DNA of 64,000 nucleotides from NCBI RefSeq assembly GCF_009914755.1, contig NC_060929.1; one strand, written 5' to 3'. Positions 1-64,000 of the stretch are shown piece after piece. The stretch is from the human T2T-CHM13v2.0 reference genome, Homo sapiens. The notes beneath the pieces are model-generated. The model was not told the DNA's origin. It worked only from the letters and a program-made list of their open reading frames with translations, and ran no database searches. Position numbers and translations under genes: made by a program. Position 1 is the stretch's first letter. Each line of letters begins with the position of its first letter.

Positions 1-90
1 TTTAGGTTACAGTTTGCTACATACAAAGAATCTTTTAGGCTGAATTTAAAATGTATGAAGAGGCAGCTTTAGGCTAAACTTGATTTAACA
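1..90 (-). mobile_element. 5' end of an ERV1 (MER57-like) LTR, truncated by the window edge
   Basis: Reverse complement begins TGTTAAATCAAGTTTAGCCTAAAGCTGCCTC, resembling the recalled start of MER57-group LTRs; subfamily uncertain. Confidence 0.6.
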
Positions 91-174
91 GTTATCTACA
101 AAACATTTCAACCCCAGGAAATCATATCGTTCTTACAAGGACACTAAGATGCAGAAAGAACATGTATTACACCT

Positions 175-310
175 TCTCTTTTACAGAGAGAAACGAAGAA
201 TCAGAAAAGGTTAAGTGACTTACCCAGGAAGATATCATTAGAAAGTATTCAAAAAGTAGAGAATAAAATAATGGCCTAAATTAGAACCCAGAAGTCTGGA
301 CTCTGAATCT
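175..310 (-). mobile_element. MIR SINE fragment
   Basis: ttttacagag...ggttaagtgacttaccca...agaacccagaagtctggactc matches the reverse MIR core. Confidence 0.6.
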
Positions 311-661
311 TCTGATTCAAAGTCACATGCTGACCTCCAGCTAAAAGATCTACTGCATTGAAGTGTGAGAAAAAGTTAGAGGAATCACTTTTACAGCCCA
401 GAAGCTTATCACCCCAGGACAGAGAAAAGTGATTACCTAATCTCTGGAGCAAGACAATATGCTTGAAAACAAGGTAGAGTTAGGATGGGGATGGGGAAGG
501 GCAAATGGAAGGAAGAAATAACTTGATACATTATTTTGAGCTCTCCTGTAACTTATTAAGGGCTTGCCTGAGAGACTTCTATACTGGAGAAAAGATTTCT
601 TTCCTCAACCCTCGCTAGACTCAGGGCTGAGCCCCCTATATCTTGTTAAAGAATAGATTAA

Positions 662-1065
<404 letters not shown>

Positions 1066-4000
1066 TACACATTTATTTAATATAAGTTTTAGGTGACGTG
1101 GGAGTCTTCAGAAATTAAGACTCAAAGAAACAGGAAAAACTGTATTTTTATGCTTAGGTTTGATAAAGAGTGGACAGTTGTACAGAAGCATGATAGGATA
1201 AAAGGGGGTATGATCTAATGGTAATAAACTGGGTTGTGGGGAAACTCAACAAGGCCTCTTTGTTTAGATTCTTACTTGTGTCTCTGTGTCTTCATTCTTT
1301 TCTTCTGGGTAGGGGAAGGACCACTCTGGAATGAGGGTCTTATCTACTTTCGAGGAAGGTTAGAGAATTCTTTTATGGCCTGCTACAGGGAAGAATGTTG
1401 AGAGAAGGTCAGAAAGATCTCCTGCTTCTGCTGTTTTCTCAAATGCCAAGGTACCATATTTTGAGGTAGCATGTTCTGAACTGGGTCATTCTGATTATAG
1501 AGATGTCCCATTGTGAAGAGAAAATGCCCCTAACTACCAGTGTCATTAAGACAAGCGTGGAGTTGAAGTCCAGGAGAAGCAGGTTATGAGGCAGAGAATG
1601 TTTTCTTCTACTCTCAGGGGATTATGGGAAGGAGAGTCCAGAATACCTCATGACAGGTAAGCGAGGTGAATCATGATAGGTAAGTGAGGCAGTCTCATGG
1701 CCCTTTTTCAGTTCCTGTGTGGCATAGCAAGGACACGTGAGTCCTTATTCCCCGTGAACATGTCCAGGAATGTAGCTGAGTTGGAAGCAAGAAGTTTGTC
1801 ATGGAGACTGAATTGGTTAAAGCAATGTGATCCTATAGCCAAGGCAGAGAGTGGAACACTCACTTGGGAGAGTCAGTGGAGATTTTGTGAGTCTCTGTAT
1901 ATATGAGGGCCTAGGTTAGACACTGTGTGCCAGTAACTGCTGCCAGGCCCTCACCAAACAAGAGAAGGAAGCAGTACAACTAGCTAGTGTTGTCCAAAAG
2001 ATGGGAGGAACTAAGGACCCTGACTGAGTAAGTCTTCTCTTCTCTTTATAATCATATTTTAGAAGTCACATCTTTTATTCATTCCCCATATCTCAGACAT
2101 GCCAAGTATTGCTGATGAGAGGTTCAAAGATAGAGCATTTCAAAATGGGCTGAGCAATATTATTTTAAAAGGTTTTTAAATGATTGGGCCAAACTATATT
2201 TTAAGTTGAATAGCTACTCAACTAAATTATCCCATTAACTACTCAGCAGGGGCTCTGTGAGAAAATCAGATTATTTATCGACAAATTAAGAGATCTATAT
2301 AAATTGTGGTGTGAGTGAGTGAATTTTGGACTCCACTACACTTGTATATTACAGAGAAATTGTGCATTGAAAGCTACTCAGTTATTCATTCAAAATAACT
2401 GTTCCCAAATTATGAGTTTTAGACTTTTATGTGGACCAACAGGTCAAACCTGGAAATGTTTAAAATTACTATAGCTTTTTATTTTACCAGTATTCATGAA
2501 GAACTGGATAAAAAAAAATTATAAAATAGCCCATAAAAAGCGCTTCCCTTAAATGGAAAGTGTTACTGTAAAGAAAAAAAAGGGAAATGAAAACGTTAGC
2601 CTGAGGCACTAGAGTCATGAATATCTAGAGACCTAAGGAATTCCATTTTCTCACCCATATGTGAATTGAAGGGAAAAGAGTGGAACATTTTCCCACCACC
2701 ACTTTTGGACATGATATAAGCTGTCAACATTTCTAAATGTTCTATGGATATGAAAATGCAAATAACTCCATTCTGGTACTAGGGATGATGTTTGAGTTTA
2801 TGCTGCATTTGATCCGGAGTCAAGTGCATCTGATCATTCAGCACAACTATTTCTTGACTTCTCTGGGTCAGATGTTTGATTATACCATTGTTTTAGCGGA
2901 AACCGTAAGTTCTGTGAATTGCCTCTTTTTTCCCCATGTTTGGAAGGTTCTCATTGTTAATATGTTAAATCTTTAATTGCCCACAGCTGGAAGTTTCCTT
3001 CAGTAATTATGAGATTCTTTCTGCATTTACATTGTTGATCATCCAGTGTGAAACTCTGTAATAGCCCTTATTTAACTCTTCTCGAGTGCTTGAAAAATCA
3101 CCACTTTGGAGACAGGAACAAGATCTGATTAGATTCTTTTTTCCCCCTTTTGTCGTTTGAGTGGGTTCCTTTTGTTAAAAGCAGGCAGGTTTAAAATATT
3201 TAAAAATCATTCTCAATTGCTTTGGGGATTTAAATTTTTTTCTAGATTCAAACCTGGAAGCCTTGATCCCAATCTAAAAATTACCTTTTCTCCCTACTTT
3301 TATGAAGGAAAAAAGCTACTTCATCCATTTTTAATTTTTAGAAGCATAAAATGCTATGTATGTGCTGGAGAATTTTCATTCTTTTCCCATTTGAAAAGTG
3401 GTAAGTTAGCTGGTTTTCTTCCAAGACAGATTTATGAAATTATTATTACTTCACCTATTGTTATTTCATCCATTTTGAAATAAATTCTTTAAAATCATTT
3501 TTTGAATCTGCCTTTGGCTTAGTTTAATGTAAAGCTTTTAAAAAGCTTCAAGGAGAGCCACTGAGTTGAAAATGACAGCCCTCTACAGAGATTTATTCAC
3601 CATCACCACTTAGAATCGATATTCTTTTGGTTGAGAGGCATGATTGTAATTTACATTATCACAGTACTCAATAAACATATATTAATTTCCTCTTCTCAAA
3701 AGAGAGATGAGGTTTCCCTCTAGGGTATGAGACCTTAGCACAGGAGTTGATACATACATTTTACATTTTAACTTTTCCATTTTAAACTTTGCCATAGCTT
3801 CTTATGTGGGTGACTAAAAACAATTCAGTAACTGCTCACCATAACTGTTTCATATCCACACAGAATCTCTGGGGGGTTTTCTGCATTTTCTGCATTTCCC
3901 ACTGTGTATGTGTTCTTCAAATTCTCTCCTTCTGTGCAAAGGACACTTTCCTCAAGACCCATGTGTTCCCGGCTGGTTCACTGGACCTGAGTGAGGTTTA

Positions 4001-4691
4001 TTGTGTAGCTGTGTGAAATCAAGTGTTCATTAACCAGTCTTCACCCTGGAAACATTTGCTGAGGGAAGCATAACTGTAGGGATTCAAGCGATACTGATGT
4101 GCACCCTTGACACAGGCACAACGTCTCTTCTTGGCTTATCTGGGTGAGAGAGATTACGCATGTACATTATTTTGCAGTAATAATTTTTACTAATGTCAAT
4201 AACTTCTCAATAAGTAACTTCTCACAACATGTAAATGCTGTGCATGGATCATGCTACTTCATCCTTATCATGTCTTTGTGAAGTTGGTGCCATTATTTAC
4301 AATTTTGGAAACTGAGGAACAGAAAACTGTAGTTAATACTTTTCCAAGTTCCAACAGCCAGCAAATGATAAAGGCAATGTGTGAATCCAGGCATTCTAAC
4401 TCTAGAACTTCGGTATTTAATTTCTCTCCTGCACTTTATCAAGTGAGACTCCCATATCTTCATAATGTCAACTTGCTGGATGATGCCAGTGTGGTTCAGG
4501 TCCTAAAATTAGTGTTGCCTGCAATAACTACAGGTGGAACTATAGTATATTTGATTCTACCTTACAGATTTGTGTTTTGCACTTAATTCTTTATGATGTG
4601 TCACTTTTTAGATTTATTAAACATATGCATTCATATTACTTGTCGTGTTATTTAGGCCATGAGCTCAATCAGAATAGGGTCCCTATTTCTC

Positions 4692-4754
4692 TCCATCCAT
4701 CCATCCATCCATCCATCCATCCATCCATCCATCCATCCATCCATCCATCCATCC
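4692..4754. repeat. (TCCA)n tetranucleotide microsatellite, about 15 units
   Basis: Perfect repeat; source of the HPSIHPSI ORFs. Confidence 0.97.
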
Positions 4755-5000
4755 TATATATATATTGAGCTAATACCAAATACCAGGCCTTGGTATATCC
4801 TTTATCTACTAAATACATCTTGTTTCCTAAAACAAGTGGGTTAAATAACTTGTCAAGAGAGGAGAAAAATATCAGGGAAAGTGAGTACTATGAGGAGAAA
4901 AAGGAGAAGAAGAAGATAAGAAAGAGTATCACAGAACCATGGGAGATGGAGAGGTGGGAGCAGCAGGCTGACCACAGACAAAAGGACCTGGCCTGGAGGT

Positions 5001-5450
5001 TGACAAAGATTCTTTGCTTGGCCAAACTTTAGTCAGACCCTTGAGCCTTCTCTTAGGCTCATTTGTGTATCTCCTTGTAAAACCCAGTTTTACCAAGACT
5101 CCTTCTAAGTCAGTTTAGAAAGAACCTCCCACCTTCAATAACAAGTCACCCTCAATATCTGATGGGGCCCTTATCTTCCACCACCACTCAGGTGATGTCT
5201 AATTACCCTGGCCTGTCTTTAGCATGAATCTCCATTACCCTAATATTTCCTCACAGTAACTTTCCATCCTCCAACACCCACCCTGCTCCTTGGCTATAAA
5301 TTCCCAGATGCCCATGCTGTATTTGGAGTTGAGCCCAATCTCTCCTCTCTACGGCAAAATCCCATTGCAGTGGTCTCTGCACCTATAGTGATGGTGCAAA
5401 ATAAAGTCATTCTGACTGTGCTAGTATCACTGAATAATTTTTTTCTTCAG
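5001..5450 (+). mobile_element. Solo LTR, MER31-like (ERV1)
   Basis: Starts TGACAAAGATTCTTTGCTTGGCCAAACTTTAGTCAG; contains CTATAAA (about 5294) and AATAAA (about 5400); about 450 bp. Confidence 0.75.
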
Positions 5451-6977
5451 TGGGCATATATATGTGGTGGGTTATCTATTTGTGTGATAAGGCACATTTC
5501 TGCTTTTGATTCAAGTGATTATTTTTTGCATCTCTCACTGCCTCTAGTTCAGTAACCTGCACATTATGGATACTTCATTAACAGTCACTTTAAGAATAAA
5601 TGAATCATGTAAATGCAAACTGGAAACATTAAATAAGAATGTAAATTAATCAGATAATCTGAAAATAAATTTTAGTAAACACATAAGATGGAGATCCTGG
5701 GTACACTGAAAGAATCTTCTTTGAGACTTGGGGTCTCTGATATGAGACTGATGAGTCATTGGCTTAGCTTAGCGTCACTTCTCCTTGGGAACAATACTGT
5801 GAGGAAGAGCTGTTTAAACCTGAAAATCTGATTGCTTCATTCTCTTGTTCATCTCGATACTGGTTTAATATCTTACTCATCCAAGATACCAGGGGTAATG
5901 GTTCTATCTAAGTGACTGCATTTTAAATTTTAAGAATTCCTTATAAATTGTTCTTGAATCTGTTTTGTTGTTTCCTTCCCTTGGTGGCAAAGTGGATCTG
6001 CGGAAGCATAAAATGTGCTTTACTCAATGACCTAAAAAAATTACTATTTGAATGTATGTTTCAGTTTAAAAGAGGCTTAAAGAAACAATTATGGAGTTGG
6101 GCAGAGAGGGGGAACATTAATCTACTATATTTTTTAAAGTACCTAATGGCTTTCAATTTATTCACGATATGTGACACAAACTCGTATATTTGGAAACCTG
6201 CAAGTATATGTAAATCGCATGTTTAAATTCCTTATGTCCTGAGCTGTTCAGGCCATAGAGTGATTCTGAAACGTAGCTGGAGGAAAGTTTACCAGTTGGC
6301 TGTGAGCTTGACTTAAGGTGCAGGTGTGACACATGAACTGTTATAGTCTCTGCCCAACCACAACTTCAAAAGGCATTCTCCCTATTCATTCCTAAGTGCA
6401 TTCAATGGGCATGGATACCTGCTATGTGGACACCCAAGAGCAGAGATAAGCCTTGTATTATGGTTTCAGAGTTGTTTGTGGGCAATATGAGAGGTGTACA
6501 GTCAGTATTTTAAAGTGCTGCAAAGAGTTCTTTCTGGGTATATCAAGGGCTAGCCATCACGGGAGAGAAATGTGACAGATGCCCTTCAAGTTACCTTGCT
6601 GAGCGGATTTGTGGACTCGTGCTGCTGTTTGATGTGGCTTCCAGCAGACCTTTCATTAAATCCATGCCTTGGGCTGACCCACAGCACTCTGCCCCTGCTC
6701 CAGTGCCCTTCTCTGCATAGGCAAACAGCCAGGACCACAGAAGGTTGTGCTGATGGGCCCGGAGCCTCTTGGGGGCAAGAACTGCCCTGCCCCTGTCTCC
6801 ACAGGCCCTGGCAGATGGGGCAGTGCCCTGCCTGGAAGAGCCATTAGTGTGACCAGATGTGCCCTTGGAGAGCCTGGACCACAATGAACCACACAGAAAT
6901 AACAACTAGCAACAAGGGCTGATTACGTCTCCAAAATTTCAGTGATTTCAAATGGAAACAACTTAGAAAATGGTTGA

Positions 6978-7415
6978 TTTCATGTGCGTCCGTGTGAAGA
7001 GACCACCAAACAGGCTTTGTGTGAGCAATAAAGCTGTTTATTTCACCTGGGTGCAGGTGGGCTGAGTCCAAAAAGAGAGTCAGCGAAGGGAGATGGGGTG
7101 GGGCCGTTTTACAGGATTTGGGAAGGTAATGGAAAATTACAGTCAAAGGGGGTTGTTCTCTGGTGGGCAGGGGCCGGGGGGTGGTCACAAGGTGCTCAGT
7201 GGGGGAGCTTCTGAGCCAGGAGAAGTAAATTGACAGGATTAATCACTCAGTTAAGGCGGGGCAGGAACAAATCGCAATGGTGGAATGTCATCACTTAAGG
7301 CAGGGCAGGGCCTTTTCACTTCTTTTGTGATTCTTCAGGTACTTCAGGCCATCTGGGCCTATACGTGCAAGTCACAGGGGATGCGATGGCTTGGCTTGGG
7401 CTCAGAGGCCTGACA
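6978..7415 (-). mobile_element. HERV-H 3' LTR (LTR7B-like)
   Basis: Minus strand reads TGTCAGGCCTCTGAGCCCAAGCCAAGCC...GGACGCACATGAAA; AATAAA intact at 7037-7042. Confidence 0.95.
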
Positions 7416-7428
7416 TTCCTGCCTCCTT
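7416..7428 (-). other. Polypurine tract of HERV-H
   Basis: AAGGAGGCAGGAA immediately precedes the TG of the 3' LTR. Confidence 0.85.
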
Positions 7429-9230
7429 ATATTAATAAGAAAAATAAAACAAAATAGTGTTGAAGTGTTGGGGAGGCGAAAATTTTTGGGGTGTGGTATG
7501 GAGAGAGAATGGGCGATGTTTCTCAGAGCTGCTTCAAGTGGGATTAGGGGCGGTGTGGGAACCTAGAGTGGGAGAGATTAAGCTGGAGGGAGGTCTTGTG
7601 GTAAGGGGTGATACTGTGGGGTTGTTAGAAGAAACATTTGTCGTATAGAATGATTGGTGATGGCCTGGATACGGTTTCGTATGAATTGAAAAACTAAATG
7701 GAATAAGAGAAGGAGAAAAACAGGTATAAAAGGACTAAGAATTGGGAGGACCTAGGACATCTAATTAGAGAGTGCCTACGGAGGTTCAGCATAGTCCTGC
7801 CAGCAAAGATTATTTATTTACTTCAAGAGTTAAGAGTGGCAGTTTGGGGATAGCACGAGGAGATATCAGCTGTGATGGCTTGGAGAAACAGTGTAAACCG
7901 GCAGTGTAAACCAGAGCAGGGCATGTATGAGTAGTTGAGAACGGTGAATAGGAGTATGACTAGACAGAAGATAGTAGGGATGACAAGTTATTTGGGGGCA
8001 CAGTCTAAGTTAGTCTGGTGTCTGGAATGAGACTGGGGCCTAAAAAAAAGGAGTGTCTATACAGGAGCTTAAATGGGCTGTACCTTGTAGCATTCTGAGG
8101 ACATGTCTGACTTCTGAGAAGGGAAAGTGGTGAAAGTATTGTCCAGTGCTTTTTAAGTTGGTGGCTGAGCTTGGCGAGGTGTGTTTTTAATAGACCATTA
8201 GTCTGTCACTGAATACTAAGAGCCTGAAAAAATGCTTGGCTGATTTGACTAATAAAGCCTGGTCTGTTATCAGACTGTATAGAGGTGGGAAGGCTAAACT
8301 GAGGAATTATGTCTGACAGAAGGGAAGAAATGACTGCGGTGGCCTTCTCAGACCCTGTAGGAAAGGCCTCTACCTATCTAGTGAAAGTGTCTACTTAGAC
8401 TAAGAGGTATTTTAGTTTTTGCAACTCAGGGCATGTTGAGTAAAGCTAATTTGCCAGTCCTGGGCGGGGGCAAATCTTCAAGCTTGATGTGTAGGGAAGG
8501 GAGGGGGCCTGAATAATCCCTGAGGGGTAGTAGAATAGCAGATGGAACACTGAGAAGTGATCTCCTTGAGGATAGATTTCCATGATGGAAAGGAAATGAG
8601 AGGTTCTGAGAGGCGGGCTAGTGGCTTGTACTATAGCATAGCCTGCCTTTGCTGGTGTGTGGCGATTAGGCCTGGTGGAACTGCCATCAATAAACTAAGT
8701 GTGATCAGGGTGAGAAACAGGGAAGAAGGAAATGTGGGGAAATGGGGTGAACGTCAGGTGGATCAGAGAGATGCAGTCATGGAGGTCAGGTGTGGTATCC
8801 GGAATAATATGGGAGGCCGGATTGAAGTCCCGGCCAGGAACAATGGTAATTGTGGAGACTTAACAAAGAGTGAGTACAGCTGAAGGAGCCGGGGAGCAGA
8901 AAGTATATGCGTCAGGTGTGAGTAAGAAAATAGATTTTGCAAATTATGAGCGCTGTAGAGAGTGATTGAGCATAGTTTGTGATTTTGAGGGCCTATTAAA
9001 GTATTAAAGCCGCAGCAGCCGCTGCACGCAGACATGAGGGCTAGGCTAAAACAGTAAGGTCAAGTTATTTGGACAGAAAGGCTACAGGGTGTGGTCCTGG
9101 CTCTTGTGTAAGAATTCTGACCTCACTAACCATGGCTAGGAAGGAAAGGAGTTGTTGTTTTGTAAGGGATTGAGGTTTGGGAGATTAATCACACACGATC
9201 GCAGGGAAAGCACGTGTGTTTTTATGAGAA

Positions 9231-10127
9231 TTATGCCGAGATAGGTAACAGATGAGGATGAAATTTGGGCTTGACCGAAGTAATGGGGGCTGTCTGTGAA
9301 GCCTTGCGGCAGTACTGCCCAGGTAATTTGCTGAGCCTAATGGGTGTCAGGGTCAGTCTAAGTGAAAGCAAAGAGACGCTGGAATGAGGGGTGCAGTGGA
9401 ATAGTGAAAAAAGCATCTTTAAGATGGAGAATGGAATAGTGAGTTGTGGCGGAAGGTATTTTGAGGACAAAAGAGTGTACGGGTTGGGCACCACAGGATG
9501 GATAGGCAAAACAAATTGGTTGATAAGGCGCAGATCCTGAACTAATCTGTAAGACTTGTCCGGTTTTTGGACAGGTAAAATGGGGGAATTGTAAGGAGAG
9601 TTTATAGGTTTTAGAAGCCCATGCTGTAGCAGGTGAGTGATAACAGGCTTTAATCCTTTTAAAGCGTGCTGTGGGATGGGATATTGGCATTGAGCGGGGT
9701 AAGGGTGATTAGGTCTTAATGGGATGGTAACGGGCATGTGATCAGTTGCCAGGGTAGGAGTAGAGATGTCCCATACTTGTGAGTTAAGGTTGGGGGATAC
9801 AAGAGGAAGACGCGAAGGAGGCTTTGGGTTGGGGAGAAGGGCAGCAATGAGATGCAGCTGTAGTCCAGGAATAGTCAGGGAAGCAGATAATTTCGTTAAA
9901 ATATCTCGGCCTAATAAGGGAACTGGGCAGGTGGGGATAACTAAAAAAGAGTGCATAAAAGAGTGTTGTCCAAGTTGGCACCAGAGTGGGGGAGTTTTCA
10001 GGGGTTTAGAAGCCTGGCCATCAATACCCACAACAGTTATGGAGGCAAGGGAAACAGGCCCTTGAAAAGAAAGTAATGTGGAGTGGGTAGCCTCCGTATT
10101 GACTAAGAGGACGGACTTAACTTCCAC
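9231..10127 (-). pseudogene. HERV-H pro/pol remnant (protease and N-terminal RT), defective
   Basis: Protease active-site region reads LLVNTEATHS (DTG lost); PLLGRDIL, SPYNSPILPVQKPDKSYRLVQDLRLIN; frameshift before LKDAFFTIPLHP, which is in ORF 9358..9690. Confidence 0.92.
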
Positions 10128-10193
10128 TGTGAGAGTTACCCGAAGCTGGGCGTCCGTGATGGTCTACGGAGCTTCTGAGGTGATTGGGCAGTG

Positions 10194-10513
10194 TCAGTCT
10201 TCAGCTGCTAAGCCGAGAAGCAGTCAGTCAGAGAGCCTCGGGCCAGAGTTCCAGGGGCTCTGGGAGTTGCTGCCAGGTGAGTCGAACAGTCCGATTTCCC
10301 GTGGGGTCCCGCACAGATGGGACATGGCTTAGGAGGAATCCTGGGCTGCAGGCATTCCTTGGCCTGGTGGTCAGATTTCTGGCACTTGTAGCAAGCTCCT
10401 GTGGGAGGAGGTTCTGGAGGAACGCCTGGCCGCTGCGGTTCAGGCGTTTGGAAGTTCTTGTGTGCTGGAGATGTGGCTGGGGTTTGTCTCACAGTGGAGG
10501 CAAGGAATTGCAA
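10194..10513 (-). pseudogene. HERV-H gag nucleocapsid remnant with two CCHC zinc knuckles
   Basis: CYKCQKSDHQAKEC and CPICAGPHGKSDC in ORF 10208..10513. Confidence 0.9.
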
Positions 10514-11498
10514 CTTTTTTTCTATTATTGTACACCTTGAAGGCGAGGTTAATTAAATCCTGTTGTGGGGTTTGAGGGCCGGAATTTAACTTTTGTAGTT
10601 TTATTTAATGTCGGGAGCAGATTGGGTAATAAAAAGTATTTTGAGAATAAGACGGCCTTTTGACCTTTTAGGGTCTAGGGCTGTAAAGTGTCTCAGGGTT
10701 GCTGCCAAACAAGTGATGAACTGGGCTGGATTTTTATATTTGATAAAAAAGATCCTAAACGCTATCCGATTTGGGATAAAGAAGAAGGAGCATTAACCTT
10801 GACTATGCCTTTAGCTCCAGCCACCTTTTTAAGAGTCAATTGCTGGGCAGGTGGGGGAGGGCTAGTCACGGAACGAAACTGTAAGCCGGACCAGGTGTGA
10901 GGCGGGGAGGTGATAAAAAGATTATAGGGTGGGGGAGCGGAGGCTGAGGAAGAATTGGGATCTAGCTCGGCCTGGCGAGGAGCAGCCTGGGGAGGAGGGG
11001 AGAGGTCAGATGGGTCTGTAGAAAAGGAAGATTAGAAAGACTCAGCAACACTTCGAGTTGGTACTGTGGGGACAGGTGGGAGGGAAAGAAGGAAGATTTG
11101 GGACGAGTTGCACTGGGCACAGAGACTAGGGAGGGACTGATGTGTAAAAGAATGCCTGGACGTCAGGCACCTCAGACCGTTTGCCCATTTTACGACAATT
11201 ACTTAGATCTTGCAGGATGGAAAAATTTAAAGTGTCATTTTCTGGCTATTTGGAACTACTATCGAGTTTGTACTGGGGTCAAGCGGCATTGCAGAAGAAA
11301 ATAAGGCATTTAGGTTTTAGGTCAGGTGTGAGTTGAAGAGATTTTAAGTTTTTGACAACACAGGCCAAGGGAGAAGGAGGAATGGAGGGTGGAAGGTTGC
11401 CCATAGTGAAGGAAGCAAGCCTAGAGAAAAGAGAGAGTAGAGACACGGAGGGAAGGGGTTCCGGGGTTCTTACATTCCAGAAAAGTGGGAAAGGGGCT

Positions 11499-11770
11499 GG
11501 GGCACAGAGATAAGAGGTCAGGGGGTGGAAATAAGGGATGGGGAGCAGAGATAAGTCAGGTTGTGGAAATAAGGGGTCGGGGTGCAGAGATGAGGTCAGG
11601 GTGTGGAAATAAGGAGTCGGGGTGCAGAGGTGAGGTCGGGGCATGGAAATAAGGGATTGGGGCACAGAGATAAGATGTCGGGGTGTGGAAATAAGGGATT
11701 GGGGCACAGAGATATAAGAGGTTGGGGTGCAGAAATAAGGGATTGGGGCGCAGAGATATGAGGTTGGGGT
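11499..11770. repeat. Minisatellite in the HERV-H leader, about 6.5 units of 38-44 bp
   Basis: Unit approximately ggggtgcagagataagaggtcggggtgtggaaataagggatt, starting at 11499, 11541, 11579, 11619, 11659, 11701 and 11745. Confidence 0.9.
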
Positions 11771-12202
11771 ACTTGCCCCTCCTCCAGAAAAGCGGGACTT
11801 GCCACTAAGAGTGAAGGAGAAGGGGTTGGGGGTTTCTTGCCCCCCAGAAAGGTGGAGAAGGGGTAGAGACACAGAGAGAAGGGGTTGGGGTACTTGCCCC
11901 TTCCCTAGAAAAGCGGGACTTGCCGCTAACCAAGGCAGGCGTCCCTGCGTGGTCTGACACTTCTGAAACGTGGGTGAATAATCAGAGCGGTGTCCCTGCA
12001 AGGATTAAACACCAAGGGAAGGCTGCCTTCCCTAGTCCATGACCGGCGCTGGAGTTTGGGTCCACGGATAAAACGTGTCTCCTTTGTCTCTACCAGAAAA
12101 TGAAAGGAATTGAAATTAAGAGAAGGGAGAGATTGAAGAGTGGAAAGGAGAAAGTGGTTGAGGGACAGTGAGAGAGGTTGGAGAAGAGAGTAAGAAGAGG
12201 CC

Positions 12203-12211
12203 GCTTACCCG
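12203..12211 (-). promoter_or_regulatory. HERV-H leader major splice donor
   Basis: CGG|GTAAGC on the minus strand (GT at 12208-12207), about 130 nt downstream of the PBS. Confidence 0.8.
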
Positions 12212-12334
12212 GTTTAAAATTGGTGAGATGTTCCTTGGGCTGGCGCGTCTGAGGACCTGAGGTCGTAGGTGGATCTTTTTCATGGAACAAGGAACAAGAC
12301 GACAGGGGATTGATCTCCCAAGGGAGGTCCCCCG

Positions 12335-12352
12335 ATCCAAGTCACGGCACCA
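12335..12352 (-). other. Primer binding site, tRNA-His
   Basis: TGGTGCCGTGACTTGGAT, 17/18 match to the tRNA-His complement TGGTGCCGTGACTCGGAT, 2 nt from the 5' LTR. Confidence 0.95.
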
Positions 12353-12354
12353 AA

Positions 12355-12788
12355 TTTCATGTGCGTCCATGTGAAGAGACCACCAAACAGGATTTGTGTG
12401 AGCAATAAAGCTGTTTGTTTCACCTGGGTGCAGGTGGGCTGAGTCCGAAAAGAGAGTCAGCGAAGGGAGATAGGGGTGGGGCTGTTTTACAGGATTTGGG
12501 AAGGTAATGGAAAATTATAGTCAAAGGGGGTTGTTCTCTGGTGGGCAGGGGAGGGGGTCACAAGGTGCTCAGTGGGGGAGCTTCTGAGCCAGAAGAAGGA
12601 AATTGACAGGGGTAATCACTCAGTTAAGGTGGGGCAGGAACAAATCACAATGGTGGAATGTCATCATTTAAGGTGGGGCAGGGCCTTTTCACTTCTTTTG
12701 TGATTCTTCAGTTACTTCAGGCCATCTGGGCCTATACGTGCAAGTCACAGGGGATGCGATGGCTTGGCTTGGGCTCAGAGGCCTGACA
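12355..12788 (-). promoter_or_regulatory. HERV-H 5' LTR (LTR7B-like), potential promoter/enhancer
   Basis: About 96% identical to the 3' LTR by manual alignment (about 16 substitutions, 2 indel regions). Confidence 0.95.
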
Positions 12789-14984
12789 GTTGAACCATGG
12801 TAGCCTCTGGTATTATCTTTTGCCCATTTCTCATCATTGTATTTGCTCAGCCTGCCTGAGAGCTGCACAGGAAGATGGAATTTTATGATTCCATTTACTC
12901 AACTTTTGCTGTGCAAGGCACATGAGGGGCATGTGGTTCATGCACAACTAAAATTTAAGTAATGGTTGATTAGTGAAAAAATGAGCCCTGACTGGTAAGG
13001 AATTCCTTCCATGTAAATGAATCCTTGTGTTTGTAACATGAGGGAATTTCTTGTTTTGCTATGCTGGAGACATTTTAAAAGGTTTTACTGATTCGCAAAG
13101 CACACCTTCAGGGTTTATAGGAAGCAAACCTTTTACTATTAAAGGCAGCAACAACTTGGTGTTATGTATTTTGGGGAAATGGCTTCTATAAAGACACCAT
13201 TAGAGTTTTTGTAAGATAACATTGTTACATAACTTCTCTTTGCCCACCTCACTTTGGTCCTCTTTGCCCACCTCACTCAGCATTCGTGTCCACCACTAAC
13301 AGGGGAATTGATTGCTGTTGGGATGATTATTTCAGCCCTTTGGAATACTCAGAGCACCAGGCCCTATGTAGCTTAGAATAGGATTTTGCCCTTTTGTGGC
13401 CTACATATGCAAAGGATGCAAAGGCAGACCACTTTAAGGTAGGCACTAAAAGAAACTGATGGGGGAAGCCAGTCGATTAGCATTTGCTTGCCCCATACCC
13501 CAGGTTTAGATTTTGAACATAATAGTGCCTGACATCACTGGGCTGCTTTCGCATATCTCACTTTGCTTGAGTTAAGGGTGCCAATTCTAAGAGAATGGTG
13601 ATCCTAATAAACGTACATTCGGAATCTCTTAAGCCTTGAGCAGAAAACTTTAGGTGGTGGTAGGAGGGCAATTGAGTGGCTATAGAAGTGCCACTTGATT
13701 ACACTCCCATGATCTTTCCTTCCTTCTAGATTTCTCTTATTCATTTCCTACTGCAAGTACCTTATCTGGTTCTCAGTGTTTAATTCTCCCTTTTTACAAC
13801 TGTTTTTTTCAAAAACAACCACAGCGCCTTCCTTATTTTCTTCCTTAGGGATAAAGTTTGCTGAAGTTTTCTAAAGGAACTTTAATTTAATCCAAAAGTA
13901 TGGACCAACTACTATGTGCAGGTGCCAGATATTTAATAATGAACAAAACATTGTTCCTACCTTGAGGCTAACATTACACTTTTTATGGATTTCCCACTTT
14001 GTTTGAGAAATCTGTGCATTGAAACATTCAGTCTTATTTTCTTCATGAATTATATCCTGTAAACACACCCAGTACAAATATTTTATTAAAATATTTAATT
14101 AATATAAAAACACAAATAACAGCATTAAAGTTTATTGGCATAGTTTGCCAGATTCTCAACCTTTTGTCTGCTTTCCCTCCTTTAAGGCTTCTTAAGGTCT
14201 TAAGGCCTTCTTTTCCTCCTTCAAGGTCATCTCTGGACCATGGCTTTCTGACAGTCTTGTAACTTGCTGTCAACTGTGTTAAATAAGCTCTCTATTTCTT
14301 GGCTCTAGAGACTCGGATACATGATGGAGGTCTTCTCTAGACATGGTTGACTTCTTTGATGACAACCTAGTAGTCACATAAACTGCCCAGGAATCTCAAA
14401 GAAAGGTCATGATGTACCCCTGAAGAACGCCATCTTCTCTTATGTCTATTCATCTCTCTCTTTGGTATTCCATGTTCCTCTACCTCCCTCCAAAATTCTA
14501 TCTCTGAAGCAGGCCTCTTACAGGTGGAGGGAGATGGGTAGTACATTTATAATTCACCTGTCCACATGGATGTGCACTTCCAGGAATTAGACTCTTTTTC
14601 CTCCCTTTTTGTGCATTTTCCTAAAGTTTTCTAAAGGGGAAAACATCCACAGAGTACAACCAGCATACCAGTGATCAAATTTCTCAATATGTGTTTGGTT
14701 CTGAGAGTCATAGCAAAAGCAGCCAAACTTTTTACCTTGCTCTTGTTTTGGACTAGGCCACTAAGTGACTCTGAGAAAGTCAAATAACTCCCAAGGGTTT
14801 CTGTTTTATAACTTGTTAATTGAGGGGGGTTATAGTTAGAGATTCCTAATGCTAACGTCCCATTCAGCTGTAAAATTCAGTGTCCTTGAAGGCTTTCTCT
14901 TCCTGTCTGCATCTCAAAGGCTTTCTCTTCCTGTCTCTGCTTTTCTGGAATTCCTACTTTCTTACCTTTATTGCTTTATAGTCT

Positions 14985-15122
14985 ACAACAGCAGCATCAC
15001 TCTGGCTTGGCAAATCATTAGAAAATACATTCTTGGGCCCCCTCAGACTTACTGAATCAGAAATCCTGTAGCCAGAAATGTGTGCTAATTCTGATGCACA
15101 GTCTGAGGATGACTGTTCTAGG
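14985..15122. mobile_element. MER5-like hAT-Charlie MITE fragment
   Basis: cagcagcatcact...ttagaaaatacattcttgggcccc...tactgaatcagaaa...ttctgatgcaca pattern. Confidence 0.65.
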
Positions 15123-17389
15123 GCTCTGTTGATTTATATGGTATTTTGGGCAGGAGTGAAGTCCAATGTGCTTTGCATCTCCTTTGGTTCAGAAAATACA
15201 ATGAGTGCTAAAAATCTCCATTAATTTATTAAGTGTATGAGCATGATATTGAATACTACTTTATGTAAATTTATCTAAATTTCAACAGTGACTTCTACCA
15301 AGAGCTACATATCATGTGGTGAGAGAAAATAGTTCCTGTTTGGCTCACAAAGTGCCTTTTGTCTCATTCTTTCTCCCTTAGTTGACCTCTTTCTTCTGCA
15401 AAACTATTCCCCCATCTTGCATTTTGCTCTGTATGACTTATTGTTTTAATAGCCAATGTCATATTTTATGGAACAAGGAGACAAGGAGACTGAAGATTTG
15501 TTTAAATATATCATGATGCAAAGCTCCCCTACCATGGCCAAGTGGAGGACCAGTGTTTACTTTAGTATCTGAGGCCATGATTTAAAGCCTGTTTACATGG
15601 CTAATTATTAAAGCGTGATAAACACACTTTTTAAAAGACACGGGGAAAAGTGTATTTTTAAGTCTACCTTCTGTTTCTATTGGGCTACATTTCCAACAGA
15701 TGGCAGGAGCATCTGGGAAGCAAGCCAGTTAGACTCGCTGATGGACCCTGTACTTACTTAGCAATTGCTCCTGGTCATTTCCTTGAGTCAAGAGTGCGGA
15801 TGAGAGAGGCATTAGCACTGAGCTTAAACATAAAACCTGAATGGTCTACCAGACTTAAACCGGAAATAAAAGGATCATAAATTTGATAGAACTGGGAAGA
15901 ATGTTGACTTCCTTGTATTTTAGAAATGATATATGTTGGAAAGAATTAATATGTGTGTGTGTATGTTTAATTATCAAAGGTTATCTCTTTAGTTTAAAGG
16001 ACCGTAGCCAGCAGTAATTAAGCGTGCCATTCACTGCTGGCAACTACTTAGTTTACGTGCTGTTTTTTATTCCCATTTAGCTGTTTTCTGCTTAAAATAC
16101 TCTAGAATTAATAAGGACATATATGTGACAGGGAAAACATCAACGTCTTACAATTAGTATCTCATAAAACTATGAATGGCAATATCTGAGAATGCAGTTA
16201 CAAAGCGTGCAAAATTTATTCATGAATAGATCTGCAAGGAAACTTGGGTAAATACTGCAAAACAGTCACAAGACACTGAATAACTTTGCAATTCTGATGA
16301 CATTTGTTGGAGACCATGTGTGACATAATGAAGGAATGTTAACATTTTGTAAAATGAGATGGAAGCAGCAGGATAAAAGGAGGAAAATATATTTTCTTTA
16401 AAAAGTAAAACAAATTTGACTTTAAAAAGGCAGTGATGAGATGACAATTCTGAAGTATAATAGAAAGAGTATTATTCTCAGCCTCAAATACCCCCACAAG
16501 AATTTCCTAATACACAATTGAAATTGTAAGTAAAATCGAGTAACAGAATTGTTGGGAATATCCAGACCATTTCACTTAAAAGCAAGGTTCAGTAAAAAGA
16601 AGAAGCTTTCAGGGGCTATTCTCCTCTCTGCTCTTTCACTGCTAGTCAGCATTTGTCTGCACCTGTTATGGGGCCCAGCCATTCTCCCCTCCAGTTCTGC
16701 CGTTGGGCTGAGGAATGATTTCACTAGGCTTTGAACAACTGAAAAACATTTTATCTTTTCATTTTGTGCCTCCACTTCCTGGTGTATAAGGTCTTCATTA
16801 GTGCTGAATGCTCCACGACTGAAGGAATCCATAGGGAGCCTCTGGCTCAACAAACTGCTGGCTTGATATCAAGCCCTATCCTCTCTTTATGTTCTACTTG
16901 TGCCCTCTGCCCATCTCAGGACCCTTGTTCAGATTCTGACCCCCCATTAGCTTGGTTGTCTGAAACGTGGCTTTCTGATGCTTCTTAGCCCAAGAGGGAA
17001 GTAGAGGGGGGAAGGAAGAATCTCTTGTGGGGAGGTTCTATTAAGAAGAAGGAAAATTGCATGGTAGCGGATTAATCACTTTATTTCCCTTCTTCATTCT
17101 ATAAAGACATCTTAGGGTGGAGTGAAAATGCACACTCCCCTAATATGAATATTTTGCGGTCCTTTTGCAAAAACAATCAGCTAGGTCTTTGTCATTCTGA
17201 AAAGGCAATCCAGTGAGTTGTGATGCGTGTGAAAACAGGATAGGAGAGTAAATCCTTGGTGTTATTTGTGAGGAATATGGCAACTGGCCCCTTTTTTATC
17301 TTCCAAATCAATCTTTTCACTACTAGCAGGCCTGTAATTTTGTAGTTGGCATTTTTTTTCCCCACTGAATAGAAAAAACCATGCAAATA

Positions 17390-18592
17390 CACTCATGCAT
17401 TGATTAACAACATTTTGGTCAAAGACAGACTACATATGGGATAGTGGTCCCATAAGATTATAACGGAGCTGAAAAATTCTTATTGCCTAATGTTGTAGCC
17501 ATCACTACATTGAAGCACAATGCATTACTCCAGTGTTTGTGATGATGCTGGTGTAAATAAATGTATTGAACTGTCAGTCCTATAAAAGTATAGGACAGGC
17601 AATTGGGTACAGTATATAATATTTGATAATGATAATAAATGACTATGTTGCTGATTTATGTATTTACTATGCTATACTTAATTGCTATCTTAGACTATCT
17701 CCTTCTATTTATATATTTTTAAAAGTTAACAGCCTCAGGCAGGTCCTTCAGGAGGCATTCCAGAAGAAGGCTCTGTTATCATAGGAGATGACAGCGTCAT
17801 GTCATGTTATTGCCCCTGAAAATCTTCCAGTGGGACAAATTCTGGAGGAAGAATGATATTCTGACCTTGACCCTGTGTAGACCTAGGCTAATTTGTATGC
17901 TTGTGTCTTAGTTTTTAACAAGAAAGATTAAAAATTACAAATAAAATAAATTAAAACACAGAAAAATAATTATAGACTATGGATATAAAGGAAGAAAATA
18001 TTTATAGCTGTACAAGGTGTATTTTAAGCTAAGTGTTATTACAAAAGAGTCAAATGTTAAAAAAATCAAAGTTTAGAAAGTAGTTACAATAAGCTAAGGC
18101 AACTTTATTATTGAAGAAAATTTAAAAAAAATAAATTTAGTGTAGCATAAGTGTACAGTGTTTATAATAGGTACAGTAATACTAGTACTATAATACTATA
18201 ATAGTGTACAGTAATGTCCTAGACCAGCACATTCACTCACTACTCACTCACCAATTTACCCAGAGCAACTTCTAGTCCTGCAAGCTACATTCATCATAAG
18301 TGCCCTATATAGGTATACCATTTTTTATTTTTATACTGTATTTTTACTGTACCTTTTCAGTATTTAAATGCACAATATTTACCTTTTGTGTTACAATTGC
18401 CCACAGGATTCAGTGTAGTAACATGCAGTACAGATTTGTAGCTGAGGAGCAATAGGCTGTACCATATATCCTAGGTGTGTAGTAGCCCATACCATCTAGG
18501 TTTATGTGAGTACACTCTATGATGTTCACAGGATGAAGAACTCACCTAAGCACATGTTTCTCAGAATGTATTGGCACCATTAAGCATGACTA
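17390..18592 (-). mobile_element. Tigger3b (MER7B)-like DNA transposon, apparently full length
   Basis: 1.2 kb bounded by degenerate TIRs (ta|cactcatgc ... gcatgacta|ca); internal cagcctcaggcaggtccttcaggagg and cctaggtgtgtagtag...accatctaggttt motifs. Confidence 0.88.
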
Positions 18593-19974
18593 CATTTCTG
18601 GGAGATGTAATAATTTACCCTTTGTGCAATACATTAGTATTAGAGGGCTACAACATTAGAATATCTAATCATAAATTTATGCCACTATAGATGAATTTAC
18701 CAGATCCTTAATCAAAAAAGGATAAGAAAAGAAGGTCTTTGGGTTAAGGGGAGACAAATTCCTACAGAGGAAAAAGGCAAGGGTGCTTAATAGTCGTTGC
18801 TATTTATCCATGAGAATGCTTGCACTGCCTAATAATGTCCTTGCCAGCTCCACCAAGGATCCCCCATGGCAAAAAGTGACTGTAGATGTGGGTGTTGAGT
18901 GTGTAAAGCCTCTTGAATACTCTGGGCTTGTCTCCAGTGTCTGGAAAGTTGTTTATGAAATGGTAGAGACAAGAACATTATTATTTAATTCTGGATATGT
19001 GAACCTAGTACATGCCTTATATTTCATAGGCATTCTGGAAAATCCCCACACTATTCAAAAAGGTGAAAACTATTTCAAATCAATTTATTTTAACAAATAA
19101 CTTCATTTTCAGATTTGATGAGCCATCTCTGAAGTTAAAGAAATAAATATCATACATATTTGATACCTTTGAGGAATGAAGTTCATGCTTACCCTTCCAT
19201 TTTTTTTCTCAGTGGTTCAGTTTACAATATTTTATTTCTGAGTAAAATCCTGGAGTTACTTCCCATATACCTAGTCTCACCTACAAGGAATTACATGTGC
19301 CATTCATGACTGCTTGCCTTAGTTGGGGTCTTTGTGCTTTTTTTATGCAATGGTTAAGTTCTAGGTTCACTGCAGTTACTTCCACAGGAGAGGTGATTCA
19401 TACTTTACTGAAATGCCTGGAACTGATGGCACTGGTAGGGCCTGTAGATCAGACTGTGAAATGCTTATCTGCACTGAGAGCCCTGACTGTTTCCATTACT
19501 GTTCTGGTCTCCTATGCTTGGTTAAGTTAGAAATTTCAATATTGTTTCCTGTTGCCTTCTTTCATTTTCATTTATATTACTCTTATTAGCCAATCTATTT
19601 GGAAACTAGAATATGTTTTTTGAGGCTTCTCTTTAGAATGTGCCAGAATTCTTACACATGATATATTCCAACACATTGAAATCATGAAAACAAATATTCC
19701 AGGATAGGAAAGCCATTTTCAAGCCCAAGACCAGCAACATAGGGAAATCAAAAAGCAGTAAACTCAACAGGATAGCAGTGAAGCAAAGGAACTTGGAAGG
19801 ACCTTTGTTGGCCTGTAGTAATAGGATTTGACTGTTAATGATATTCTTGAGAGGGGAAATTGTCATGCCACTTCTGTGGGGCAGTTGCTTTTAGAAAGCA
19901 CGTTGTTTTGTTTATTAGAACCACAGAATTTTAAATGTGGAAAGTAATTTTGTTTTATTTAGTCCAACCTTCCT

Positions 19975-20215
19975 TTAGGAGAGTATTTTGGTTTGGGGTT
20001 CCCCTGGAAGCAGAGCCCGAGGCAAAGGCTTCTGTAAAACTCCTTCACTAGAGGGTACAACCCTATAGACTGGAGTAAGGGACAAAGAGTGAGGAAGGAA
20101 AGAGGTCGGAGGAGGTGTTGTCAAGCAGGCTGCTGCTAAATACAACAGTTTGCTATGATCTACAGCACTCTCTTCCAAGAATCCATATAAACTGCGGCTC
20201 CTGACAGTGAATTCC
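19975..20215. mobile_element. Old MaLR (MLT1) LTR fragment
   Basis: gtattttggtttggggttcccctggaagcagagcccgaggcaaaggctt resembles an MLT1 terminus. Confidence 0.5.
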
Positions 20216-21076
20216 AGTGAGAAATGGTCAAGAACACGTTTATTTTCCAGAATAATTTATTCTTTCTCTCTTTATTGCCTGATTTTTTCTTACTTGCAAA
20301 CATTCTTGCTCGTCCACTTTTATTTCCAAATTGTCTCATATCTATTCAAAGCTATCTTCATCATGGCCTCACCCGCGTTTGGAATTGCATTATCTCTTAC
20401 CTAGATAATTATAATCATCTACTAACTTACTTCTCCTATCCACTTTCATCCTAACTGAATCCATCTCAAACACCATGCCCAGATTAATCTAATACTTATA
20501 CTCTACTTATAAGTATCTGTACTTCTTCATTATCTGCTCTGATATAGGTAAGTTCAAATTCCCTAGCCTGACTCTATCAGTTAAGATGCTTTAAGATGCA
20601 AATAATTTAAAAACCTACAATTCTAAATGAATTAAGCAACACTGGATCTTATTATGTCACAAATATTAAGACATTTCATAGATAGGCCCCTACCTTTGCT
20701 TCTTAGCAGTTCTCTTGGATCCATGTTCTCTTTCTCTTGTTGGCTTCATCCTCAGGTTGATGACAAAACAGCTATAAAAATTTCAAGTATCATATGCAGA
20801 TCCAACATTGGAAGGAGTGGGAACATTTCTTTCTAATGTTTAATAGCAAGATGACATTTGCCAGTAGGCTCACAGCAGACAACTCTCTCATCTAATTGGC
20901 CATGTGCTTCTCCTAAACTAATCCCTAATAATGGGAAGATAATGCTGCCATGACTTACATGGGATGCTGAGAATTCAGCCTTGGGTCTGAGGATTAAATA
21001 TCACTGGGTTATGCAAGACGGGGCAGACAACCAACTCTACCTATTCCATGCACTCAAGATCTGCCAGTTCTAATAA

Positions 21077-21551
<475 letters not shown>

Positions 21552-22454
21552 GGTGCATCTTTGTTAATGAATCTATGTCTTATCAATGAATGAAAAATGA
21601 TTTTTCTCTTATCTAACAGCACGTTTTTGAACTCACATTATTTATCTGTCATGTCAGATTGTAGTCTTCTTAAAGGGAGACCCTGAAATATATTTTTACA
21701 TTTATCCTATCCAAACAAGTAAGCACCTGTCCTTATACTTAATGGTTAGCATTTATTTTATGAAAAAGTAAGTTAAACCTCAAAACATGTCAGTTGAACC
21801 TGAGGGTTTTCAACTTAAGAATTTTCTTGCTAGTGGAGAAGTTCTTTTTTTCCCAGCTTCCTTGTGTAAGCCCACCACACAAATGGTCTAACTTCTTGAG
21901 CAGAATACTGCAGAAGGACCAGATTTTCTACAACTGAAACAAAGGGGTCACATTCACTCACTTAATATAATCCAGGAAAAAAGAAAATTACCAATCTATG
22001 GTGATCCATTGGAAATGCTCTGACTTATCAGATCTTGTCTGGATTTAGATCTTATATATTTAAAACATTTTTTCTCTATAGAAAAAAACTAATCATCACT
22101 TAAAGGACAAAAGCATGTTAACTTTTCAATGGGTGAATCTTTAAAATGTGAATTTGAGATAGTGAGAAAATGGTTAGAGGTTAAACATTATCATGCGAGA
22201 GACTTCCGGAGTAGACATATCTTGGTTAATGGAGTGTTAAAAATTGGCATGAATTTCCAGCAAAGAAAATCATTAATTTAAACTGCAGAGACCATGGGCT
22301 CATTCCTAGATTCAATAAAAAAAGATCTGACAACCCTTATGAAGAGAGAATTTAGCAATTCCGCTGTACCCCTAACTCCTTCACAGCCATTATGAGTGTG
22401 GAAAATCTGTTTCTAGCTATAAATCTCATGTCACTAAAAAAAATTCCAAAGAAG

Positions 22455-22484
22455 GTGCTCACTTCGGCAGCACATATACTAAAA
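22455..22484 (+). pseudogene. U6 snRNA 5' fragment (nt 1-30) retrocopy
   Basis: GTGCTCACTTCGGCAGCACATATACTAAAA differs by 1 nt from the U6 5' end; 19-bp TSD aaaaaaaattccaaagaag at 22436-22454 and 22482-22500. Confidence 0.93.
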
Positions 22485-23080
22485 AAAAATTCCAAAGAAG
22501 AAAACATTACTGGTTTGTAACTCAGAAATTCACAAGTACATATACATAAAACATATTTTACAAAATACTTACAATGTTGCTCCAGTTACTTGTACCTTCC
22601 CCTCACCCTCTATATCTCTGCCTATCATTCTCTACAGCCTTAACCTATTTTATTTTTCTTTATAATATGTGTCATTTCTTGATACGTTATTTATTTAATT
22701 GTCTATTTATTGTCTGCTTCCATTCACTGTAAAAAAAACTCCTTGAAAAACATGGATTTTGTTGAAAAAGTTTATTTAGTGAAAAATCATGCAAATGTCC
22801 ACTGGACTCTACTATATTAACAAAATGTAATTATATGCAGCCAAACTAGGCTGCTAAATGTTACTAACGGCTTAAAAAGGTGTTTCATTATCAACAGTTC
22901 TCTCCTGCACACACAAACTTATTTTATCTCTGCCTCTTCCACTCTTTATACATTTTATTGACTTTGGGAAAAATTATAAAAATATGTATTTATTATTAAA
23001 AAGTCAAGCAATACAAAAAGAACAGAACAGAATAAAGAATATATGCTGATAAATATAGAAATGAAAAAGAAAAAATAAGC

Positions 23081-23759
23081 CAAAAAATAACAGATGCTGA
23101 TAAGGTTGTGGAGAAAGAGGAACACTTATATAATGTTGGTGGGAGTATAAATTAGTTCAACCATTGTGGAAGATGGTGTGGCAATTCCTCAAAGATCTAG
23201 AATCAGAAATACCATTTGATCCAGCAATCTCATTACTGGGCATATACCCAAAGGAATATAAATCATTCTATTACAAAGATACATGCACATGTATGTTCAT
23301 TGCAGCACTATTCACAAGAGCAAGGACATGGAATCAACCCAAATGACCATCAGTGATAGACTGGATGAAGAAAATGTGTACATATACACCATGGAATACT
23401 GTGTAGCCATTAAAAGGAATGAGATCATGTTCTTTGCAAGGACATGGATGAAGCTGGAAGCCATTATCCTCAGCAAACTAATGCAAGAACAGAAAACCAA
23501 ACACTGCATGTTCTCACTTATAAGTGGGAGCTGAACAATGAGAACACATGGACACAGGGATGGGAACAACACACACTGGGGCCTGTTAGGGGGCTGGTGG
23601 GGAGGGAGAGTATTAGGAAAAATAGCTAACGCATGCTGTGCTTAATATCTAGGCGATGGTTTGATAGGTGCAGCAAACCACTATGGCACATGTCTACATG
23701 TAACAAACCTGCACATCCTACACATGTACCCCGGAACTAAAAATAAAAATAAAAAAAAA
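23081..23759 (+). mobile_element. L1 3' fragment (older L1PA, about PA13-16): ORF2 end, 3' UTR and A-tail
   Basis: ORF2 C-terminal peptide WQFLKDLESEIPFDPAISLLGIYPKE; 3' UTR ...aacctgcacatcctacacatgtacccc then A-rich tail. Confidence 0.92.
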
Positions 23760-23834
23760 TATATAAATATAGATAAATATAGGTACATAGTGATAGTGGA
23801 AGAGTTAAAATAAAAAAGATACAGAAGAATTTTT

Positions 23835-24433
23835 GTTCAGCAGCATTCTTTCAGCAAATATTTCTTGAACAATTACTACGTGCTGGTCAACTGAGTTACA
23901 TGGGAAGTCATTTCAAATTAGTGTTGGATTGAGTTGAAACAACTGTTGAACAGGAATATTTCATGCCTCATAAAATTTACATTCTAGCAAAATAAACAGT
24001 AAGCATAATAAAGAATAATAACATGTTAAAAAGTAACAAGTGCTATGAAAAATGAAAAACTAGAGTGGGGTTAGGGGTATGGGTGGCTATGTGAGCAGTA
24101 TAAAATACAGTGGCCAAGGTAGGCTGCCTTGAGAAACAAGAACTAAATACAAGTTGTAGGGGATAAAGGAGCTGGCTGAAGGAATCTTTGAGGGAATGAA
24201 GTCCCTGGAAAAGGGACAGTTAAAATATAGCTTGAGCCTAGAATATGCCTTAGGCTAGGAGAATACTTGGTGTGTTCAAGGGACAGTGAAGAGGCCAATG
24301 TGGATAGAGCATTGAGCCAAGGCAGTAGTGAGAGAGGAGGTAAAAAAGTAACAGGGGACCAGTTTATGCTGGGCTTTACAGAACACAGTAAGAACTCTGG
24401 CTTTTACTTTGAGTTAAATGGAGAGCCATTGCA
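23835..24433 (-). mobile_element. L2 3' fragment
   Basis: cattctttcagcaaatatttcttgaac, ttacattctag, ttggtgtgttcaagggacagtgaagaggccaatgtgg motifs. Confidence 0.7.
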
Positions 24434-24692
24434 GTCAACTGAGTTAAATGGGAAGTCATTTAAACCCAGTGTTAGAATGAGTTGAAATAATAACTCCCGA
24501 ACAGGAAAATTTTCTGATTAAACTATGTTATATATATATATGTAAGTTCAATGCAAGTTGCTGTCTGTCTTTAAGAAAATAAATAATGCCAAATGCCTGA
24601 ATTTCATCAAGCCAGAACTTAACCTTAATTCCTGTAGTGCCTATCTGATTTAAGGATACATAATCTCTTTTCAGAAAGCATCATTCATATAA

Positions 24693-25039
<347 letters not shown>

Positions 25040-26926
25040 GTTAGGAAATTTTAATGATTTAATCTAGAATATCACTAATAAAGTAATAGTGGTCAACCAT
25101 CATAAAGAATAAAAATATTCCTTATGTGTTTCTATTAGATATCTCAAAATTTTAAACTGTGTCCCACAATAAGGGGTATATACTACACAAATAATATAAA
25201 ATTAATACCAAGATTCAATGTATGTAACTGAGAGTTGATTTATGGAACAATTCATATCTATGTATTCTGCTATTTTTAATTCTATTCAATTTCACTCTGT
25301 GCATGTTGTGCTCTTCCACCCCAATGTTTATTCCCCCTTTCTATAATAATATCTTGCAGCTCACCCTGGACCTGCTTTCTATAATCTCACCATGACATTT
25401 AGCTAAAGCACATACAGAAATAAATTTGTAATCAAAAGCAAATGGCTGACATCAGTTCAAGTGCTGTCTTTCCTGGAATACTCCCCAGGAAAAGAGTGGA
25501 GATTTGTCTGGAAAATGATCTGACAGAGATTCCAGACAAAGGAAAACTGGTAAGCATTGCTTTGACCAGGAAGCCTTTGCAGGAGGGGTCAGAAGTCCTA
25601 CCCTGTAGGCAGCAGCTGCAGGTGCCACAGGCCAGATGAATTGGAACTTATGCCTGTAAAAATTCAGCTGTTGCCTCTGCTTCTCAATTCAAGGTCAGCT
25701 AACCTTATTTCTGTCATGAAATCCAGAATTTGAGGAGGTCCCAGCAACCAGGAAAACAACTCTTAGAAAGATACAAGCCACCCCCCTCTACCTGAGCATA
25801 TGCCCTGCAGTTAGACAGCTGCACAGACTCTGGCACTCTCATGTCTGATTTTTCTAGGCAGTCCCCAGAATTCAAGGAACATTCCAGAGTTAGAGTATTT
25901 ATTTTTAATTTTTAACTAAACCTCATATTCACTAGCACATTCTCCTATGACCAATTAAATTTTCCCATGAGTCAACTATTGTCAAGTAAAGTAAACTGCC
26001 CAAAAGAATATAGAACATTTTTATTTGTTCAAAGAAAATTGGTAATAAAAGCACGCAGGGGAGCTGCTTAAACATGGAACTGTGGATCTATACCAAAAAA
26101 GAAAAAAAACAAAAGCCAAAAGAGTAGTTGATAATTTATTTATAAGCATGAGCACATGGAATTGCTTCCTGAAAGTGCTAGGGGATCCAATTCCGATATT
26201 ACTGTGTGACTCCAAGTAAGTTATCTACCTCTTTGAATCTGAGTTTGCTCATCTGAAACAAAAACAAAAACAACAACAAAAATGAAACAAAGAGGCATCT
26301 GGCTGGATATGGCTTTGCAAATTGCTTTTCTTCTTTCCATTTCCAAAATTCTGTTACTGAACTTGATTTCACATAATGGTAGCATTTCTGAGATTTTCTT
26401 TTCTCCTGTCTGATCAATCCAAGTGGGTAAAATCCAGACAGAAAAAGTCCCTAGATGAAGAAACACACCCTGCTTTCTCCATGACTGACCATTTATCTTT
26501 CCATTTATTATGGAAAGATAAAACTATCATAAATCTTTCCGTTTATTAGATTAAGCTGCTTGTCTGTGGAGGCTGTTAGACCATGAGGTAAATTTACCAA
26601 ACTCATCTGTACAGTAGTATGCATTTGACAATGAAACACTTCTAGAATAACAGGGAAAGTCAGAGAGAGGACAAAATGGCTGGTTTTTGTCCCCCTGGTC
26701 AGTGTTGGCATGTAGAATCAACTTTGTGACTTGAATAAATTTAATGCTTTGTAAATTTGTGTTACTTATAAAAATACATGTAAAAGTTGTTATATTTTGA
26801 GATTTGAAGGCTGAGAGAACAAGAAAATCAAGTAATCAGAAATTTTGATTCCAAAGGCATGAAATTATTCATAATTTCACTTTTTTTCCTCTGGCATATA
26901 CTTGGTCATTATTAACATTTCCAGTT

Positions 26927-27544
<618 letters not shown>

Positions 27545-27716
27545 TTATTTTGAGGATATTATTTAGCTAGTTTTCCCTTGAGAAGAATCACAACGTGTAA
27601 ACTTTTTGTTTGAGGCTATGTGGTATACAATATGTTTTCTTCATCTACACAAATAGCTTTATAGATATTTTATCTTTTAAATTCATCTAATTTTCAATAT
27701 GATGGTTATTGCCATT

Positions 27717-28137
27717 TGTGGCAGACTTATTTTCCTCCAATGTTTGTTTCCCCATTCTTTCATGGTAACAGAGTTTTGCTGGGCAACATATCAGCCCAGA
27801 TGAAGGCTATGTTTTCCATCCTTACTTGTAGCTAGAGGAGGTCATAGGCCTACGTTATGGCCAGTAAGGTATGAGTAGAAGAACTTTTGAGTCTTGGTTT
27901 TAAAAGGGTTGCACATGCATTTTCCTACCTTCATGCCTCTTACTGTTTGTTAAGAGATGGTGACACTGAAATCACCTCCCTGGGTCCAGGGAGGAAACTC
28001 ATCTGTTAAAAATGGCAGAAGTATGCTTGTAGTCCCAGATATTTACCTTGGATCTTTACACAAGAAAGGGAGAAGCTTCTGTCTTGCATTTTGTAATATC
28101 TTTGTTGCAGAAATTTAGCATGTACCTTAACTAATAT
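27717..28137 (+). mobile_element. Old MaLR (MLT1) solo LTR
   Basis: tgtggcagac... start and ...ccttaactaata end typical of MLT1; highly diverged. Confidence 0.5.
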
Positions 28138-29257
28138 GCTTCTCCTATTTTGAGGTCTGAGTGAGAAGAAAAGACATGAAAACAACAGAGAAAACGCTTC
28201 ACACATAAAACTGCCTCTTGCTTCCGGATGTCACTCCTTTCTCGCATTGTTGCTGTCTATGGTTGTCTCTTCTTTCATTTCCATCTAAGCAGCACCCTTG
28301 CAAGAGGAGATATCTTATCTCTAGGCTCTGAATGGTTCTTTCACTTTCAAATAAAAACACAACACGTCTCCTAAATAATTGAAATATAGTTTAGGGCTTC
28401 TTGCTGTGTGTTTTCTTAAAGAACTTGCCATAGGGACTTCATAGAGACTTACTGTAGATCTCTCAAATTCTGCTTTAGACTTTGCTCACTCCTTTCAAAA
28501 TTTTTATTCATTGCACATCTTAACACAGATTCTTCATGTGATTTTTGTACTATAGTTAGAACTGTTTCATGCTTTCTTTCCCAAAATACATATGTACATA
28601 CATATATATAAATAAGCATTTTGTTTGATTTTTTAATAAATAACTTCATACTAAAAGTATTGTTGTGGAACTTAATTTTTTTCTCCTTACAATATGTTTT
28701 GAAGATAATTAATTCAGTACATCTTGATTTCCTAATTCTTTTTAATTGCCCCATAGTACTTCCTAGAAAATATGTACCAAAGTTTATTAGACTTAGTTTT
28801 CTATAATTTGTATGATAAAGCACTTTACTTTTACAAAATAAGTATGATTAAACATTTTATTTTGTTAGATGAAAACGTTTTACATTATTACTATATATTG
28901 AGAATTAAAATGATACGAGAAATAACCCAGGTATCTAACCCTTAGCTTCAGAATTGGAACATTACTCATATCATTGTAGCCCCTGGGTATTTCCTTCTCA
29001 ATAAATTTCTCCACTCCATGCTCATCCCCATATATATTTATTCTAAACAATTCATTTTGGATTCACAAGTTTTTGAAATTTAAAGAAGTTGTATTACACT
29101 GAATATATTATTTATGACTTGTTTTTTTTCCCATCAACTTTGTTTTTGAGGTGCATTCGTATTGAATCACAGGAAATTTGTTTTCATGGCTTGGAGTTTT
29201 AATTTTTAATAATATTAGCTATCTTATATAGCTCTGCATCTCAGAGGCTGTCCTAAG

Positions 29258-29261
<4 letters not shown>

Positions 29262-29316
<55 letters not shown>

Positions 29317-29355
29317 CACATACATATATATACACACATATACACACACATATAT
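29262..29355. repeat. Compound (CT)n(AT)n(AC)n microsatellite
   Basis: Directly visible. Confidence 0.95.
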
Positions 29356-29758
29356 AAATTCATTTAATTTTCATACAAATAAGATAGCATAAATAATCCT
29401 ATTTTGCACATGAGAAAAGTAAGGCACTGTTTGGTTGAATAATTAGTAAAAGGCAAAAGATTTATATGATCTGAAGAGAACCAGGGTATAGGGGTTAATT
29501 AATTAGGTCACACAGCTGGTAAGAAGTGGAACTGGAATTCAAACCTAGGTGTGGTGACCCTGGAGCCTGTGCTCTTAACTACATTATACTCTGCTATTTT
29601 CCTCTCCTTCTCTTTCTTATAGCCACTCTCCTGTTGATGGACATTAGGTTTGTTCAGTTTTTGCTGTTTCAAGTAATGCTGCTAGGAATATTTTTGTCAT
29701 GTTACTTGGTACATTTATGTATTAACTTATAGGTGGAAAATTGCTGGATTATGGTGTA

Positions 29759-30283
29759 TGTATATTAGTTTCCTATGATTGCTGTAACAAATTACTACTA
29801 ATTTAATTACTTAAAACAACACAAACTTATGATCTTACAGTTTTGGAGGTCAGAAGTCTGAAATGGGTATTACTAGGCTTAAGTCAAAGTATCAGTAGGG
29901 GAATAAGCCTTCTGGACACTCTAGAGGAGAATCTGGTTTCTTGCTAGCTTATGGCCCCTTTCTATCTTCAAAGCCAGCAGCAGTGGGTTGAGTCCTTACA
30001 TAGAATCATTCCAACCTTGCTTCTGTTTTCAAATCTGTGTTTCTGACCCTGAATCTTCTGTCTCCTTCTTTCACATTTAAAGATCTCCTATGATTACATC
30101 GGGCCTTCCAGGATAATCCCTTCATTTTAGTGTTAGCTGATGTTAAAATGTAATGTAACAGAATATAGTAACGTGAATTCCACCTGCAACCTTAACTCCC
30201 CTTAATGTGTAACATGACATATTCACTGGTGCTTGAGATCAGAACATGGACATCTTTGGTGGGGACATTATTCTGTCTCCTAT
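29759..30283 (-). mobile_element. MLT1 (B/C-like) solo LTR inserted in an old L1
   Basis: tgtatattagtttcctatgattgctgtaacaaattac...ggacatctttggtggggacattattctg; L1ME-like sequence on both sides. Confidence 0.8.
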
Positions 30284-30544
30284 AGGATGCATATTGTCAA
30301 ATTGTCAGGTTTCCCATGTAGAAAGAAAAACTGCTTTCTAAAATGCTTTTTTTTTTTTAATCAATTTACACTTCTACAAGCAATGCATAAGAAAGTCTGT
30401 TGTGCTATATCCTCATTATATTTTATTTAAAAATTTTGTAATCTAGTGGATGTGAAATATTTCATTGTAATGTAAGTTTGTATGTCTCTCATTCCTTGTG
30501 AAGTTGAACATATTTTCAAATAATTATGGGCAGTTTTGTTTCAT

Positions 30545-33349
30545 CTTTTAAAAAATTAGCATTTTAAATTGACAATTTGTAATAGTATATATTTTGGGGG
30601 TACAATATGATGTTTTGATATGCATATACAATGTGAAATGATTTAATCAATATAATTAACATATCCATCACTTGATTTACTTATCATTTTTGTGGAGAGA
30701 CTTTTGAAATTTACTCTTTTTTTTTTTGAAATATACAATACAGCCATGTGGTAGTTCTGTTGTTAGTCTTCTGATGAACCTCCATACAAATTTCATGATG
30801 GTTGTAACAAATTAGTCCCACCAATAATGTACAAGAGTTCCCTTTTCCTTGCATCCTTGTCAATATTTTTTTTCCTTTTGCTTTTTTGATCACAGCCGTT
30901 CTAAAAGGTGTGAGATAATATTTTACTGTGGCTTTAATCAGCATTTTCCTAATGATTAGTGATGCTAAGCATTTTTCAATGTACCTGTTGGCCATTTGTA
31001 GTCTTATATTGAGAAATGTCTGTTCAAGTCCTTTGCCATTTTAAAAATTAGCTTGTGTTCTTGCTGTTGACTAGTTTGATTTCCTTATATATTTTGAATA
31101 TTAGCCTTTTATCAGATGTGTTGTTTGAAAATATTTTCTCCCATTTTGTGGGTTATCTCTTCACTTTGTTAATTGTTTCATTTACTGTGCAGAAATTTGT
31201 TAGTTTGATGCCATCGCATTTACCCATTTTTGCTTCTGTTGCCTGTGTTTTCAGGATCATATCCAAAAAATTGTTGCCCAATATCATGAAGCTTTTCTTA
31301 TATTTTTTATTCTAGTGGTTTTACAGTTTCAGGTCTTTCATTTGAGTTGATTTTTGTATATGATGTGAGATAAGTATCCAATTTCGTTCCATGGCATCAA
31401 GTTTTCCCAGCATCATTTATTGAAAAGACTATTTTTTCCCTACTGTGTGTCCTTAGTACCTTCATCAAAAACCATCGACTATAAATGTGTGAGTTTATTT
31501 CTAGGCTTTGTATCCTGTTTCATTGGCCAATGTACCTGTTTTTATGCCAATACTATGCTGTTTTGGTTGCAACCACTTTATAATATATTTTTAAATCAGG
31601 GAATGTGATGTTTACAGCTTTTTCTTTTTGCTCAAGATTGTCTTGGCTATTCAGGTCTTCTGTAGTTCCATATGAATTTAAAGGCTGTTTTTTCTATGAC
31701 TGTGAAGGATGACACTGGAACTTTGATAGCGATTGCATTAAATCACAGATCACTTTGGATAGTATAGACATTATTACAATATTAATTCTTGGTTGGCAGT
31801 TTTATTTTTCTTTCAGCGTTTTGAATATATCATCTCACTCTCTCTGGGTGTGCAGGGTTTCTTCTGAGAGATCTGCTGAGGGCTGTATTGGGGCTCTTGA
31901 GTATATTATGCTTCTTATCTTTTGCAGCTTTCAATATTCTTGCTTTGTCTTTGATGTTTCTTAATTTGATTATCACGTGTCTTAATGAAATCGTTAGGTT
32001 GAATTTTACTGAAGACCTCTGAGTTTATGTACCTGGATGTTGTCATATTTCTGTAGACTTGGGAAAGTTTTAGCCATTATTTCCTTAAATATGTTCCTGG
32101 GCCTTTTAATTTCTCTTCTACTTCTGGAACTCCTATCATGTGAAGATTAGTTCACTCGCTGGTGTCCCATCATTTTATTGGCCTTTTTCATTCTTTTTTC
32201 GTCTCTGACAGAGTAATTTCAAATGTTTTATCTTTGAGCTCATTGATTCTTTCTTCTGGTTGATCAAGTCTACTCTTGAAGCTTTATGTTGAATTTTTCA
32301 GTTCAGTTATTTTATTCTTTATCTCTAGGATTTCTATTTGATTTCCAAAAAAGTTCCTATTTCTTTGTCAGATTTCTCATTTTGTTGATGAATTATTTGC
32401 CACATTAAAAAAAAATGTCCTACCTGCATGTCCTTGGAATTTCCTGAACTTTAAGAGGATTGTTCTGGATTATTTGTCAGTTATTTCATAGATCTCTATT
32501 TCTTCTGGGTCCATTGTTGAAGCTTTATTATCTCTTTTGATGGTGTCATATTTCCCTGATTTTAAAATAATTCCTATTTCCTTGCATTGGTTCCTGCATA
32601 TTTGAGGAAACAGACAGCTCTTCTGAGATTTGCAGGTATTATTTGGCAGCAAAAGACCAGTTTAGTTTATTATTTAGTTTTACTGGGGCTTCTGGTAGGT
32701 CAGGTTGTAGTAACCATGAACAGGCAGGGCTTGGTTTTGGGTTCTTTCTTTGGGTTGGGCCACTTTCTATTCTCTAAGGTCAAATGGTACTGCTAGCTGT
32801 GCTTTGCAGTCTGGTGAGACAAGTGACTGGACTCTGTGGTCAGGTAGAGCCGTGGCTGGGCTTTGCAATCACCTCTGTTCAAGCAAGGTTCCAGATTGTC
32901 TTCCCTGGCCAGGTGGTACTGTTCTGTGGAATCCACAGTTTAACAGAGCTGCATGCTGGGCTGTGAGGCTGGCAAAGTTGCCAGCATTGCTACTCAGCTG
33001 CAAGGCATAGGCAGGGCCACAAGCTATGCTCCACAGATATGTGTGAACTTCTCAGCCTAGAGTAGCCTTAAGCAGAGCACTGAAGCTTGGTGGAGTCTCC
33101 CTTTAGCTACTGGTTTTGAATGGGGCCAGATGCTTTCTCAGCTTATAGTTACAGAACTTCATTTGCTTCCTGGCCTGGGGATGGCTTAGGAAAGCACCAA
33201 GGCTTGGTGGAGTTGCCTCTTAGCAGCTGGGTTTGAATAGGACCGGATGCTCCTTCTTTGTATTATTACTGATGTGTATTTGCCTTTCACCCCAGGGAAG
33301 GCTTAAGGAAAGCACTGGGGCCGGGTTGGGTCACTGCTTAGCCTCTGGG

Positions 33350-33350
<1 letters not shown>
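30545..33350 (-). mobile_element. L1MA-type element retaining 3' UTR, ORF2 end, ORF1 and 5' UTR but with internal deletions
   Basis: 3' UTR at 30545-30740; ORF2 C-terminus (MANRYIEKCLASLIIRKM) to 31790; ORF1-region and GC-richer 5' UTR sequence from 31790 to about 33350. Confidence 0.8.
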
Positions 33351-37130
<3,780 letters not shown>

Positions 37131-37246
37131 TAACCCTGTCCAGAGAGCACACCTTTATTTTCTCATTTAACTTTCCAAATCCTTCATTAGAAGTAAGTTT
37201 TTCAATTGTTTAATATGCATAATTTCATTCTATTTCTATGCAGTAT

Positions 37247-37354
37247 GTATTTATATATAATTGATTTAGATATTACTATATATGTATGTGTATGCAAACG
37301 TTTACTATATACATGCATATATAGTAATATCTAAATCAATTTTATATATAATAC
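37247..37354. repeat. AT-rich quasi-palindrome with 26-bp perfect arms
   Basis: 37259-37284 is the exact reverse complement of 37316-37341; centre aaacgttt. Confidence 0.93.
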
Positions 37355-37355
37355 T

Positions 37356-37483
37356 TTCCTTAATATTCTCCCTTTGTGTTGACTTCTCTATAGTACATAC
37401 ACACACATACATACATATATAGTATGACACACAAATGGCATGTGGCTGTAGAGAAGGCAGCACCAGGGGAGATTATTAAGGAA
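37356..37483. repeat. Imperfect inverted repeat with arms of about 45 bp, MITE-like
   Basis: 37356-37400 versus reverse complement of 37438-37483, about 80% identical. Confidence 0.8.
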
Positions 37484-37489
37484 TGCTAT

Positions 37490-39330
37490 CAGAGAAGTAA
37501 CAGGGAGTCAGACCATGTATGTCTTTGTAGGCCAGAGTAAGGATTTTGGCATTTAATCTTAGAGAAATTAAAAAAGAAATGTTCTGAGCAGAAGAGTGGC
37601 AAATGTTTTAAAAAGCTACTATACTAAGAATAGACTTTATTGGGTCAAGGGAAGAGGCAAGGAGGCCACGTGGAAGGCTATTAGATAAATCCAGATAGAA
37701 AGTGTTAGTGGCTCAGACCAGGAGCTAGTGATCACTCATTGAATTCCTGATATATTTAGATAGTAATGCCGGCAAGATTTTCTGATGGATTGGATGTGGA
37801 ACATGTATAAAAGAGAGGAGTAAAAGATGACTCCACAATTTTTGAATTGAGCAATTGAAAGTTTTGGGTTGCCATTCAGCGAGATGGGAGAACCACTAGG
37901 TGGAGTAGTTTGAGGTAGAAAAACATGAGTTCAATTTTGGAGATGTCATATATGCAGTTATATATGTGAATATAATTTGCCAACTTCTCTGGGCAGAAGA
38001 TATAAATTTGGGAACTACCTTGCATAGATGTAACATAAAGTGATGAGATGAATGAGATTCCCTGGAAAGTAAGTGTACATATAGAAGAAGAAAAAAAAGA
38101 CCAAGTCCCAGGGTCCTTGCTATGGTTTGAATGTTTTTGTCTCCTCCAATATTCATGTTGAAACTTAATCTTCAATGCAACAGTATTAGGTGTGGCCTTT
38201 GAAACGTGATTGAGTTGTGATGACTCTGCCTTCACGAATGAAATTAGGTACCCTTATAAAAGGGAGTTCACCCTTCTCGTCCTTCTGCCTTTGGCCATGT
38301 TATGACATAGCTTTCTTTACCTCTGGAAGATGCAGCATTCAAGATGTCATCTTGGAAGCAGACAGCAGCCTTCACCAGATAATCAAACCTGCTGATACCT
38401 TGATCTTGGGCTTCCCACTTCCCAGAACTGTGAGAAAATAAATTTCTCTTTGTAAATTGCCCAGTCTGTGATATTTTGTTACAGCAGCACAAGACAGACT
38501 AAGAGAGGACTCTAAGAAACAAACAAAAGAAAGATCTAGAAGAAAGGGAGAGGAGTAAGGAGTTTGAAAGGAGCAACTATTTAAACAGAAGGTAAACAAA
38601 GGATGAATATTTTCTGAAGCCAAATGACAAAGTATATGAAGGAGGATAAATTAACGTTTTGTGTCAAATGCTACTGATAGGTCAAATAAGATGAGCACTG
38701 AGAATAATCCTTTAGATTTAGTAACCTGGTAAAATTGGCATCCTTGAAAAGATCCATTTTGTAGTGGTTATGATGGTAGGAGGAAGTCTGATTGGAATAT
38801 GATTAAGAATGGAAAAAAAAAATGCAAAGAAAGGAGGGAGGAGAATCGGAGTCAAGGCATACAAATAATCTTTTCAAGCAGATTTGCCATAAAGGGAGTA
38901 AAGAAGTAATGAAGTAGTGGTAGCTTATGGGTAAAGTAGGGTCAAGAGAAGACTTTTTTGACTTGGAAGTGATGAGAGTGTATTTGTATACTGATAGGAG
39001 CGGTCAACTAGAGAAGGATATTCTGAGCAAGAAAGAAAAAGAGGTGCGCTCATTTGAACCACGTCTTTTAGTATGCAAGAGTGGATGGGCTCAAAAACAT
39101 AGAGAAAAATTAATTTAAGTAAGAGCATAGATAAATCCTCTAACAGGTTAGAAACCTGAGGTTCTAGGCATTGATGTTGGTAGTAAGTAGGTGAGTTTGG
39201 TACAGTTTGTTAAAGTTGTCTTCTGATTGCTTCAATTTGATTTGTGAAGTAAAACAAGGTCAACATCTGTGAATGAATCTGAGGAAGAGAAGTTGAAGAT
39301 TTGAGGAGTAAAAACTTATGAAACAGTCAC
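37490..39330 (-). mobile_element. Long L2 fragment interrupted by an MST LTR
   Basis: agagaggagtaaaagatgactccacaattttt, tgtgtcaaatgctactgataggtcaaataagatgagcactgaga, ttctgattgcttcaattt motifs. Confidence 0.8.
38118..38506 (+). mobile_element. MST (MaLR) solo LTR
   Basis: tgctatggtttgaatg...aataaatttctctttgtaaattgcccagtctgtgatattttgttacagcagcacaagacagactaaga. Confidence 0.88.
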
Positions 39331-42300
39331 CTAGGGGCATGAGAGAGTTAATGGTCTCTGGAGTTTTTTCAGTTTTTTTGAATGTTCTGAAATTTCACCA
39401 GTGTATGTTTTGGTGTGTTTTTGTTTTTTTGTTTTTGTTTTTTTCATCCTGCTAGGTACTTCGTGGGCTTTTTTGATCTGATGACCCATCCTTTCTTCAG
39501 TTCCAGGGAAGGAAAACACCACAAAGAAACATAGGGGACTTCATGAAGAAGACTTCTAATGGAAAGTAAAGTTGAAGTGGTAGTTTTGTGATCAGATAAA
39601 GTAGGGTCTTAGATGCCATGCTAAGTATATTGGTTTATTCAGTAGGTAATGAGAAAATATTAAATATTTTTAAGATGAGGAGTCACATGTTTCTGGCACA
39701 TCTAAGAAAACATATCTTGCCTTGTCTCTAGTCCTTTAAAATGCAGTTGACTTACCTAAGTCAACATAATGTTGAGTACCTGAAAACCAGGCTTATTGGC
39801 AACAGCATTCATTCCACTTATTTCCTATTCTCCTATAACTGCTGTAAGACCTTGACTCCTTGATTCTTAGCTTTCTTGCTTTTGATTTCTGCTTTTGGAT
39901 TCCTTGATTTAGGAACACATTAATACTGCTCTCTTGAAATTGCTAGCTTTGTGTTTTTCTCTCAGTTCGGCCTCTCCTTGGTTACAATATCCCTGAAACT
40001 TTGGTGGCTCATTTCCTTCCGTGATCATTTGCTTTGTGTGACTGTCTACTGACTACCTTAGCTTCTGGACCTTTTTTCCTTTCTACCAACCCAAGTAATA
40101 AGCCACAGTGGTATAAGCTGGGTAAGATTCTTTAGTAGTGGTCTAAGAATGAATTAAAGAGAAAAACTAGAAGCTTAGAGGGTATTTCACAGCTAGGTCA
40201 GGTGATGAGTAAGGAAATTCTAAACTAGGTCAGTGCAGGATTTGTTTTTAATCAGTTGTGTTATGACAGGCATAACTAAAAAGGTGATAGTTCTCATGTA
40301 CTTTTTGGCTATTTTGCATTTAATTAAGAGTGGAAGCTGAATATAATGAAACTGTTTATGAAGGTAGAAATAACTCCTGAGGCAATCTAGGTAGCACACA
40401 AGAACAGTTGGATCCCAATTGTCCTCTGTGTGTCTTTAGCAGGGTCTGGGATGTTAGCTTCTGCTTCTACCACTCATCTGTCCACTACAATCATGCCAAA
40501 GATATATAAGCTGTGGAGAATACTTTTCTATTTTTATTTCATTTTTCTTTAAGATCTGAATTTCTCTCTTCTCCACAGTGGCAAGTCACAGGTACCTGGT
40601 CACAGCAGGCTCCAATGCATGGTATTTAGAAGGAAAACTATATTTATCTCCTATAATGAATGTTAGACTGTTACTCTACATCTCAGCTACCAGGCATCAG
40701 TTCAAATGGGATTTATTTAACAAGGAATTCATTGTAGAGATAATTTACTGCAGAGAAATGCATTGTAGAATTTGAGGTGGAGATACTAGGAATTTCTTCT
40801 AAGTCATCAAAGGCTCAGGGGACTTTGAGTGTTCTCCATTTTCATACAAAAGCCATCTCACACAAACGTAGACAGTGACAAGATAAGGCAGGGCTTACCT
40901 TTGTGTTAAAATAATTGCTATTTAAAAAGGATACCTCTGCTTGTCTATATAGAGCTGAAATGCTTTTGTGATTGACTGAATATTTCCTTCAGACTCTAGT
41001 GTTTTGATAGCCTTCATAACTCGTTCATTAACTTCACATCGAGGGTTCTGCTAAGGTCTGTGTGTAATGTAGAGAACTCCAGGATACAGCCACATATTTC
41101 AGACCCCCACTCTAATTTTGAAAGGAAGTAGGAGGTTGTTGGAGCTTTATCCGGATCAAATTATTCAGATACTGCTTGATAACTTATTTTATTTTTCATA
41201 GGTATAGCCTTGCATATTTGCACGGATAATTTATTTTTAAATTACCCATTCCTGAGGAAGAGGAAAAAGTCTGCATTTAATTGCAAATGCCATCCAGAGA
41301 AATGTCTGAAAAAGTACACGTTAACTCAATTTTAATTTACTTCCATTCCTTTGTTATCATTTCCTCCTTTCTTTAATCCAAATACATTCACAAAGTTGGA
41401 CACATGCCAATGTTTTTAGACAATTTTATGACAATTCAAACAGAAAATATATGTTTTCCAGCAAAAACTCTGTAGCAATGGTCTCACGCATTTTCATTCA
41501 ATTTATTCTTTGAATGTCAGGAAGAAAATTGACTGGGCAATCATGGTAGTGATATTTCAGGGGCTAAACTTGTTATTTTGGAAGCAAGATTATGATTTAA
41601 GCAGAATGCAAGCACACTGACCTCCAAATCCCAGCCCTGGAGTTCTAATACAATGGTCTTCTCATCAAAGTCCCCAGAGTCCTGTTTAAGTCACCTGACT
41701 GGCAGGAAAATGATGTCTTCTGATCAGACAATGGATTCCTAGGGCCTCCTAACACATAGACAATTTTTGTTAATAGAGTTAATATATTGTCTATCACCCT
41801 AATATTTTTCATTTATAAGTAATTATTAAACCATGCTAAAAATAGGCATCGTAAATACTGTGATACAGAAAATATCCCATTGAGGGATGACAGATTCTTA
41901 GAGGGCCAAAAAAACATACAATGTGAGGGATTTCTAGAGATACGGTGAAAAAGTAGTAGCAGGGAGGGGAAAGACAAGTTGGGGACCATCAGCCAATGTG
42001 GCCAGTGCCCCAACATCTTTAGCATTGCCTTGGGGAGCACTTCCAGTTTTGATTTTTATTGGTATCTTGCCATATTAGCCCGATAATTGTCCTGGGCTAC
42101 TTAGGGGTGCATATGAATGCACATAATGACAAAGAGAGAAAAATGTGAGAAAGCCAATATGTATTGAGCTTCTACTATGTTTCAGACAAACCACTGTGTG
42201 ATTTTATGTATGTTATCTGTTTAATTTCATGTATAGCTCCATTATAAAATAAGGAATCTAAGAATGCCTATTTTGAGACTCTAAAAATGTAACAAGAAAA

Positions 42301-45300
42301 GCTGTATGTGCTTATATACTTTTTTTAAGGCAGTAGCAGTCATGTTATTGCATGTCTCAGAACTCATGGTGGTCATTTAGGAGGAGAAAATCAGACATGT
42401 AAATTAATTCCTGCTTGTCAGTTAGTGGGTTTCTAGGATGGGGGAGGAATATGTAGTCTGCAAAATTTAGAATTTAGTTTTATGAATTTTTTTTTTTTCT
42501 GATCCTATTTCTGATCCTATTGTCACACAGGTGCTCAGCCATCCATGTAACTGATTATACTATCTGTTCCTTTTTAAAAAAAAATTAACTCAACAAGAAG
42601 ACCAATTCAAAGTTTCAAGAACAAAATCCAGACTGTGGCTATTACTTACTGAAATAGCAATTTAAAATAACTTCAAATATTTCTTCCTTGGTTGATTTCT
42701 TTTAAACTTTTCTCCAACTTCTTCACCTCTCTTGAACTGACCTTCGTACCCCATGTGTTCTTATTTCTGATAGTAGGTTAGATGTTACATTCAAAGAAAT
42801 GTGGAAATTGGCTACAGGCCATATTCTCTCATTGCTTTCGTTCATGAAAAAAATGACCTATAGTTTTTTTGGTTTGTTTTTTTTTTTTTTTTTTGCTTCT
42901 ATGCTTATGAAATGTTTGTTTTAAGCATGCCTTTGAAAGGAGATGGTGGTATGTGCTTTTGGGGTCTCAAATGAATGGTTGACTGGTTCATGGACAGGCT
43001 GTCTTTAAGAACTTTCTCCCCCTTCCACTTCCAGTTTCTCTTCTTTCTGGCAATACACAGAACATAATATCATAATTATCCCTGATGTTCATTCTTTGTC
43101 TGCCCTAAGAATTATCTAGCCTTTGCATTCGTAGTAAATGGTAGGCCTCAGATTATACCTGTGATTCATTATTAAAAGTATGAATTATGTTAGTTAAATT
43201 TTATTCATGTGTGACGCACAAATTTAGGAAACAGTATCCCTAATAATACCTCAAGACATGATCCTGGGCAAAAATATGATACTACTGTGATACCCACAGG
43301 ATTGGAAATTTTGAACAGCTGAATTTGTTTGTACAGAATGTTCCATGTTGTGTTTTTCAATCAAACACAATCTCCAAAACGTTATTAAGAGCTTCACCTG
43401 TTCTTAATGCTGGGGACAGTTTGGAGCTGAAAGGATTTCCAGCTCTAATGTCTTTGCCAGGTTTGAAAAAGCAATTTAATAGTGCCTGAGACCCCTTTAT
43501 GAAAGTGAAGTTCCCCCACTGCTTTTGAAGAGTAGCCTATTGCCCCTAAATCTTTGAACAATAGCTGAAGAATACATTGCACAAGGGGGATGGAAATGGT
43601 GCATATTAACTGCAGCAGTTGCACACAATCCAAGATGAATGGTTCTTCCTTCTCTCCCCTCATCCCTTGTGATTAAAAATAAATTTGTTAGGTATGTCCA
43701 GGAAACTAATTACATCATCATGAGGAATATCCCAGTGGGAAAGTCTTTTCTTTTCAGATCAAAAGGATGGCCAGCGGCTACTGTGTTTAATCCAGTCATC
43801 TGCAGGAGATAGTGCCAGGGATTGGAAAGTGGCTGTGCTCCTCAGGAACATCTGCTCACAGAAAATGATGGAAAATTAACCATATATTGAGGAGGCAGCT
43901 GCAAAGCATGCAGCAAACAGGCATCAGGGAAAGGCTCATTGGGTCAGAGGAGATAAAATGGAAAAGGAGCTTATGAAACCTGGTGGTCCTGTGCAATGTG
44001 AGACACCTTGGTTTACTGGAAAATGACATTTAGAGGCAGGAGTCCTGGGTTTTTGAGCCAGTCTGATCCTCACTGGCTAAAGCTACTTTTCCTCCCATAG
44101 CCTCCTTTTCATCACCTGTAAATGCAGCCTGGAACAGTTCCCTCACTAGATTATTATGAAGATTAAACATGTTAACTATAAAGCACCAGATATGTCTTAG
44201 CTATTATAGTGATACTGAATATTGTTATTGATGTTTCAACTAGCATCCACTCACTTTTCTTAAAATTACAGTGTGACACGCAATCAATGGACATACTGCT
44301 CTTAGGATAGAGCCCTCTACATGGTAATGCCCTCAGTATAGTACTCTTACCCAGCAATTGAATGTCATGTACAATCATTACTCAATCAGTCGATTTTAGT
44401 GACAATAAAGAGATATTAGAGATCCAAAGAATAGAGAGTATGAAATAGTCCACATTTAATTCTTAAAAATGCAGAGAAATTGAAGTTAAATCCTGAAACA
44501 CCAAAATTATACTTTATGTTAGACAGTATATATTATATATACCTGAAAACTTGGGAGTCATAAGACTTTCATGACCTAAGGGAGACTATAGAGATCATTT
44601 GGTTCAATATCCACAAATTACAGAGGAAGAAATAAAGACCAGTGCAAGCATAGAGATTTGGTTATGTGGTGTGGTAGAGGAGGCTGGTTGTAAATCACAG
44701 ATACCTGCTGCTTTGTCTCACCATGGAGTGACTCCCAGAGTGACTGCACAGCAAGAGACATTTCCCCTCTCTCTTAGCAAGGTGGAGCCAGTCAGCCTGG
44801 TCTCACCAGTGGAATGCTAGTGGAAATGATGTCAGACAACTGACAGACAAAGAGGTTAAGAAGCAGATGTGTCTGTATTCCTTCCATCATCTGTTAACTG
44901 GATGTCATTATCATGGATAGCTTTGAAAGCCCAATGTTGAGGATGGCCAAGCTTATTTTTGGGTCCCTAGACAATTGTGTGAAGCAAGCCTTTTACTCTT
45001 TTCTATCCTACCCTCTTTTTTCTGATAATTGATTCTTTCTGAACAAGACATGTATTTCTTTTGTGCTAAGCCAAAGTTTACTTGTTAGAGCAGTTAGCTC
45101 TATCTTAATAATATCAAACTAGGTTCTACACTTTGCTTTCAATGATGTGTCTCTACAATGGGTTGCTGTTTATTTCTTCTTTGTGCTCAGATTAAAAAAA
45201 AAAAAAAGCCATTGGTCTATGTGAGCCACATCTTACTTTTAAGCACAATTTTAGAGATAAGTACTGTAAGAAGAGATAAACATTTCCAGAAAGAAATTAA

Positions 45301-45544
45301 GCGTAATGCATAGCATCTGGATAAACCATAAATTGCACAGGCATCTCCTGAATAATTAGGCTAATAATCAAAACTCATGTTTTTTTCTTCTATAGAAACC
45401 AAAGTTTAGGGGAAATTTTCACAAATATTATGGTATCTGTTTGCATTCTTTAGCATGGTTGTTATTGCCATCTGTTTGTATATTTACCCTAGAGAGAATG
45501 AGAAGCAAGGCAGAGCCAAAGGAAACTTTGGGTACAGCGTTGAT

Positions 45545-45775
45545 TACTAAGCACACATATTAATGGGCTCTGGAGTCATATAGTTTGGGGCTAAATCCTG
45601 ATAATAACAGTTACGAGCTTTGTGAGTCTGAGGATATCATATAACTTTTCTATGACTCAGTTTCTCTATCTGGAAAATGAGACGGGAATAGTTCATACTT
45701 TATAGGGTTGTTAGGAGTACTACATGAAATAATGTTTATAAATTACTCAAAATAGAGCCATACTTGATGCTGTAT
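45545..45775 (+). mobile_element. MIR SINE
   Basis: gggctctggagtca...ctcagtttctctatctggaaaatg...atagggttgttagg core. Confidence 0.75.
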
Positions 45776-45900
45776 TAGGATAGAAAATAGGGAACACACT
45801 ATTTGATTAATGATTTTTGAAAGCCATCAAATATTAAAAAACAAGAATGTAATATATATACATACAGACACACACACATACTATATATATATATATATAA

Positions 45901-45985
45901 TTTTTTTTTCAGAGATGGGGTCTTACTCCATTGACCAAGCTGGTCTCAAGCTCCTGGCCTTAAGGGATCGGCCCAACTTGGTCTC
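45901..45985 (-). mobile_element. Truncated FLAM/Alu left monomer
   Basis: agagatggggtcttactccattgaccaagctggtctcaagctcctggccttaagggatc. Confidence 0.75.
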
Positions 45986-46120
45986 GAGAAATGGAATGCT
46001 TTCCTCAAGCAATAATGAGAGTAATCGGATGACAAATTGTTTGCCATTAGCATGGTAGAAGGTATCACTGAAACTAGCAGATATTTTGCTACTTCTACCT
46101 ATCATTACCATTTTCCATAG

Positions 46121-46498
46121 TAACTAAGATATATATGGGTTTATTAAGTATTAGCTTACACGATCACAAGGTCCCACAATAGGCCATCTGCAAGTGGAAG
46201 AGCAAGGAGCCAGTCTGAGTCCCAAAACTGAAGAACTTGGAGTCCGATGTTTGAGGGCAGGGAGCATGCAACACGGGAGAACGATGTAGGCTGGGAGGCT
46301 AGGCCCGTCTCTCCCCTTCATGTTTTTCTGCCTGCTTTATATTCACTGACAGCTGATTAGATGGTGCCCACCCAATTAAGGGTGGGTCTGCCTTCCCCAG
46401 CCCACTGACTCAAATGTTAATCTCCTTTGGCAACACCCTCACAGACACACCCAGGATCAATATCAATATCAAGTTCACACTCAGTATTAACCATCACA
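46121..46498 (-). mobile_element. MLT2A (HERV-L) LTR, 3' end missing
   Basis: cacgatcacaaggtcccacaatagg...gaagaacttggagtccgatgtttgagggcagg...ctcagtattaaccatcaca. Confidence 0.88.
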
Positions 46499-47384
46499 AT
46501 TACTTTGGCCAATATTTACCCTGTGTGCCTCTATTGCTTAGATGCCATCACAGAAATGTCTGTTTTTTAACCTCATGTTAATAAACAGCTGTTAGTGAAG
46601 CTTGAATTTTTTCTTTTAAATTTGTCTATGGGTAATAAATCAATTCGATTAGTTGCAGTGCAAAGTTAGGAGTTCATATAAGAACCCATAATAATTTTTC
46701 TAAGCTTATGTTTTCTGTGCTCCCAAGGGAGCTGTTTGAAACCCTTCAGAGCTTAACATGACTGGGTAGCAGGCATCCTCCTGACCTATTCTCACTGAAA
46801 CACCCTGTCGCTGCCAGGCAGAGGACAAGGTCTTCAAAACAAACACAGGGTGCAGCTAGGAAGGCCCATGACTAGAATGAGTTGGAGACAGAGCAGGAAG
46901 AACTTGCCAGGGATATTTTTTCTTCTCTATTGTCTAATCTATTTGCTGCCTAGAGGGTATGACTAACGGCACTGGGATCATAGATGTGTTTGGAGAACGA
47001 TTCACTAGCAATACAGCTTTATGTTTTATTTTAATAACTTTTTTATTATACAAGTTATACACACTCATTGTGGGAAACATAAAATATAGAAGAACAAAAA
47101 CAATAACGGAAATTACCCACATACTACCACCAGTGGCTTCCAAGGCTTCTTTTATGCATATATGCATGTATACATTATTCATGTTGTTCTAAAATGCTCA
47201 TTATCAGGCTTATTGAGGAAAGACTGAGAATTAGAATGTTCTTGAAAATTATTATTCTGTCCCTAGCATATTTGATGTTCTGAGGTACTTTTAATATATA
47301 TTTTGTCAAACATGACATTGAATAAACTCACTGGTGAGATTTATGCATATATTCTCTCTTCACCAAGTGTACTCTGAAACATTG

Positions 47385-47695
47385 CAGTAGAGTGAAAAGA
47401 ACATGTGTTTTGAAAGCAGATGGAAATGGTTCAAGTTTTAGTTTGTTCACTTAGTATTTGTGTGACCTTGGCAAATTATATAGATCAAACCACATAAAAC
47501 TCCCAACATTTTGATCTTTTTTGACTTACAAAAATAGCAATTTCATACGCTTCAATTTAATTTCTAAACTCTTTGAGTGTCATTTCTTCAACTACTAAAT
47601 GTAGGATGATACTATCTAAGAGAGTTAATGTGTGAATTAAATTAGATAATACTTGTAAAGTACCTGGCACATAGTAGTTGCTCAATAAATATAAA
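47385..47695 (+). mobile_element. MIR SINE (interrupted)
   Basis: tgtgtgaccttggcaaatt ... gtaaagtacctggcacatagtagttgctcaataaat. Confidence 0.7.
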
Positions 47696-50600
47696 TTCCT
47701 TTTCCTAAAATCTTCACTTGGAGTACAAATATTCCTGAAGGAGAAATGAATCTGGGTTCTCAAAAATGTAGATACCAAGATGGAATTAAATGTGTGAGAA
47801 ACTTTTTAAGGGAAAAGGTTTCTGGGAGAGGCTGGGGAGCCATCCAACCAAAATATAGGTCTGACCTCAGATGAAGGAGAGAGGGAAGAAGGAGAGGTTA
47901 GGTGGAAGTGTCTTAGACCACTATGCAGTAAGAAAGTCTGTCAAGGCTGTCTTGGGTACTAGAGCCAAGGTTGCTCATCAGAAGAGTCCATATACTCCTG
48001 GAACAGGCCTACCTGAGTCTCCCTGCCTAGCTTATTCATTGGCTGGTAGCGGCCATGGGGAGTGCAGCCTCTGTACAGAGGCAAGAGTTCCAGCGGGCAG
48101 CACCTGGGGCCACCCAGTGAGAGATCAAAGAGACTCATTTTTATGGACATCCCTTGTCAATATCAGACATTAATCAGTGTAATTAATCATTGTTCTCAAT
48201 TCCTCTATATTTTTGGAAAGACTGAAATTAGAATGTTGGAACTAATTAGGATTTTAAAAGTCTAGAAGTTAAATTTTTCCAGCATTGTTTGTGCCTTCCC
48301 TCACACTACCTGTCCCACAATTCCCTACCCAGATAAACCCTGACTGACTCAACTCTTCCTCTGCTTTTAGTCTTGCCCTGGATCCTGGATCTCTTCTCTT
48401 TTAGCCTTTCTTTCCACCTACCATGCCTTAAGCTGTATAAATCCCTGAGAATGACAGTGGGTTTGTGATGATAATTGACAAATTTTTTTTTGGTTTTTGG
48501 TTCTTTCTAGTGAGATTACAAGAGCCCTGACATGAAATAATTGTCATTTTGTCTCTGAACAAGAGAGTCCCAGAGAAAGAAAATAGAAGAGCTGATTGGT
48601 GTAACACCCAGGGACTGGAATCATCATGGCTCTCAATTATTGCTAAGGATATTACTGCCTGTAGTTATGATAATAATATTGAAATTTTCTGAGTACTAAT
48701 AAGCCTATCAGATAATATGATGCCTCAAGATATAGCCACTGGGCCTTTTCTTCATCGCTACATAGAGACATAGGAGGAACCAATAAAAATTGATACAATG
48801 TTTTAGTCAGGGGCCATTATAAAATACTATACTGTCACTTTTTCTAGTTAACAAAAATCACTTGCTAATGTCACCTAATCAGAGCAAGAGATGATTGACA
48901 AACCTGTCATGCGTACACATTTTTCCAGCTTCTCTAGAGATTTAATACATTTCAGCAGTCATTGTAATTGTGTTAGAATTTATTCTTTGCAAACCATCAA
49001 AGTCAATGAGCTAATATCAAAGTTTATATTAACAACTCAAAATAGTTACAACCTTTAAATTGTTGACATGGAAACACATCTTTCTTCACCTTATCAGAAC
49101 TCTGCACATGTGCCTATGTGGACTGGGCCCTGGGTTAATCAGAAATATACTATTCGATCATGCCTTCAAGTCAGCAAGAGTTATGAAAAGAAACATTATT
49201 ATTCATGTATTCTGTATATCTACAGAAAACAATCAGTGTAATGGTGCCACCATGTTGGCTGTTTTTCTATCCTGTTTTATTAAACTGGTACAATCCTCAT
49301 ACAATCTAAGTTTTTGTAACTCCAGCACCAGAGTAATTAACAGATATTTACTTTGAGGAAGAGGCAAAAAGCCTATTTCTGCGTAAATGTTATACATAAG
49401 TTAAATGTATTTTGTGAATTTAGTATAAAGGATTAAGAAGAAAATATAATGAGGAGAAAACTATATTTTAAACAGCACAAATTTTAAAAATATGTTGGAA
49501 AAAGGCATTGAAGGAGTTGAGGTTAACCATGTAGCCTCAGCAACACAAATGTCCTGAATCTCCGTGGTGCACTGGGCTTTATTTTAAACATTAGGGCAGT
49601 CATTTGGGAGGGGGTGGATTCATTCATCTGGGCAGGAGCTTGGCTCTGATGGCCAGAGTGAGGATCCTCATGCCTGTGTGCCACTGTGCTTCTCACCTGA
49701 ATGGTTTCACCGGGATTTTGTTTCTGCACAAAACTGCATTTGGGAAATGATCCTGTGCAACTGTCTATTCAGAGTTTGGCCATCTCCCAGATACCAGTGC
49801 AGGAAGAAGGTAGGATGCCTTTCTTGGAAGGAGGAGAGCAGATCAGGTGAAGAGTGACCTATTTACATATATCAAAATTCATTTTTGAGATTTTCTCTTT
49901 AATACTGCACCTAGGTGAATATGAAATTAAAAACAGCATGAAGGAAACTTCTGGCATATTTCACTGAAAAATAACCTAATTAATATTGCCTGTTATAGAT
50001 TTTCAGAAATTTTGAATATTAAACTCATGGTTATTCTACTCTACGGACCCATCTTTTTAAGAACAGAATGTAATTTTCCTTCTTTGAATTCCAAAGATCA
50101 TCAGGGGATGAGGATGACTGACAAGCTAAGTGAATGAATAAAAGGAAAGAGAATGGATGATTTTACATAGGTCCTGAGTCGGGGAGTGTGGTCCAGGCCA
50201 CTCAGTGTGAGACTTGAGGGCCTGCCAATTACATCATTGATCACTTTGAGTTTCAGCATTTACTAATATGTAAAAATCACCCTCATCAGTATTTTATTAA
50301 CATGTAGTTTCATACTAATCCATCCATTCATTCAAGCAACATATATTTATCAAGAATTTGCCATGTCTCAGACACTGTGCATATTTTGGGGGTACAACAA
50401 TTACTGATTTCATGGATTAAAGATGATAGTGGGAAGGGCTATAGGCCCAAGAGAATACTGAATTTCCCTGCCTTCTCTAAGTATATTGCCATGTCTTAGA
50501 AAATAGGGTTTAGTACCTAGTTCAGAGCTTGGCACAATAAAAGTGTGTGGACTGGGGCACACTTGGAACACTGCAGGCTATAGATAATTTTCCTTTCATT

Positions 50601-52304
50601 AAGAGCATATAAAGTCTATTTATTTAGATTCTTGCTAACAGTAATAAGACAATCAATGTTATAGTAGTTGGCACAGATCATACTTCCCCCGTCACATTCC
50701 ATCAACTCTGGCACATATCCACAGAACCAGTGGCTAACCCAGAATTCTTTCCCATAAGCCCTTCTGTCTGGGCCCAAAGAGTCAAATAAAGCCATGTGCT
50801 CCTATCAGCACTTTAGCAACTGGAACAAATCTGAGTTGTTATTGTCAACTCTGATAACCGCTTATAGACTTTAATTAATTAAATCAAGAATAAATCCCCA
50901 CACATCTTGACTCCAACGGCATTTATTAAATTTTGGGGAAAGTGTGTGAATACCCCATTTCAGGTAACTTTTTCACTGGATCTGTGTGGTTAACTTCATA
51001 CTTGTCTATTCTCTCTTTGTGGTCAATTTTATTTTTATCATAAAAATTGTTGTTTGCCAACTAAAAGATGGCTATCTGATCTTTTATTTTATGGGGTAGA
51101 GGAGAAGAAATCAAAGTATATGAATAATCAAATCAGAAGTCATTTTGAATTTGATGCTAGTTCTAAAGATGGCCGCTAAAAGGTAATATCAATGAATACG
51201 ATTGCAAGTGTCCTATCAGAGATATGATGCTATGGGAATACCACTTTCTGTAGCAGGGCAGCACTTCTCCAGCGGCCCCATTTTCTTGGCTGAGTCACCT
51301 CCGTTTCCTCAGATATACCTTCTTCCAGTTTCATTCTTTATGACTTTAGTTCTGAGCCAGGGGGAAGGAGCAGCATCAGAGAACTATTAGTTGGCCTGGA
51401 CAAAGAAAGGCTTCAGAAAAAGGAAAAAAACATGAAAGAAAGAGGAATATTTTTAGTAAATATTAGTAAATATTCCTGAGGCCATCCACATATATTCAGG
51501 CAATAGAAGAATCTTACATTAGTCCTTGTGAGTTGAATTAAGGTCCAAGCATAGCTAAGGGGCCCTTCATACTTGAGCAGCCGTTCTTTGATGCTGAGGG
51601 GCTTGGTCTCTTGACATCAAGTCCTGGAGCACATGAATTTCAATGAGCCAGGCAGGCAGACTGGGCCAGCCTTAGAGGTGGACAACTTGACCTTGCTACA
51701 GATACTTCACCATCACTGAGGATCAACTTAAGGCAATCTGAGAAGTCCTTTAAAAGAGGGGTCAGAGCTTGTTAAGTCAAATGGCTATTAGGCAAATAAA
51801 GGAATGGTGCCTGAGAATGGGTATTATGGTACTCGGGGGCCTGGATATCCATGTTTGGTTATAGTGGAGTATTGTCCATTTGCAGCTGGATTTAAGGTTG
51901 CCAGATCTTTCGATTTTTCAGGACATGAAAAATTAGCTTTTTACATGAATCTCAGTTATTAAATGTTGGTAATAATATTTTAAGATGCTGTTGTGGCACA
52001 AATAAGATATGTATGAAATGCTAGGTTTCAACCTTGGTTTAAGAATTCAGATATATTTATAACATTAGTGGCCCTAGTTCTCCGTCTTCTGGGAACATGT
52101 GCTTGATAGAAACAAGCACCTGGACCTCAACAACTATCTGAAGGGCAGAGGGTCCTCTTTCTTTTGGCAAAGGGAAAGCCAGCCACTGGTGCCAAATCTT
52201 CACATCCTACTCTTCCTGCCTTAAACTTCTGGCAAGGAACCAGGCTTCTTAAGAGCTAAAGTTTCGTTAGATTCCTAAAATAGAATTTAATAAGAAGTCT
52301 TTTT

Positions 52305-52597
52305 TTTTTTTTTTTGAGACGGAGTCTTGCTCTGTTGCCAGGCTGGAATGCAGTGGCGCGCGATCTTGGCTCACTGCAAACTCTGACTCCCGGGTTCAAC
52401 CGATTTTCTTGCCTCAGCCTTCTGAGTAGCTAGGACTACAGGTGGTATGCCACCATGCCAGGCTAATTTTTGTATTTTTAGTAGAGACAGGGTTTCATCA
52501 TGTTGGCCAGGATGGTCCTGATCTCTTGACTTCGTGATCCACCCGCCTCTGCCTCCCAAAGTGCTGGGATTACAGGCGTGAGCCACCACACCTAGCC
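52305..52597 (-). mobile_element. AluSc-like
   Basis: Diagnostic 1-bp deletion in ctgttgccaggctgg; 13-bp TSD aagaagtcttttt at 52292-52304 and 52598-52610. Confidence 0.93.
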
Positions 52598-53041
52598 AAG
52601 AAGTCTTTTTAATCTCTAAGAAATTAGGGACAAAAGTGTTCTGCAATAAAGCCAACGACTGCCAGAATCAGAGTTTAACGGATTACAGGTGATCATATAT
52701 TGCTAGTCTTCTACTGAGATGCCAAGGAACTCCCTATCCTTTCATGGCTTTAATAATTCACAAAACCCTTCCATGTGCATCATATCATTAGCTTCTCATT
52801 CTGAAGGGTAAATATTATTTCTCTATTACAAATAAGTAAACCGAGGCTCACAAAATGAACTGATCAAACAAGTATACATGACTGATAACTAATGATTTAG
52901 GAGTTGTGGCTCTCAGCCCAGGGGGCTTTTCATAAAATCATCCTACCTCTTCCCACAGGGCCACACATGTGGCCAAGTTCTCTTTTGCTAACTTTCATTA
53001 GGCCATGCAAAGGCAAACCATTCGGTGACATACTCCAATTT

Positions 53042-53347
<306 letters not shown>

Positions 53348-53699
53348 CATACTCCAATTTAAAGGGTAGCATTTCTCCTAGCCAGATTACTCTTTTTACA
53401 ACTGTTACTATATGTGTCCACTGGCAGAGTATAAAATTTTTAAACTAATTTAAGATTTTAATAAATTAATTTAAAAATTTTTAAAATTAAAAATCAGAAC
53501 AATATCAATATAAAACACAAATTCAACCAATGACAGACTTTACTGATACTACACAGAATAATGATATTTAAATTATAGTAACAAACATTGATATTAATAT
53601 CATCATTGATTGGGGCCATTTCATAATTAATAAGTCAATATATCATTTTGACAAAGAAGTAATTAGATGATAAGGTTCTCCACTAAAGAAATTTCCTTT

Positions 53700-55870
53700 T
53701 TTTAAAAAATCGATGCATTATGATTATAGAAATTTCCAGGGTATATGTGATATTCTGATACATACATACAAAGGGAAAAAAATCAACAGGTTATTAGGAT
53801 ATCCATCACCTCAAACCTTGATCATTTCTTTGGGTTGAGAACATTCCAAATCTTCTCTTCTAGCTATTTAAAAATGTACAATAAGTTATTGTTAACTATA
53901 GTCGCCCTACTGTGCTATGGAAAACTAGAAGTTATTTCTTCAATCGAACTGTTATTTTCATACCCATGAACCAGATTCTCTTCACCTGCCCTCTTCCCAC
54001 CTTTCCCAGACACTGAAACCACCATTCTCTCTACCTCCATGAGACCAACTTTCTTTAAACTCCTCTCTATCAGTAAGAATATGTGATATATTTTTTTCTT
54101 TTTCTTTTTTTCCCGATGTCAGCCTGGGGAAAGGGAGCACTGATGAAAGATGCAGTTCGCTGAGCCATTCGAGACCTGCTGTCTGAGAAACCTCCTGATG
54201 GGGCCACCTTCCCTAAGCAACAAGCACGCACCCCCTAACAGACCTAAATGAGCGGGGAGCAATGCCCAGAATTCCCAGGCATAGGGTCGTCTGGAGGCCG
54301 GTATGGGGGAGGGGTGTTGGTGCTGGCGGTAAACACCTAGATGAGGGAGGGGGTCTACCCGGCCAACCCTCATCAGCGGCTTCCTTCCTAGACTCTCCCT
54401 GCCACTATGCGGGAAGAAGGGCCCACTCGCCTGGGTCCCAGGCTGGGGCTCCCCCGCGGGAAGAAGACAGGCTCTGGTGACAGACACCTGCCCCCAGGCA
54501 CTGTCGGACCCCAGAACAGTGTCTGGAGCTTTCCAGCTTTATGGAAAGCTTTATGGAAAGCTTTCCTCAGCTTGCCCATCCATAAAAAGGAAGTAACACC
54601 TGGACCTGCCTCCAAAGGCAGAGGCCAGGGTTCCGCAGCTCCAACCACGTGCTCAGCAAACAGCCCCTGGCATTATTTTCAGATTCCCCCATACCCAGTC
54701 TCCTCCAGGGCCCCACTTCGCTTTGGGGCAAGCTCTGAGGCCCAGCTCCTTCCCTGCAGTGTGCCCCCAGGCAAGTCACTTGGCTCTCTGGGCCTCAGTT
54801 TCTCCATCCCCACACCAAGCTCACTGGACTCATGGGTGGATCTGGGGTCTCTGCCGCTCACGCGCCAGGAAGGCAGCGGATTTGGGATCATCCAGCCTTG
54901 ACCCTGCTGCACTACCTGGACCAGTCCCCACTTCCTGACCAGGCCTCATCTGGGGTTCATGCCCTCAATGCTGAGGCTCTCTCTTGGTGGAGTGACCTTG
55001 GGACAACGCTGTCCCCAGCCTCAGTTTCCCCGTAAGAGTCAGCTTGCTTTAAGGGCGTTGCTTCACCTCAGGCCTGCAGGAAAGGCTCCCCTGCCTGCCT
55101 GACAAACCTGGCTGGGGCCTCACCAGCAGGCCCGAGTGTGGCACGATCGGGACCCAGCAGCAGTGGCTGAAGTACCATCTGGGCTGCAGCGTCGCCTGCG
55201 CCATGGCCACTTCCACTTCTTCAGTGCAGCTACCGCCAGCCGTTTCAGAACGTGTTATTTGACTTTCTGTGCCTGGCTTATTTTACTTAACCTAATGTTC
55301 TCCAGTTCCACCTGTGTTGCTGCAAATAACAGGATTTTATCCTTTTTATGGCTGAATAATACTCCATTGTGTGTATATGCCACGTTTTCTTGGTCCATCC
55401 ATCCGTTGATGGACACTGAGGTTGATTTCCTATCTGGGCTATTGCACTCCCAATAAACGTGGGAGTGCAGATATCTGTTTGATACACTGATTTTTTTTCT
55501 TTTGGTTATCTACCCTGCAGTGGGATTGCTGGATCACATGGTAGTTCTATTTTTAATCTTTGGAGGGACCTCCACATTGTTTTCCATAATGATTGTACTA
55601 ATTTACATTCCCACCAACTGTGTATAAGCGTTCCCCTTTCTTCACATCCTTGTTTGTCTTTTTGATAATATCCATTCTAACTGGTGTGAGATGATATCTG
55701 ATTGTGGTTTTGATTTGCACTTCCGTGATGATTAGTGATGTTGAGCATTTTTTTCATATACCTGTTGGCCATTCGTATGTCTTCTTTTGAGAAATGTCTG
55801 TTCAGATCTTTTGTCCCTTCTTTAATTAGATTATTGGTTTGTATGCTGTTGAGTTGTTTCAGTTCCCTGT
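53700..55870 (-). mobile_element. L1MA-type 3' fragment split by a retrocopy (segments 53700-54089 and 55247-55870)
   Basis: 3' UTR sequence ...gtaagaatatgtgatat resumes after the insert as agaacgtgttatttgactttctgtgcctggcttatt; ORF2 peptide [20 protein letters not shown] follows. Confidence 0.9.
54091..55246 (-). pseudogene. RNF126-derived retrocopy: 5' UTR, exon 1 and unspliced intron-like sequence with A-rich tail
   Basis: 55204-55124 translates MAQATLQPRWYFSHCCWVPIVPHSGLL versus recalled RNF126 [25 protein letters not shown] (14/25 identical, several CpG-type changes), then GTGAGG; T-tract at 54091-54111; degenerate TSD. Confidence 0.8.
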
Positions 55871-55935
55871 ATGGCCTTAAATCTTTAAGTTGTTTCAGGG
55901 TCACAAAGGCATATAAAAGGCATTACTGTTTTCTT

Positions 55936-56100
55936 CTAGTGCTTTTCAAAACCTTGATCTGCATGTATATCATCGGGGGATCTTGTTAAAATGCAGATTC
56001 TAATGACTAGGTTTGCGGTGGGGCCTGAGATATCTCATTTCTAATCAGCTTCTGGGTGATGCTGCTGTTGCTATTGCTTTGCTGGCAGGACCCTGCTGGG
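55936..56100. mobile_element. MER5A-like MITE
   Basis: gggggatcttgttaaaatgcagattct...ggtggggcctgaga...catttctaa...ggtgatgctg. Confidence 0.8.
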
Positions 56101-57058
56101 AATGACACAAGCTCTTGGGGGTAGAAAAACTGCTAATTTATAAACCAGCCTTTCCCACATTACATGTGAAAACTTACAATCTATTTTAAGTAAATGGTTG
56201 AAAATGAAGTCCTTTCTAGATCTTCGCTTTTTATTTTGTTTTCATTGCATGTTTTGTTGTAATATTGTGTAACTTCAATCAAAATGTGTTTGAATTCCTT
56301 AGACGAGGCTTGTTATATGCCAAATCAGCTGACGGCTCGTCTCACCATTTCTGTGAGTGCCTCACATAGCATGTGTCTCACATTCTCTAATTTCACACGT
56401 TCAAAAACCTTTTTGTTGTTGTTGTTGAAACAGTTCATTCCAAAACTCTATGCAATTTTGTCTTGTCTTAGCATTTTCTCTCACAGTAAGCAAGTCCCTT
56501 GTGTCATGTATCTGGTTACCTGAAGACATTTATGGACTGTAATTATGTTCCCTGCTGAGTCTCCTTTTTTTTCTAGGCCATAAAGATTTAGTCACAATCT
56601 CCTCTTATGCTTTATACTCCTGGCCCTTGTTACATGTTTTCAGTCCTCTTTGTATTTTTATAATGGTTCCCTCTTTCCTCCCTAAATCGGGGCTGAAAAG
56701 AGTGAAGAGAAGGTTGTGTGTAATTGAGAGACTGTGCCGCTTTAGTTCTTAGAAGGAGTATTTCCCAGGGAGCTGAGACACAGCAGGAAATACAGCAGTA
56801 ATTGAGGGGATAGAGCCCTGTCCTCTTGCAGCCCAGTCCCTGAGTGCTATTCATGCTGATTGCCCGTATTCCCAGAAAGCATATAGTGGATTTCTTGTAC
56901 ATAAAGATATTTATTTTAAGGGACTACTTCTTTAAGATTCTTTTGGATCTCAAAATCTCTTTCAGCCTATTTTGAATAATGAAGTAAGCAAACACAAGTG
57001 TCAATATTTGCAGATAGTTTACTTGTGCATATATAAAATCCGGTACAAAATGTCACAT

Positions 57059-57094
57059 ATATTAGTCAGGGATCAACCTGAGAAACAGCCAATA

Positions 57095-57134
<40 letters not shown>

Positions 57135-57300
57135 GCACGTGCATATATATGCATATAAGAAGGAACTGCTGATACTGCTTATGTAGTTACAGGCGCTGGC
57201 AAGTCTGAAATCCATAAGGCAGGACATCAGAAAGGGCAGAATGAAACTCTCAGGCACGAACTGAAGCTGCACTCCACAGACAAAATTTCTCATTCTTCAG
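57059..57300 (-). mobile_element. MLT2 (ERVL) LTR fragment containing (CA)n at 57097-57130
   Basis: tattagtcagggatcaacctgagaaacagccaatagga...ggcaagtctgaaatcc. Confidence 0.75.
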
Positions 57301-58409
57301 AGACTTCAAGAGATTTGTCACCCTTAGAGGGACAGCAGATGTGGTCTTGAATCTGGGGGAAGCAGAAAGCTTGACTGAGACCTTCATCTAGAGATGGCTC
57401 CTAGAAAAGCTGCCCCTTCAGTGAAAAAAAAAAATTTCTCAAGCTGGTGAAAAAAAGGAACAAGAAGGCAGCAGCAAAAAAAGATGGGGAAAAAAAAAAC
57501 TCCCATGAGAAATCATAACTCCAACTTTTTATTATACGTAGACACAGAATTCAAACATACATTCCTTGCAAGGTATGAGAAATTAAAATAGAAACCTTTG
57601 TGTAAAATCTGGTCCTACACTCATGAAATGTGTGACACAAGGGAAGCAAAGGCAAACCCCTAGTGTAAGGACACTTTTATAACACAAGGCACGTAGGGAT
57701 CCCCTGGGGAGTGGAAGTACTACTGCGGAGGCAACAGTGAAGATGAGCTCACAAGGGGGATGGGAGGGCAGGTGATGTATGTATGCACTCACAGACCATG
57801 TGAGGAAATGCAAACCATGAGGAAGATGCAAAAACATTCTAAAGACTTGATAAACAATCTAACACTGTAAAATAAGTTAAAACTGATTCAAGACATAAAA
57901 GTAGGAATAGATGCCATAATAAAATATCTGGAATCTTATGAAAGGGAGGCTGTCACATTTGTAAAAGAACTTCTGAAAACAAAAAAGAGACATTACAATT
58001 TTAGAAATTAGTAGATTATTTTTAAAATGTTAAGAGATCACAGATTGTAGTAACTATAGTATCATGGTAACATTTTTTTAAATTTTAAATTTGTTTCTGT
58101 GATCTTTAATGTTCCAGTGATTTTCCTTTGTTGAATGTGGTAGTCACTATCACTTGCTCTCATTTAATGTTAAAAATATTAAGCTTTTAAATCTGCTTAG
58201 CCCACAAACCTTTAAATATTTAAATGCTGCTAATTTAAATATTTAAATAATGCTGCTAATGACCAAATGTAGACATTTGAAATTGCATGTAGACATTTGC
58301 ATTCTTAGATATGCAAATATTGGTTTCAGCCAAATTTTTCAAACTTCAAAAGAATTTACGATTCAAATATGTCTATTTTCTTCAGTGCTTTTGAGGTTTT
58401 ATAAACAAC

Positions 58410-58411
<2 letters not shown>

Positions 58412-58467
<56 letters not shown>
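58412..58467. repeat. (TA)n(CA)n microsatellite
   Basis: Directly visible, about 22 TA units. Confidence 0.95.
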
Positions 58468-58468
<1 letters not shown>

Positions 58469-60095
58469 TGACTGTGGTTACAAACCATAGTGGTACTACT
58501 CTGTACCAAGTACAAAAGTTTTAGTATTTTTAGTTTGATTTATTTTGTCAGTGTTTTAAGTTGTATTTTGTGCTTTCCTGGGATTGTATTTTGTGCTTTT
58601 CTGGGATTATAGTAATCTTTTTCATCCTACCAAAGGGAATAAAAATAATTTCACATCAGAAAGGCTGCAGATTATGTGTCATTCAGATTTTTCGGCACTG
58701 TAACCCCAAGCCAGGACTTGTCACATTAGGTTTCCTCTTCAAGCATGGGGTCACTTGCTCCATCAATGGGATTTTCACAATTATATTTTCTAATAGGGCA
58801 CTCCTTCCTTTGGCCAATATTCATGGTCACGTGATGTTTGGCCTTGGTTTACGATATATTTCATAATGTTTTATTAAAATCATACAGAATTTTATCACCT
58901 AGGTGATGAGATGTTGAATCTCTACAGCATCTCCTCTGAGATATTTAACTAATCTATTATCTTTCTCTTTGAGCCTCTCTTTCTATAAGGACATTGCATG
59001 GGAATAGGTCCTTCTTCCTTCAGCAAATTGTTTTCTGTACCCACGCTTTCCTCTTACACATGTAGAAAAAAATGCTTATCTTCGTTATAAAAAAAGTTGT
59101 TATTATAAAAAAAATTAACAGCTATGAGGATAATACTCTCTGGTAATAAAACATAATAAAAATGTGCTAAACATATCCTATTCATTCTTTATTTTTATTA
59201 TATGTCCCTTTCTGTAAACTTATCTTTTTGTACACTATTTTTGACTTTTTTTTTTTTTTTTAAAGACTCTACTTTTTATCTACTTGACCTCTTTTACTTA
59301 GCTGTAGTGACTTGATTTTTTTCTGTTACTTTGTCACAATCTGGCCAAATGTTGCATGCTCTAAACAGGCTTTCTTTCGCCACTGCTTCAGACACTTGGG
59401 AAATTTTCACCTTTTCCGGCAGTAAAAACAGATTCTGGGCCCATATTGCATTGTTTCCTGTTCTGAGACCAGGGCTCTCGTATTCTGCAAGAAAATTTAT
59501 TTCTATCTAATAGAGAACAGTATTTAGAAAACAAAAAAGTTAACGATACCCATCTGATGTTCCTCCTGAAAACAGTGGGTGGGAAGATGATGTAGCTATA
59601 GGCTGCTTTAGTGACTGAGCTGGAAAATATATTTATTTTAGGTCATGAGTTCACACTGATATTTCCTATTTTAAAATTTAGTATTCTTAATTTATTTTAT
59701 GTTCTTTTACAATATAAAGTTTTAAATTTAATTTCTCTAAAATATGCTTCTCAAATTTTTACCTTTTTATCAACATTTATTTTGTAGCTGTGCCTTTTCC
59801 TTAGCCATTTGTCACATTGACCTTCTCTTTTTCATTCTATAGTCACTTTATTGCCAAAGAGAATACTAGATACAGGTTTGGAATAGAAACTTAAATATGT
59901 GACCCAGAATGAAGCACAGGAACACAAAAAAATTAAACATATAAGAGACATGAAGGTGAGTTCACCGAGAATATCCAGTGAGAACTCCAGAGGAAAAAAG
60001 TAGAGGATGTGGGTGAGAAGCATAAATTCAAGAGACAAAGGCTGAGTATTTTCAAAATAGATGAATGGCATCATGCTTAGATTGGCAGAATACAC

Positions 60096-60747
60096 AGTGG
60101 TAAGCAGAATTTTGAACTGGACCCCAAGACTCCCAGTCCCTGATGTACACCTGCCATATAATCTCCTGCGAGGGTGGGACCTCGGGCTAGGAAATGACTT
60201 CGCTCCCACGATTAGATTCTGTTTTATGGCAAAGGTGGAGGCCTTTGAAGATGTATTTAAGGTCCCATATAAGTTGCCTTTGAGTTAGTCAAGAGGGAGT
60301 TTATTCCAGTTAAAACAGGCTTAATCAGGTGAAAGCCCATAAAAGAGGGACTGGGCCCTTTCTTAAGAAAGGTATTCTTCTACTGGCCCTACAGAAGCAA
60401 ATGGCCATGTTTGGCAGGAAACTGTGAGCAGCTTCTGGGAACTGTGGGTGGCCCCTAGCCCATGGCCAGCAAGAAAATGGGAACTCAGCCACATAGCTGC
60501 ATGGAGAGGAATTCTGTCAACAAACTGAGGAAGCTTGGGAGTGGACTTTACCAAGCCTTTGATGAGACCTCAGCTTCAGTCGCATGTAGGTTACAGCCTG
60601 ATAAGACCTTGAAGCAGGGAATCCAGCTAAGCCGGGCTTAGCTTAGTTTCCTCCATGAACTGCAGAAACTATGAGAAAATAAAAATGTGTTGTTTTAAGC
60701 TATTAAGTTTGTGGCAATGTGTTATGCAGCAATGGCAAACCAATACA
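60096..60747 (+). mobile_element. MLT1 (E/F-like) LTR
   Basis: gtggtaagcagaatttt...tgttgttttaagctattaagtttgtggcaatgtgttatgcagcaatggcaaaccaataca. Confidence 0.8.
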
Positions 60748-61093
60748 TACACATTGATAATGTCAATGCCAATGGTATGGGCACCCTGGGACATTCCCTT
60801 TAAAGTAAAGGATAGCTTGTTATATCATCTGCCTCTTGGGCCACTGGATATTGGAGTCATCATATAGTGTACTTGAGATGACAGCTTTGACCCATTTTTG
60901 AGTGACTTTCCAGGATACCAGATTTGAGTAATGTCCAGAACAAGAGGCCTCTGCAGCTGAGGCAGTCTGTTGCTCTGCTGCTCAGTCTCTATCACCCAGC
61001 AGATTTGAAGGCATTAAATGTATCCACTATGGATAAGGATGCTATAAAGGCATTTTTGACAGATTCCCATAGGAAAATTGCAGGGCTGACTCA

Positions 61094-61467
<374 letters not shown>

Positions 61468-62438
61468 CCCCACCACACTTCCTGGCAGGCTTAACCCTAG
61501 TGACTGAAGGTCTCACTAAGGTTCACTCACTGTCTATGCAATTAGAACTACCCATCATGAACCATGTGTTATCAGTTGCACCAAGTCATGAGATGAGGCA
61601 AGGCAACAGTAATGCATTATATGATTAAAAATGCCATATTTAGGATCAGGCCTGGATAGAATCAGAAGACACTAATATATTTCATAAATAGGCAGGCCAG
61701 ACCTTTGTGTTCCCTACTACCATGACATCAGTCCCTCTTTGTAAGCTCACAGTATGGCTTCATAAGGGGTTCTCTATGAGCAACTCATGGATGGCAAAAC
61801 CTCGTTCACATATGGGTCAATGCAATAGAGATACTGCTCCAATAGAGGTACAGGTTTATTACAGCTACCTGTAATGAACCACTGCTGCATTACAGCCCCA
61901 CTCAGAGCTAGCACTATGGAATAGTGTAATGGAAAATCCTTGTATTAGAAAAAGCTCTGAACAATACACTTGGCTGTTTACTTTGTTGGGAGAGAGAAGT
62001 GCCTGGAGATAGGTACATCTACTAAAATCCTGGGCAGTGGCAAAAGTTCGTCTAGTAGGTTAGGGGCTTGGAACAAGAATGAAAGAGTAAAAATTCTGAA
62101 TATGTGGCATGACAATAGGCTAATTGGCATAGCGCAAATTATGTGAATCTTTATGTTTAACCTTAAAGGATGCTCTCAGAGACTAAGTGGATAGGATGAC
62201 TCATTCTATGAATGTCATCCAGCTTCACTCTTCAGCCACTCCTGTACCACAGTTGTTCATAGACAGAGTGTCCATGATGTAAGGGATGGAGGCTATTCTT
62301 GGACCCAAAAATATGGGCCTCACCAAGGTTGATGTAGCTACTGCCACTGCTGAATGTCCCTCTGGTCAACAATAGTAAGATATGCTAAGTCCTTGATCTG
62401 GCAACATGCCTGTGGTAGACCAGACAGCTACCAGGACT

Positions 62439-62637
62439 TGGATTGCCAGATACAGCAAATAAAACTATAAGATGCTCAGTTAAATTCGAGTTTCAGATAA
62501 ACAATGAATGTCTTTAGTATAGGGGTGTCCCATGTAATATTTGAACATACTTTTACAAAAAAATTAAAAACCTCTTCATCATTTATCTGAAATTTAAATT
62601 TAAATTGTATGTCTTATATTTTATCTGATAATCCCAA
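62439..62637. mobile_element. MER53 palindromic MITE
   Basis: ggattgccagat...agttaaattcgagtttcagataaa and tttatctgaaatttaaatttaa...atctgataatccc form inverted arms. Confidence 0.85.
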
Positions 62638-63289
62638 CCTGGAGACCAGTCAATTCTCCACAGGGTGGTGGGGAGAGGGGACACAGATTGCCTTTACTAT
62701 AATCAATACCTATCATGAATATGAGATTTCGATTTTCCCATTCAGAGTGTTTACAGAATACCTGATTTATCAACAAATATTTCACACAATATTGTCTTGG
62801 ATCAATGAGCTCATTTTATAGCAACAGAGGTCTAAGAATAACTATGAGACACACTGGTGTTACTTGTACTTCATGTCCCATCAACAGCCAGGCTAACAGA
62901 ATGACTTATTAAAGTCTTCTCTAAGGGACTAGTTGAGGAATAACAGTCTTGAGGGTGAGGCCTTGTCTTGATGGAATTTGTGTATTCATTGAACCTGCCA
63001 TCTTAGTAGTTGCAGGAAAAATTATTTGATAAAATGCAATCGCTAGTCATTTTTTTAAAGTCTTGACTAACAAAAACAAAACAGAGCTTCTTTAAGCTGA
63101 GGTTAAAGAATGTCTAGTTAACATCATTTGGATGAAAAAGTAGCAGCATTCCCTTTTCATTCAAAAACACTCTAAGAATGCCTGCTATTCCAACTCCTAC
63201 TCAACATTGTCTTAGAGGTCCACTCCAGCACAAGAAAGGTTAAATAAGATAAAAGACTGAATGTCAGAAACCAGAGAGAGAGAGAGAGA

Positions 63290-63640
63290 GAACTCATGAG
63301 AGAGAGAGGGCAGTTTAGCAGAGTGATGAGTAAGAAAGGGGAAGTTTCAGTGAGCTGAAAATGAATGAGTATGGAGAGTGAGAGCAGAAAGCCAAGAGTG
63401 TAGACAGTGTTTCAATATACCTGGCTTTGAAGAAGAGGAAAAAGATAAGGTGATGCCTTGAGATGGACATGAAGTTTAGGGAGATTTTAACATGAAGGTA
63501 GGAAAGACTAAAATATGTTCAAATGTGAAGAAGAAACCAGTAGAAGAGGGGAAGTTAAAGACAAAGAACAGAGGGTCTAATTTTAATGCTTAAATCACTG
63601 AAAAGGAGGGAGGAAAAGGAGCCCTGGAGGAGAAACATAT
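63290..63640 (-). mobile_element. L2 fragment preceded by (GA)n
   Basis: Purine-rich degenerate L2 sequence, e.g. gagtgtagacagtgtttcaa...tggctttgaagaagagg. Confidence 0.5.
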
Positions 63641-64000
63641 TTTTCTTATTTTTAAGAGTCATAAAAATCTCTTCTATTTCAGTATACAATAATATTTTGC
63701 TTACTTGCACTCACTAATTTATAAAACAAATTACTCCAGAATTTGGGATTATTCAAGTGGGGGCAGAGCTACAGTTGATCTTTGTGATATGCATTTTATT
63801 ATGTTTTAATTGGCTTTACCAATGAAATTAATAGGTAAAGAGAATTTGAGAAGAATGTTTATCCCATGGAAAAAATCTTAAAAAAAATCAAGCATTATAT
63901 TTGCATATCAATAATGTGCAAATTACAAATTATTCTTTTGGACTACAGACATTAAATGGAATCTTTGGTTAATAATAAGTGTTACCCTGGGGCTATAACA

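What the first reader, a model, noticed from the sequence alone, without database searches (positions are those of the whole stretch)
54076..55260. Retrocopy of an unspliced RNF126 pre-mRNA (exon 1 plus about 1 kb of intron) inside an L1
Seen: a GC-rich 1.15-kb block interrupts a colinear L1MA 3' UTR. It has an A-rich tail (T-tract 54091-54111) and a degenerate duplication (agaatatgtgatat 54076-54089 / agaacgtgttattt 55247-55260). On the minus strand it reads 42 nt of leader, gccATGG, 27 codons with YFSHCCWVPIVP, then CTG|GTGAGG and non-coding sequence containing MIR-like cores (ggcctcagtttctccatc, about 54790). Known (from recall): RNF126 begins [32 protein letters not shown], and similarity stops where I recall intron 1 to lie; DYICPRC does not follow. 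No AATAAA precedes the tail. Inference: L1 machinery copied a nascent or prematurely terminated transcript, primed at an intronic A-tract or an oligo(A) tail. This is the opposite of a normal processed pseudogene, would be missed by protein-based pipelines, and is a fossil of the ancestral intron.
Basis: partly seen in the sequence, partly recalled or inferred. Interest (0 to 1): 0.85.

Follow-up and report, generated by a model that had tools for sequence, protein, structure and literature searches.

The report
Unspliced RNF126 exon1–intron1 retrocopy
An ancient LINE-1-made DNA copy of a short, unspliced RNF126 transcript (first exon plus the first tenth of its first intron) sits inside an old L1 on chromosome 5; it is a dead but real example of an uncommon kind of pseudogene that ordinary pipelines overlook.

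Summary

- **The insert.** Window 55246→54112 (minus strand, 1,135 nt) is colinear with T2T chr19:617217→616028. That stretch covers the RNF126 leader, exon 1 (its translation is 25 of 25 identical to PDB RNF126), the intact GTGAGG donor, and the first ~1.05 kb of the ~10.15-kb intron 1.
- **Strength of the match.** Identity is 74% in both the exon and intron parts. The intron-only global score is 193.5, against −23±8 for 100 shuffles and at most 2.5 for 10 other windows of the same intron.
- **Retroposition hallmarks.** The insert ends in a 21-nt A-rich tail. It is flanked by a 14–16-bp duplication of the host L1 sequence, shown against 13 uninterrupted L1 copies.
- **Which copy is the source.** CpG decay is one-sided (121 CpG in the parent, 33 in the copy), which marks chr19 as the source.
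- **Contrast copy.** An ordinary, fully spliced RNF126 pseudogene on chr17 gives the contrast.
- **Correction.** The host site is in the last codons of L1 ORF2, not strictly the 3' UTR.
- **Still open.** I found no poly(A) signal and no A-tract at the breakpoint in the parent, so how the 3' end formed is unresolved.

This is a new member of the known class of partly processed or unprocessed retrocopies, of modest interest.

The parts
55247..55260 (.). Target-site duplication, the copy next to the 5' end of the insert (agaacgtgttattt). It may extend 1-2 bp further.
   Evidence: Matches the single-copy motif of uninterrupted L1 copies at 11 of 14 positions. In 14 of 16 fetched L1 copies the right-flank match starts exactly at 55247.
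55205..55246 (-). Leader derived from the RNF126 5' UTR (42 nt). Its first bases align to about chr19:617217.
   Evidence: Alignment. The independent chr17 processed copy reaches chr19:617239, so this 5' end lies within about 22 nt of another transcript-derived 5' end. Placement is uncertain by about 20 nt because the parent leader is a GC-rich repeat.
55124..55204 (-). Copy of the RNF126 exon-1 coding sequence. It has 27 codons, against 25 in the parent, because of a 6-nt insertion.
   Evidence: The exon part (leader plus coding sequence) is 88 of 117 identical.
54112..55123 (-). Copy of the first part of RNF126 intron 1 (1,012 nt). It starts with the unused splice donor GTGAGG.
   Evidence: Colinear with chr19:617081→616028 once an Alu-like block is removed. 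579 of 781 aligned columns are identical. Score 193.5 against shuffles at −23.4±8.3 and against 10 other windows of the same intron with a maximum of 2.5.
54739..54809 (-). Dispersed-repeat core (MIR-like, named from recall) that was already in the intron when it was copied.
   Evidence: 8 other genome loci match at 79-86%. The parent carries the same core at the colinear position, around chr19:616735.
54535..54564 (.). 12-bp tandem duplication (2.5 copies, 100% matches), inside a stretch of about 46 nt that the parent lacks.
   Evidence: TRF; alignment gap.
54091..54111 (-). Remnant of the poly(A) tail (A7-G-A5-G-A7 on the minus strand).
   Evidence: The parent reads on with unrelated sequence at this point.
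54076..54089 (.). Target-site duplication, the copy next to the tail (agaatatgtgatat).
   Evidence: Matches the L1 motif at 12 of 14 positions.
55261..55922 (-). Host L1, C-terminal part of ORF2, decayed and with frameshifts.
   Evidence: phmmer hits to LINE-1 ORF2p structures: residues 1132-1178 at E 2.1e-17 and residues 1181-1237 at E 6e-12. The first look found more than 10,000 candidates in the genome.
53710..54075 (-). Host L1, last codons of ORF2 plus the 3' UTR. The lower boundary is approximate.
   Evidence: 19 left-flank matches lie adjacent to the right-flank matches in other L1 copies. Alignment; sequence.

Best explanation
This is an L1-mediated retrocopy of a short, unspliced, adenylated RNF126 transcript.

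1. **Transcript (start shown, cause of early end inferred).** Transcription began in the RNF126 CpG-island promoter and ran through exon 1 and its unused 5' splice site. The RNA acquired a 3' end roughly 0.9-1.05 kb into the ~10-kb intron 1. The cause is premature termination or cleavage.
2. **Tail (inferred).** The RNA received an A-tail.
3. **Integration (inferred from the hallmarks).** L1 ORF2p acting in trans nicked an older L1 on chromosome 5 after a short T-run (TGTTT/G on the plus strand) and primed on the tail. It reverse-transcribed the RNA to within about 20 nt of its 5' end and integrated the copy, leaving a 14-16-bp target-site duplication.
4. **Decay (shown).** The copy has since decayed neutrally. 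Three quarters of its CpGs are gone, the first zinc-finger cysteine is now serine, and there are many indels.
5. **Function (inferred).** It has none. It preserves a snapshot of the ancestral intron, taken before an Alu-like monomer entered the parent.

Shown here: the homology, its limits, the tail, the duplication, the host L1 and the direction of copying.

Inferred: the RNA species, how it was adenylated, and an age of roughly 50-100 Myr.
For: 1. **The parent is RNF126.** Translation of chr19:617156-617082 is 25 of 25 identical to RNF126 in PDB 2n9o. The window's 35-aa reading finds that exon as the best non-self hit in the genome.
2. **Colinear through the splice donor.** The match runs 1,012 nt into the intron. 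Overall identity is 74.3% (667 of 898), with the intron at 74.1% and the exon part at 75.2%. The global score is 240.75 against −24.0±8.6 for 100 dinucleotide shuffles. The intron part scores 193.5. Ten other windows of the same intron reach at most 2.5, the reverse complement scores −22.75, and two upstream windows score about −33.
3. **No downstream exon.** Exon 2 lies at chr19:~606928, 10.15 kb downstream.
4. **Retroposition hallmarks.** There is a 21-nt A-rich tail exactly where homology ends. A 14-16-bp duplication of host L1 sequence is verified against 13 uninterrupted copies. The 5' end lies within about 22 nt of the 5' end of an independent, fully spliced RNF126 retrocopy on chr17.
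5. **Direction of copying.** The parent has 121 CpG and the copy 33. Parent CG aligns to TG or CA in the copy 48 times, and the reverse occurs 3 times.
6. **Relative dating.**
   - The parent carries a 144-bp block made of an Alu-like monomer plus one copy of its own direct repeat. The block is absent from the copy. It gives a sub-threshold SRP-RNA hit and has more than 2,000 genome candidates.
   - Non-CpG K2P distance between copy and parent is 0.226.
   - The host L1's own branch is 0.130.
Against: - None of the 22 poly(A)-signal hexamers I tested lies in the last 89 nt of the insert. None lies in the 60 nt of the parent around the breakpoint either. Canonical cleavage and polyadenylation is therefore not shown.
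- The nick site TGTTT/G only loosely resembles the L1 endonuclease preference TTTT/AA (motif from recall).
- The two copies of the duplication share only 9 of 14 positions. They are convincing only because each matches the L1 family sequence.
- The 5' mapping is uncertain by about 20 nt in a GC-rich repeat.
- The word-based DNA searches of the genome did not link the two loci. The link rests on the protein hit (E 0.079 alone) followed by direct alignment.
- No other species could be examined, so the age rests on distances and on recalled substitution rates.
Confidence: 0.9

Rival explanations
1. Same retrocopy, but the RNA was a long RNF126 pre-mRNA with no tail of its own. L1 reverse transcriptase primed internally on an A-rich tract encoded in intron 1.
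For: No poly(A) signal is visible before the tail. The parent has AAA at the breakpoint (GCAAAGTGG).
Against: In the first 1.28 kb of the parent intron no 12-mer holds more than 7 A's, and none of the richest windows lies at the breakpoint. Three A's are a weak primer site. An ancestral tract could have decayed, but GC content there is 0.72.
Confidence: 0.12
2. Same retrocopy, but the template was a regular, stable alternative isoform of RNF126 that ends at an intronic poly(A) site (a terminal-exon extension of exon 1), not an aberrant or nascent RNA.
For: The RNA was complete at both ends, with a 5' end near that of the chr17 copy and a tail. That fits an exported, cytoplasmic RNA able to meet L1 ORF2p. 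The 3' end lies about 1 kb from the 5' splice site, where intronic polyadenylation is common (recall).
Against: No signal hexamer appears in either copy. With about 26% divergence a hexamer could have been lost in both, so this is weak evidence. No transcript or poly(A)-site database could be consulted.
Confidence: 0.3
3. DNA-level event: a piece of chr19 DNA was captured at a double-strand break, or the block is part of a segmental duplication.
For: The presence of intron sequence is what one expects of DNA-based duplication.
Against: - Homology starts in the transcribed leader and ends at an untemplated A-rich tail in the sense orientation.
- A 14-16-bp duplication of the target flanks it.
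- L1 sequence resumes immediately on both sides.
- No promoter sequence upstream of about chr19:617217 is included.
Confidence: 0.03
4. Chance resemblance between two GC-rich, repeat-bearing sequences.
For: The protein hit alone is weak (E 0.079), and both loci carry MIR-like cores.
Against: BLASTN gives E 1.4e-45 plus four further colinear HSPs outside the repeat core. Scores are about 25-30 standard deviations above shuffles and far above real controls from the same intron.
Confidence: 0.01

Closest known systems
Semiprocessed (partially processed) retrocopies, e.g. rodent preproinsulin I
   Same: Both are RNA-mediated copies that keep parental intron sequence and carry a poly(A) tail and flanking direct repeats. 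This is the class as described in PMC3449122 (passages read). PMC5470649 (passages read) lists 'partially processed retrogenes'.
   Different: Known examples keep one intron but carry the downstream exons and the gene's normal 3' end. This copy has only exon 1 plus about one tenth of intron 1, and it ends inside the intron with no recognisable poly(A) signal.
Classical processed pseudogene of the same gene (chr17:57919918-57921471, probably the annotated RNF126P1; name from recall, location not checked in print)
   Same: Same parent, the same 5' region (reaching chr19:617239) and the same L1-type origin.
   Different: In the chr17 copy ten exon blocks are joined without introns at 85-96% identity, and similarity to the exon1-intron1 query stops at the end of exon 1 (q1-132). 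The chr5 copy runs on into the intron and is much older (74%).
snoRNA retroposons (snoRTs) of types 2 and 3 (Weber 2006, PMC1687206, passages read)
   Same: They are L1-type retrocopies that include parental intronic sequence, with short A-rich tails often interrupted by G. The author proposes a non-canonical polyadenylation complex for types 1 and 2.
   Different: snoRTs begin at the 5' end of a mature snoRNA. This copy begins in the mRNA leader, and no Rfam family reaches its gathering score in it.
Products of premature cleavage and polyadenylation, or promoter-proximal termination, in first introns (recall; no paper read here)
   Same: The inferred template has that architecture: transcription start region, exon 1, an unused 5' splice site, and a 3' end about 1 kb into intron 1.
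   Different: That is an RNA class, not a genomic element. In my searches I found no paper reporting retrocopies of such RNAs.

Membership tests
L1-mediated retrocopy (target-primed reverse transcription in trans) | 3' poly(A) tail not encoded in the parent | tested here: met
   A 21-nt A-rich tail lies at 54091-54111. The parent continues with GTGCAAAGTGG....
L1-mediated retrocopy (target-primed reverse transcription in trans) | Target-site duplication flanking the insert and its tail | tested here: met
   The duplication is 14-16 bp. Each copy matches the single-copy motif of 13 uninterrupted L1 copies, at 12 of 14 and 11 of 14 positions. Flank matches overlap in 8 of 16 copies.
L1-mediated retrocopy (target-primed reverse transcription in trans) | Homology limited to the transcribed region, in the sense orientation relative to the tail | tested here: met
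   Homology starts at about chr19:617217, within about 22 nt of the 5' end of the chr17 processed copy. No promoter sequence is included.
L1-mediated retrocopy (target-primed reverse transcription in trans) | Nick site resembling TTTT/AA | tested here: inconclusive
   The inferred nick is TGTTT/GTC on the plus strand. It is T-rich on the 5' side, but no A follows. The motif is from recall.
Processed pseudogene in the strict sense | Parental introns removed | tested here: not met
   1,012 nt of intron 1 follow the intact donor. No exon 2 is present.
Semiprocessed retrocopy | Retains parental intron sequence in an RNA-derived copy | tested here: met
Semiprocessed retrocopy | Carries downstream exons and the gene's normal 3' end | tested here: not met
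   The copy ends about 1.05 kb into a 10.15-kb intron.
Segmental or DNA-based duplication | Homology extends beyond the transcript limits, with no tail and no target duplication | tested here: not met
   L1 sequence resumes at 54075 and 55261.
snoRNA retroposon | Starts at the 5' end of a snoRNA | tested here: not met
   The best snoRNA hit is snoZ6 at 23.7 bits, below its gathering score of 35, and it lies on the repeat core. The insert starts in the mRNA leader.
Functional RNF126-like gene | Intact N-terminal zinc-finger reading frame continuing into the rest of the protein | tested here: not met
   The frame reads YFSHCC where the parent reads YFCHCC. The frame then runs into intron sequence, and no further exons exist.

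The most novel reading that the evidence does not exclude
The template was a prematurely terminated promoter-proximal RNF126 transcript carrying a non-canonical tail, the kind of nuclear RNA that is normally destroyed. L1 ORF2p captured it all the same. If so, this locus would be one visible member of a hidden population of exon1-intron1 retrocopies. Splice-junction and protein-based pipelines cannot see them. Such copies would be a fossil record of premature termination sites and of ancestral intron sequence.
Probability: 0.3. Interest if true: 0.55.

Novelty: new member of a known kind. Interest (0 to 1): 0.4.

Why it matters
- **What L1 can copy.** L1 machinery mobilised an unspliced RNA that ended inside the first intron. 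It was not a mature mRNA.
- **Why it would be missed.** The detection criteria I read require intronless or multi-exon spliced structure (bioRxiv 10.1101/2020.06.07.139212 and PMC4772013, passages). A review warns that intron-containing retrocopies may be overlooked (PMC5470649, passage). RefSeq annotates no gene in this window.
- **A dated snapshot of RNF126 intron 1.** The repeat cores were already there. The Alu-like monomer was not. A stretch of about 46 nt survives only in the copy.
- **No function is expected.** The value is as a worked example and as a seed for a genome-wide search.

Tried and rejected
- **Word-based genome DNA searches.**
  - The whole insert found only itself and 8 short repeat-core matches.
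  - The exon part found only itself.
  - The parent as query did not list the chr5 copy among the 40 scored of 2,201 candidates.
  - At 74% identity the link had to be made through the translated exon and direct alignment.
- **First PDB query.** It failed because I gave coordinates of the wrong strand system. One search corrected this.
- **Exon 2 motif.** It was absent from chr19:609001-618999 and turned up after I fetched the next 10 kb.
- **MAFFT global alignment.** It misplaced the 3' end and the leader because of the Alu-like block and a GC-rich indel. An affine-gap alignment replaced it, followed by one with the block removed.
- **Pfam scan of five decayed L1 ORF fragments.** It gave 0 families. 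L1 identity came instead from PDB ORF2p sequences.
- **Rfam on the insert.** There were 5 sub-threshold hits and none reached its gathering score, so this is not a snoRNA or miRNA retroposon.
- **Literature.**
  - Searches gave the general class.
  - ('RNF126' plus 'retrocopy') gave 1 paper, on a plant family and unrelated.
  - One search gave 1 unrelated review.
  - Of the 11 papers listed, none was shown to describe a retrocopy of a prematurely polyadenylated transcript. I judged this from titles and abstract starts, and I read passages of two of them (PMC3996531, PMC1687206).
  - I opened no supplements. Catalogues in supplements (e.g. those of Baertsch 2008, which I did not see) might list this locus.
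- **Host L1 dating.** I built no L1 consensus and dated the host by pairwise distances only.
Full report
**1. The observation**

- Between 54100 and 55199, 200-nt windows have GC 0.52-0.655. The flanks have 0.285-0.43.
- On the minus strand the block reads 42 nt of leader, an ATG at 55204, and 27 codons (MAQATLQPRWYFSHCCWVPIVPHSGLL). GTGAGG follows at 55123, then 1,012 nt with no long frame.
- It ends in A7-G-A5-G-A7 (54111-54091).
- The two 14-mers at 54076-54089 and 55247-55260 are as quoted.
- There is no AATAAA or ATTAAA anywhere in the insert.

**2. The parent**

- A six-frame search of the window's own genome with the 35-residue reading gave 6 matches at E≤10. These were the window itself, then chr19:617064-617156 on the minus strand (61% identity, E 0.079), then four weaker ones at E 1.8-4.4.
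- That hit is weak on its own. Translation of chr19:617156-617082, however, is 25 of 25 identical to residues 3-27 of PDB 2n9o chain A, 'E3 ubiquitin-protein ligase RNF126' (E 2e-14).
- The PDB chain continues with YICPRCESG. That motif is not in chr19:609001-618999. It lies at chr19:~606925, behind a CAG acceptor.
- RNF126 intron 1 is therefore about 10.15 kb long (617081 to 606929).

**3. Colinearity through the splice donor**

- BLASTN of the minus strand of the block against the sense strand of chr19 gave five colinear HSPs. They run from window 55242 to 54118 and from chr19:617192 to 616029. E-values are 1.4e-45, 4.8e-9 and three at 7e-4 (one search gave the same result on the shorter locus).
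- An affine-gap global alignment shows the donor conserved: CTG|GTGAGGCCCC in the copy and CCG|GTGAGGCCCG in the parent. Recognisable blocks continue all the way to the last 44 nt before the tail.
- The one large interruption is a 144-bp block in the parent.
  - It is bounded by a direct repeat, GTCTGCATTT, at 616212 and 616068.
  - It gives a sub-threshold match to metazoan SRP RNA (44.8 bits against a gathering score of 70, E 6.5e-10).
  - It matches other genome loci at 82-91%, with 2,201 first-look candidates of which 40 were scored.
  - It is an Alu-type monomer that entered the parent after the copy was made, or at least was absent from the source allele.
- With the Alu-like block removed:
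  - 1,135 nt of the copy align to 1,046 nt of the parent.
  - 667 of 898 aligned columns are identical (74.3%), with 36 gap runs.
  - The score is 240.75 against −24.0±8.6 (maximum −1.5) for 100 dinucleotide-preserving shuffles.
  - The intron part alone gives 579 of 781 (74.1%) and a score of 193.5 against −23.4±8.3.
- Real-sequence controls give the same answer. Ten other 910-nt windows of the same intron score −50 to 2.5, with a mean of −21.3. The reverse complement of the true segment scores −22.75. Two upstream windows score about −33.
- The similarity is therefore specific, and it is not explained by GC content or by the shared repeat cores.
- The exon part is no better conserved than the intron (88 of 117, 75.2%), as expected for a dead copy.

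**4. Direction of copying**

The parent segment has 121 CpG in 1,046 nt and GC 0.727. The copy has 33 CpG in 1,135 nt and GC 0.601. Parent CG aligns to TG (27) or CA (21) in the copy, and the reverse occurs 3 times. chr19 is a maintained CpG island within a complete gene. chr5 is the methylated, decaying derivative.

**5. Retroposition hallmarks and the host**

- A genome search with the block plus flanks gave 59 matches from 10,210 first-look candidates, 40 of them scored. They were the window itself, 39 matches to the right flank and 19 to the left flank.
- None of the 39 right-flank matches extends left of window 55247. Sixteen of them start exactly there. None of the 19 left-flank matches extends right of 54099.
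- I examined 16 fetched copies.
  - The right flank matched in 16 of 16, starting at 55247 in 14 of them.
  - In 8 of the 16, the left and right flank matches overlap on the subject by 13-35 bp.
  - In 5, the left flank gave no hit at the threshold used.
  - In 2, only a 25-nt T-rich hit appeared.
  - In 1, the left match lay about 630 bp away, and an Alu-like sequence is visible at that site.
- The multiple alignment of 13 uninterrupted copies reads ...AAGTGAGAACATGTGATGTTTGTCTTTCTGTGCC..., with the motif present once. The window has it on both sides of the insert, matching at 12 of 14 and 11 of 14 positions.
- The target-site duplication is therefore real, at 14 bp or up to 16 bp if the following TT is counted.
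- The plus-strand primer end implied by this is ...TGTTT/GTC, T-rich but not the textbook TTTT/AA (motif from recall).
- The minus strand of the right flank encodes LINE-1 ORF2p residues 1132-1178 (E 2.1e-17) and 1181-1237 (E 6e-12) of 1275. Pfam found nothing in these fragments.
- The host is thus an L1 in the same orientation as the insert. It was hit in roughly the last ten codons of ORF2, with its 3' UTR continuing to about 53710.

**6. The 5' end and a natural contrast**

- The insert's first bases (GAAACGGCTGGCGG) align to chr19:617218-617205. A 19-nt indel in the GC-rich leader makes this uncertain by about 20 nt.
- Searching with the parent segment found chr17:57919940-57920071 at 87% identity. 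It covers only query positions 1-132, stopping at the end of exon 1.
- Aligning that locus to the 20-kb gene shows ten exon blocks joined without introns at 85-96% identity. The copy starts at chr19:617239. This is a classical processed pseudogene, probably the annotated RNF126P1. The name occurs in 15 papers (listing only), but I did not verify its location.
- The same gene has thus produced a normal spliced retrocopy and, earlier, the unspliced exon1-intron1 copy studied here. Both start in the same 25-nt stretch of the leader.

**7. The 3' end**

- Homology ends at ...CCAGGCTGAC, a few bases before the tail. The parent continues GTGCAAAGTGGTGATTTAG.
- None of the 22 signal hexamers I tested occurs in the last 89 nt of the copy or in 60 nt of the parent around the breakpoint.
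- No 12-mer in the first 1.28 kb of the parent intron has more than 7 A's, and none of the richest lies at the breakpoint.
- The tail was therefore most likely added to the RNA. Two routes are possible: cleavage and polyadenylation at a weak or since-decayed signal, or a non-canonical adenylation of a prematurely terminated transcript. Weber proposed the non-canonical route for intron-bearing snoRNA retroposons (PMC1687206, passages read).
- Internal priming on an encoded A-tract is not supported by the modern parent, but it cannot be excluded without outgroups.
- At 26% divergence a hexamer could have decayed in both copies, so the absence is weak evidence.

**8. Age (inference)**

- Non-CpG K2P distance between copy and parent is 0.226. 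That is about 0.11 per lineage if the two sides changed equally.
- By a star-tree estimate from 15 other copies, the host L1's own branch is 0.130. The mean window-versus-others distance is 0.219 and the mean among the others is 0.177. L020 was left out of that estimate because it is a 98.4%-identical duplicate of L019.
- With recalled mammalian neutral rates of about 1-2.2e-9 per site per year, this gives roughly 50-100 Myr.
- The order of events is: host L1 insertion, then the RNF126 retrocopy, then the Alu-like monomer in the parent. The chr17 processed copy is much younger.

**9. What it is and how it compares**

- It meets the tested hallmarks of an L1-mediated retrocopy: tail, duplication, transcript-limited homology and a new location.
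- It fails the 'introns removed' criterion of a processed pseudogene.
- It belongs with the semiprocessed or partially processed retrocopies described in PMC3449122 and PMC5470649 (passages read). It differs in having no downstream exon and an intronic 3' end.
- It is not a snoRNA retroposon, because no Rfam family reaches its gathering score.
- It is not a DNA-level duplication.
- Pipelines whose criteria I read would not report it. One requires at least three exons with few intron sequences (bioRxiv 10.1101/2020.06.07.139212). The other looks for duplicates devoid of parental introns (PMC4772013).
- My searches found no paper linking retrocopies to intronic or premature polyadenylation. They found none on an RNF126 retrocopy at this site either. 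I read no supplements, so catalogue tables may still list it.

**10. Verdict**

It is a dead, roughly 50-100-Myr-old fossil. It is a new member of a known if rarely documented kind, with some value as a snapshot of the ancestral intron and as a pointer to a class that standard retrocopy screens miss. Interest is moderate (0.4), not the 0.85 first assigned.

Noticed in passing
L036 (G000:C17:57919918-57921471): A classical, fully spliced processed pseudogene of RNF126. Ten exon blocks are joined without introns at 85-96% identity to chr19, starting at chr19:617239. It is probably the annotated RNF126P1 (name from recall and from the listing; location not verified).
   Followed up: partly
L016 7069-7212 (chr19:616069-616212): A 144-bp block in RNF126 intron 1 made of an Alu-type monomer plus one copy of a direct repeat, antisense to the gene. 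The repeat copies read GTCTGCATTTCTAA and GTCTGCATTTTTAA (13 of 14 identical). The block is absent from the chr5 copy, so it gives a relative date.
   Followed up: partly
window 54535-54590: About 46 nt are present in the retrocopy but missing from the parent intron. They include a MIR-core-like stretch and a perfect 12-bp tandem duplication of 2.5 copies. Either the parent lost this stretch or the copy gained part of it.
   Followed up: partly
L019 (G000:C7:65.015 Mb) and L020 (G000:C7:56.994 Mb): Two L1 copies on chr7 are 98.4% identical over 305 nt and lie in opposite orientation, far closer than any other pair. This suggests a recent inverted segmental duplication on chr7.
   Followed up: no
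window 55020-55040, 54945-54965, 54790-54810, 54565-54590, with colinear sites in chr19:617000-616700: Several MIR-core-like motifs (…GAAACTGAGGC…) recur every 100-250 nt in the copied intron segment and in the parent. There is another just past the breakpoint in the parent (chr19:~615985). I did not resolve whether these are separate insertions or an old internal repeat.
   Followed up: no
window 55049-55282 (minus strand): A 77-codon stop-free frame spans the TSD, leader, exon-1 copy and the start of the intron copy. At this GC content it is expected by chance and has no support as a gene.
   Followed up: no
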